Shown here: positions 1 through 64,000 of the stretch, piece by piece | Numbering within the stretch: the stretch's first letter is position 1 | How the letters are laid out: each line of letters begins with the position of its first letter | Assembly: GCA_951406725.2 (NCBI GenBank) | Contig: OX597827.1 | Location: forward strand, 33,480,001-33,544,000 | Origin: Octopus vulgaris | Lineage: Eukaryota | Length of the DNA stretch: 64,000 nucleotides | Direction of reading: 5' to 3' | The notes under the pieces: model-generated | What the model was told of the DNA's origin: nothing | The model's input: only the letters and a program-made list of their open reading frames with translations | The model's database searches: none | Translations under genes and position numbers: made by a program

Positions 1-120
1 GCATCTGAAATCTTCAATGGCCCCCATATCTACCATCTCGCCTATAACCTTGGAGACCCAGTAATCCATTATAGCACCTGTGAACTAAACCCCCATACTT
101 TGTATGTATATATGTGTGTG

Positions 121-255
121 TATCATCATCATCAACGTTTAACGTCCGCTTTCCATGCTGGCATGGGTTGGATGATTTGACTGAGGGCTAGCAAGCCAGA
201 AGACTGCACCAAGCTCCAATCTGATCTAGCAAAGTTTCTACAGGTGGATGCCCAC
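121..255 (-). mobile_element. RTE LINE 3' tail fragment
   Basis: (CAT)n followed by GTTTAACGTCCGCTTTCCATGCTGGCATGGGTTGG, the reverse complement of the tail on the RTE copy at 38532-39936. Confidence 0.75.
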
Positions 256-533
256 ATCTATATATGTCTCTCTCTATATATATTTATTGAAAATTATACC
301 AGCTGATGTATGTCGTTTTTATATCCTCTTCATTTTCTTATTTGCTGTATAAATTAAGGGTAAACCACTTTTTACCCCACCCATGTATAACACTCAATTG
401 TGAGATTGCCATGCAATAACCAGCTCTTGGGTATGAATAATTGGGTACACTACCAGCAGTATATTGGATAGATGCTATCCTTTGATTGGTTTCCCAACCT
501 CTAACTCATACAGAAATATATGTGTGTTTATAT

Positions 534-1365
534 AGTGTAAGCTATGGACACATAAGAGGTGCAGCAATATCACAGGAAGGCTAACTGAGAAAATAGTTTT
601 TGTATGTGGCAGGTGCTCAGGAGCAATAAACACTGAAGACGTGCAGAGAACAACTTCCGTCACATTTCAGGGAGAAAAACTAGAAGTAGGGTGCACTGAA
701 AGTGTAGCTACTAGAATAAGAATAGCCTTGGCAAAGTTCAGAGAGCTCTTACCTCTACTGGTGACAAAGGGCCTCTCGCTCAGAGTAAAAGGGAGACTGT
801 ATGACGCATGTGTACGAACATCCATGCTACATGGCAGTGAAACATGGGCCGTGACTGCTGAGGATATGTGTAAGCTCGCAAGGAATGAAGCTAGTATGAT
901 CTGATGGATGTGTAATGTCAGTGTGCATACTCGACAGAGTGTAAGTACCTTGAGAGAAAAGTTGGACCTAACAAGCATCAGATGTAGTATGCAAGTGAGA
1001 CAACTGCGCTGGTATGGTCATGTGGCGAGAATAGATGAGGATAGCTGTGTGAAAACGTGCCACACCCTAGCGGTTGAGGGAACCTGTAGAAGAGGTAGAC
1101 CCAGGAAGACATGAGATGAAGTGGTGAAGCACAATCTTTGAACATTAGGCCTCGCTGAGGCAGTGACCAGAGACCGAGACTTTTGGAAATATGCTGTGCT
1201 TAAGAAGACCCGGCAAGCCAAGCGAGACCATAACCTTGTGGCCTAAGCCAGGGATGTAACCAGCCTACTTATGCATACCTTCCCTTCATTGGACATTGCT
1301 TGCAAAGACCTGTTGAGACAAGTGAAATCGAAATCAAATTCAATGACTGGCATCCGTGCTAGTGC
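534..1365 (+). mobile_element. RTE-clade LINE, 5'-truncated, RT C-terminal region, degraded
   Basis: ORFs 641-904 and 908-1114: KGRLYDACVRTSMLHGSETW, QLRWYGHVAR, RGRPRKT; near-identical to 39199-39936. Confidence 0.9.
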
Positions 1366-1391
1366 ACCATGTGTGTACATGTATATATATA

Positions 1392-1443
<52 letters not shown>

Positions 1444-1446
<3 letters not shown>

Positions 1447-2675
1447 GTATGCAGGAAGTAAATAGACGCCTTTAATTTCCAAAATCTTTTATTTAATATG
1501 CAAAGCGAACAATTGAAATGTAATTGATAGGTAGGACTACATACTTTAGTATTTAGATGACATTCCCTTTGCAGTTTTTAATTCAGAAACTCTTTTTGGC
1601 ATTGAACTGATGAGCTTTGTGATTGTCTCTTGTGGAATTTCTGCCCACTTTTCATGCAACAATTGAAACAATTCATCTTTAGATTTAGGTTTCTGTTGAG
1701 TTTTTCGTATAGCTCTATCTAGTATGTTCCAAAGATTTTCAATTGTGTTCATGTCAGGAGATTGGCTCAGCCAAGGAAGCTTTTTGATCCCATTTTCAGT
1801 CAACCATTGTTGACTTCTTTTCACTGTGTAGCACGGAACCCCATCTTCCATGAATAAAAACTCATTTTTCGTTATGTTCTCATGTGAATACATTGGAAGT
1901 AGTCCTTGCTATGGTTCCAACACATTTGATCAGCTCAGAACGACTGTTGTTGGTGACAACTCCCCATACCATTACAGAGATACTGCCATGTTTCACAGTT
2001 GGTTGGAGTTGTTTCAAATCAAATACTTGATTGGGAAGCCTCCAGACCCAAACATGTCCACTGTCTGAAAATAATGCAAATCTGGATTCATCTGAGAAAA
2101 TCACTCTATCCCAAAATGAACTTGATTTTTCTGACATCTCCTTAGCTCATTTCTTTTTTTTTCATGATATTCATTGGTTGAAGGAGAAGTTTTCTTGTAG
2201 TTGCTCGTCCATAATACCCAAGCTTATGCAGATATGTAACACACGTTCTTGGACTAAGTTGTTTTGCAATGTCAGAAGCCTTCAAATGGGGTTTCTTTTT
2301 CCACAATTCTCTTCAAACAGCGAAGCTTCCTTTCCGAGGACCCAGGTCGGCCAGGACAAGAGTCTGTTGATTCTTTTCCTTGGCTTTTAAATTGCACTAT
2401 AACTCTATTAACAGTAGCAAGAGGAATTTGAAAATTTTTGGCAATTTTTTCTGGCTAAGACCAGCCTCAGATTGCCCAGCAATACAACCACTTTGAAAAT
2501 CTGACAGTTCTACTGAATTTTTTGTGCATGGTTACTCTTTGCAGATGTTTAATATAATGGCACCTGGAATGAAAAAGAATAATTACATTGTAAATTCTAC
2601 GCCACTGAAAACATATTAAAACACTAAGATCAGAAATTTTGAAAATTAAAGGTGTCTATTAACCTCCTATATGTC

Positions 2676-2677
<2 letters not shown>
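1444..2677 (-). mobile_element. Tc1-like DNA transposon (DD34E), frameshifted
   Basis: VIFSDESRF, VMVWG, ED-34aa-E (SQSPDMNTIENLW); imperfect TIRs CAGGTATGCAGGAAGTAAATAGACGCCTTTAATTT at 1444 and its reverse complement at ~2643-2677. Confidence 0.92.
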
Positions 2678-2711
<34 letters not shown>

Positions 2712-2724
2712 CACGCACATGTAT

Positions 2725-4380
2725 ATATGGTGGAGTTGCCATGTACATCTGCAAAACCTCATAACCAAGGTCCTTTTGTCACACTCAAATTCAGTATGTG
2801 ACACACTAATTGTACATATAAGACAACCCAATGTAGTTATATGTACTACATATCGCCCTCCAATGCTCAGAATCATGCAGACAAGTTTGAAGACTGCCTT
2901 ACAAAAATAGAAGTTCTAGTTACATTAGAACAACACATAAGCATACTTCTTATGAGAGACTTCAATCTGCCCAAGAATGGCGCAATGCAAACAAGGACAG
3001 GTGAAGTCCCTCCTGAACCTCATCAACACTTTGTACATTGAACAAAAAGTACTCAAACCAACTAGGGCAGGTAATATACTGGATCTCTGCTTCACATATA
3101 ATATGGATCTTGTCCATAATGTGAAAGTGATACTGATGCTACTCTCGGATCACAACATGGTAGAACTGACCATGTACGGATCAAAGGAGACCGCGGACAT
3201 GCAGCCTACAAGAAACTCTCAAAATCTTTGTAGCTTGAACTTCCATAAGGTAAACTGGAAACAAATTGAGAAAGAGATCCTTAGACAAAATTGGCTTAAA
3301 TGTCTCTCCTCACTGGACATTGACATGAAACTTCAACAATTCATGTCTGTAATGCAAGCCATATGCTACAAATGTGTCACGGAGACAAAGGCCACAAGAA
3401 CAAAATCTCTGGGGAGAGGAAAATTCTTGGGATGGCATATAAAAATTTCAAATCACTTAAACAAATTGAAAGTAGTGAAAAATCCCGCTTGAAAATACAA
3501 ATGCTAGAACTTGAAAAAAATCTGCAACTCTCCCATGAAAAAAAAAATAGCAGACAAGGAAGCCTGGGCTACAGACAATATAAAATCTAACTCCAGAGCC
3601 TTCTACAAGTTTGCCAAAGAAACAGCTTCAGCGCACTGCAGGATGGGGCCACTCTGAAAAAGATGGTTCACTCACAGGAAACCCAATGAGGATAAGTGAA
3701 ATACTAAATGAGCAATTCAAAAGTATTTTCAATCTTCCAAGCAAGCTGAATGAGGGTAAAATATGTCCTATTCTTAAAGGTGGTAGCAGAGCAGAGGCCA
3801 AAAACTACAGACCTATCTCTCTGACTTTGCACATAGCAAAGTCATAGAACAAATAGTCAGAAGAAAACTAATCCCCTTTCCTTGAGGAAAATTAATTGTT
3901 GACTGACACTCAACATGATTTCCAACCAGGAAGAAGCTGCCTGACTCAGCTCTTACAGCACTATGACTGGATGTTGAAACAGCTGCTCAATGACTCAAAT
4001 GTGGAAGTGATATTTCTTGACTTTGTAAAGTCCTTTGATAAAGTCGATCATGGAATGTCACAAACTCCAAATTTGCCATCAGGGTATAGGACAAGATACT
4101 GCAAAATAGCCTGGGTTTTAGGGGACCACAGCTCTTCAGTATCCTCCTGAAATGCCTGAGAGACCTACATGGAGTGGATATAGGTGTTTTCAAAACGAAA
4201 CTAGACTTTTTACTGTCAAGTGTCCCAGGTGAACCAACTTCACAGCAGGAAGTGCAGATGAGGGCAGCAGCATCAGACTCCCTCATGCACCAAAAGTCAA
4301 TTTCTAAAATGAATTAGTGAAGTAAAATTGTCTCAGCATAGTGACAGCTCATGAGCTGAAACTAGATCAAATCAAATCAA
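2725..4380 (+). mobile_element. CR1/L2-like LINE remnant (APE endonuclease + RT, internally deleted)
   Basis: YRPP, DFNLP, PTRAGNILDL, LSDHNMV (APE); NYRPISL, QHDFQPGRSC, FLDFVKSFDKVDH (RT); 3' end homologous to 30245-30585. Confidence 0.88.
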
Positions 4381-4520
4381 CTCATATGTATATATATATA
4401 TACATATATATATATGTGTGCTTGTGTATGTGTGTGTATGTATATGTGTGTGTGTGTATGTGTGTATATGCATATATGTATATGGGTGTGTATATATGTA
4501 TACATGTATATACACATATG

Positions 4521-4566
<46 letters not shown>

Positions 4567-4567
<1 letters not shown>

Positions 4568-4961
4568 TAGCAGTATCACCCGGCGTTGCTCGGGTTTGTA
4601 AGGGAAATAACTATATAAGCATTTTTAGAGATGTAAAGTATAATAGCCATCTCAATATGGCTAACCACAAAGGGGGGTGTTACTGTAGCTTTTTACGTTC
4701 TGAGATTTAATAATACATTTTTAGAGAGTTACTTCCCTTATATAATAGCAAAAAAATGCATTAAAAATGGGAAAAAATGATGGTAAATTTTTTTTTAAAT
4801 CGTAGACTCATTGTAGACGAGCACTAATACCCAGAAGGGCTCGATATGAATCACGACTATAAGATACCCGCTTTTGGTTACACTGCACCGCAAAATGTGG
4901 GAGTAGTTAGGAATCTAAATCGTAGGAGACAGACACACAACTTCACTTTTATATATAAAGA
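4567..4961 (-). mobile_element. Non-autonomous Helitron
   Basis: Minus strand reads A|TCTTTATATATAAAA ... hairpin CCCGAGCAACGCCGGG ... CTAG|T: TC/CTAG ends, insertion between A and T, no TSD. Confidence 0.88.
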
Positions 4962-5508
4962 TGTATTGTGGTTTGTTCCCAAACAACACTTATTTTAGTG
5001 CTGTTGAAACCTTAATATCCAGGGGCAGCTGATGATGGAGGTATATTGGATTGTTGGTATGGCAGTGGAATAGTATTATAACACATCCTTTTGATACACA
5101 CACACACATGTATATATATATATATATATATGTATTAGCTATTGTGTATATATGTGTGTGTGTGTGTACTAGCTGTTGGACTTGGTGTTGCTTATGTTCT
5201 CTGTGTTGAAGTTAAGCCCACCTCTGACCTTGTATTGAAATCTTCTACGTTCCCCATGCCAGCTATTACAAATTAAGATTTTATATCTGGTTCGGCAGGG
5301 ATTTTACCCGGTTAATGCTTTCGACAAACTCCTGCATATTGGACCATCTGAAATCACAGTCAAACTTTTGGGTGTACCTCAACCCGTTGAGAGTGATGTT
5401 TGTTTATTTCTCTCCCCTTAATGCCATCCGCTGTACAGAATTGATCAGTGTATCCACTCTCAGCAAAATCCGAAGTAAAGTGTTAAGGCTATGTATATAT
5501 GTATGTAT

Positions 5509-5509
<1 letters not shown>

Positions 5510-5540
<31 letters not shown>

Positions 5541-5745
5541 TTAACATCCGTTTTCCATGCTAGCATGGGTTGGACGGTTTTGACAGAGGGCTGGCAACCA
5601 GATGGCTGCACCAGGCTCCAGTCTTGATCTGGCAGAGTTTCTACAGCTGGATGCCCTTCCTAACGCCAACCACTCCGAGAGTGTAGTGGGTGCTTTTTAC
5701 GTACCACCTGCACGGGGGCCAGTCAGGCGGTACTGGCAATGGCAA
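5510..5745 (-). mobile_element. RTE LINE 3' tail
   Basis: (CAT)n + CCATGCTAGCATGG + GGATGCCCTTCCTAACGCCAACCACTCC. Confidence 0.8.
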
Positions 5746-5907
5746 AGTCCAACAGCTAGTACACACACACACACACACACACATATATGTGTGTGTGTGT
5801 ATGTATAAGTATGTATATATATATATATGTGTGTGTGTGTATGTATGTATATGTATATATACATATGTGTGTATGTATATATATATATGTATATATGTAT
5901 TTATGTG

Positions 5908-5938
<31 letters not shown>

Positions 5939-6489
5939 TTATGTGTGTGTGTGTATATACATATATATATATATATGCATACTTTTTTTACTTGTTTCAC
6001 TCATTTGACTGTGGCCAGTCAATAAGTGCCAGTGTATGAAACTTTGTGACTTCTGCTGATTATTTTTTTTAAATCAGCAAAAATTATTTTGATTTTATTT
6101 GATTGTATGACTCAATCACTGTGGTTTAAAAATAGGGATGCCCATTTTGTCATACCATGTCAAATAAATTTAGAGATTACTGGAGAGAACTTGTAGATTT
6201 CTCGTGCTTTTATTCACTCATGGGGAACGCTGTTGAAAACTTTCTAATAATTAATCCATGCAAGTACTTAAGTTTTTATTCTTTGTATGACAGTTTTTCT
6301 AATATTTTGTTACTCATCAGATGGTTTTTACATCGATAGAAGTTCCATTTACTTTCTTTTTGTTCTTGTTTACTTCATTTTAAGTGTACAATTCTTTTAA
6401 TAAGTATTGAAGTCAAAATTTTGTAAGTTGTGGTAAGGCATGTAATAGGTCTGTAGTTCTTCATTTTTTTTGGTTTCTGGTCAATCAAT

Positions 6490-9400
6490 TGGGGATTTTC
6501 TAAAATTTTGTATCAGTGTACTCATTACCTTGGCAATTTCCTTTTGCCTCCCTGTGAGTGTATTTAACCAATTATTTGGTACTGGTAGCTGTTTATGCTC
6601 CAACAGGGGCAAGACAACCAGATTTCTTTAGACATCTGGAGGTTTACTTTGTAACATCTTGATCTTTAGTGCTAATGGGTGACTGTAGTGCCATCTTGGA
6701 CGCATGTTTAGATTTGTGTGAAGCTAGCTGTCAGAAGAGAGGCATGCAAAAGCCTTGCAAACCTGCTCAGACATTGTCAATTGTCTAACAGGTACAGACT
6801 GGATTTCCTGAATGTGCCAGTGCGGACATGGACAAACTGTATTGGGTCATCTGTTACATAGAGATAGAGTATTCTGTAGGCCAGTACATAAAGATAGTAA
6901 AAATTGCCTGCTTTTTAAAATCATCGGCTACACAGACCATTAGTGATCCGTATGGTCAGCTTAGATTTTGTAGGTAAGGAGCTGGTTACTAGAAGCTGAT
7001 TGTATCACTCCTGGTGTACCAAGCTTACAGAGACCAGATTAGCAAATTACTTATGCAGGCATTGATGGAGTCACCAACAAATAGGGGCAAATAGATTAGA
7101 ATTGATTAGGTTTAGTAAAGCATTAGTGATAGAAAGGAATAGAAAAGAGAAAAACTTACTTAGAAACTTAGAAGAGGCACTTAGGAAAGGTATCGCAACT
7201 GTCAAGCTGGGGGCAAGATTGGCTCTGGACCAATTCTTCAGTACTTAGCATGAAGAATGCATTGTTAGGGCTAAGGTGCATGCTCTAAGGGATGAGGAAA
7301 CAAAAGCCACTTGATGACCCCAAGTGGTAGAGGTGAAACATGGCAACAACGCCACAATTAGGTCTTTGGTGAACCAAAATGGGCAGATGTGTGCAACATT
7401 TCAGCAGCACCTCACCCAACTGTTTGGGACAAATGGCAGTCTGGAATGTAGGATAACTTCAGTGCTTACCTCAATAACATAACACAACTCTTGGCAAGGA
7501 GGGTATAGCATTACAAAATGCCTATAACAGCTGTGGAAATATGGGATGTGATGATGGGCTGCATGGGGGAGAAAATCGCCTGGTTGGCATGGTCTGCTCT
7601 ATGAGCTTTACTTTTATATGCCAAACTTGTGTGGTGGCCTCTTAGTAGATATCTTGTACAACTTGCTGCAGAATGGGAGAATTCCTAATTCTGTGAGTCA
7701 AGGAGCAGTGACACTCCTGAGAAAGGACCCCAAAAAGGAAGGTCAAATATAAAAATTTTAGGCCCATAATGCTGCATTCAGCATTATGGTGTTAACAGAG
7801 AGGTTGGCACTTGCCGTTGAGGAGCTTATTGGTGATGTGCAAACTTCACCACCCCAAGCAGATACATTCATGACAACTTCCACCTCATGCAATACATCAT
7901 AGACAGGGTGAGTAAAGAATCTGACATAGGTGCAGCTCTGATAAATTTGGATCAGTCTAAAGTCTTTGATAGGGTCAACCACCAACACTTGGCAGCTGTT
8001 CTTATGGCAATCAGTTTCAGTCCTATTTTCCATGGCTGAATCACCTTAACGTACAGCAACATCTGCCTGTTAGTTTGGGTGAGTGTTTACCTATCAGAAC
8101 CATTCAGCATCATGCACTTGATCTGTTAAGGGTGTCCCCTCTCGTTTCTTCTGTATATACTGACTGTAGAGCCACTACTGCAGAAATTGAAGGCATTGAG
8201 CGGTATCCCATGTGAACTAGGATGTAGAAGAACCATGTCAGCATACGCAAACAATGTCACTATCATAGTGTTGGACACAATGCACATAGAGTTGGTCAGC
8301 ATTGCTGTAAAAGAATATGAGGCTGTAACAAGCAAAAATTAACCATGAAAAGGCAGTGGGCCTGCAACTCAGCATCTGAAGAGACAGGTCCATGCTGACC
8401 AATAACATTGTGGGATACTGGACAGAGGGAGTGGCTAAAATGCTCGGGGTCTGGCTTGGTCCAGATCTCCAGGTGGAGAAAAACTGGCAAATGCTTACAT
8501 CACCCCTGTTATATATTACCACTTGACTTTCATGTCTTGCCCTAGTTTATGTCCAACTGCACTGGAGCGCATACTCTTCCACCTTCGGTTGAAGGGATGC
8601 ATTCCACTGGTCAGGCACCCCATTTGCTGTCAACACACACTGAATAAAGGGTTGGGCTTGCTATGGCTGCTGACGTGCAGACATGCACTCAGGTTATGAC
8701 AGCTTGTCTCTTTGACTGAGCTACAGTCCTGGATTAAACATAGACCAAAGCAGGGCACCTGGCACCTTGAAGGTCATCAGGCACTCACAGTCCCCTGTGA
8801 GTTGGGCAATGCAGGCAGTGAAAGTTTCACTCTTGAGTTCTATAGAGGGTTAGTGGTGGGCAAGTGCGATGATGTTCCTGGGTAGACTGTCAGTGAGAAT
8901 CAACTGGCAAGTCTTTTCCAGAATCCTTGGACTGGCAGTGCTACTGGGGTCACTGCTGGTTCAGGATAAACTCTCCAGGCATGGAAGTGCCATCAGCCAA
9001 GCTTGCCTGAGATGCACACAGAATGACAAAACTGTTCTGTACACTCTCATCCAGTGCGCAAGCATTGCTGACTTGTAGGTTTATGTCAAACACCTGCTGT
9101 CGTGTGGGACGGATCTGACTATCAGTTGAGTCCATCATGGAGATCATCCCGTCACCATTCTTTGATCAAGAAAGGCAAGTAGTGTCTGGTAGCCTTAGCA
9201 AAAATGGTTGTGCAGTGGACCAGATTGAAAGAGCTGAAGACAGATACTTTCTTCTTTGGCCAAGCCTTCATCAAATTTTTCAAGTTTCACTTGAAAAAGA
9301 AAGTCAAGGTAGAGAGGGAAGAGCTGTCTCTCTGCAATTTTATTAAAAGGTTGGTGAATGTTGCAAGAATCATCTGAGTGAATGGGCCTGCTCACAGCAT

Positions 9401-9640
9401 GCACATCTAGGTTGAAGGATGATGATGTAGAGAGGGCAATTACCCTAGTGGCCAGGGTGACCATGATTTTATGGGGTTTCCACAAGCAGCCCTAGGAAGT
9501 CACCTTCTTTTGAAGTATTTTTCATTGTTAAAATTTCTTTTGTTATCGTTTTCACTGTTTACATATTTGTTTTATGTAACTTTGCATTGTATGGTCTTGT
9601 ACCATTCCCAGTTTTTTTTTTGTGAACCCTTAGAAAACAC
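6490..9640 (+). mobile_element. L1/Tx1-like LINE ORF2, heavily degraded
   Basis: Remnants YAP, LMGD, TWTN (APE); LINLDQSKVFDRV, GCPLS, AYANNVT (RT); C-terminal CLRC...LIQC knuckle; many stops and frameshifts. Confidence 0.8.
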
Positions 9641-9656
9641 AATTATAATAATAATA

Positions 9657-9871
9657 CTCCTTTCTACTAAAGGTACAAGGCTTGATATTTTGGGGGAGGG
9701 GACTAGTCAATTACATCAAGCCCAGTGTTTTACTAGTACTTAATTTATCAACCCCAGAAGGAAGAAAAGCAAAGTCGACCTTGTCAGAATTTGAACCCAG
9801 AATGTAAAGATGGGTGAAATATTGCTAAGCACTTTGCCCAGCATGCTAATGATTCTGCCAGCTCTTTGCCT
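9657..9871 (-). mobile_element. tRNA-derived SINE family A
   Basis: Minus strand has A-box-like GCTGGCAGAATCATTAGC, B-box GGGTTCAAATTC and conserved core GACTTTGC(C)TTT..CCTT..GGGGT.GATAAATTAAGTAC; (TTA)n tail. Confidence 0.8.
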
Positions 9872-9885
9872 TAATAATGATAATA

Positions 9886-11142
9886 ACAAGAGCACTCAGA
9901 GAGTGCAAACCTCCGCCAATGCAGCACCAATGTCCTCTCAATGATTAGCCAGAGATGATTTTTAAAATGAGAATATTTGAAATAAACTTGACTGCTCTCA
10001 CAAATGAGAATACTAAAAATGAACCGGACCACTCTCAAAAATTAAGTCCAAAAAGAAAACACAAAAATAATCCAGAATCCTTGTCTGGTACCTGATCGAT
10101 CCCTATGGTAGTCATAGAATGCAAAAGTATCTGTAGAAAATTTAGTAACAGTAATAAATAGTTTGTCCTTATGTAATTACATGAAAAAATGCATGCATGA
10201 AAAGTAATATTCTTAAGATTATAAACCTGGAAAAGTACAGAACAAGTTATTACACCTGTAAAAGTATAGGACAAGCTATTACTTCTAGTAAAGAATAAGA
10301 AACTTTTTACTTAAAATATTGCAGCCAAAAATGCCAGTTCTTCTAATTTATCACTCTTTACAGTTATCTTTTAAATTTATTGTACAAAACTGTTCAGCTA
10401 ATTTGTAAGTTTGTTTAATTAGTCACTTTTTTCTGTATTTAAGGTAATAAATTAGCCAAATTCTACTTAAATAAGTATAGTGTTATTTGTAAACAATAAT
10501 AAAATAAGTTTTAATATTGTAATTTTAATTTTAAGTAAATATTTTAAGTAAGTTTCTTATTCTTTACTAGAAGTAATAGCTTGTCCTGTACTTTTAAAAA
10601 GGTGTCCTGTACTTTTCCAGGTTTATAATCTTAAGAATATTATTTTTCATGCTCGCATTTTTCCATGTAATCCTTGATTTTTCCAGGCATTGCTGTTATA
10701 AGATAATTAATAGTTTAAGATTTTACCTTATAAAATACTGAAAGATAATATTTGAATTTTTCCATGTAAGTGATGATAATATTTCAATTTTTCTCGTGTT
10801 TAATTTAAATATATGTTGTGATTGAATTATTTGATTTTATCCATCCACATCAAATTAATGGCAGGGATTTTTACCATGTTGTTGGTTGCAGGAGATAATT
10901 GAGAAAAAGTCAATGTAAGATCATAATCATGTAAAGTAAAGTAAATATAACAAATAATTCAGAATCCTTCTTCGGTACTGGACCAATCCCAAAATCTAAT
11001 CAGTTCATGCCAGTCATGAGGCCAAACATCCCTGAAAGTTTCATCCGAATCCATCTAGCGGTTCTTGAGTTATCTTGTCCAAGGACAAACAAACAAACAC
11101 GACTGAAAACAATATCTCCGCCTTCGTTAAGGCAGAGGTAAT
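9886..11142 (-). mobile_element. Helentron-associated (HINE/DINE-1-like) non-autonomous element with nested insertion
   Basis: Stem-loop GCACTC-AGA-GAGTGC (9892-9906), subTIR ACCTCCGCCAA (9909-9919), (AAAC)n tract, palindromic subTIR ATCTCCGCCTT-CGTT-AAGGCAGAGGT (11114-11139). Confidence 0.75.
10180..10667. mobile_element. MITE with ~140 bp TIRs, TA-flanked (CACTA/CMC-like ends)
   Basis: 10176-10320 is the reverse complement of 10538-10671; ends TA|CATG(A/G)AAAAA ... CATG|TA. Confidence 0.8.
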
Positions 11143-11156
11143 AATAATAATAATGG

Positions 11157-11367
11157 TTTCAAATTTTGCCTCAAGGGCAGTTATTTTGGGGAGGGGGTGG
11201 AGTCGATTACAGCAACTCCAGTATTTCACTGGTACTTAATTTATTGACCCCAAAAGGATGAAAGGCAAAGTCGACCTTGGTGCAATTTGAACTCAGAGCC
11301 TGAAGATGGACAAAATACCACTAAGCATTTTGCCCAGCATGCTAATGATTCTGCCAGCTCGCCGTCT
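11157..11367 (-). mobile_element. tRNA-derived SINE family A
   Basis: Homologous to 9657-9871. Confidence 0.8.
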
Positions 11368-11387
11368 TAATACTACTTATAATAATC

Positions 11388-11580
11388 CTTTCTAGTGAAG
11401 GCACAAGGCCTGAAATTTGGGGGAACGAGATTAGTTGATTACATCAACATCAGTGTTTCACTGGTACTTAATTTATTGACTCTGAAACAATGAAAGGCAA
11501 AGTTAATTTTGGCGGAATTTGAACTCAGAATGTAGCGACAGGCGAAATACTGCTAGGCATTTCATCCAGCCCACTGCCTT
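11388..11580 (-). mobile_element. tRNA-derived SINE family A
   Basis: Homologous to 9657-9871; head-to-tail with the previous copy. Confidence 0.78.
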
Positions 11581-11604
11581 AATGATGATGATGACGATGA
11601 TGAC

Positions 11605-12122
11605 AATTCAGTACCAGGCAGTGGCTCTCATGGCTCTTGATCTTAACTCATTGGATGTGTTATCATGTACATCGCTTTGTCCTAGTTTAAAATATATTCT
11701 GCTCAGTGCCACAAATTTGCTTGTCAGTTGAACATGTCCCTTAGTGGCTGATGATATGTGCAGCTCTGGTCATGAGCAGAAGTAGTTGGAGAGCATCATA
11801 GCTATGTGTTGAGAGGAATTTTGGAGGGTTTGAATAATTCACCTCTGAAAACATGGGTGTTTTGTTCATCATCCTTAAACAAACTTTATTCAGGGACCTT
11901 TTGAGTCGGATGGGCTACTCGAATTGATGAAAATTCTAACTTGGCCCCCACCTGCAAGGTCATGTGCTGTTTATCTTGATATGAGATCACCATGTTGTAT
12001 ACATATGGTTGTGATGCATGTGCCCTGTGTACCTTTATCAGATGAGTAGTCATGATGGGTATACTGGGCTTTGTATATTTTACCCCAGTGTCATTTTGAT
12101 GGCATGCACTGCTCTCTCACTC

Positions 12123-12125
<3 letters not shown>
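11605..12125. repeat. Unclassified interspersed repeat (second copy at 50047-50460)
   Basis: CAGTACCAGGCAGTGGCTCTCATGGC...GAGATCACCATG shared with 50047-50460; bordered by (GAT)n and (AAT)n. Confidence 0.8.
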
Positions 12126-12158
<33 letters not shown>

Positions 12159-12212
12159 GGTGGAAAACTGACAGAATCATTACTGCGTCAGACAAAATGC
12201 TTAGTGGCATTT

Positions 12213-13990
12213 CTCTCAACTACTCCAAGGATGTTTAGTTTGCATTTGTTAAAGTTGTTAGCCATCTGCAGATATTTCTCTTTTTCCTTAAGCATTCTTA
12301 CATTAAGTGTTCCAATTTTCAGGTACTTTTTACTGTTCATAAGTTTCATTCCTCTGTTCTTGCCATCAGCTACTTCCAGTTGGATTTAAAGAAGTACTTT
12401 CATCAGTCTTTATGTGACTTGCTTGAACATCTGGAATGTCTGAGTCAGGGGCTCTAACCCTGGTGCTGTTAATGTGTGGATTCATAGGGGTTTCAGTTGC
12501 GCATATTATAGGAGTCATAGGGCACTGCTCCATGTGGTCCTGCAACACAACTACCCAGCCCCATCCGAGCAACTCCATTTATGCCTTTTAACACCTCTTA
12601 TACTCTGAACCTTCTAAAATGTCTACATCATCCTCTTCCAACAATTTTTCATATGTTAAAAGGTCTGGTAGTCTGTTCCAATCATATCCACTTTCATGCC
12701 TTGCCAACCTCACCTTTTGTTCCTCTGTGGTTACCACACATTGGTGCCACCTCTTAACATTGTTATACCCCTCTGTTTCCACTTTTTTACGCTCTTCCCA
12801 TGTCATTACCTCCTTACATAATTCCTCATTTGTATCATCATACATTATTACAGTACATTTTTTTCTTTTCTGCCTGGCTGGAGTTTGAGGGGGTTTGTGT
12901 GTACTTTTCTTTTTCTTTTGTTTTTGTGTTGGAGGGGAATGGGTAGGCTTGGTGCCTGTCGGGGATGGTGGGTCTGAGAGGGTGTGGGTTGGGGTTTAGA
13001 GTTCAAAACGCTTGCCTTCTTTCTCTTTCTTCCGGTGACTTTTCCCACCTGTCCTCCATTGCCACTACTTCCTCCTCCTTTCTGGAACTCCCCAACCTCT
13101 CTTCCTTTTGCTCCTCCATATTCTTTAGTTGCTTCTCCTCTGCTTTTTTGGTCTGTGAAGGGCAGTCTGCTCTAATGTGGCCCTTTAGGCCACATTTAAA
13201 GCATCTGGGGGCTCTGCTCTCCACCCTGACTGTCATCACGTCATCCATAATTATTGACTCTGTGATATTTCCAGAGTCTCAGTTGAACAATCAGGTTCGG
13301 TGTTTGTCCCTTCCATATTAGGCTTTCCTTTTTTATAGCCTGGAGAACCACTATGTTGTCTTCGTTTCCAAGAAGGAAGCATCTGCTACCCAGGCCACAT
13401 CAATCTCTGGTGGTATTCCTTCTATGCTGATTCTTGTTGCTCTTAGTCCTTGGTAAGTGGGCAGAAGCTTTTGATGGATGTCGCTGCTTGTTTCCTTGCT
13501 GTTGCCGTGCCCTTGAACCTCACCTCCACTACTCCAAACATTGAACCTCTTGCGAGGTACACGATATCACTCCATATCGGTCTCAGAGCCTTTTCCATCT
13601 GGTCCATAGTCACAATGTCAATTTTCCCATCACTTATCAAAAGGTTCAGTACATTATTGTCCTTTCCTTAATATTATTACGTTCGGGGGGGGGGGCAGCT
13701 TCACCTTAAAACCATCCAGACTTAATAAATCTCTATACCTTCCAAATTTTCCCATATCCATTTCCTTCTCCTGGCATTTTGCCGCGTCAGCAAAATTCCT
13801 CTTCTTCTTCAATTGATCGTCCATCTTTCGGACCACCTCCAACAATTCCTCTTCCAATGACAATATGTCTGAGAAGCTATAGTCTTCTACAGACATGTTT
13901 TTACTAAGCTTTCTCTCCTCTCATGAGAACAGAAAGCACAAACAAACAAACCGCTGCAAAGCAGCACAACATATTCAAAAACTATAGAAA
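12213..13990 (-). mobile_element. 5' part of a non-LTR retrotransposon: gag-like ORF1 with CCHC knuckle and start of APE ORF2
   Basis: ORF1 pieces 13896-12366 including CFKCGLKGHIRADC; then MNSKKYLKIGTLNVRML...ILGVVE (12340-12213), a typical APE N-terminus. Confidence 0.8.
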
Positions 13991-14619
13991 AAATACACCA
14001 GTACAAAAAGCAAAGTATAAAATATACAAACATTGAAAAGAACCATGTGGTCTAAACAATTTCACATTTCCTACAAATTAGGTCACTTACCTGAAGGAAA
14101 TATTCATTCCTTGTTGATTTTATGCCCGTTTTCTCACAGATATATCCTTGAATGTGAGTGTATATATGTGGCATTTATTTTGGCTGAATTTGACAGACAT
14201 CTATCATTCTCCCATAAATGCAATACACTAGTGAATGACCTGTTAAAGGCCTATAACCAGTGACATTGTGTTCCACAAAATAACATAGTTGATAGCTATG
14301 TGTTTATTTTTGGAGAAACCACACATTCTGCTCATCCTGACTACTTGAAGTCTACTTTCCAAATGCGTTTCACACAGTTTATGCCTCTTTAAGTTTTATC
14401 CTTCTTAAACATGGATGTTCTGTTAGAACAAACTATACTGCAGTAGGTACCATGTGAGAAACTCTCGTATTTGCTCTTTGGTGCAAAATGCACTCTTGTT
14501 TATATCACTAGTGGGGAAATAAATCTCTGCCAATTCCAGTGCCGAGACCACCAGGTCACATGCTTTATTCATAGCAAATTCTAGTGAAACAATTGGAAAA
14601 GCATTGGAAAAATATATCA

Positions 14620-14828
14620 TTTACTTGTTTCAGTCATTAGACTGTGACCATACAGGGGCACCACCTTTAAGCATTTTAGTTGAACAAATCAACCTCAGTA
14701 CTTATTATTTTTGTAAAACCTGGTACATATTTTATGAGTCTCCTTTACTGAACTGCTAACTTACGGGAACATGAACAAACCAACACCGGTTGTCAAGTGG
14801 TGCTGAGGGACAAACACAGACACAGAGA

Positions 14829-14889
<61 letters not shown>

Positions 14890-15050
14890 GCACATGATAG
14901 GATTCTTTCAATTTCTGTCAATCAAATCCACTCACAATGCTTTAGTCAATCTGAGGCTATTGGTAAAAGACATTTGTCCAAGGTGCCATACAGTGAAACT
15001 GAACCTAGAACTACATGGTTAGGAAGCAAACTTCTTACCACAAAACCACA
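14620..15050 (-). mobile_element. tRNA-derived CORE-type SINE family B
   Basis: Head GTGGTAAGAAGTTTGC...GGTTCAGT, CORE-like CCTTGG(A/G)CAA, internal (CA)n, tail ...GACTGAAACAAGTAAA. Confidence 0.82.
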
Positions 15051-15087
15051 CATTTCTTATAGTTCTTTAAATTGTGAGATTATTAAA

Positions 15088-15510
15088 GGTAGTGAGATGA
15101 TAGAATCGTTAGCATACCTGACAAAATGCTTCACAGCATTTTTCCAGTTTTTATGTTCTGAGTTCAAGTTCTGCCAAGATTGACTTTGCTTTTCATCCTT
15201 TCAGGGTCAGTAAAATAAGTGCCAGTCAGCACTGGGCTCAGTGTAATCAACTTGACCCCACTATCAAAATTTCAGGCATTGTTCATATAACAAAGAATTA
15301 TTGTTATTACAGGCAATGAATGGGTAGAAGCATTTGAGCTTAGAAAAAATGCCCTGTGGTATTTGTTTCAGCCCTTTGCATTCTGAGTCCCATCAATTCA
15401 AATTTGCTTTTCATCTCTTGGGATTGATGAAATGAAAGTCAAGTACTGTGGTTTGTGGTATCAACTAACCTCTTAATGCCAAAATTGCTGACCTCATGCC
15501 TAAATCAGAA
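15088..15510 (+). mobile_element. Two tandem diverged SINE family A copies
   Basis: GAATCGTTAGC...GAGTTCAAGTTC...GACTTTGCTTTTCATCCTTTCAGGG, then a second older copy, separated by TTATTGTTATTA. Confidence 0.7.
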
Positions 15511-15958
15511 ACTATTATTAATATTATTTTGATACATTGACAGGTTTAGGGATGGGGATCTTAGGTACTGGTAAGATAAATAGAAATAGGGAGGATTTGG
15601 TAGTCAGTAGCCCTGAACATTGACCAGTGTTGGCTTAAGGTTAGTAGGTCACAGAGCAAAGAGCCAAGGTCTTAAAGGTGTAACATGTCTATAAATAAAA
15701 CATGGGTTGATACCAGTGTGTGTGTGTGTAGCTTTCTATCATCATTCTCTCTCTTATACATTCTTGCCTGCATATATATATGTGTGTGCGTATATATATA
15801 TATTATATATATATATATAAATAGGAAGTACTGGTACAAGGAAGGTACCAATTTTTGCTGTGCCACTATTTCCTATTTATAATTCTACCTTTACAGTGCT
15901 TATTTCGCTGGAAAATAATACTATTGTATTGTAATAATATTTATAATTTATATATATA

Positions 15959-16018
<60 letters not shown>

Positions 16019-16707
16019 CACACACACACCTTTATTCAGAAATCAAGATTTCAATGTGTAATTTTTTTCAGTTTTAAAAATACATTTTGATTTAACTGAG
16101 AAAATTTGTCATAAATAGAAAACATATAATTTTAATTATCAAACTGATAAGTATTCTCAAAAACAAATTTAAACTTCATTTGTAAACTTCATTTGTAATT
16201 AAAATAAAACAACTTTATTTCACCTTTTAATCAACAAATATTTTGATATTTTTCATATATATATATATATATATATTGCCTAGATTGATCTGCATGCTAT
16301 AAAACGTGTCATGATGTATCAAAACAATTTTATTTGAAGAAGCAGAGCAATAAAAAAAAGGATATCCTGCAATCGACAGACACATTTGCCCAATCCCCAG
16401 CAAAATCAAAATCATCAATGTCCCCACTGAGACTTCATAGCAAAATTCATACCTGGACTCAAATTACATTCATGCATCCATTGTGAATAAATGCAGTTTC
16501 TTTTGTTATTTTATTCTTAAGTTGTTTTTTTCTTTTTTCTCACTTTTTTCTTTTCTTTAAATCTTTAAACACTCATATATCAAAATTGATGGGAGTGACC
16601 ATCATTTTTATATATATATATATATATATATCATCATCATCATCATCATCGTTTAATGTCCGTTCTCCATGCTAGCATGGGTTATATATATATATATATA
16701 AAATATC

Positions 16708-16876
16708 AAAACAATATCGAACACACATACACAAGGCATGTGTTTTGCTGTTTTAGTAGTTCATGGGTAGGCTGCACTTATAGGCATTAGAGAATATATT
16801 CTCTTCTACCTATAAGTGCAACCTACCAATGAAATAGCAAAAAGCATACCTTGTGTGTGTGTGTTTGATATTGTTT
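16708..16876. repeat. ~170 bp imperfect palindrome next to a (TA)n tract
   Basis: Centre GAGAATATATTCTC; arms GTAGGCTGCACTTATAGG/CCTATAAGTGCAACCTAC and AAACAATATCGAACAC/GTGTTTGATATTGTTT. Confidence 0.8.
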
Positions 16877-17029
16877 AAATCCCTCAAGCTGCTTTTAACT
16901 CACATTTGAATACGCACACACATGCACAAATGACCTAAGAGAAATAACTCATGATGGCCACTGGCATGTGTTTGAGTAGTATAGACATATATCAATTTAG
17001 GTATGTGTGTGTATTATATTTATATAAAA

Positions 17030-17210
17030 CAGATATGTGTGGCTGTGTAGTAAGAAGCTTGCAGCCCTACCACATGGTTCTAGGATCAGTCCCACTGTGC
17101 GGGCAAGTATTTTCTACTATAGTCTCGGGCTGACCAAAGCCTTGTGAGTGGATCTGGTTTGATGCAAACTGAAAGAAGTCCGTCATCTGTGTGTGTGTGT
17201 GTGTCTTAAA
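17030..17210 (+). mobile_element. SINE family B, 5' half
   Basis: GTGGCTGTGTAGTAAGAAGCTTGC...GGGCAAGT...AAAGCCTTGTGAGTGGAT. Confidence 0.78.
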
Positions 17211-17259
17211 TAAGTCCTTGGATGAATTTTGGATCTTTGTGGTTTTCATCTCTGTTCAC

Positions 17260-18166
17260 AATTATTATTAAAAAAATTTTTTAATGTATCATGTAGATGT
17301 AATTTTTGATGCAGAATCCAAATTTGTTATTCATTTATTCCAGAAAAATTTTGCAAAAATGTTACAGTTGTTCAAAGTTTGATCATTTTCAGAATTTTCA
17401 ACCAATCAGAAAACAGCATGTTCACTGCCTCTTCCATCATTGGGGATGGGGGGAGGATATCTGCATGTCAGAACATTAAACTAGCCCAGGAGCAAATGAA
17501 ATTTGGAAACGACATGCTGTACTGCTTGACATTTTGGAGTGTTTGGGTGTCAGTCTGAGGATATGTACCAAGAGTGATAAAAATCAGATATCCAGTCAAC
17601 ATGATGGGGTTTGGAGTGATCACTAGTGATGGCAACATTATGCTTCCATTCATCTTCCCACATGGCCTCGGACTCAACACGGAGGCCTACATCATGTGCC
17701 TGGAGGAGGTAGTGCTGCCCTGGGTCAAGAGGGTGGATGCTGGAAGACCCTATGTCTGGCAACAAGACTCTGCACCTTGCCACACAAGCAGGAGAACCCA
17801 GTCATGGCTGTCACACAATTTCTGTGACCACATCACCCCTAACATCTAGCCACCTAACTCCTGCACACTGAAATCCCCTTGATTATTGAGTGAGAGACCA
17901 ACAAAATGCCAAAGATGAACTGAAGGCAAGGAGTATGGCAGCATTCACCAACTTAAACAAGGAGACCATCCAGAAGAGTTGCAAGAGATTCCAAAGTCAT
18001 CAGGAGGCTGTGGTAGAAGCCTATGGTGATTTTATTGAATAAATTTACTCTAGTATTTCAAGATATCTTTATGTAATTTTTGTAAATATATGTTAAAATG
18101 AGATAGATGTCAGTGTTTATTTTCATTTTTTGTAATTTTAGATAACAATGTATTCACTGCACCCTA
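17260..18166 (+). mobile_element. maT (DD37D) Tc1/mariner-superfamily remnant
   Basis: MGFGVITSDG...VWQQDSAPCH...HITPNI*PPNS..NPLDY; 37-aa spacing (consensus with the copy at 20152). Confidence 0.85.
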
Positions 18167-18369
18167 TACATAAAAATCTAAGCTTGAAAAAAATGGGCTT
18201 CTGCTAAAGGCCCATGAAATTTTAAGTTGTACGGAGCCAAATCAAACAGTTTTAAATAATACATGTAACTCCTACAAAATGTGTTGAGTGTCTTTTTCTT
18301 CATTTGTCCACTTGCTCGTGTGTGTGTGTGTTTATTTGTGGTGTCCTGTACTCATATATATATATATAT

Positions 18370-19130
18370 ATTATATTATATTATAATAAATTAGAGATAA
18401 AACCACTATTAGGCAAATCAAACAATGAAAAACATAAGCCAATACATAAAATTAATTTAATTTATATTATTTTAAATATATATCAAAAGTATTAAAAGTT
18501 TAATAAAAGATAAAGAGTAAAACACTGCGATCGTTTCATGGCTGTACAATTTGAATAACAATAATTTAAATTCAATTAATAATTCGAGTTATGGTTACAG
18601 TCAATCTTCAGGTTAATTGAAATATCTAAAAAATAATCAGAAATATTTAAACAATATTTTTAAGATATAAATAATATAATAATTTTACTTATAATAAACT
18701 CTATTATCAAACTAGAAACATAACTTAACAATTATGATTATATCAAAATCGACTATAATGTTAAATATTAATTTTAATTTATAAGGTAGGAAACCCACCA
18801 ATAATCTAATATCGGTATTAATCTATATCTAATTACATAAATATTTAAAAATGACTATTATATATAAATTATCAATGAAAATATATAAATGTATATAAAT
18901 ATTATAATTAAGATCTAAAATAATTTCTATGAATAAATATATATGCACATATAATAAAAACCTAATAAATTAATTTTTCATATTTAAAGATGAAATAGCT
19001 AATGCATGAATATATACATATAGATGTAGGTACGTACATATATGTATGTATGCATATATTTTATTTATTAAATTGTTATTATATGACTGAGCACCTCGCG
19101 TCGTTTCGTTTCTTATCCTCCAAGTAAGTT
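18370..19130 (-). mobile_element. AT-rich Penelope-like terminal remnant with degenerate hammerhead motif
   Basis: Minus strand 18614-18523: CTGAAGA-stem(TGACTGTA/TACAGCCA)-GAAA-CGATCG-CA; embedded in (TA)n. Confidence 0.5.
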
Positions 19131-19152
19131 TTTATATATATATATATATATA

Positions 19153-19411
19153 GCCTCGCCTGGCCCCCGTGCCGGCGGCACGAAAAAACACCATCCGTTC
19201 GTGGCCGTTTGCCAGCTCTGTCTGGCACCTGTGCAGGTGGCACATAAAAAGCACCCACTACACTCACGGAGTGGTTGGCGTTAGGAAGGGCATCCAGCCG
19301 TAGAAACACTGCCAAATCTGACTGGGCCTGATGAAGCCTTCCGGCTTCACAGACCCCAGTTAAACCGTCCAACCCATGCTAGCATGGAAAACGGACGCTA
19401 AATGATGATGA
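19153..19411 (+). mobile_element. RTE LINE 3' UTR/tail
   Basis: Hairpin units GTGCCGGCGGCAC, then GGAAGGGCATCC, CCATGCTAGCATGG, (GAT)n. Confidence 0.82.
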
Positions 19412-19416
19412 CACAC

Positions 19417-19456
<40 letters not shown>

Positions 19457-20151
19457 CAAAATGTGACAACGCAAAACATCCGGATAACTAGGTGATACAA
19501 AAAGGGGACAAAACATCCAGATAGACGAAACAAAAAAATAAGGACAGGTCATCTGAAGCTTCCTATCCTCAATCAAGAACCAATCTGGCCAGCCCCAAGG
19601 AAAACCTAAGTTAAGAGCATTAGATTCCTTGGAAGAAAGCATCGAATGTATACGAAAACAAGGACAGAAAAACAGACGATGTTACATGAATATAAATACA
19701 AAATACAATGAAATTTTAAAAAATAATAATAATAACAGGACATAACAAAACAGGTGTCTTTCGACTGAGGACGAATTGAATTCAGCCGGTGTGTGTGGAA
19801 ATCAAGCCTTATGGCAAAGATACAAAACTTTTACAAACACAGGGAAGAATATCGATGTTGCAGTGACTACAGTCAAATGCAAAAAGAGGGCTAGCAGCCT
19901 GAGCTATCAGTCACATGAGAAGAGAAAAGAGGAATAAAAGGAGAGGGAGAGTTGTAGAAGCAGATGGACAGAAGAATTAGGGAGGGGCGAGAAAAAAAAC
20001 GACAGGGACATAGTGAAGTGAAAAGTGAGTAAGAAAGGCAAAGAAATGTGAGAGAGAGGAAAAAGTTGAAAAAGTAAATTTAGTAAAATGTGTACTTACA
20101 TAAAAGAGAACAAAGTGTACGTATGCCACTATATATATATATATACACACA

Positions 20152-21370
20152 CAGGGTGTGTAAGATATTTGAGGACAGATTTATATTTACAAAAAAAAAC
20201 AGATATAGAATAACAAATAGTTATTTATTTATGCTATGAAGATAGAAATAAACTTCCTTTTCTATAATGTTATTCAATAAAGCCACCTTCAGCTTCACAA
20301 CTGCTTCTATATGAGATCTAAATCATCTACATGCTCGAATCAAGTGGTCCTGGTTCATTTTGGACATTACTCTGACTGTGGCAGCTTTCAAAGATCTTTG
20401 GTGTTATGGGCATGTTCATTGACCTCTCTCTCAACAATGCTCCATGTGTAATAGTCCAGTGGATTGAGATCTTGGGAATTAGGAGGCCAAATGTTAGGGG
20501 TTATGTGATCATGAAAATTTTCAGCCATCCGTTCCTGTGTTACTAGAGCCAGGTGTGATAGTGCAGTCTTACTGAAACACATATGGCCTTCCATTGCATA
20601 CACTGTCTATTCAGGGCTTAACAATTATTTGCAGGACCTCAATGTAGGTGGCAGAGTTAACTCTAAGGCCTTGTGGAAAGAAGTAAGGAGGCATCAGATG
20701 TCCTTTATTGCTGACAATCTCTAAAACTATGACAGTTGCAAGAAATTTTGTATGCATAACACTTGAAACTTAAGACGGGTCTGCACATAACCATTTCTTC
20801 TGTTAACTTTTTGATCTTGGTCAAAAGTTTTTCTCATTTGAGAAAAACCAAATCAAATCTACTGGATTTTTCAGTTTGTTTAAGAGCCTTTTAGATTTGA
20901 TGTAATGATTTTCCTTTTGCTTTTTCTGACAAATTGACCTTTCCTCATCATATATCTGATGTCTTCATGGACAACATTTCGACTGTTCCTTCTGACACAT
21001 GGAGATCTTTTGCAATTGATTTCATGGAATTTCTAGGATTGTAATCAATGGTCTGTCGAACTTGCTGGATAAATTCAGGTGTTCTGATGATTTCAGAGCA
21101 TTTAGAATGCTTTTTAGGCTTTGATACTGGTGATACATTTCCATCTTCAGTCTCTAGCTCCTTACAGACTTTGTAGTTGAAAGATCTGGCAACTTTTAAA
21201 AGTCGAGGTATTTCTAAATCACTATGCTCAGCCTTTATAATCACAATGACAGCATACCTCTTCATTTCTTGAGTAAGCTGAGGACCCCTTTAAAGCTGTT
21301 ATGTTTAAAAACACAGCATACCTCAAAGAATCTCTCTCACTTCTGGGGCAATTTTTTGTTTCACCTAGCT
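20152..21370 (-). mobile_element. maT (DD37D) transposon, near full length, degraded
   Basis: ORF 20948-21265 HTH region (SIAKDLHVSEGTV); ORF 20388-20603 IWPPNSQDLNPLDY; TIR-like CAGGGTGTG at 20152. Confidence 0.87.
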
Positions 21371-21856
21371 TTGAGATATTCTGATTTTTATACATAATAC
21401 ATCCTTAAAGGGTTCTCTCTTGGATGAAGTATAACACTTTCACAGCATCTAATAATGCACTACACATTAAGTATGTGTGTGATATTGACAATGTTTACAT
21501 TATTAAGCTACTCCAGACACAAAATATATAAATATATCTATATGCACACACACACAGACACTTTGAGACCAGGTCACTATGAGGGCTCATTTGATATTTT
21601 GAGGCTCCTGTGAGAGGTCATTTGAGTTTGCAAGATCACTACAATAGATATTCAGAGATGGTGAAGTTACTATGTGGGGTGGGGGAGGGGGGAGTTTGAA
21701 ATTGTGGTCACCATGAGAGGCTCATTTGAGATTGTAATATGTGAATGGAGAAGGCTAGTGTGAGTCTGCTTCCTTGACATGTCTAGTGATTTTGTCTTTG
21801 TGCTTTTGAAGAACAATCTGTAAGAAAATGCACTGACTGATCAACCCTGATTTAGT

Positions 21857-23746
21857 GGTTAATATAGGGCGTAACAAATATCAGAAAATCAAAAAAAAAA
21901 TGTGTGTAATAGGTGTAAAACAACTTCCTATGAACGAATAGGAAAAAAAAATTCGCGCACGCGAAAGGGGGTGGGGGAGAGGCCTCGGAAAATTCACATC
22001 GGGAAGTTCCGAAAGCGTCTGAGGAGCTGACCCGGGCACCAAAACAAAAAAAAAATAGTGTAATATGTGTAAAACAACTTGCTCTAAACGAATATGACCA
22101 AAAAAAATGCGCTCTCGCGAAAGAGGGGTGGGGGAGAGGCCTCGGAATATTTATATCGGGAATTTCCGAAAGCGTCTGAACCGGGCACAAAAACAAAAAC
22201 AGCGACTATCATGAAAAAAATGCGCGCTCGCGAAAGGGGGGTGGGGGAGAGGCTTCGGAAATTTCACATCTTCAGTCCACGGCCTTTAAACTAAGAAAAA
22301 ATAGTGTAATTGGTGTAAAACTACTTGTTCTAAACGAGTATCAAGAACACACACTCACACATGAATCATAAACTCCGTATTTCGCAAAAAAAAAAAAAAT
22401 AAAGAGAAGAAATTCTGGAAAAAGTGAAGAAATGTTGGATCTCATTCCTTGGTTAAAGCTATTTTAAACATTAAATTTATGCTTTTCTTTGAAATAGTTC
22501 AGATATATGCAATTCTTCTCACTTATTAAGATGCATTTATCAGAAAAAAAGAGACAGAAAAAATTATTATTTTGTGTCAATCCTTCCCTAATTATCCTTT
22601 ATTAATTAGTTTTGGCGTGTATTTTTTTCCCAAATTTATTTTTTCACCTTTACAACACTGTTTAGTAAAGCAATTAATTATCTTTATAATTTGCATATTT
22701 GACTTATTAATCAAAATTCTCTAGATGTAATATATACTAAGTAATGCATCCTTCATTTATGTGTTCCGTTCTGTATTATGCATGCGTGACTGTTTGTATG
22801 TAAGTGTGTTTAACTGTGCACATGAATGTGAATATTAAAGAACATATTTATTTACTATGATTGTTATTTTCAGAACAAATAAATCTTTTGGCTGTTATGT
22901 TATTGATGTTATTATTATTGCTAGTTAAAGGGTGGTGACTTGGCTGAATATTTTGAGTCTTGTAGTATGTAGTTGTGTTAGTCAATATTCTGAGTTCAAA
23001 TCCAACTCATTTCTTTATCATCATTATCGATGGACCACTCAAAGAGGTATGTATACATTATCATTTTCGTAACATAATTTCTGTAGTATTTCAAGATGTT
23101 TCTGACACGTATTTTGATTCACATGGCGGAGATCCAACATTTCTTCACTTTTTCCAGAATTTCTTCTCTTTATTATTTTTTTTTGCGAAATACGGAGTTT
23201 ATGATTCATGTGTGAGTGTGTGTTCTTGATACTCGTTTAGAACAAGTAGTTTTACACCAATTACACTATTTTTTCTTAGTTTAAAGGCCGTGGACTGAAG
23301 ATGTGAAATTTCCGAAGCCTCTCCCCACCCCCCTTTCGCGAGTGCGCATTTTTTTCATGATAGTCGTTTAGAGCAAGTTGTTTTACACCTATTACGCTGT
23401 TTTTGTTTTTGTTTTTGTGCCCGGTTCAGACGCTTTCGGAAATTCCCGATATAAATATTCCGAGGCCTCTCCCCCACCCCTCTTTCTCGAGAGCGCATTT
23501 TTTTTTGTCATATTCGTTTAGAGCAAGTTGTTTTACACATATTACACTTTTTTTTTTGTTTTGGTGCCCGGGTCAGCCCCTCAGACGCTTTCGGAACTTC
23601 CCGATGTGAATTTTCCGAGGCCTCTCCCCCACCCCCCTTTCGCGTGCGCGAATTTTTTTTCATATTCGTTCATAGGAAGTTGTTTTACACCTATTACACA
23701 CATTTTTTTTTTGATTTTCTGATATTTGTTACGCCCTATATTAACC
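21857..23746. mobile_element. Foldback-type non-autonomous DNA transposon, ~600 bp modular TIRs, 8-bp TSD (Merlin/MULE-like)
   Basis: 21857-22443 is a near-perfect reverse complement of 23129-23746; ends GGTTAA...TTAACC; TSD GATTTAGT at 21849-21856 and 23747-23754. Confidence 0.93.
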
Positions 23747-23927
23747 GATTTAGTCCTTTATCAAAGGAAAGTTTAAATTTAATTAAAAACTGTTATATTC
23801 AGATTGTAAGCCTAATAGTGATTTGAGAACTCCTTTGTTTTATCCAAAGTGTACCTACATTATATTTTAAATATAAAATAAACTTTTTTCTTTGTTATTG
23901 ACAATCACAAATGAACAGTTTATGTAA

Positions 23928-24119
23928 CTGACCTGTTGTTTTTCTTTTTTTTTCTGTTTTCTAGTTCTTCATGGAAAGGTTTCCAAGACAGTTCATTGGA
24001 GAATCTCTTCTACTGGAAGTGCCCAGATAAAGGAATTCAACATTGCCATTCTTGACAACAACATGACTGACACCACTACTGCTTCTACTGTCTCATCTTT
24101 TACAAACCATTATACATAA
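23928..24119 (+). other. Strong splice acceptor and possible terminal coding exon
   Basis: Branch CTGAC (23928), polypyrimidine TTTTTCTTTTTTTTTCTGTTTTCTAG (AG 23963-64); phase-1 frame open for 50 codons to TAA 24117-24119. Confidence 0.5.
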
Positions 24120-26998
24120 ACTTCAGGAAAATAAAAAGGAAATTGCCACCATAAATATTTTCATAAACTGAACCAATAAGCATAAGTTTTTAGAAGGAAA
24201 ACAAGGCAAAAATACACACTGCTGTCTGTGTAATTGACTACGAAAAACCAATCTGATGTTCGAAATATTTAGTTATCGTCAGTGGAGATCAGTATTAATG
24301 TGTGTCTGTAGATATATAAGTATATAAATGTAAAAAGACACAGGTACACACACACACACACACACACTCACACAAATATCTAGATAGATAGATAGATAGA
24401 TATTGTTGGAAGTTAAGTTGGTAAATAACTAGAGACAGTTATATAGACAAATAATGTATAAATATAATATATAGATAGCATTGACACCAATATATCTAGA
24501 AATTAATAGTTAGAAAGATAGATGAATAAAGAGGTTAACAGACAGATTTAGGTTGAAAAATTTAAGCTGATAAAATATATATTTATCAACATCAACAGAT
24601 GTCTAGGGATGAAGGGTGATAGATATAAAACTGTGACTGTAAATGTATAATCTGCTGTTTTACTGATATTACTATAATGCATACTCACAGCTTATTATGA
24701 GACAATGGAGAAAAAATAATAATATATAAAAAAAAATTAATATTTTATTAAAAGTGTCAAGTCAAATTCATGAGTGCATGACTGCATACATGGTGCAATG
24801 TTTTTATCATTTTACAAGGACATTTTGGCTGCAATGTACCTGTTAATTGCAGGATAAGGTCAACAGCAACGGACATAGTTTACACTCAATGAACCACAGT
24901 TCTGGAATATCTCATATGTAACTAATCTAAACTACATTTAAGCAAGTAATAGTGTTAGATGTAGCAGCAGCAGTAGTAGTATAGCCAAAACTAGATATTT
25001 TATAGAACACAACTGGAAGGTATTTGTGAATTGAATCCATAATTAGTTTGTGATTGTTTCACTTCACTTCTATTTGGCTGCTAATGCCTTTAATAGTATT
25101 AACATTGCACTGTTTCATTCCCTGATCTCTGTAAATCTGAGATATGTGAATAATTAGGAAGTTATTGTTGTTGTTATTATTTATAGTAGTGTTGTGGTTG
25201 ATGGCATAGCACAGCAATGAATACTTGTTTTCTAACTTTGCCTACTTTATTAAAGCCCTTAAGAAAGGTATGAACAACACGATATCACCTTCCATATTCT
25301 CTTCTCTACATGTTTAAGACATCATGTTTAATTAAGAAAATTCTTTCATCATTAGATCGCCACCATCATCATCATTATTATCATTATTATTATTATTATT
25401 ATCTTCATTATTATTATTATTCTCTAAGAATTTGTGTAAATGTGTGAATTTGCAGAAGCTGTCAACCCATGGCTATAGTGTGGAGAAAACAAATGTAAAA
25501 ACAGGAATATATAAATGGAAATAAAACATTACAGTTGTTAACTGTAGGGTCAATAAAATTGCAAAATAAACGCCCTACTGTCATTGTTGTTACCATCATC
25601 ATCATCATCAACAGTAACATCATCATCAATCAGAACTGGCTTAGCTATTTTTTTCCAGTCATCTGATGTAAACTTGTTGCACTCAAACTCACTTGCTACC
25701 CCTCTTTTTTCCTCACAAGCAATCTCACTCATACTCAAATGTAAAAGTCACACAGTTACCTGTGTGACTTTTACATACTTATTCATATAGACTGATCCAT
25801 AGAACATTTTCATTGTAAAGACATATTCATACTGCACAATCTCCTGCTCATACACATGTGAAGAATACACAAACAGACTCTCTCTTACACTACAGACTCA
25901 ATGATATAAACACCAGTCTCTGAAAAGAAGATTTCATTACATTTAACCCTGATTACCCAAATTCTTCAGTCTATGAGGACATGAAAAGCTACAAGTATTT
26001 CCCTACTTATTTTAGACTAACAGTTAAAGAGGAAAAAAACAAGACAGTAGAAAGAAACAGCTACCCATAGTTTCAGTTTGGAGAAAATTATTTCACAAAT
26101 TATTTCTGTAAATATCAATTCTTCATAGACATATATATCTAATCAACAGGGTTGATGGATATATCCACTTGATTTCGTTGGTAATTACAAGTCAGGTGAC
26201 ACACTATTGGCACAACAACAATGTTGATATTTAGTAATTGATGGAAGGTGGTGGCTCTTCTCATGTTTGCATTGCACAGAAGTTGGAGACCAGTTCTCAT
26301 CATTTATATCATCTATTAAAAATAATCTGTCATAACTTCTTCAATCCTTAATTATTTAAAAATATTAATTTGATATTATTGTGTTAAGTTAAAGGAGTGG
26401 GGGCAGGCAGGTCACATCGAACTCATCCTTTTCAATTTGCTATCTCATTCATATCATAGACATCAGAAAACATAAATACACACACACACACACCCATGCA
26501 GAGAAATTGAGAGAGAGAGAATGGAAAGTTAACAGAAAAATAAGTAATGAAACCAATATTTATGAGCCCAAATGATTTATTCATAAAGTAGAGCATGATT
26601 TTTCTAGTTTCTGTTGTATTAAAAAGCTCTTTTTGATCTATTCCTGGATAGAAGGCTAGTCTGTTGCTGGCTAATTTCACTGCTATCACCATCAGCAGAC
26701 TCTTTAAGTGATGCCTGTTTTATCCATTCTACTGAAAAAGTTTGACAAAATACAAACCACAAAAAAAAAATAATAAAAGGGTATGATAAAGTAAATAGTC
26801 AGTTTAGGTGGATACAGCTTAATTATGTTAGATGTAAATGAGGTGTTTTTGATATTGACCTAATATCACTTCCTGCATTCATAGACCAGCTGCACTAAGC
26901 ACCCACTTTAAAAAGTATATGTGCAAAATATATAACAAGGGAAGATCTGTGGAAGATAGTGAATTGGTTCCAGTATTTAAGTTATTCTCTTCAGCCTG

Positions 26999-27369
26999 GT
27001 GAGTTTTTTTTTTTCATTCCAACTATGGACTGCAAGAGACTTCTGCTGCATCAAGACAATAAATCAATGTTATAGAATTTGGATGTTAACTCTTTACAAG
27101 ATTGCTCTTCACAATTTGCTTTGATTTTTAATTTTTTATATGCTTATTTTGTAGCATATACATACATCAGTACACTTTTTACACTGACAACTATTTGTAA
27201 TATACCTTAAATGAATTTAAATACAGATATTTATATACAGGTATAAGTATATATATATATGTTTATATGTATATATACATATATATATCCATTTTCAAAA
27301 TTCCACTCTAACCCTCCAAAAGAAATTTTTCATTATCTCCCTTCTCTTTCTTGACCAATCTACATTCAG
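26999..27369 (+). other. Putative intron preceding the zinc-finger exon
   Basis: CTG|GTGAGT donor at 26999; CTAAC branch at 27308, pyrimidine tract, CAG acceptor at 27367-27369, 15 nt before the ATG. Confidence 0.5.
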
Positions 27370-27384
27370 TGCAAACTGATCATA

Positions 27385-28857
27385 ATGGAAAAATCTTTCA
27401 CATGTGAAATTTGTCAAAAGACATTCACCCGTCGGTCAAACTTGACCCGACATGTCTCAAACTGTCACAGAGACAGAGAAGTAGTGGAAAAATCAGAGAA
27501 CAATGTCAGAATGGAAGAAACCAACGATGTCAGCTTGAGCAACAGCCCAATGGGTGTATTTTCCTGTAACATATGCCTACAAGGCTTTACTTTGAACTCT
27601 CAACTTCAAGCTCATGCTCGGGAACATGAGGCAGAAAGTGGTGTCAGTAGTGAGAACATAAACTCAGTTGTTAATACTGATACAAAAAGTGACGAAGTCA
27701 GTTCTAGTGTCGAGAGTCTTGGCATGGTGAACCCTTGTATTGTGAACCCTTCTATTAGCCCAATTATTACTGCTGATAACAATAATTTGAATAATGTTGG
27801 TCCTGATGTTGCTTCTTCAGAAGTTGTTGTTACCACAGATGTGTTAAATCATGATGTCACTTCTCCAGTTATGGTTGTCAATGGTGTTGTACGTGGTGAT
27901 ACTGCTGTTACTCCCAATCTAATCAACGAAACTATAAACACCACCACCACCTCCACCACTGTCTCAGCTATATCTTCCTCACCATCTCTTTTGGTTCGTC
28001 ACTCAAGTCCTTACTCCTGCTCCATTTGTCAACGAGGCTTCTCCCAGCGATCACATCTTGACGCACATGTTCGCATACACTCGGGAGAGCGGCCCTACCA
28101 GTGTAACCAGTGCGGGGCAGCCTTCTCTCGAAGAGGTAACTTGGTGCGTCATCGGCTGTCTCATGGAGGTGAACGAAAACACAAGTGTACTGTGTGTGGA
28201 CGGAGATTCTCGCAAAAGTCACATCTTCAAGTCCATTTACGGATACACACTGGTGAACGACCTTACAAGTGTGACCGTTGTGGTTATGCCTTTTCTCGCA
28301 ATGGTAATCTCGTCCGGCATCGACGAGCCAACAGCAGCGGCAAGCGTAAATACAGCTGTGTACCTCCCACATTACTGTCAACATCAAGTGGACAACAGTC
28401 AACATCAAACACATCTTCATCACAAGCTGCTCTCATATCCATGTGCCAAAATAATTTGGCACAGACACAAATACAAACTAAAAATGTGGTGAGTGGTTCA
28501 AGTCAGAAGGGAGTGAAGACCCATGTTAGTAACAGTGCTGAAGGCAAGAATGCAGCAGCCTTACATCAGCAACAATTACTGCAAACCACCTCCAATACAA
28601 CTACCACTACTGCAGTGGTAGCAACAGCACCAACTGCTGCAAGTACCAATGTGGTTCAATTAGCAAATGTCCCCTATCAAATAATGACAGCTCTTCCAAG
28701 TCCCCTAAATGCCATTCAGCCAGTGACTAGTTACCACTCCCTGGCTAATGTCCCCCATCAGCTAGTCACTGTTCCACAACCAATTAGTGTCCACCAACTG
28801 GCCAGTCTAGGTAATATTGCCAGCATCCCTCTTCACATTGATGTACCAACAACTTAA
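27385..28857 (+). CDS. C2H2 zinc-finger transcription factor (2 isolated + 4 tandem fingers, Q/T/P-rich C-terminus)
   Basis: Uninterrupted 490-aa ORF; CxxC-x12-H-x3/4-H motifs with SGERP/GGERK/TGERP linkers; sixth finger lacks the terminal His. Confidence 0.95.
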   Translation: MEKSFTCEICQKTFTRRSNLTRHVSNCHRDREVVEKSENNVRMEETNDVSLSNSPMGVFSCNICLQGFTLNSQLQAHAREHEAESGVSSENINSVVNTDTKSDEVSSSVESLGMVNPCIVNPSISPIITADNNNLNNVGPDVASSEVVVTTDVLNHDVTSPVMVVNGVVRGDTAVTPNLINETINTTTTSTTVSAISSSPSLLVRHSSPYSCSICQRGFSQRSHLDAHVRIHSGERPYQCNQCGAAFSRRGNLVRHRLSHGGERKHKCTVCGRRFSQKSHLQVHLRIHTGERPYKCDRCGYAFSRNGNLVRHRRANSSGKRKYSCVPPTLLSTSSGQQSTSNTSSSQAALISMCQNNLAQTQIQTKNVVSGSSQKGVKTHVSNSAEGKNAAALHQQQLLQTTSNTTTTTAVVATAPTAASTNVVQLANVPYQIMTALPSPLNAIQPVTSYHSLANVPHQLVTVPQPISVHQLASLGNIASIPLHIDVPTT

Positions 28858-29334
28858 AACTGTGTTTAATGTAACATTGTGATGCTTGCAAGCATTCAGC
28901 ATAAATGTGCAAAAAAAAAACTCCTGGAAAAAATTAGACCTTTCAGGAATCTGGCCCTGGAGAACAGAGTAGTTTTTCTTTTTCTTGTTATTTTAAACAC
29001 TGAAGAAACGAAGGTTAAACCAAACAGAAAAAGAGGGTGACATGGTAACAAAAGAGTTACATTGACAGACTGACTGCATAAAATGTATAAAGAAAAAGGG
29101 TTAATGTGAGAGAATAAGGGATAGTAGAATGAAAGAAAATTAGAAAGTATACGAAAGGGTGTGGGAAAAGCATTAGGATAAAAGAGAACTAGAAGATTGA
29201 AAATGAAAGGGAATAGAGAAAGAGGTCGTCTGAAATAGAGGATAGTAATTGATTTTGTATATGTAGAATAATATGCATATGTGTATATATATACATATAT
29301 GTATGTGTGTGTGTATATATATATATATATATAA

Positions 29335-29690
29335 TTCTTTTACTTGTTTCAGTCATTTGATTGTGGCTATGTTGGAGCACTACCTTGAGTTTTAGTCAAA
29401 CAAATTGACTCCACAACTTATTTTTTAAAGCCTAGTACTTATTATATCAGTTTCTTTTGCTGAACTGCTAAGTTACAGGGACATAAACACACCAACACCA
29501 GTTGTCAAACACTGAAGTGGGGACAATCATACACACACACGTGTGTGTATATATATAATAAGATTCTTTCAATTTCCATTTGCCAAATCCACTCACAAGG
29601 CTTTGGTTGACCCAAGGCTATAGTAGAAGGCATTTGCCCAAGGTGCTATGCTGTGGGACTGAACCTGGAACTATGTTATTGGGAATATAC
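29335..29690 (-). mobile_element. SINE family B
   Basis: Homologous to 41935-42350. Confidence 0.82.
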
Positions 29691-30244
29691 ATATATTTTC
29701 AGTTTCTCACTGCTCAGAGTTTGTCGGTTACGTAGAAGCTATCGGGAAATAAAGCATGAATGAAGAAACTTAGATGGTAGGTTCAGAAGAGTTAATCCGG
29801 AAGCATCAAATTATTTTTCTCTTTATTTCTTGTGTGCACATGTGTATGTGTGTGTATATATGTAAAGCTTTGCATCCATTATTTGCTAGTGAGCAGAATA
29901 GTTTTTTCATGCAATTATACATATATTTCTCCAAATGTTGTTTTTATGGCTCAATGTTCTTATTACTGTTTACCACTTCACTGTGAAGCAACAGTTGGTG
30001 AAATCTGTAGTTAGAGGCACATTGAGGCAAACAGAGTTATGTTCCTTGCTCAAGAAAACAAGATGATTCTCATACTATAAATTGAACTCTTGTCTATCTA
30101 CTCTGTACTCTAACACTTTAATCTCAGAGAAATTGTGATACATGATTGAATGATCTTTATTCCCTACTCTGAATTGTACATGAATATTTCACATTTGTTG
30201 ATAACACTGAAATATGTGTGTGTGAGTATCTATCTGTCTATCTA

Positions 30245-30585
30245 GGGGTGCCATTGCATAGTACCTAAAATCCCACCTCTCAAAATATGGGACTAGACAC
30301 TGTAGTAACTTGGGATTCAAGGGCTCACATCTCTTCCCAAAGGAGCTGAGATCCTATGTGGTGTAGATGTATATGTCTGCAAAACTAAACTGGATCTCCT
30401 ACAATCAAAAATCCCAGTTGAGCCACCTTCACAGTAGGAAGTGTGAATGAGAGCAGCAGCATCAAATTCCCTCATTCACCAAATGCCAACTACTAAAGGA
30501 AGATTAATGATGATGCAGTAATGCCAGTTGGCAGTGCCCCAGCATGGCCACAGCCATTGAGCTGAAACTAGTAAAGAGTAAAAGA
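30245..30585 (+). mobile_element. 3' end of CR1/L2-like LINE
   Basis: Matches 4120-4370 (CTTCACAG.AGGAAGTG..ATGAG.GCAGCAGCATCA); tail GAGCTGAAACTAGTAAAGAGTAAAAGA. Confidence 0.75.
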
Positions 30586-32626
30586 TATATATATGCACAC
30601 ACTTTTTCTAACTTAGAGGATGTAAAACTGCTGTCTCTTTAATTTCTCTCCTGTCTGAAAAGTTAGATTTTCTACTCCCCATGGCAAGTTTTACTGTATT
30701 CTATCAATTTTACAAAATACTACAATTCTTGCCAATGCAGACCAACTGCAGTCTCTTTGGAGTCTGATGGTATATATCTGTGTGTACAATGAATTTAAAT
30801 ACTGCAATAAATTTTAAGTAGTTAGGAGAAAGAAAAGTGGTTTGGCAAAACTAGTAAAAATTTCATTTCTGTTCAATTTATGATTTTGTTCAAAACCTTT
30901 GACTACTTTTCATCCTTTCAACATCAAATTTTTACTTTTGTTTGAATTATTTGTATTACTCTTTGCTGACAGTACTGCACTAATTTTTTGAGATTCTGTT
31001 TTCTAACATATATATACAAGTTTACATCAATATGTGTATATGATGAAAAAAATGTTAAAATTTGATGATATATATATACTTCTATGGTATTATATTTATA
31101 ATACATCTGATACTACAAGTGTCATATTACGTACACATGTATATATTAACAGTCTCATTTGATTGAGGGTTTCTTTTCAACTCACTGTGTAACATATGTG
31201 AAACCTGACCATATACATGTGTCTGTTGCCTAGAGACATCATCAAGTATATTTCCTCAAACTTTATATATGTATACATCAGTTAATAAAAGTCTCTCACT
31301 GATTGCTTTATAAAATATTTTACAACAGTAAAATCCAGTTTGGGGCCAAATTTCCTTGTGTTTGGAAATTTATGACAAGAAACAATCAATATGTGAGTAT
31401 AAAATTCATCATAATGGCAAAATTTTGAGTTTTTTTTTTCTTTTGACAGAAATCAATTGTGAATGATGTATTTTTATTTTTACTTATATAAAAAAATAGC
31501 CAAAACAATGCTTGCTATATATATATATACATACACACACACTCATACTCACACTCACATGTGCACAGACACATGCATAAATTGGTCAGTTGCACATAGA
31601 TGGCTGATGAAATGGTCTGGTTATATGGTTATATAATAAGATAATGTAATACATCATTGAACAAATAAAAAAACCATTCTATGGAAACGACAGTAATGCA
31701 GCGTGAACAGTGTCTCTATTCCCATTGTTTTATTTTATATATGTGTGCGTGAGAGAGAGAGAGCGAGAGTTAAAAGCTTCTTTATTGGTAGAGAATTGAT
31801 GTGGGGTAAAATAAACAAGTTAAGTTAGAAAATATGTAAATGTTTACAAAGGTAGAAATCAGAGTAGTGATGGTGGTGGCAGCAGTGAAATCTATTTCAT
31901 TCAATTCAGTAAACTTTCTTTATCACAAGAAACATAAAATGAGCTATAAAACAGCTCATCCAATCAGTTATGCCACATTTTCAAGACCTTTGCTTTTATG
32001 AACATCTAATTTGTACATGCCATAGAAAATATGAAATTTATACATTGCACATACAAAACATGATATATGTACATTACAAATACAAAACTATTTCCATGTA
32101 ATCACCATTGAAATTAACTTTTTTTTTTTTTTTATATTTAAGAAGACTTTTAAAAACTCTTTTTTCACTATCTTTGTAAAATTTCATGAATTTGTAACCA
32201 TTGGCCATTTACAGTTTTGCAATGTTTGTGTCAATGTCTATCTGCTGATACAATAATACGTACACACACACATATACACACATGTATTATATATGCCTTG
32301 TAGAGTAGAAAGTCTTTGGTAAGACAAACTTGTGAGAAGTTTACACTCCTGGTTCATGTAATTTCACTTCAATGAAATCACTAAATGCCCTAAAAACTGA
32401 ATGAATATTACAACACTCAATAAAATTATATGTATGAAGTACATATATATATAAATATATACATATACACACACACATAAATAACATGCATAAATATCTA
32501 TTGATAATCATGTTTTAATTCAACTTTTTACATTTCAAATATATTTTTATCAGTATAATACACACATACATATTTACAATTGTACATACATATTTATAAT
32601 TATGCATACATTTGTGTCTGTATATG

Positions 32627-32676
<50 letters not shown>

Positions 32677-32857
32677 CACATATAGGTGCATAAACATCTT
32701 ATTTGCTTCTGTTAGGTATGCATACAATCGGCATTTAATTTCTGACTAGAGTCTATTTGCAATATTTAAATGAGATATGCACTAAAAACAACAAAAAATT
32801 ACACCAACATTCACACTGAATACAAACCACACACACACATTTATATATACATACATT

Positions 32858-32889
<32 letters not shown>

Positions 32890-32894
<5 letters not shown>

Positions 32895-33106
32895 ATAACC
32901 CCTTGCCATATTGCGGTACACCTGTCGTGGTTTATTATTTAAGCTTATGTCAATTCCTCCATGGTGCTGTGTTGCATTTATGATTAGCTGTATGCAAATT
33001 ATAAAAATTATTAAAAAGATATACACTACAGTACTGTTTTTACTTGTGGATTTGTACCTGCCACAGGGTGTCTTGGAATGCAGAACCCGCGATAGTTGAG
33101 GGATTA

Positions 33107-33109
<3 letters not shown>
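32890..33109. mobile_element. Tigger/pogo-like MITE in (TA)n
   Basis: Imperfect TIRs (T/C)AGTAAT..CCCT.GCCATATTGCGG and CCGCGATAGTTGAGGGATTACTG|TA. Confidence 0.65.
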
Positions 33110-33144
<35 letters not shown>

Positions 33145-33356
33145 ACATACACACACACACATACATAATTCCATACAGACATAAATGCAGTAACCACTGA
33201 TTTTTGTGTGTATGTATATATATATATAAATATATATATATATATTTATAACACATACCTAATATATATAATGTACATAAATAATATATGTGTGTGTATA
33301 CATATACATACGCACACATATATATATATAATATATATATACATATGTATATATAA

Positions 33357-33402
<46 letters not shown>

Positions 33403-33447
33403 ACATATATATATATACATATATAAATATATACATACATATATATG

Positions 33448-33499
<52 letters not shown>

Positions 33500-33928
33500 T
33501 ATACTGCATGGTAGTATCGCCTGTGCTTCTTGCATGAAAGAAGCATTGTAAGGGGGAGGCAAGCATTAGGAAGGGCATCCAGCCCTAGAAGTGATCCAAA
33601 GCAGACACTAGAGCACAATACAGTCCTTGGACCCATCAGATCTTTTCAAACCATCCAGCCTATTCTAGTGTTGAACATGGATGATGTTGATATATATTAT
33701 TAATCAGTTGTAGGATTTGTTAGAATCAAGATATTCTAACATACAGGATGGTGGGCATGGGTCAAGTATCACACGTATGTAGATGTATTATAAACATACA
33801 CCCATTTATATATGCACATATATACGAATACACACACACAAGTTCTCGATCCAATGCAAGTCATAAATCCAACAAAGAAATGGTTCCAGGTATGTCATTT
33901 GTATAATAGAAGAACACAAGTAGAGTTT

Positions 33929-34290
33929 AAAGATTCACAACAGCTGTTTCAGCAGCATTATTTTTCATTGAACACTAGTTAAGTCATTATTATCACATTG
34001 TGAAAAAACTTTACTCTTATCGGGTGATTTTAAACATAGGTAAGAAAGAAATTCAAATCAGCTCTCCTTGCCAGGCATTAGCAGAGTAGGTGGGTATATT
34101 TGAAATTTTAACAGTTCTTCAAATATACTCACCAGTTTTGCTGATGCCCCGGGTGAGTCGATTTGAATTCTTTCTTTTACATATGTTTAAAATCACCTGA
34201 CGAAAGAGGATACTTTTCATGATGTAATCGTGATGATTGAACTATTCATCAATAAAAAAATTTGGCTGAAACAACTGTTGTATTCTTTTA
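33929..34290. repeat. ~360 bp palindrome with outward-facing hammerhead-like motifs
   Basis: Arms ~175 bp around loop AATTTAACAGTTC; right arm TCAC-CTGACGA...GAAA-CAACTG-TT; left arm (minus) TCAC-CCGATAA...GAAA-CAGCTG-TT-GTGA. Confidence 0.75.
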
Positions 34291-34357
34291 TATATATATA
34301 TATGTATGTATATTTATATATTTATACATGTATGTATACTTTTTATCAAAGTCAATA

Positions 34358-34474
34358 AAATTTTCACAAACTGTTAATCAGAGTTCCACATTACCATTTG
34401 TTAGACAGTTTTGATTACAACTATCTGACAAATCGCAATATGAAACGTTGAGTAACAGTTTGTGAAAAATTTTT
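34358..34474. repeat. ~115 bp palindrome with degenerate hammerhead motifs
   Basis: AAAATTTTCACAAACTGTTA / TAACAGTTTGTGAAAAATTTT; right arm AACTAT-CTGACAA-ATCGCAATAT-GAAA-CGTTGAG-TA-ACAGTT. Confidence 0.65.
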
Positions 34475-34585
34475 CAGCTTGAATAAAAAACATATTACTC
34501 TACCTTTGGTATTCAAGTACTGTTTTTTTTTTCCATCTTGTTTTGCATTTATGTGCTTACTTGTGCGTATATATATAAATATATG

Positions 34586-34638
<53 letters not shown>

Positions 34639-34814
34639 GTATGTATATATGTCTGTATGCATGTATATGCGTGTATATATGTACATATATGTATGCATAT
34701 ATATATATATGGTAATCTATGGGTTTAGTTTTGTCTACTGAAACTGATACATCATTTTGGGTATGCATTTGCACAGTGAGTAAATGATGAGAGTAATGAA
34801 GGACTTATTCAAAC

Positions 34815-34922
34815 AATCACCTGAAGAGGCGCATTTTGCACCTTGTATATATGATAATGATTACTTGGCATCTCACCAACGTACGACTGGTGCAAAAATG
34901 TGTTGAAATAATTGTAGTAATT
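34815..34922 (+). ncRNA. Candidate type-I hammerhead ribozyme (Penelope-type)
   Basis: AATCAC-CTGAAGA-GGCGCATTTTGCACC...GGTGCAAAAATGTGTT-GAAA-TAATTG-TA-GTAATT: all core motifs present and stems I-III can pair (with G-U). Confidence 0.68.
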
Positions 34923-35423
34923 TTAAATAAAAAATGTCATTCATTTCTTTTTTTGTCATTTATCTAAATATGTATGTGTATACACACAACACTCATATAG
35001 ATATGTACATACATATATTGGCATTAGGAAGGGCACCCAGCCATAGGAGCCGTGCCCAAACTGACAGTAGAGCATGATACAGTCCTTAGACCCATTGGAT
35101 TGTGCCATACAGTCTAACTCATTCCAGCATGGAACATGGATGTTATATAATACAATGTATATGCATGTATATATTTATGTATGTATATGTATAACCTGCT
35201 AGAAATAGTAGCTCAATCACCTGTCTAATTTAAATAACAAAAAATTATTTAGATAGTGCTGTCCTGGATACCCCTAAAAATACAGCATCACCATGTTTCT
35301 TTGATCATATGGAATCTGCACAATCACAGCTGACATAGGGCTAAACATCAGCTACACACTGTTATCACATACACAGAGTCAAATATACTCAACCATTGGG
35401 CAATTAATTGAATTGATATCCAT

Positions 35424-35425
<2 letters not shown>

Positions 35426-35488
<63 letters not shown>
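35426..35488. repeat. (CT)n/(GA)n microsatellite, ~31 units
   Basis: Perfect dinucleotide run. Confidence 0.97.
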
Positions 35489-35491
<3 letters not shown>

Positions 35492-35509
35492 CTATCTCTT
35501 TCTCAATAT

Positions 35510-35895
35510 CTTTTACTTGTTTTAGTCATTTGGCTGTGGCCATGATGGGGCACCACCTTGAATTGTTTTAATTGAACAAATCAACTCCAGGCCTTTTTTT
35601 CTTTTTAAGCCTGCTACTTATTCTGTCAGTCACTTTTGCCAAACTGCTAAGTTGCAGGAACATAGACACACCAGCACCATTTGTCAAGCAGTGGTGGGGG
35701 ACAAATACAGGCACAAAGACATACATGCATAAATACACACAAACACACACACATATATGTCTACCAAATCAACTCACAAGGCTTTGGTTGGCCCTGAGGC
35801 TATAATAGAAGTCTCTTGCCCAAGGTGCCATGCAGTGGGACTGAACCTGGAACCATGTGATTGAGAAGCAAGCTTCTTAACATACAGCCATGCCT
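35510..35895 (-). mobile_element. SINE family B
   Basis: Homologous to 41935-42350. Confidence 0.82.
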
Positions 35896-36001
35896 TTGCT
35901 TATATGTGTATGCCTGTGTACACCCAAGCCTGCATCTATATACATATATATATATATAATAGTACACACACACACACACATGACAAAAATAAATATGTAC
36001 A

Positions 36002-36903
36002 CAGACATGACAGAAGTAAATTTATTTAAATCTGAAATTATATGTTCAAATTATTTATTAATTGTTATAATATGAATATTTGATATTTAGTAGACATGCC
36101 CTTTGCATTTTTCAATGCAAGAACCCTATTAGGCATGTTACTGATCAGATGACAAATATTCTCTTGCAGAATTTCTTGCCAAGTTTCATGCAGTAATCTT
36201 AAAAGATCTGGCTTTGAAGATGCTTTCTAATTATTTTTATGATATGTCCTGTCCATTATGTCCCAGAGGTGTTCAATAGGGTTCATATCTAGTGATGGGC
36301 TTGGCCATGGCATCTTTTTAATGCCATTCTCATCCAACAAATCTTAACCTTCTTTAATCATTGCACCACTGGAGAAGATTGGAAGGAGCCCTTTCTGCAA
36401 TATGGACACATATTTATCTGAGTTTATGTTTCCCTCACACTCCACCAGCTCTGGTCAACCATTGCTCCCTAGACCATCACAGAATAGCTGTTCTGGGACT
36501 GATATCAACTTGTTCTGCTATGCCCTGAGGCCTTGCAATGAGGGTTATCCTCCACATTTCTCTTAAAGAGAAGGATCCTGTTGGAGGGCCCTGGTTGATC
36601 TGGGAAAAATTATGTGGACTCCTTAACCTCTCCGGTGAATTTCACAATCACTCTATCAACTGTAGACTGTGGGATCCCAAGGTTTTCTCTGATTTTATGC
36701 TATGTCCACCTTCAGAATGACCCACAATACAGCCTCTTTGAAATTCAGACAGTTCCAAGGTTTCTTTTCTACATGGCATAATTAGTCACATATAAGAACC
36801 TGAAACATAAAAATGTCAATTAATAAAAAATATAAACCTTTACAAATTAAAATAAACATAAAACGATGTTTTATGGGGTGTCTATTTATTTCTGTCATGT
36901 CTG
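36002..36903 (-). mobile_element. Tc1-like transposon, internally deleted
   Basis: TIRs CAGACATGACAGAAGTAAAT / ATTTATTTCTGTCATGTCTG|TA; minus strand WPSPSLDMNPIEHLWD; TIR related to the element at 1444-2677. Confidence 0.85.
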
Positions 36904-37495
36904 TATATATAACCCATTGACTCCTGTTCGTTGCATTATTGCTTTTATACAGCTGACCATTTTTGCACCTGTTTCTCTCTATTTGTTGCTTTCCTCCCAT
37001 TCTCTTGCCACCTTGCCTACATTCTCTGATTATTATTTTCTATTTACCTTCTTGGACATGTTATCTTGAGGGTATGTCACCACCTATCCACCCATGTAAA
37101 ATGCAAGGAAGCCATACATTTGTTTCTTCTACAACAATAAACCTGTTCTTGTTTTCCCTCTCACCTGCTCTCATAAAGCAACCACCCTATATCCCATCCA
37201 CCTTTTTATTTGAAGGAACTTATAGTCTCCTCAGTTACGAGATGACCTTCCTTGTGCTGATGCCATGAAAAAGCTCCCCACACTCTATGTAAAGAGGTAG
37301 ATGTTGAAGAAGGTATCCAGCCATAAAAAATATGCCAGAACTGAGACACTGGAATAAGATGTCTTGCAGTCCATCGGATCTTGCATATATATGTGTATGT
37401 GTTTATATATGTATATGTATATGTGTGTGTGTATGTGTATATTTTATATTTATATGCATGTATATGTCATGCATATAGATATATGTAGACATTTT

Positions 37496-37542
<47 letters not shown>

Positions 37543-38184
37543 ATATGTGTGTGTATACATATATGTGTGTGTGTGTGTGTACATTATATATCTATATATG
37601 CATACCTATATTAACTTATATATGTGCGTATGTATATATATATATATATATATGTTTTTTTTTTACTTTCTTGTTTCAGTCAGACAGTAGGCTTAATATG
37701 CTTTCTTTCTATATTGGCATGTATATATGTATACATGTGTGTGAAAGCACTTGGCCTAGTAGTTTGGCTATTTGGCCCATGATCGTCAAGTCATGAGTTT
37801 GATATCTGGCTGCATTTTTTGTTCTTGTGCAACACATTTTATTTCATGTTGCTCCAGTCCACTCAGCTGGCAAAAATGCTTAGTACCTGTATTTTAAAGA
37901 GCCAGTATTATTACATTGTGTGTCATGATGAACCTCCTCAGAACTCTGAGTATACAATGTTGAAGTGTGTTAAAAATTTGTTAATATTTAGTAATGTTCA
38001 TAAAGTTCACCTAGTGCTTTCATACGTTCTTAGTAATCATCAGATTGTAAAAAAAAAATTTTTTTAATAATAAAAAATGTGGAAACCTGACCATGTTGTA
38101 ACTTAATTTAACTGATATATTTTTCTATAAACATTTACACAAATTCAGAAAAAAATACATATGCAGATATATATATATATATAC

Positions 38185-38452
38185 ATATGTTATTGTGTCT
38201 GGGGAGGGTCATTTTCTTTTATTGTCTTATTAATCTAACACACTCACCAGTCTGATTTCCACTCATTTACTTATTATCTTTTACTAAAATTCTCGTTGCG
38301 ACTTGCAACCTTTTCAATTTTGCAGCAAAAATTTTAGTGAAAAATACGTAAATGTGTGGAAATAAGTAAATAAGTGGAAATCAGACCAGTGAGTGTGTTA
38401 AATTAATAAGGTACTAAAAGAGAAAGACCCTCCCCAGACACAATAAAATATG
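38185..38452. repeat. ~270 bp palindrome in (TA)n
   Basis: TTATTGTGTCTGGGGAGGGTC / GACCCTCCCCAGACACAATAA and AACACACTCAC / GTGAGTGTGTT arms. Confidence 0.85.
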
Positions 38453-38491
38453 CTTCAATACATGAATTCACATAAAGAATCTTGCAAACCA

Positions 38492-38531
<40 letters not shown>

Positions 38532-38534
<3 letters not shown>

Positions 38535-39936
38535 TCATCATCATCATCATCATCATTTAGCGTCCGCTTTCCATGCTAGCATGGGTTGGACGGTTCAACT
38601 GGGGTCTGTGAAGCCAGAAGGCTGCATCAGGCCCAGTCTGATCTGGCAGTGTTTCTACAGCTGGATGCCCTTCCTAACGCCAACCACTCCGTGAGTGTAG
38701 TGGGTGCTTTTTACGTGCGACCTGCACAGGTGCCAGACGGAGCTGGCAAACGGCCATGGACGGATGGTGCTTTTTATGTGCCACCGGCACGGGGGCCAGG
38801 CAAGGCTGGCAACGGCCACGAACAGATGGTGCATTTTACGTGCCACCGGCATGGGGGCCAGGCGAGGCTGGCAACGGCCACGAACGGATGGTGCTTTTTA
38901 CGTGCCACTGGCACGAGGTCAGTCTGGGCGGCGCTGGCAACGGCCACGAATGGATGGTGCTTTTTACGTGCCACTGGCACGAGGCCAGTCTGGGCGGCAC
39001 TGGCAATGGCCACATTTGGATGGTTCTCTTACGTTCCACCGGCACTGGTAACTCAGCTGCAATTTCCATTGATCAATTTCGATTCTGATTCTAACTAGCC
39101 TCAACAGGTCTTCACAAGTAGAGTTTTGTGTCCCAAGAAGGGAAGGTATGCATAAGTGGGTTGGCTACATCCCATGTAGAAGGCCACGGGTTATGGTCTC
39201 ACTTGTCCTGCCGGGTCTTCTCGTGCACAGCATATTTCCAGAGGTCTCGGTCTCTAGCCATTTCCTCAGTGAGACCTAAAGTTCGAAGGTCGTGCTTCAC
39301 CACCTCATCCCAGGTTTTCCTGGGTCTGCCTCTTCCACAGGTTCCCTCAACCACTAGGGTGTGGCACTTTTTCACACAACTATCTTCATCCATTCTCGCC
39401 ACATGCCCATACCAGTGCAAACGTCTCTCTTGCACACCACATCTGATGCTTCTTAGGTCCAGCTTTTCTCTCAAGGTACTTACACTCTGTCGAGTATGAC
39501 TACTGACATTACACATCCATCGGAGCATACTGGCTTCATTTCTTGCGAGCTTATGCATATCCTCAGCAGTCACGGCCCATGTTTCACTGCCATGTAGCAT
39601 GGCTGTTCGTACACACGTGTCATACAGTCTGCCTTTTACTCTGAGCGAGAGGCCTTTTGTCACCAGCAGAGGTAAGAGCTCTCTGAACTTTGCTCAAGCT
39701 ATTCTTACTCTAGCAGTTACACTTTCAGCACACCCGCCCCCGCTGCTGACTTGGTCACCTAGGTAACGGAAGCTATCAACTATTTCTAGTTTTTCTCCCT
39801 GGAAAGTGACAGAAGTTGGTCTCAGAGCATTTTCAGTGTTTATTGTTCCTGAGCATCTGCCACATACAAAAACTATCTTCCTAGTTAGCCTTCCTTTGAC
39901 ATTGCTGCACCTCTTATGTGTCCATAGCTTACACTT
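38532..39936 (-). mobile_element. RTE-clade LINE, 5'-truncated, with tandem-repeat 3' UTR and (GAT)n tail
   Basis: ORFs 39199-39663 and 39694-39936 (FRYLG, LYDTCVRTAMLHGSETW, LHWYGHVAR, RGRPRKTW); ~59-bp repeat array at 38705-39050. Confidence 0.93.
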
Positions 39937-39984
39937 ATATATATATATATAATCAAAATAAGCAACAAGGATATCCAAGATGGA

Positions 39985-40070
39985 GTAGTACAATTGTTTC
40001 ATGTTACTTCATTTTATTAAACACTGTAAGTATTACATCAGTTCTAAAACGTCGAGCAATCTTCAGCCAC
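39985..40070 (-). ncRNA. Candidate type-I hammerhead ribozyme motif
   Basis: Minus strand GTGG-CTGAAGA-TTGCT...AGTAA(CAT)-GAAA-CAATTG-TA-CTAC. Confidence 0.55.
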
Positions 40071-41058
40071 ATATAGAATTTTCCAATTAAACGGACAATG
40101 CACATTCTTATCCCTATTTCATTTGCCAACATTACAAAGAGGGTAGATATATAGACAGAGAGATTAATTTCATTGTTAAGAACATGATGGTAGTATGTTC
40201 ATTGCTCTATCTATAAATAGAAAAAATTCTTGTTTGTCTCCATTCAACCAAGAATAATAAAAAAAATCCTCCCCACTGATAGATCTAAATAACAAAGTGA
40301 ACTCGATAAAATCTACAGAAGGAGAACTTTCTAATAATTTTTTTGAAGTACTTCAAGTTATATAACAAACACCAGCCTGATAATGACAAATTGTGTTCAA
40401 AATTTGTTGAAACTCATCAACAATTTACTTCAACAGAAATGGTCACCAGTGTATTAATGCTAAGATGATTTTTTTTTGTTAATGTTTTAGCATTCAGATT
40501 ATTAATGATGTTAAGTATGTTGAGGCATTCATATACAAAGAATAGATGGGTGACCCCCAAGATTAACATATATATATATTCTTGTGTGATTTTAAGAGTG
40601 CTCTCAAACTATTAAAAATAACACTGACTAGTTTAAGCTGAAAAGCCCTCCTGGGCTTAATATATTTTTGGCTCAGAAGCCATGCAGTTTTCATAACCTA
40701 GGAATTATGAACAGTTTGAGGTATTTATTCATAGGAAGTACTTTATCTTAATGTAGGCTGTTTTTGGCAAGTTCAAATGTTAAAATGGGAAGTGTTTCAA
40801 CAATATAAATCAAACATAAGAATGAACATTTCTTTACATGAGTAATAAGGGAGAACCTACATGGTTGTCATAACTGCTAGAAATAGCAATCAAATTACAT
40901 TGTACTGTCATAAAAGAGGGAAGATACATTTTATAGTATAATCCTACATATTCTTGAAAGAAGACATGATGGCATAGAGGGAATTCCTTTACTCACTCTT
41001 GATGGGGACAATTACAAAAAACAACTTGTTTATACAGCAGGTAGATCTGTTTAGTGAA

Positions 41059-41368
41059 GGCACATGGCTCAGTGGTTAGAGCGTCGAGCTTACGATCATG
41101 AGGTTGTGAGTTCAAATCCCGAACCGGGCTGCGTGTTGTGTTCTTGAGCAAGACATTTTATTTCACATTGCTCCAGTTCACTCAGCTGTAGAAATGAGAT
41201 GCAACGTCACAGGTGCCAAGCTGTATCTGCTGTTGCCTTTCTCTTGGATAACACTGGTGGCGTGGAGAGGGGAGGCCGGTATGCATGGGCGACTGCCCGG
41301 ACTTGTGCCTGGGAGGGTAACTTTCTAGATGCAATCCCACAGTCAGTCATGACCGAAGGGGGTCTCAA
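41059..41368 (+). mobile_element. tRNA-derived SINE family C (copies at ~37745-37900 and 60870-61195)
   Basis: A box TGGCTCAGTGG, B box GAGTTCAAATCC, then TTCTTGAGCAAGACA...TGCTCCAGTTCACTCAGCTG. Confidence 0.82.
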
Positions 41369-41489
41369 AACTCTATTTATAAATGTCAGTAGCATTTGGC
41401 CTGTAGGCTGCATATTATAATCTATATACTCACAAGTCAAAGTTGGAAAGTTGATTGTGCACCTACAACCCGGTGGATCATAGGAACAT

Positions 41490-41734
41490 CAGTGGTTCTC
41501 AACTGGGGACCCTTGGTGGTCCATATAAGATTTTGTTAAAATTCATGTCCAATAAATTCTTTATACTTCTGCAATACACAAAATATCTTAATTTTTTTAA
41601 TACAAATCCTAATAATATTTAATTATAAAAATACAGTAGGACTTTTTTTTATACATTGAATGACAATGAAGGTCCAGTAGAGTAAAATAGGGGATCAACA
41701 GGGCTCATAGGTAAAAATAGTTGAAAACTAATTG
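41490..41734. mobile_element. hAT-type MITE, degraded
   Basis: CAGTGGTTCTCAACT ... AGTTGAAAACTAATTG imperfect TIRs. Confidence 0.55.
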
Positions 41735-41934
41735 GTGTAGTGTATGTATAGGCCATATCCCCCATCTCTTACTCTCCATGGAGTGCTCCCATCTCTCTCC
41801 AGTTGAAAATTGAACTCATCACTACAAGCTGATGAGATATTTGTCAATGTCATTGTGGTACCTGTATATAGCTAGATGGGATATACCATACTAGGGTCAA
41901 GTGTCTATATATATTTTCTTTTCTTTTCTTTTCT

Positions 41935-42134
41935 TTTATCTTTTACTTGTTTCAGTCATTTGACTGCAGCCATGCTGGAGCACCGCCTTTAGTTGAGCAA
42001 ATCGACCCTGGGACTTATTCTTTGCAAGCCCACTACTTATTCTATCGGTCTCTTTTTGCCGAACCACTAAGTGACAGCATCGGTTGTCAAGCAATGCTAG
42101 TGGGACAAACACAGACACACAAGCATACACACAT

Positions 42135-42199
<65 letters not shown>

Positions 42200-42350
42200 T
42201 ACGACAGGCTTCTTTCAGTTTCCGTCTACCAAATCCACTCACAAGGCATTGGTCGGCCTGGGGCTATAGCAGAAGACACTTGCCCAAGATGCCACACAGT
42301 GGGACTGAACCCGGAACCATGTGGTTGGTTAGCAAGCTACTTACCACACA
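41935..42350 (-). mobile_element. SINE family B, young full-length copy
   Basis: tRNA-like head GTGGTAAGTAGCTTGC...GGGTTCAGTCCC, CTTGGGCAAGT, internal (TA)n, tail GGCGGTGCTCCAGCATGGCTGCAGTCAAATGACTGAAACAAGTAAAA. Confidence 0.88.
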
Positions 42351-42739
42351 ATATATCTTTTGAAAAGATTTGAAAATCTTTTTAGATTATGGAATGCCCT
42401 GCGCTCTCATGTATCCATGTTTAAAATGCAATCAGATGAACAATGCTGGAGTTATAAGTGCACAAACAGACAGACAGAACAGGATGTATGTATTAGATAA
42501 AGATCCACATTTTCTTAAAATCATTAAGAGTAGATATACTTTTCTAGACACGCTATTGCATAGGCACACTAATTCATTAACCAATGCGCACCACTTGAGT
42601 AATATGGATCTGTATTAATTTCATTTATAGGGGTGGTGGGTATGAAGAATATATATATATATATTTATATGCACATACATGTATGTGTATATATATATAA
42701 TTATAATTTTCTTTTGAAAAACATAGATACATCTTCACT

Positions 42740-43155
42740 CAAGATGGGACTCTGGGCCACACATCCAAATTGACACAGTGGTGGTGCAAAGAGCATTTCA
42801 GTGGTTTTTGTGACAAGACAATATGGCCTCTCCCAAGTCCAGACATACTTTGCTATCTGGTCCATCTTAGAGAGTAATGCTCTTTACTTGTTCCTATCCA
42901 AATGTGTCAGATCTGAAGAAAGCTCTTCTGTCTGCATGGGTCAAGTTTGGATGAAGTGGTGGTCAACACTCATTCATCTCAGTGACCACTTATTTGCAGG
43001 CTATGACCAAGGTGAAAGGTGATCATTTTGAAATGTAATTACTGTAATGGATTGACAATTTACATTAAAACATGTGTACCAAATTTCATTATCCTACTGT
43101 ACGTTTATTTTGAATAAAGAAATATCAATGGGTAAATCTTTCTGGAACATCCTGT
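42740..43155 (+). mobile_element. Old Tc1/mariner (maT-like) 3' remnant
   Basis: WPLPSPD...IWSILE-like translation; ends GGAACATCCTG|TA. Confidence 0.5.
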
Positions 43156-43335
43156 ATATATTATATTTGTGTGCATGAAAAATGATAATTTTATATTATG
43201 TTGTTGACATTTTTTGTCATTTATAATGTTGAGGACATTTTTTGAGTTTGTATGTATCAATGTATCTTCACTCATTCCACATAAATACCTATCTATCTAT
43301 CTATCTGTTTGTCTGTCTGTCTATCTATATATCTA

Positions 43336-43395
<60 letters not shown>

Positions 43396-43423
43396 TAAGG
43401 ATGAAAAGGAACACACAAGTTGC

Positions 43424-43658
43424 TATATATGGAAAAAAAGGTCAAGATAGAAAATGCTAAAATAATTTTAGAAAAAACATTTCAGTACCGATTTCAGTCA
43501 TTGAGACTTTTTCAACTGTAACAATTAAATAATTAAATTTAGAAAAATAATTATTTAATTGTTACAGTTGAAAAAGTCTCAATGACTGAAACCGGTACTG
43601 AAATGTTTTTTATAAAATTATTTTAGCATTTTCTATCTTGACTTTTTTTCCATATATA
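43424..43658. repeat. Near-perfect ~235 bp palindrome carrying two minimal hammerhead motifs
   Basis: ~110 bp arms differ by only a few bases; loop AATTTAGAAAAA; flanked by TATATA. Confidence 0.92.
43565..43600 (+). ncRNA. Minimal type-I hammerhead ribozyme, U3-A8 core variant
   Basis: CAG-TTGAAAA-AGTC(TCAAT)GACT-GAAA-CCGG-TA-CTG; mirror copy on the minus strand at 43483-43518. Confidence 0.7.
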
Positions 43659-44045
43659 TATATAAGTGTGTATGTGTAAGAGGTAATGGTTGGAAGAAAA
43701 CGAAGTGGTAGAATGGAGGAAAAAGAGAGAGAGAGAGAGAGAGAATAAAGATAGAAAAGATAGGCAGAGAGAAAATAACAGTGTTCACTAGAGTATCTAA
43801 CATTAAGGAAGAGGAGAATAAAAAGAAAAGGAAAAAATAAGGAAGAGATACACACTAAGGCTGTACTTATAAATGCTGTTCTTAGGCTTTTATAACCACA
43901 ATTCTAATAAACTATAATGCTTACAGGTTTTAATTAGTTTTGTAAATAATTAAGAATTGAACAGGATTTAGTAAAATTAATTACTTTTTTTTTATTAAGT
44001 TGTTCAAAGGGAATGTTAATCATATTGATCTCAGCAATTTTGCAG

Positions 44046-44257
44046 GGGCTGAGGAGACCAGTTACAGCTCCTTCCTCTACTTACACCACTCAAAAAAAAA
44101 ATATTTTGAAGCTAACAAGACATTCTTACATGAAAATTATGAGGCAATGTTTTACTTTGATTGTAACTTCTTTAAAAGGAGAAGGCTTTTATGATAATCA
44201 GATGAGTTAGTTTCCTTGTCATGTATTTTATATTTTTTTCTAAGGAACAAGGAGTGG

Positions 44258-44305
<48 letters not shown>

Positions 44306-44420
44306 AACCTCAACAGGGATCTTCTTTGCCCATCTCTTTGCCAGCTTCTAGAGCCAGAGGTGGTTTTCACAGCTGAATGCTTTGCTTTAATATAGACCAC
44401 TCAACCATGAAGTGGGATTG
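44046..44420 (+). pseudogene. Possible pseudo-exon pair of an unidentified gene
   Basis: TTTGCAG|GLRRPVTAP...EGFYDNQ|ATGAGT (donor mutated); CAACAG|..DLLCPSLCQLLEPEVVFTAECFALI*..|GTAAAT. Confidence 0.3.
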
Positions 44421-45329
44421 GTAAATATTTTCTTTCTTTTTTCAACTTCATTGATGAGGCAAGTGGAATTATTGCCTCCCCAAAAGACACAGATTAATAC
44501 CTTTGTCAAGTTTTGAATTCAACTCCTGCAGACCAGCACCTTAGTCATTTCAGCCATTGTGCAGAATATACCCAATTCAGGTTGTTATATTATTTATAAG
44601 TGCAAACATTGTATTAAATATTTCAGCATGGATAATTGTATATACTGTCTATAACATTTAAATATGATTTGAGCATTATATTTTAAATGCAGCTTGCACT
44701 GTTAAGACATACCCTTCATCAGCTGTTGATTAGATATAACAATTTCAGCATCTATAAGCTACATCACTGCTTCAAGTATTAATGAGCAGTACTTGATGCT
44801 ACCAGAGAATGTCTGAGTTATTTTGTTCCTCACTTCAGAATGGTCTATTCCCTTCCTCTTATCCATGCATCTACTAAAATCACTTTTAATAACTCCAATT
44901 GCTGAAAATGACAATATTTGGGGTCAAATTTCAAATTTTTACTGGCATGTCAATGGTAATAATGCTATCATCTAAATATCAAACTTATTTCTTTTTCTCT
45001 GGACAAAAGTTATAATTAACTATTTGCAACATAGAGATACAGTTAAGGTATGTTATACATTCACTGCAATATTGGTCCAGATACCAATATTACTCGCAAT
45101 ACCAGAGGGCGCACACTCTCCTACCCTGATGTAATCTCCAGGGATACAGGCATCCAACAACAAGACTCCCGTAATGCTATGATGGACCATAAAGTCTGGT
45201 GTAGCATGGTAAATTCCATTGTCTCGACCACAGTCAAACAATGATGATTGGTCCAGAATGTGGAATAAAATGTCGATCTGGTACTGCATGTCTATTAATT
45301 GTTTCTGCATGTGTTTACTTTACAAGTTG

Positions 45330-46045
45330 TGAAATTTGTGTTTTTGTGATCATGTGTATATTGTAGTCATGGACAGGAAGTTGGAACAAAGAGCAAACAT
45401 GGAATTTTGCATTAAACTTGGGAAGTCTACTACAGATACATTGAGCATGCTTCGGCAAGCTTACTGCGACGAGTCCAAGGGTTGTAAGCAATGTTTCAAA
45501 TGGCATGGGCACTTCAAAAGGTACAACAGAGCCACAACTCTGAGAGTATGCTCACTGTTTCTTCCAACATCCATGGTATTATGCATGGAGAATTCATCCC
45601 CCAGGGCCAGACCATCAATTGAAAGTTCCACTGCAACATTTTGAAGCATTTGAGGGAAGACATTTGGCAAAAGTGACTGGATCTATGGAGCACAAAGAAT
45701 TGGATTCTTTATGATGACAGTGCACCCTGTCACTGAGTTATCCTCACTCAAGAGTTTCTTGCCAAAAACAACATGCTGTCACTTCCGCACCTGTCCTATT
45801 TACCAGATTTAGCACCTGCAGCCTTCCATCTCTTCTTCAAGATGAAAATGCAACTCAAAGGTCACCGTTTTAGCACTTGCTTAAGAAAATGACTTCTGGG
45901 CCAGATTCTGAAAGTGGCAGGAACACTGGGACCAGTTTATTGCTGCATAAGGTGACTATTTTGAGTGAGGTGACATAAAAACTTAGGTAAATAAGTTATT
46001 TTTCATTAAACATAACTAGTCTGGGAACTTTTTGATACTACCTTG
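45330..46045 (+). mobile_element. mariner transposon, internally deleted
   Basis: MDRKLEQRANMEFCIKLGKS...; YLPDLAPAAF; terminal GAACTTTTTGATACTACCTTG|TA. Confidence 0.85.
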
Positions 46046-47638
46046 TAGTTGATTAAATTGACCCTTGGAATTGACTGCTTGACTGATACTTTATTTAAGT
46101 GGCTAGCCTTTCACCAAGGTTAACAGACTCCTTTCCACACACAAGAATCTTGTATGGTAGCTGTACACTCTGCTAAGGACCTTCTTAGCCAGTCCTTAAT
46201 ATCCTCGCTCCATCTTCATCTTTCTCACCCACATGCTTTTTTTACATTCAGCCAGCCTCCAAAGTGGCTCAGGGCCCTGAACTCAAATTCTATCACAACT
46301 TATTGATCAATTCAAAGGTATAATGCAAGACACTTGCTCAAGGTGTCACCTAGTGAAATCGAACCTAGAACCTCACAACATCACATATTCCAGTCCTTGT
46401 TCATTTCACTTTATCAGTCTGTATATCTATGTAGTTCTGGTAGCTTGCAGTCATAAGATCCAGGTTCAATTTGACTCTGCACCATAACATAGATAGCATT
46501 ATGAGAGAAAGTAGATCGAAAGGAACTATGCAAAAGCTTGACTTGTGAATATTGCTATACTTTAACCCTTGCTGTGTGAGAACCAAGTATATACAAGAAG
46601 TGAGTTAACTCATTTTTTCTATTTCATATGGCGCATATGTACATTTTATTTTTACTGACTAATAGGAAGAGATTACAAGAACTTATTTGCATTCTGTGTC
46701 AGGACATTAGTATGCAAAAATTTAATCAACACAGTGAAGATTAAAGAGCCAGTCTTGTTACACATTGCACCAAACCGATTCTACCATAGGATTCTGCTAA
46801 GTATGATAGTTGTGAGAAGATTGTTCTGTTGTTTCCAATAACTCTGTGTGGTTCCTGCAGCTTTTACATAACACAGACCAGTTTTTACATAACAAGACTG
46901 ATATGAGATGGGCAGATCTTGTGACACTGAGGGCATTGAAAGTGACCCTGCAGGGGGTCGATGATGACATCACTCTTCATGCAGTATCACACACAGATAT
47001 CCATGCCTTCTGATAAAAAGCCAGGGGTTCAAACTGGTTGGGAAGGACACCGCATAAAATGAGAGACTGCTTGGGAAAGGTCATGAAAATGAAGTTTTGG
47101 ATGTCCATGGGGCTTACTTCCAGTCTTGATCTCGCTGAAAAAGACCATCTTGGGAGCCAGTTACCAGGCATCTGAATTACATGGTTAACCCAGTGGAGAA
47201 GATGATGAAAGATACTGACCTCAGTGCTGTAGATCATCTCATCCATTTATTTACTTGTTCTTGTGAAATTTGCTTTATATGTATATGGCATCCTACTGAC
47301 ACGTAGTGAGTGTGTATGGTTCACTTGAAAATGGGTTTGAATATGTATGTGTTTGAGTGTGCATGTATATATATGTGTACAGCTGTTTACATGTGTGTGT
47401 ATGTGTGTAAGATTGTGTTGGCTCATGTGGACAAGTGGTATGTATATGTGTGAATATGTAAGTGTGTGAGAATGTTTTATATACATTTGCATTTATTAGT
47501 AAATGTATGGATGAGTGTGTGTATGTACAAGACATGTATATCTATGATTAAAATGTGTATCCATCAAATAACTTTGGATATTGAAGCTATGCAAATATTT
47601 ATGTTATCTGGTGTGTGTGTGTGTTTTCTTCAGACAAG

Positions 47639-47672
<34 letters not shown>

Positions 47673-47699
47673 CAAAAGAGAAAGAGAGAGAGAGAGAGA

Positions 47700-48028
47700 T
47701 GGCTGAGTTCCTTTCAAGTGTTGGGCCTCACAGAGGCAATGACTGAGATCTTTGGCATTATGTTGTGCTTGAGAAGAAGACCCATCAACCCGATCAAAAA
47801 TCACAGTCATAGCAAATGGCACCCATGTCATGCAAATGGTACCTGTGCCAGTGGCATGTAAATGCACCCATTACACTCTTGGAGTGGTTGGCATTAGGAA
47901 GGGCATCCAGCCATAGAAAACCATACCAAATCAGACTGTGGTCTGGTGCAGCCTTCCAGCTTACCAGCCTTGGTCAAACCATCCAACCAGCATGGACAAT
48001 GGACATTAAATGATCATGTTGATGATGA
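47700..48028 (+). mobile_element. RTE LINE 3' end, diverged
   Basis: TTGGGCCTCACAGAGGCAATGAC, GTGCCAGTGGCAT hairpin, GGAAGGGCATCC, (GAT)n. Confidence 0.75.
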
Positions 48029-48222
48029 TATATAAATATATATATATGTATGTATGTATGTATATATATATTAAAAATAGGGAAGACAGGTTTATGGGAT
48101 TAACTTAGGTTTCCCATCCATAGATTAGCTTTATGGTGTATTGGCAGATCCTAAAACCTGGCATCTGAGGATATGCCATAAAGCTAAACTGGCCTTCTCC
48201 TTTTTAATATATACTGCTTAGC

Positions 48223-48418
48223 AAGGTAGCAAGCTGGCAGAAACATTAGCATGCCGGGTGAAATGCTTAGCAGTATTTCATCTGTCTTTACGTTCTGAGT
48301 TCAAATTCTGCCAAGGTTGACTTTGCCTTTCATTCTTTCAGAGTCAATAAATTAAGTACCAATTGTGTACTAGGGTTGATCTAATTGACTGGCCCCCACC
48401 CAAAAATTTCAGGCTTGA
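48223..48418 (+). mobile_element. SINE family A
   Basis: GCTGGCAGAAACATTAGC...GAGTTCAAATTC...GACTTTGCCTTTCAT. Confidence 0.8.
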
Positions 48419-48441
48419 AAATATACTGCTGTGCAGCTTAG

Positions 48442-48941
<500 letters not shown>

Positions 48942-50046
48942 CCATACTTCTTTCAGTTTCCATCTACCAAATCCACTCACAAGGATTTGGCCCAAGGCAA
49001 AGTGCCACAAAGCAGGACTGAACCCAAAACTATGTGGTTGGGAAGCAAGCTTCTTACCACACAGCCACACTTGCACCTGTAAATCCAAAATAAATTTGAC
49101 AAGCCAGTGAGAGAGTCTCTGTGCAGTCCATCTGACCTGCTATAGAATATTTTTCAATACAATATTTTTAATGTATGCTTAAATTAGTTGGTAAATTATT
49201 TAAGGATTTGGAAGAATTTAGCAAAATAAATAACTTTTTCATTATTAAGTTGATGTTTGGAACATAATGACATTACATAAAATTATGAAGAAAAGTTTAA
49301 CTTTAAAGTAAGAAAGTTTGAATGAATAAAAAGAAATCTAGGAAGTCTCCGGTGGGCTGTAGGAAAAGCATATCCAACAATCTTAAAAAAACAAACAAAG
49401 ACACATTGTATTGTGTAGTCCTAATATATACTATGTTTGAAAAAGTAAAAGGCAAGATGGTCTGCTTAGAAAGTTTTTGATCATAGGTCTTCGTGATTGT
49501 AGGCCTGCATTTAAACAACATTATAGATTAAAAAATTTTTTTTAATTACTAAAATTAACAAGAAAAGCTTTTTTGTAATTTACAAAAATTAAAAAAAAAG
49601 AAAACGAATAAATAAATGTAGTCCTTGTCACACTTTCTCTCTCTCTCGCTCTCTCTCTCCCTCTCTCCTCCTTCAACCAAATTAAATTCAGCAACTGCTC
49701 CTTAGGGAACTGCAACAATAACAACATCAACAACAGGACAGTATCTTGTCCCAGCTGGTAAGAGAGATGAGGATCTGCTGGCTGTGTGCTGGTGGTGGTG
49801 GTGGTAGAGTAAATGTACTGGGAGATGAAGGTGAAAAGTGTAGTAGGTCACCTTCAAGGAATTTGTCCTCATCATCACATTTTACTACTCATAGTCATAA
49901 TTATCATCTTTACTTTTCATCCCTTCTGCCAGAGATAAAATAAGTACCAGTTAAATTCTAGGATCCCAATACAATCAACTATTCCCCCTACCCAACACCC
50001 AAAATAATAATAATAATAATAATAATAATGATAATAATAATAATAC

Positions 50047-50460
50047 CCTGATGCAGTACCAGGCAGTGGCTCTCATGGCTTCTCATCTTAACTGATTGGA
50101 AGTGTTATCATGTACATTGTTTAAAAGATGGGCTACAGCAAATATTCTGCTCAATACCACAGATTTGCTTGTCAGTTGTTTGACCTTAACCAGTTGAGCA
50201 TGTCCCTTAGTGGCTGACGATATGTGCATCTCTGATCACAAGCAGAAGTAGTGGGGAAGCATCATAGCCATGTGTTGAGAGGGATTCTTTGGGGTTTGAA
50301 TAATTCACCTCTGGAAACACAGGTGTTTCATTAAATATCCTTAAACAACCCTTATTCAGGGAGCTTTTGAGCGAGATGGGTTACTCGACCAGAAGAAAAT
50401 TCTAACTGGGCCCCACCTGCAAGGTCATGCGCTGCTTATCTTGATATGAGATCACCATGT
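50047..50460. repeat. Unclassified interspersed repeat (copy of 11605-12125)
   Basis: Starts right after (AAT)n; high identity to 11605-12000. Confidence 0.8.
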
Positions 50461-50839
50461 CAATGAATACAAATAAATATGAGGGAGAAAAAATAATTAA
50501 GGAACAATCACACAAAAAAAGGACAGGGTGAATACAGTGTATGCTAAAATTTTATCTTTCCTTTCTTTATCCCAAATGACATCACTTTTGAAATTTTGTG
50601 ATGCATCATTTTCATAGATTCTTGCTCCATGGGAGAACATTTAAGTGACCCCATCTCAATTCAAGTAGATTATAAAGATTATCTTCTATCTCACCTTCAG
50701 ACTCTCTCTCTCTGTCAAGACTTGAGAGACAGACAGATTAAAGAACATAGGTATTGACCCACAGTCTAGAGAAATTGACCACGGTGATTATTAGTGGGAG
50801 CAGCTTATATTGGAAGTCTATCCATGGGTGCAATATACC

Positions 50840-50920
50840 ATGGTGGAATTTACCTATGGTGAAATTTACCTGGTGGAATTTTCCATGTTGGAATTTACCA
50901 CAGTGGAATTTACCTAGAAC
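50840..50920. repeat. ~15-bp tandem repeat GGTGGAATTTACC.. x5 ending TAGAACC|TA
   Basis: Seen directly; resembles subterminal repeats of a DNA transposon end. Confidence 0.6.
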
Positions 50921-50974
50921 CTATATATATACATGTATACATATATCTTTTCACACACACACACACACACTTAT

Positions 50975-51641
50975 ACGTCGACAGAGTGTAAGCACCCTGA
51001 GAGAAAAGTTAGACATAAGAAGCATCAGATGTGGTGTGTAAGAGAGACGACTGCGCTGATATGGTCAGGTGTTGCATATGGATGAGTACAGCTGTGTGAA
51101 GAAGTGTCACAACTTATTAGTGGAGGGAACCTGTGGAAGAGGTAGACCCAGAAAAAATGGGATGAGGTGGTGAAGGACAATCTTCAAATGTTGGGCCTCT
51201 CAGAGGCAATGACAAGCAACCAAGACCTCTGGAGATATGCTGTGCATGAGGAGATCTGGTAAGCCAAGTGAGATTGTAGCTGTAGCTAATGCCAGTGTCG
51301 CATAACTGGCCCATTTAAAAGCACCCTTCCAATCATTGGGCAATATGCCATACTTGTGAAGACCTACTGAACCAAATGCCAGTGCTGCCTGACTGGTGAC
51401 ATGTAAAAAGCACCATTCAAGCGTGGTTTTTGCCAGTGCCACCTGATTGGCTCCTTTACTGGTGACACTTAAAAAGCATCCACTGCACTCTCAGAGTGGT
51501 TGGCATTAGGAAGGGCATCCAGCTGTAGAAACCTTACTAAATCTGATTGGATCCTGGTGCAGCCTCCTGGCTTGCCAGTCCTCAGTCAGACTGTCCAGCC
51601 CATGCCAACATGGAAAGCGGATGTTGAATGTCGATGATGAT
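50975..51641 (+). mobile_element. RTE LINE 3' portion
   Basis: RQSVSTLREKLDIRSIRCGV, RGRPRK, 3' UTR repeats and (GAT)n tail. Confidence 0.88.
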
Positions 51642-51770
51642 ATATATACACACACACACATACATGCACATATATGTGTGTGTGTATATATATTATATAT
51701 TCATAGGTATATATATATAATATATATATATATAATATATATATATAATATATATATATGTGTGTGTATA

Positions 51771-52801
51771 TCTTTATATATATAAAACTGAGAATGTGTG
51801 TGAGTGTCTGTCTGTCTGTCTGTGTGTTTCCCTAAAACTTGAGAACTACACAACCAATTTCATTCAAATTTTACACATGCCTTACTTAGGATCCATGTAG
51901 TTTCATGGGCAAAAAAAAAATGTTCAACTTCTTGCCTAGAGCGAGCCCATAGCAATATCATATCTTCTCTACTATTTCAGTATTACGTGTTAAAAGTGAA
52001 ACAAAAACATTTCTCTATTTTATGTCAGATACTTTCACTTTAACAATAAAAATAATAACAACAATTGAATTATATGTAGTAAGTAATAATTAAAATCAAA
52101 CTAAAGTATAATATAATCATAACATAACAAAAGTAAAAATAGCAATCGGTATAAAATTGCATCAATGACTTGAACATGAATAAGTGGTTTCACATTAATG
52201 GGAATAAATTAAAAATAAAATTAGCGTGCAGAAATGGAATAGTCCAGATGGATAATAAAAAATTAAATTAAAGAAAAGACTATTGTCTATAAAGTATACA
52301 ATGTAGAGAAAAAAGAAGATTTGAACACATGGAGGAAAGCACCTTCGAAAAGTGTCTTGGTGCGACTATGAAAGATATCTAATCAGAGGCAGTAAATTCG
52401 CCACAATAGAAGCATGGTTCATGCAAGGGAGTACTCGACTCAAACTTGCAAAGAGGAAATATTCTATCTTTACCTTTATATCTGGGACGTAGGACGTCCC
52501 GGAAAAAAATTTTAAATGCCCCACCCCCACCCCGAAATAGAGGTAGGCTGGATTGTAGCCACACTTCTATACAAGAGGGAGGACAAGATACAATTGATCG
52601 AAATTACAAGAGACGGGCTAACAATTCCAGTCTGTTATATATTTTGAGTATTGTTATCACTAGCGATATCAAGATATAACTTTGTATTTTGTATTTTATG
52701 TGTAGATGTATATATATAGATGTACATGTAATATGTACACATATATACATATATACATGCACTAGCACTATGACCCGGCAATGACGGGTCTTTAATGCTA
52801 G
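51771..52801 (+). mobile_element. Non-autonomous Helitron (~1 kb)
   Basis: A|TCTTTATATATAAAA start (same as the 4961 element), (TGTC)n, hairpin GACCCG-GCAATGA-CGGGTC, CTAG|T end. Confidence 0.8.
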
Positions 52802-53094
52802 TATATATATATATATATAGCATATAGCAAATAAGAAAATGGAGAAGCACAATAGTTGGTACAAAAATTATAAAATACTGTGCTAGTGAAACATATGTAG
52901 CACAGACTGAATTGCGATTGTTCATTCATCTCCTTTTAGTGTATTAATTTGCATACCATATGTGACTTATGTTGCTACTGAGATTGTAGTTGTGGATAAC
53001 ATGTTATCTTTTATCTTTTATCTTTTACTAGGAGAATTTCCTAGTTGAAAGAATTGGCCCCAGTACTTTTTTCACAACCACATGGGCAAGTATG

Positions 53095-53510
53095 TATGTA
53101 TGTATGTATGTATGTATTTATGTGTGTGTGTGTCTGTGTTTGTCTCCCCCATCATTGCTTGATAACCGGTGTTGGTGTGTTTGCATCCTCATAACTTAGC
53201 AGTTTGGCAAAAGAATCTGATAGAATAAGTACTAGGCTTAAAAAAAGTCCTCGGATTAATTTGTTCAACAAAAACACTTTAAGGTGGTGCTCCAGCATGG
53301 CCGCGGTCAAATGGCTGAAACAAGCAAAAGAATAAAAGAATATATATACGGAGGGCTTCTTTCAGTTTCTATCTACTAAATCCACTCGCAAGGCCTTGGT
53401 TGCCCTGAGGCTATAGTAAAAGACATGTACCCAAGGTGCTACACAGTGGGACTGAATCTGGAACCATGTGATTGGGAAGCAAGCTTCTTACCACACAGTT
53501 ATGTCTGTGC
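53095..53510. mobile_element. Two SINE family B halves in opposite orientation
   Basis: 3' half on + (53095-53340), 5' half on - (53350-53510). Confidence 0.75.
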
Positions 53511-53664
53511 CTTTAAATAATCATTCTTTATTTTATAACAGAATGATGCAATGGGAATATTATTTGCCGATTAATTAAATAATAAATTTATCAATGTTCC
53601 CTCAGAGTAGATCACTAGTTAATCACATGAAAGCTCCCAAGTTAGTGACATATCAGCATGATAC

Positions 53665-53697
<33 letters not shown>

Positions 53698-53776
53698 AAC
53701 GACACACATACATATACACATTACTGTCTGTACGAATATATTTAAGAATGCTTGTATGTATTTATAGATGTATGTA

Positions 53777-53816
<40 letters not shown>

Positions 53817-54808
53817 TATGTACATACATATATATATGTTATGTATGTATGTATGTATGCATGCATGTAGGCATGCATATGTGTATATGTATGTATGCAT
53901 ATGTGTGTGTTTGTGTGTGTGTGTATGTGTGTGTGTGTGATCAGTCAATGTTGAGAATTTGTAAGCAAAAAAAAACAGGTTTCTAAGGTTGCATATAACG
54001 CTTTATAAGTATACATTTGATATAGTATTTCCATTTATATATGTGCATTTGATATAGCATTTCCTTTGCCAGAATATTTAAGTCACACCAGAGAAAATAT
54101 TGTATTAAAAATTTATCTAAAGACCAAGAGAAATAAGTGAAATAGCTGAAAGGATTAAGCCTACGAATTTAAAATACAGCGATGTATTTATATGTTTAAA
54201 ATATAGTTAAGATTTGGTCTAGAATCAAACTAAGAGGACACAGCCTAAATTTTCTGCAAAACTGTATGAGCAGCAAATTCACTACTTACTCATTTCAGAT
54301 GTTTTTCTAATACTTATCAGAGATCATTTAAACCAGTCTAATTGAAAATAATTCACAGTTGTAAAGCAGAGCAAAAAGTGTCTTAATTTCAGCAGAGTAA
54401 GATTATTTGTATGACGACCATTAGAAAAGCACTAATACAACTCAAAAATATAAATAAAAAATTTAGAATATTCAAGTTTTGTTGCATAACTAGAGCACAA
54501 TATATGTTTTAAATATACAAATATACTTCAATATATTATCGATGTTTTAATTGTTTATACTGTGTTGGTTATTAAGTTATTAACTATACAAGAACGTCTT
54601 AGAAAATATGTGTGTGTGTGTGTGCATGTATGTTTGTGTGTGTGTGATTCATGCCAATGACTAAATCCTTTGCTACTCTGAGTTTCTCCCTATTGTATGT
54701 CAACACTGGTAGCAAGGAGATTTCATCAAACAAACAAACTGTGGAACATATATTGAATGCTGTTTGCAATTTTACCTGTCTACCTCTCTCTCTCTCTCTC
54801 TCTCTATT

Positions 54809-54845
<37 letters not shown>

Positions 54846-54864
54846 TTATATATATATATATATA

Positions 54865-55160
54865 CTCGTGACCGATGCTAAGCGCCGCCTCGACTGGCTT
54901 CCGTGCCGGTGGCACGTAAAATGCACCAATCCGACCGTGGCCGTTGCCAGCCTCGCCTGGCACCTGTGCAGGTGGCACGTAAAAAGCACCCACTACACTC
55001 ACGGAGTGGTTGACCTTAGGAAGGGCATCAGCTGTAGAAACATTGCCAGATAAGACTGGAGCCTGGTGCAGCCTTCTGGCTTCCCAGATCCCCGGTCGAA
55101 CCGTCTAACCCATGCTAGCATAGAGAACGGACGTTAAACGATGATGATGATGATGATGAT
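54865..55160 (+). mobile_element. RTE LINE 3' UTR/tail
   Basis: CGTGCCGGTGGCACG hairpin units, CCATGCTAGCAT, (GAT)n. Confidence 0.82.
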
Positions 55161-55181
55161 ATATATATATATATATATATA

Positions 55182-56349
55182 AATTTTCTTTCAGAATGAG
55201 ATAAAAAACCATGGCTGTGAAGATTATAGAACATTTATAAATAGGTCTTGGAAGACCGGGTGGAGCACTATCGGCATCTTATGCTTTTTTACTTCAGAAA
55301 AGGAAAGAAAGCAACAGAAACTTGCCGAAAGTTATGCAATGTGTATGGAGAGAATGCTGTTTCAGAAAGGGTGTGCCAGAAATGGTTTGCTCGATTTCGA
55401 TAAGGGAATTTTTCAGTAAGAGATGCACCTTGCTCTAGCCAGCGAAAAGAAATTGACTTTGACCAATTGAGAGCTGTAGTCAAACAAGACTGCAGTCTTA
55501 CGACCAGACAAATCATAGATATTCTTAACATATCACAAAAAAGTGTGGAAAATGAATTGCATAAACTTGGTTGCATTTCTAAACTTAATGTCTGGGTTCC
55601 CCATAAATTGACAGAAGCAAATCTTGTCCAGAGGGTTTCCATTTGTGATTCATTACTGAAAAGGGAAAACAACGAACCCTTTTTGAGAAGAATTGTTACT
55701 GGAGATGAAAAGTGGGTAGTTTATAATAATATGAAACAAAGAAGATCATGGAAAAAAGCAGAGGATTCTCCAAAACGAACACCTAAAACAGGTCTTCACC
55801 TAAAGAAAGTTCTGTTATCGATATGGTGGGATTGAAAGAGTGTTATCTTTTTTTAAACTTCTTCCCTTGAATAAAACCATCAATTCAGAGGTTTAATGTG
55901 AACAACTGGATAAATTAAACATGGCTCTTCATCAAAAATGGCCAGAACTGGTGAATCACAAAGGCGTTGTTTTCTACCATGACAACGCAAGGCCACACAC
56001 TGCTTTGATTACTCGACAGAAGTTGCTGCAGTTCGAGTGGGAAGTTTTGCCTCACCCTCCATACTCTTCAGATCTGGCCCCATCAGATTTCCATCTGTTT
56101 CGGTCACTGCAAAATTCATTGAATGGAAAAAATTTTAATTCTGATGAAGATGTGAAAACTTTCTTGGAAATTTTTTTGCTAATAAAGAACCTAAATTCTT
56201 CGAATAGGGGGTTAAAGATCTACCCAACAGGCGACGAAAGGTTATAGAAGCAAATGGTAACTATTGCATTGATTAAATGCATTTTTCACAGTTGTTTACT
56301 TTGTTTTGATTTTCACCTAAAAAACAAACAAACTTTTTGGCCAACCCAA
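55182..56349 (+). mobile_element. mariner transposon (DD34D), near full length with stops and frameshifts
   Basis: WVPHKL, IVTGDEKW, HDNARPH-34aa-D (YSSDLAPSDF); 3' TIR ACTTTTTGGCCAACCCAA|TA; 5' TIR lost. Confidence 0.93.
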
Positions 56350-57278
56350 TATATCTGACGATGTGAGCTAACAAAGTAATGTGGATTTGAATTAAGCCAT
56401 TATTAAATAGCTACAGCTCAGACTAAATATGCAGTATGCTTACTTTCTTCATATGTCCACCTAGTTGTGTGAGAGTGTCTATATGTGTGAATGTGGATGT
56501 GAGCGTGTGTTTGTGTGTATGCATGTGTGTATATGTGTGTGCACATGTGTGCATGCATACATACATACATATATATATACACACACACATACATACATAT
56601 ATATTATTATTATTATTATTATTACTACTACTACTATCTCAGTATTTTGGTAAATAAAATACTGAGATAAGTTGTAAAGAAATTCCCTTGCGTTCATTTT
56701 ATGAATATGAAACTAGTCTTGTGCAAATAGGCTCTGCTAACTAAGAACAACTCAACTAGTTTCACCTGGTTGTTAGTAACTCATCAAGAGTGTTTATTTC
56801 ACCTCATCTAGAGAGGAAGAGAGAGAGAGAGAAAATGAGAGCGGAGAGAGAGAGAGAGGTGTATGAATAACCTACACTGCTATTACTCATTTGCATATCA
56901 GTACATTTGTTGGAAACACACAATAATTAGATATAGAGCTGTGACAGGTATGTCTCTGCATAATTTGTAAATAAAACTGTGTGTACATTTTATAAAGATG
57001 CATTTAGCCCTGCAGTGTAAATAAGTCCTGCGCTACACAATAAAACTGTCTTTGAATTAATTATTAAATTGTCAAGAATATGGAATTGTTTAGTAAAATA
57101 ACTAAATTTTGTTTGGAATATTACTTCACAAAAGGGCTTTTTTTTTTTACATTGAATTATCATAAAACTAATAAAATTATAATGTATATTCAATATAAAC
57201 ATAGACATGTTAAAACAGACATGTTTATATCATAGAACCAGTAGACAGTCCAAGTCAGACTGTTATCAAACTGGTTAA

Positions 57279-57479
57279 CCCTTTACCATTCAGATTACTC
57301 CATCAAATGTTCTGCTTATTTATTCACTGTTTTGAATTAATCATGCATTATCTTGTAGCTTTGAGAATTTGATGATGTAATTGCTTATTTTGAGGATGTC
57401 ATTGTTGGACAGGAGTGAGAGGCTGGATCCGGATGGTTTGAACATAAAACAGGTAGAATATTTGGGCCATGCTAAAGGA
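57279..57479. mobile_element. piggyBac-type MITE
   Basis: TTAA|CCCTTTACCAT ... ATGCTAAAGGA|TTAA. Confidence 0.7.
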
Positions 57480-57794
57480 TTAATGATCTTCACTCTGTAA
57501 CATATGGCTAAGATCAAGTCTTATGAAGTCTGACTGAATTTCTTCTTCCTAGGTTTTCCAAGGATTACTTCTGTCACAAGTAAACTCATCTCAAAGCACC
57601 TGTTCATTCATCAATCCACCACCACCAAGAATTATTCATTCCCATTACACAGCCATATCAATGTGTAGTCATACCTCCTTTGTATACTAAACAATAAACT
57701 TGCTTAATAATAACTTTCTCTTCTACTTTTTACTGCAGAGTTGCACATACAGCATATCTACTGGTATACACATGTATACATATATATATATACA

Positions 57795-57826
<32 letters not shown>

Positions 57827-58691
57827 GACCTAGTGGCTTTTATATATATAACGCATCCAGTGGGCTATACATGTACTCATATACACACATCCAGTGGTCT
57901 ATATACATGTATACATATACAGCACATCCTGTGGTCTATATCTGTACACATATGTGGCACATCTACTGGTTTATACATGTATTCATATATAGCACATTGA
58001 AGGAATCATATATATATGCACAAATTGCATATTGAATGGATAACATACATATGCACATATAATACATCTAGTCAATAGTGTAGCTGGGGTGTCCACCCCA
58101 GATGATGCTTTTATGCAGGTGGCATTTCTGGATCTGCTGCATAAGCCTGTATAGGTGTAGGGGGCTAGGGATCGGGCATCAAACTCAAGGGCTGCCCTGG
58201 TCAGCACCCAATCAACATATGCCACTGCATGCATGCATAGATAGATAGATAGATAGACAGACAGACACATACACATATATATATGCATACATAAATACAT
58301 ACATCATAGGTGCATTAGGGAATGTACCAACAAATTTGCACAAAAACCTAGAAATACTCGGTTTCATAGAAAACAAGCAAAAGAAACTGATGCAGATTCT
58401 CAGTGAAGATTTGTAAGACATTAGCACAGTGAACATTGGCACAGTGAAGATATGTAAGACATTCCAAACATTCTCCACCTGAGATTCTTATGTGAATAGA
58501 TGCACACACTTGGGTGTATGCATCGACAGTTCAACCAACACACCAACTCAACCACATATTCACAAACACCAGGAACTCTCATAACTCAAAATGTTTTGTT
58601 GTTATGTTAGTAACAGGCTTGAACTCTCTCAAGAAGAAATTAAATTAAACTCAAGAAAAATCATACATATACATATATGTACATACATGTT

Positions 58692-59089
58692 TTTACGTGC
58701 CACTGGCACGTAAAAAGCACCATTCGAGCGTGATCGTTACCAGCATCGCCTTACTGGCACTTGTGCCAGTGGCATGTGAAAAACATTCGAGCGAGGTCGT
58801 TGCCAGTGCCGCTGGACTGGTTTCTGTGCAGGTGGCACGTAAAAAACACCATTTGAGCGTGGCTGTTGCCAGTACCGCCAGATTGGCCCTCATGCCGGTG
58901 GCATATAAAAGCACCCACTACACTCTCGGAGTAGTTGATGTTAGGAAGGGCATCCAGCTGTAGAAACTCTGCCAGATCAAGATTGGAGCCTGGTGCAGCC
59001 ATCTGGTTCGCCAGTCCTTAGTCAAATCGTCCAACCCATGCTAGCATGGAAAGCGGATGTTAAACGATGTTGATGAAGATGATGATGAT
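58692..59089 (+). mobile_element. RTE LINE 3' UTR repeat array and tail
   Basis: Four GTGCCA..TGGCAC-type hairpin units, GGAAGGGCATCC, CCATGCTAGCATGG, (GAT)n. Confidence 0.83.
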
Positions 59090-61276
59090 GTGTGTGTGTG
59101 TGTGTATTTGATTTATACATGAAAGATAGAAAGACAGAAAGACAGACAGACAGCTAGATACATAGATAATCAGCTCATCAACCTATTCTCACACAGAGTC
59201 ACAAAATGTACGTTTCTCTCCCTGTCTATCTTTCATGCTCAATGCCATGTTTTGAGCAACATAAACATATCAGGTATGAATGGAAAACTCTTGACACAGA
59301 AAATATTTGAGGATGAATATTTCTATCACTCCTCTACCATCTGTAGACATACTTTCCAGCCTGGGGCTAATTAGTCAAGCAGTTCTGAAGTGTCTTCTAT
59401 CTCAGACAAGCATTGGTGTATGATGCTTGGTGTGTGTGAATGTAGCTGTGGTTATATATAGTTGTCATGGACGTATAAAAGCTCTCAGATTCCCCGAAAT
59501 ATAAGCATGCTTGCATCAATGTATCTATGTATCTTTCTTTTTGTAATTGTTTCAGTCAAACAAATCAACCCCAATACTTATGTGTTTTAAATCTGTTACT
59601 TATTCTATCAGCCTCTTTTGCTCAACTGGTAAGTTAGGGAATGTAAACAAACCAGTACTACTTATCAAGTGGCAGGGGACAAACAAAGACACTAAGGGGC
59701 AAGCACATGCACACACACACACCATCATCATCATCATCACCATTATCATTACTGTTATGCTTGCATGGGTCAGATTCCTGGACCAATTGGCTTCTGATTT
59801 TAGTTTAGCAAGTAAATAACTTTTACTCATGAGGTGAAATCGTTTTTAACAGGTACACCTTAGATTAAATATATAAACACGAGGCGATCAACTGCATGCC
59901 TCATGTTTATACATCCTAATTTTTTCAAAATCTACTGCGCAGACGCAGTCCTTCGCCAGCAATAAAAAAATGCCAACTTTTAAAAACCGAAAATTATCCC
60001 AAAACTTACAATATTTAATCATATGCAGGACATCCTTGTTGACCTTTAGTTCATGCAATTGGAAAAAAAACTGCATTATTTATAGGGCAACCCATTATTT
60101 ATATACATATGTATATAATATATACATACATATTTAATACAAACATACATACACACACATATATAGCAGTGATGATGACGATGATGATGATGATGATGAT
60201 GATACTCATTTATTCTTTAATGATTTACTTTTCTTTGCTTTTATTAAGAATATTTGACAATATTTTTATGTTGATGCATTAACCTTGATATATTTCAGAA
60301 CTGTCATTCTACCAGAGTAATAATGGATATTAATCATCTTGTGCGGTGGATCCCAACCCTTTTAACCCATGGCAAATCTCCCCACCCCATGGAATCTTGG
60401 ACATTATAAGTGAAAAAAAGCACTTCAGTTTTGTAATAAATGGTTAATAGTAGAGACAGGTTACTTTTGAAAAAATTAAAAAAACTAAAAATAAAACAAA
60501 ATGTGTAAAATTTCTTAAATAATAACAGAACTTTAGTTTTATTATCATGAAATTTATTTCAACAGACATTCAAAAACTGAAAATTTGTAATGAAAATTTT
60601 TTTCAAAGGTGACCTGTTTTCTACCTTTAACATAATAAGCTCCATAAAAATAGCAGCACCCATTAATTGCACATTTATTCTCTACAGTTCTATTTCACAA
60701 AACCAAAAATATTTTGTAGGTTCAATAAAACAACCATTTATAATCATACATTATTTTTCTGTTATAACATGCACAACAAAATACTTCTAATGACACCCAG
60801 AAAATTAGTAACTTCTAAAAAATTATAATATTTGTGTGAAATCCTTTAGTCAATTTAAAAAAAAAAAAGTGCATGACTCAGTGGTTAGAGCATTATGCTC
60901 AAAATTATGAGGCAGTGAGTTCAATTCCTGAACTGTGTTGTTCGCTTTAGCAAGACATTTTTTTTTTCACATTGTTCCAGTTCACTCACCTGTAAAAATG
61001 AGTTGTGATGTCACTGGTACCATGCTGTATTGACCTTTGCTTTTCCTTTAGATAACATTGGTGGCATGGAGATGGAAGGCTGGTATGCATGGGTGACTAC
61101 TGGTCTTCCATAAACAACTTTGCCTGGACTTGTACCTCTGATGGGTACTTTCTATGTGCAATCTCATGGTCATTCATAACTGAAGAGTATCTTTACCCTT
61201 TTAATCAAGGCAGTATTCCAGCATGGCTGCAATCAACCGACTGAAATGAGATAAAGGAAAAGTAAAAGAATATATT

Positions 61277-61635
61277 AGGTGTGGCTGTATGGTAAGAAGT
61301 TTGCCTCCCAACCATTTGATTCTGTGTTCAGTTGCACTGTGTGACACCTTGGGTAAGTGTCTTCAACTTTAGTCTCGGACTGACCAAAGCCTTGTGAGTG
61401 GATTTGGGAGATGGAAACTGAAAGAAGCCTGTCATATATGTATATATATCTATGTGTGTATCTTTGTATCTGTATTTATTCTTTATCACTGCTTGACAAC
61501 TGGTGTCCATGCGTTCACATCTTGTAGCTAAACAGTTTGACAAGAGAGACTGATAGAATAAGTTCTGGGGTCAACTTCTTTGGCTAAAAGAATGACCACA
61601 GTTTGATGACTGAATGAAGTAAAAGAATGAAAGAA
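61277..61635 (+). mobile_element. SINE family B
   Basis: GTGGCTGTATGGTAAGAAG...CCTTGGGTAAGTGTC...AAAGCCTTGTGAGTGGAT. Confidence 0.8.
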
Positions 61636-61669
61636 TCATATTTACTGTAATTATTCAATAATTGTTGCT

Positions 61670-62345
61670 GATGCAGATTCACAAGCTTTTCCATATTAAG
61701 GTCCTTGATTGAGACAAATGAAGATCATCTCTGCTTACAATCTTTGAGTGATTGTAAGCTTCTGCTAGCAGGAAAAGCACTTGGTAAAAACCTGACTCAA
61801 CTACATAAGAAGTAGTGGAGGCAATGAGATAGGAAATATACATCCTACCAAAGCAATGGGAGTTTCATACTAACTTCACTACTTGTCCATAAGTTACTGA
61901 GCCCATGATTAAATTTAATATAAACAGTCTGCTCTACAGCTTTCTTGAAGATTGATATCAGCATCAACTACATTTGTTTCAAATGGGTCAACCACCCATC
62001 TTCTTATGTTTATTTCCGGGAGAACTTTGAACATAATTTCCATATCATTGTACATTTTCTTCAAATGCTTAGCATACACTACAATGTCACCCTCTTGTAG
62101 CTCCTCCTTGATAGCTACAAGGGTTGGAAAATGCATCAACCCTTTATGCCCAACAAATGTTGGGCATGGTGAATGATTTGAGTTTTCTAACAAAAGTGCT
62201 GGTACCCACTTTGCAAATTAAAAGATTTGTAATTTTACCTTGCAGCTAAATTTGTTCAGCAAATTTAGCTTCTCATCTGCAAGATGGAATTTTGTCACAT
62301 TTAGCAGTTAGGATTTCCGCTCCAAGTTGCTTACCATTTAGAAAC
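61670..62345 (-). mobile_element. hAT (Buster/Charlie-like) transposase C-terminal remnant
   Basis: ORF 61915-62193 FPTL...HLKKMYNDM...WVVDPF, followed by T.SYVVESGF and RDDLHLS dimerisation-domain-like motifs. Confidence 0.75.
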
Positions 62346-63290
62346 ATTACATTCAATGACGTGATGCAGTGAATTACCTTTAGAGATTGTCAACAATTAT
62401 ATGAATGTCAAAGTAGTAACATAATATTTGAGTCATACAAGACTTTCCAATGACAACTTGACACATTATTCATCAATGATAAATTATTATTGAACTATCA
62501 AATGAATCCATTTTTCTCATGACAGGACTTAAGATATATAGAAAATGCATTGCGTGTTTGTGTATGTATGTATGTTTTTGTTATGTAAATTTTAAAGGAT
62601 TACATACAGTAACAGAAAGTTTTAAGCAAAAGCTGAGTGTCAGTCGTGTGACCCACTTCACTGAACCTGTGCCCCCAACCCTTAATTCCCATATCTTTCT
62701 GTGAACCCAGTGAACTCTGTCATCTCCTCTTTGGAGTCATATGGCTCCAGATTGGGGTGGAGGGGAGAAATATAGATGAACAGCAATCAATAAGTGTATT
62801 AATAAACTTAATTCATATGATTCTCTTGAAATATAACAATATTGGCTTAAACACTTGGTTTCAAATCAAAATTATTGCGAAACAAATTCAAAAACAACTC
62901 TATTTGTTGGGAAGGAGACAACTGAAAAGAAAAATAATCTTTTTGACATATTTAATTTGAAGATTGTAAAATGCATCACCTGTTTTTCTTTTTTTTTTGT
63001 TTAAATATTGAAGAATGTATTGATTTTATGTGAATTTTGTATATGGGTGGGCTAGCGATACAAAACTTATTTTAATTGAACATACGCACACACTCTATGT
63101 GTTATGTTTTTGCTGACACACATGCATTCACACTGTATGTATGTGTTTCTGTGTTGTTGCTGTCATCATTGTTGTTGTCATTGTCATCATTTCCTCCCCC
63201 TCCTCCTCATCATCATCCTCATCCTCCTCATCATCATCATTGCCGCCGCCGCCCCTGCTGCCACCACCAAAAGTATGGCGACATAGCAGT

Positions 63291-63698
63291 CGAAAGATCG
63301 TAAAAAATAGGGATTTTCATAGAAAAAATGCACCTTTTTGATGTAAATAATTTTTGGTATTAACATGGTCCGATTTGAATTTAGGGTTAGGGTTAGAGGT
63401 GGGGGGAAGGGTATCTTTTTTCTTCACAAATGTAAATAAGCCCAATCTGTTTCTTAAACGAGGGACATATTCACACGGTACAGAATGTTTTGTTTACCTC
63501 AATGGACGTCATTGATTGGTTGAAATTGCAGAAATTGAAGAAAAAAAACAACAAATATCTTACAAACTATAGAATTTTCTCAATAAAGCCAAGAGAAAAA
63601 GATGTTTTATAAACACATTCTACCAGTATACGAAGTTTAAAATTTTTTTAGTTACCTAGAAATTATGTTAAAAACTGCCGTTCAAACCGAAAAGATCC
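63291..63698. mobile_element. Unclassified ~400 bp element with internal TTAGGG repeats
   Basis: Bounded by CGAAAGATC / CGAAAAGATC; TTAGGGTTAGGGTTAGAG at 63381-63398. Confidence 0.45.
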
Positions 63699-63715
63699 TG
63701 CAATTTCGATGTCTA

Positions 63716-63975
63716 ATCCATGCCAGCATGGAAAACGGATTTTAAATGATGTTGACGATATATTTCTATACATATGTACTTGCACACACACACACTGTAA
63801 AGTGGTTAGTATTAGGAAGGGTATCCAGCTGTACAAACCATGCCAAAACAATAGAACCTACTGCAGCGTCTGACCTCACCAGCTCTTGTCAAACGGTCCA
63901 ATCCATGCCAGCATGGAAAACGGATTTTAAATGATGTTGACGATATATTTCTATACATATGTACTTGCATACACA
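63716..63975 (+). repeat. Local direct duplication (period 185 bp) of an RTE tail plus flank
   Basis: ATCCATGCCAGCATGGAAAACGG...GTACTTGCA identical at 63716 and 63901. Confidence 0.85.
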
Positions 63976-64000
63976 CACACGCGCGCGCATGAGTGTATGT

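What the first reader, a model, noticed from the sequence alone, without database searches (positions are those of the whole stretch)
43424..43658. Young palindrome carrying twin minimal hammerhead ribozymes with the compensated U3-A8 core
Seen: a near-perfect ~235 bp inverted repeat inserted in (TA)n. Each arm, read outward from the centre, gives CAG-TTGAAAA-AGTC(TCAAT)GACT-GAAA-CCGG-TA-CTG (+ 43565-43600; - 43518-43483, with TCGG). That is stem I (CAG/CTG), core, 4-bp stem II, GAAA, palindromic loop III and a GUA cleavage triplet. Known: minimal type-I hammerheads with palindromic loop III occur in the terminal repeats of Penelope-like elements, which often insert as inverted pairs. Positions 3 and 8 of CUGANGA form a base pair, so UUGAAAA is the double-compensated variant rather than random decay, and canonical CUGANGA searches would miss it. 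Inference: a protein-less, ribozyme-bearing mini-retroelement that may still be active.
Basis: partly seen in the sequence, partly recalled or inferred. Interest (0 to 1): 0.8.

Follow-up and report, generated by a model that had tools for sequence, protein, structure and literature searches.

The report
Inverted Penelope-type ends with minimal hammerheads
The palindrome in this octopus DNA is most likely an ordinary leftover of a Penelope-like jumping gene: two short, back-to-back copies of its end, each with a known variant of a small self-cutting RNA motif, so it is a new example of a described arrangement rather than a new kind of element.

Summary
The arms differ at 3 of 112 columns. Both read outward as minimal type-I hammerheads with a U3-A8 core; 0 of 20,000 arm shuffles gave such a motif. 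The host is Octopus-like. Contigs of 4 public runs show a high-copy dispersed family with U3-A8 as the majority core. The left arm carries a further 31-nt family tail (43393-43423) that the right arm lacks. The 12-nt centre is extra 5' sequence of the left copy. A head-to-head pair of unequally 5'-truncated ends, a 30-40-nt tail on one side only, a hammerhead near the 3' end and a (TA)n target are the published signature of Penelope-like insertions. The U3-A8 core and opposite-strand hammerhead pairs were already reported in Schistosoma Penelope-like elements. A self-contained, still active mini-element is not supported. The two ribozymes lie on opposite strands and cannot pair within one RNA, a read-through transcript folds into one long hairpin, and the left copy has a weakened helix III. 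No RT/GIY-YIG master could be linked, and cleavage is untested.

The parts
43393..43423 (-).
   Evidence: The loose-end consensus behind 43661 in X1 (45 contigs), X2 (41) and X17 (19) matches the reverse complement of 43393-43422 at 27 of 30 letters (compared by eye). The tool prints at most 30 letters, so the family tail may be longer. No other copy in the window.
43424..43547 (-). Left copy: 5'-truncated 3' end (pLTR-like) of the family, 124 nt, 3' end facing outward
   Evidence: Family contigs continue 5' through the reverse complement of 43536-43547 and beyond (loose ends before 43548: X1 21, X2 25, X13 2 contigs).
43483..43518 (-). Left minimal hammerhead, U3-A8 core; C15.2 changed to U at 43491; predicted cut 3' of 43486
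   Evidence: The helix-III duplex falls from -8.3 (right/right) to -3.1 kcal/mol (left/left). The change is not listed at 2% or more in any of 4 runs.
43536..43547 (-). Unpaired centre = extra 5' sequence of the left copy; the inversion junction is at 43547/43548
   Evidence: Loose-end consensus before 43548 ends in the reverse complement of this stretch.
43548..43658 (+). Right copy: same 3' end, 12 nt shorter at the 5' side, no tail, ends in TA repeats
   Evidence: Contig depth over it reaches 1.1-1.8 million in X1 against about 190 in the flank beyond 43695 (a sum over contigs, not a copy number).
43565..43600 (+). Right minimal type-I hammerhead: 3-bp stem I, UUGAAAA, 4-bp stem II, GAAA, self-complementary ACCGGU, GUA triplet; predicted cut after 43597
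   Evidence: In the 56-nt fragment 43555-43610 stem I pairs at 0.65-0.66 and stem II at 0.91-0.93.
43343..43392 (.). TA microsatellite and TA-rich target on the left side; no target-site duplication discernible
   Evidence: Read directly. Family 3' ends followed by TA runs: loose ends behind 43664 in 63, 70 and 27 contigs of X1, X2 and X17.

Best explanation
This is a dead-on-arrival insertion made by the machinery of a Penelope-like element (PLE) in an Octopus genome. A family RNA was reverse transcribed into a TA-rich target. Only about 110-155 nt of its 3' end (pseudo-LTR) was copied, twice and head-to-head. One copy started at the distal initiation site and so carries the 31-nt tail; the other started at the proximal site and has no tail. 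Each copy contains the family's minimal hammerhead. In the master element this motif would cut only as a dimer through the ACCGGU helix III, or with protein help, at a low rate. At this locus it is most likely a passenger. Shown: the anatomy, the high-copy family, the two classes of 3' end, U3-A8 as the family core. Inferred from literature: PLE origin, target-primed reverse transcription, two initiation sites, the dimer requirement. Not shown: the RT/GIY-YIG master, cleavage, transcription.
For: (1) Tail on one side only, shared by contigs of 3 of 4 laid runs among the loose ends printed. This is the 'optional 30-40 bp tail', described as a signature unique to PLEs and explained by two RT start sites (PMC11167929, parts 1-2 of 4 read). 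A 31-bp tail on one of the inverted pLTRs and mostly head-to-head pairs are described for rotifer Penelopes (PMC3846280 passages). (2) The arms end at different 5' points and the family continues upstream, like the 'inverted 5'-truncated copy' of PLE insertions (PMC8557442 passages). (3) Hammerhead near the 3' end with palindromic helix III. The M. japonicus PLE motif has the same A10.1-U11.1 pair, 4-bp stem II, CG loop and A17, and S. mansoni(4) has the same UUGAAAA core and a 3-bp stem I (PMC4209133 supplement file 2, part 2). (4) TA-rich target. (5) O. vulgaris has 31 recently active Penelope-like families (PMC13282606 passages), and the window's zinc-finger ORF is 97% identical over 100% to an O. 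bimaculoides entry.
Against: No RT or GIY-YIG link. None of 121 frames of 45 aa or more within 37.2-49.8 kb matched an RT or GIY-YIG Pfam family (121 of 621 frames in the window; insensitive, since a recognisably LINE-like fragment at 39202-39693 also scored nothing). The family's upstream sequence is seen only as 30-letter loose ends. Core conservation is not significant: 0 of 13 core positions against 13 of 58 downstream positions carry a variant at 2% or more, p=0.11. Stem II covariation is inconclusive. U11.1-to-C is common (about 8% of depth in X1, X2 and X17, 34% in X13). The matching A10.1-to-G appears only in one loose-end consensus (21 contigs, X2) and not in the table of other letters. 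The motif lacks the bulged base and the G10.1-C11.1 pair of the published consensus. The fragment folds no better than shuffles (z 0.07).
Confidence: 0.8

Rival explanations
1. The family has no coding master of its own. It is a short non-autonomous PLE derivative (pLTR-only, like a dispersed retrozyme or SINE) that is transcribed and moved in trans, and this locus is one of its inverted double insertions.
For: Very high contig numbers (3741, 3741, 1243 and 46 laid in X1, X2, X17 and X13) concentrated on about 110 nt. Animal retrozymes are proposed to be non-autonomous pLTR relatives (bioRxiv 10.64898/2026.07.22.740005, passages), and pLTRs alone sufficed for mobilisation in trans in a rotifer.
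Against: Heavy 5' truncation of an autonomous PLE gives the same pile-up at the 3' end. No fixed 5' end is seen: loose ends run on upstream at 43548, 43562 and 43566. Retrozymes are tandem direct repeats with canonical hammerheads, which this is not.
Confidence: 0.13
2. It is a MITE or foldback DNA transposon with long terminal inverted repeats and a TA target; the hammerhead-like motif is incidental.
For: Near-perfect palindrome with TA at both arm ends. One other contig (X2 record 25, depth 31.6, 19 differences) also spans a centre. The window holds mariner-like transposase remnants (weak HTH_48 match).
Against: The family tail makes the ends asymmetric. Printed loose ends at the 5' side go into shared non-inverted sequence, and no strand-change joint is listed. 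The full motif arose in 0 of 20,000 arm shuffles.
Confidence: 0.05
3. The palindromic 235-bp unit is itself a currently active, self-cleaving mini-retroelement.
For: The arms are 97% alike, and 631 of 3741 contigs in X1 are at least 99% alike to the window.
Against: Any one strand carries only one sense ribozyme, so no dimer forms in cis. The read-through RNA is one long hairpin, and even the 111-nt right copy alone has 0.0 probability for stems I and II. The left ribozyme has a private helix-III change. The junction looks locus-specific (short high-depth contigs across it cannot be fully excluded, as only 32 of about 8,800 pieces are printed).
Confidence: 0.02

Closest known systems
Minimal hammerheads in pLTRs of metazoan Penelope-like elements (Cervera and de la Pena 2014, PMC4209133), especially the S. 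mansoni Cercyon U3-A8 family and the Marsupenaeus japonicus PLE motif
   Same: Type I, short stem I, palindromic helix III, AU-rich flanks. U3-A8 core with the same UUGAAAA as S. mansoni(4). Opposite-strand pairs at short distance (reported about 100-700 bp apart). A10.1-U11.1, 4-bp stem II, CG loop and A17 as in M. japonicus.
   Different: This exact combination (U3-A8 core with an unbulged A-U-closed stem II and CCGG) is not among the rows of the supplement part I read, and no cephalopod row appears there. The two motifs here are only about 50 nt apart. No PLE ORF has been linked.
Canonical C-terminal EN+ PLE insertions (Penelope/Poseidon, Neptune, Nematis, Hydra; PMC3846280, PMC8557442, PMC11167929)
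   Same: Head-to-head inverted 5'-truncated end, 31-nt tail on one side, hammerhead near the 3' end, AT-rich or microsatellite target without a discernible TSD.
   Different: No ORF at this locus. The clade cannot be assigned. In Poseidon-type elements the hammerhead and tail overlap the ORF start, whereas no open frame runs through this 3' end, apart from one short frame on the left copy of unknown meaning.
Naiad PLEs (PMC8557442)
   Same: (TA)n target preference, tail, inverted truncated copies.
   Different: Naiads lack canonical hammerheads and are described as long inactivated in cephalopods.
Non-LTR retrozymes of animals (PMC7229834; bioRxiv 10.64898/2026.07.22.740005)
   Same: Short, non-coding, type-I hammerhead, related to pLTRs.
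   Different: Retrozymes are direct tandem arrays of units of about 220-350 nt with canonical hammerheads; this is an inverted pair of 110-155 nt with a minimal motif.

Membership tests
Minimal type-I hammerhead (PLE type) | Core YUGANRA with a 3-8 Watson-Crick pair, GAAA, and UH | tested here: met
   U3-A8 core, GAAA and UA in both copies; no variant at 2% or more at these 13 positions in 4 runs.
Minimal type-I hammerhead (PLE type) | Stems I and II can form; helix III is self-complementary | tested here: met
   3-bp and 4-bp stems with probabilities 0.65 and 0.9 in the 56-nt fragment; ACCGGU duplex -8.3 kcal/mol. They do not form in the longer contexts tested.
Minimal type-I hammerhead (PLE type) | Covariation in stems across the family | tested here: inconclusive
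   U11.1-to-C is common; A10.1-to-G is seen only in one loose-end consensus; linkage not shown.
Minimal type-I hammerhead (PLE type) | Self-cleavage after H17 as a dimer or with protein | not testable with these tools
   Needs an in vitro assay.
PLE-type insertion (pLTR fragments) | Optional 30-40-nt tail at one end | tested here: met
   31 nt at 43393-43423, shared with 45, 41 and 19 contigs in three runs.
PLE-type insertion (pLTR fragments) | Inverted 5'-truncated copy adjoining the 5' end (head-to-head) | tested here: met
   The copies stop 12 nt apart while family sequence continues upstream.
PLE-type insertion (pLTR fragments) | Dispersed repeat with defined 3' ends in AT-rich or microsatellite targets | tested here: met
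   Thousands of contigs; 3' ends followed by TA runs.
PLE-type insertion (pLTR fragments) | Same end attached to an RT plus GIY-YIG ORF elsewhere in the genome | not testable with these tools
   No genome is held; the collection scans found no copy.
Autonomous full-length PLE at this locus | RT plus GIY-YIG ORF between or beside the pLTRs | tested here: not met
   Only 12 nt lie between the arms; 0 of 121 nearby frames matched RT or GIY-YIG. Not filed as such.
MITE / TIR DNA transposon | Symmetric TIR ends with a short TSD and a fixed unit across copies | tested here: not met
   Family-derived tail on one side; 5' sides run into non-inverted shared sequence.
Non-LTR retrozyme | Direct tandem repeats with same-strand hammerheads | tested here: not met
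   Only 2 copies in the window, inverted; other loci not visible.

The most novel reading that the evidence does not exclude
The family is a stand-alone, protein-less pLTR-only element that has amplified to very high copy number in several octopus species by borrowing Penelope enzymes. It keeps a U3-A8 hammerhead under selection across subfamilies and often inserts as self-primed head-to-head pairs, which would be a large, previously unreported source of perfect double-stranded RNA hairpins in cephalopods.
Probability: 0.13. Interest if true: 0.5.

Novelty: new member of a known kind. Interest (0 to 1): 0.25.

Why it matters
Modestly. It adds cephalopods to the hosts of U3-A8 minimal hammerheads. 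I found no paper describing an octopus hammerhead in two searches (listings only, plus passages of PMC8557442), and PMC13282606 has no 'hammerhead' or 'ribozyme' in its main text. Repbase and Dfam entries and the Lunse 2017 paper could not be checked. The locus is a compact natural example of the tail-plus-inversion signature whose mechanism is still being worked out. A high-copy family with a fixed U3-A8 core would be good material for testing whether PLE hammerheads are under selection. Each ingredient is already in print.

Tried and rejected
No whole genome is held, so there is no direct copy count and no 5' extension. The Rfam E-value scan over 42500-44500 listed no hammerhead family among 49 matches. 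Exact-motif scans found 0 stretches in metagenome, prokaryote genome and viral contigs; this is uninformative for an animal repeat. A looser motif without a stem-II constraint gave 3 metagenome loci. All 3 lie inside long open frames and have no proper stem II, so I rejected them as chance. Run search: 20 of 24 rows hold part of the stretch, in 5 coded organisms; I laid only 4, and the others are not used as evidence. No holder is on record as RNA. X13 is only a guessed RNA run, so it says nothing on transcription. The empty-site test was not achieved, because the laid stretch (43520-43722) lacked the left flank. A bacterial promoter/terminator scan found nothing and does not apply to an animal. 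Look-ups of earlier findings by place, sequence or full word set were blank; one search returned other PLE cases only. A paper search for C3U plus G8A gave 0. Lunse et al. 2017 is not held and is known here only through a review passage. Supplement file 1 of PMC4209133 was not searchable, and I did not open the supplements of PMC8557442 or PMC13282606; these could list this family.

Full report
Observation. The inverted repeat is real: arms 43424-43535 and 43548-43658 differ by two substitutions and one indel in 112 columns. Read outward from the centre, each arm gives a minimal type-I hammerhead. On + 43565-43600 it has a 3-bp stem I, core UUGAAAA (U3 at 43568, A8 at 43573), a 4-bp stem II closed by A10.1-U11.1, GAAA, a self-complementary ACCGGU helix III and A17 at 43597. 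The - strand copy (43518-43483) has C15.2 changed to U. A relaxed descriptor allowing C3-G8 or U3-A8 found only these two sites in the 64-kb window, 0 hits in 30 block-shuffled windows and a hit in 0 of 20,000 arm shuffles. A looser one gave 0.025 sites per shuffled window, so in a genome of gigabases the motif alone would not be proof. Rfam listed no hammerhead family among 49 matches.

Host. The 490-aa zinc-finger frame at 27385-28854 is 97% identical over its whole length to an Octopus bimaculoides entry; other hits are at most 54%. I take the host to be Octopus or a close relative.

Family evidence. No genome was available, so I laid contigs of four public runs on 43520-43722 at 80% likeness. 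Laid were 3741 (X1), 3741 (X2; the equal number suggests a cap), 1243 (X17) and 46 (X13) contigs. Summed depth over the arm reached 1.1-1.8 million in X1 against about 190 in the flank. This is not a copy number, but it shows a high-copy dispersed repeat in at least three coded organisms (A, B, D). In X1, 631 contigs were at least 99% alike, 1331 were 95-99%, 1300 were 90-95% and 479 were under 90%, so the family spans a range of ages.

Three points follow from the loose ends, of which only the best supported were printed (354 more not shown). First, 3' ends are of two kinds: followed by TA runs (63, 70 and 27 contigs behind 43664), or followed by a shared sequence of about 30 nt (45, 41 and 19 contigs behind 43661). 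That sequence matches the reverse complement of window 43393-43422 at 27 of 30 letters. The left arm therefore carries a 31-nt family tail that the right arm lacks, and the insertion spans 43393-43658. Second, contigs clipped before 43548 (21, 25 and 2) continue with the reverse complement of the centre 43536-43547 and beyond. The centre is thus extra 5' sequence of the left copy, and both copies are 5'-truncated, 12 nt apart. Third, other contigs diverge upstream at 43562 or 43566 into shared subfamily sequences, not into an inverted arm. No strand-change joint was listed, and one single-depth contig (X2 record 25) spans a centre with 19 differences.

The core. No other letter reached 2% of depth at any of the 13 core positions in any run, so U3-A8 is the family state. 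As a test of selection this is weak: 0 of 13 against 13 of 58 downstream positions, p=0.11, and 4 of 36 for the whole motif, p=0.27. U11.1-to-C is frequent, but its partner change A10.1-to-G shows only in one loose-end consensus (21 contigs, X2), so covariation is not established.

Comparison with the literature. Cervera and de la Pena 2014 (PMC4209133; parts 1-2 of 4 of the text and part 2 of supplement file 2 read) report minimal hammerheads in the pLTRs of metazoan PLEs. They report a U3-A8 variant from Schistosoma Cercyon elements (about 1,300 hits) and pairs on opposite strands 100-700 bp apart. Their alignment has S. mansoni(4) with the same UUGAAAA core and M. japonicus with the same stem II and helix III design. 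They saw no cleavage for a monomer and low cleavage for dimers. Perreault 2011 (passage) records natural U3-A8 covariation and states that ribozymes covarying at these positions had been shown active in vitro. Craig 2021 (12 of 20 passages) and Arkhipova 2013 (passages) describe the inverted 5'-truncated copy, the head-to-head orientation, a 30-40-bp (in one case 31-bp) tail on one end only, and microsatellite targets. Frangieh 2024 (parts 1-2 of 4) explains the tail by two internal RT start sites and finds that PLE's hammerhead protein-assisted and dispensable for insertion in vitro.

How it most likely works. Inferred: an RT/GIY-YIG ribonucleoprotein nicked TA-rich DNA and copied the family's 3' end twice, once from each start site, with early termination and inversion. 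The hammerhead belongs to the master's terminal repeat, where tandem same-strand copies could pair through ACCGGU (-8.3 kcal/mol duplex). At this locus it is probably inert. The two motifs are on opposite strands. A read-through RNA folds as one hairpin of -151 kcal/mol. Stems I and II have probability 0.0 both there and in the 111-nt right copy alone, against 0.65 and 0.9 in the 56-nt fragment. The left motif's duplex drops to -3.1 kcal/mol. If both arms were identical at insertion, three differences imply about 1.3% change per arm. On the scale quoted in PMC13282606 (0.09 for 25 My) that is a few million years. This is a rough inference, and conversion between the arms would make the insertion look younger.

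What is not shown. There is no link to an RT or GIY-YIG frame: 0 of 121 nearby frames matched either (low sensitivity), and the collection scans held no copy. The 3 loose-pattern hits were chance matches inside genes. Cleavage and transcription are untested. A non-autonomous pLTR-only master remains possible (about 13%); a MITE or a self-contained active palindrome is unlikely.

Verdict. It is a new member of a known kind; I found no octopus example in the searches named above. Interest 0.25.

Noticed in passing
window 41959(-), 14637(-), 29356(-), 35529(-), 53311(+), 6004(-): The 3' end of a common short repeat (SINE-like; label recalled) carries an AGUC/GACU hairpin followed by GAAAC, two bases and GUA or a near variant, resembling the 3' half of this hammerhead but with no core motif upstream (BLAST E=0.018 for 14608-14643). 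Probably coincidence; a shared origin was not tested.
   Followed up: partly
window 43423-43445 (- strand): The junction between body and tail looks like a 3' splice acceptor: a branch-point-like hexamer, a pyrimidine run, then AG just where the tail begins. PLEs retain introns in their pLTRs, so this may mark one; read by eye only.
   Followed up: no
window 43570-43578 with 43640-43649: Within one copy the core and 5' side of stem II are complementary to the U-rich 3' end, and this pairing displaces the hammerhead fold in the 110-nt copy; possibly an off-switch, possibly chance in AT-rich sequence.
   Followed up: partly
loose ends before 43612 (X17) and 43566 (X1, X17): A diverged subfamily keeps GAAA and the CCGG helix III but appears to have a GUU triplet and a different stem I; its 5' half was not visible.
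   Followed up: no
window 27355-28857 (+): Single long open frame for a C2H2 zinc-finger protein, 97% identical to an O. bimaculoides entry.
   Followed up: partly
window 39199-40008 (-), 536-904 (+), 55404-56247 (+), 1546-1908 (-), 45333-45644 (+): Decayed LINE-like (RTE type, recalled) and Tc1/mariner-like transposase fragments (weak Mos1 HTH match at 45333); 38580-39098 holds a GC-richer tandem repeat.
   Followed up: no
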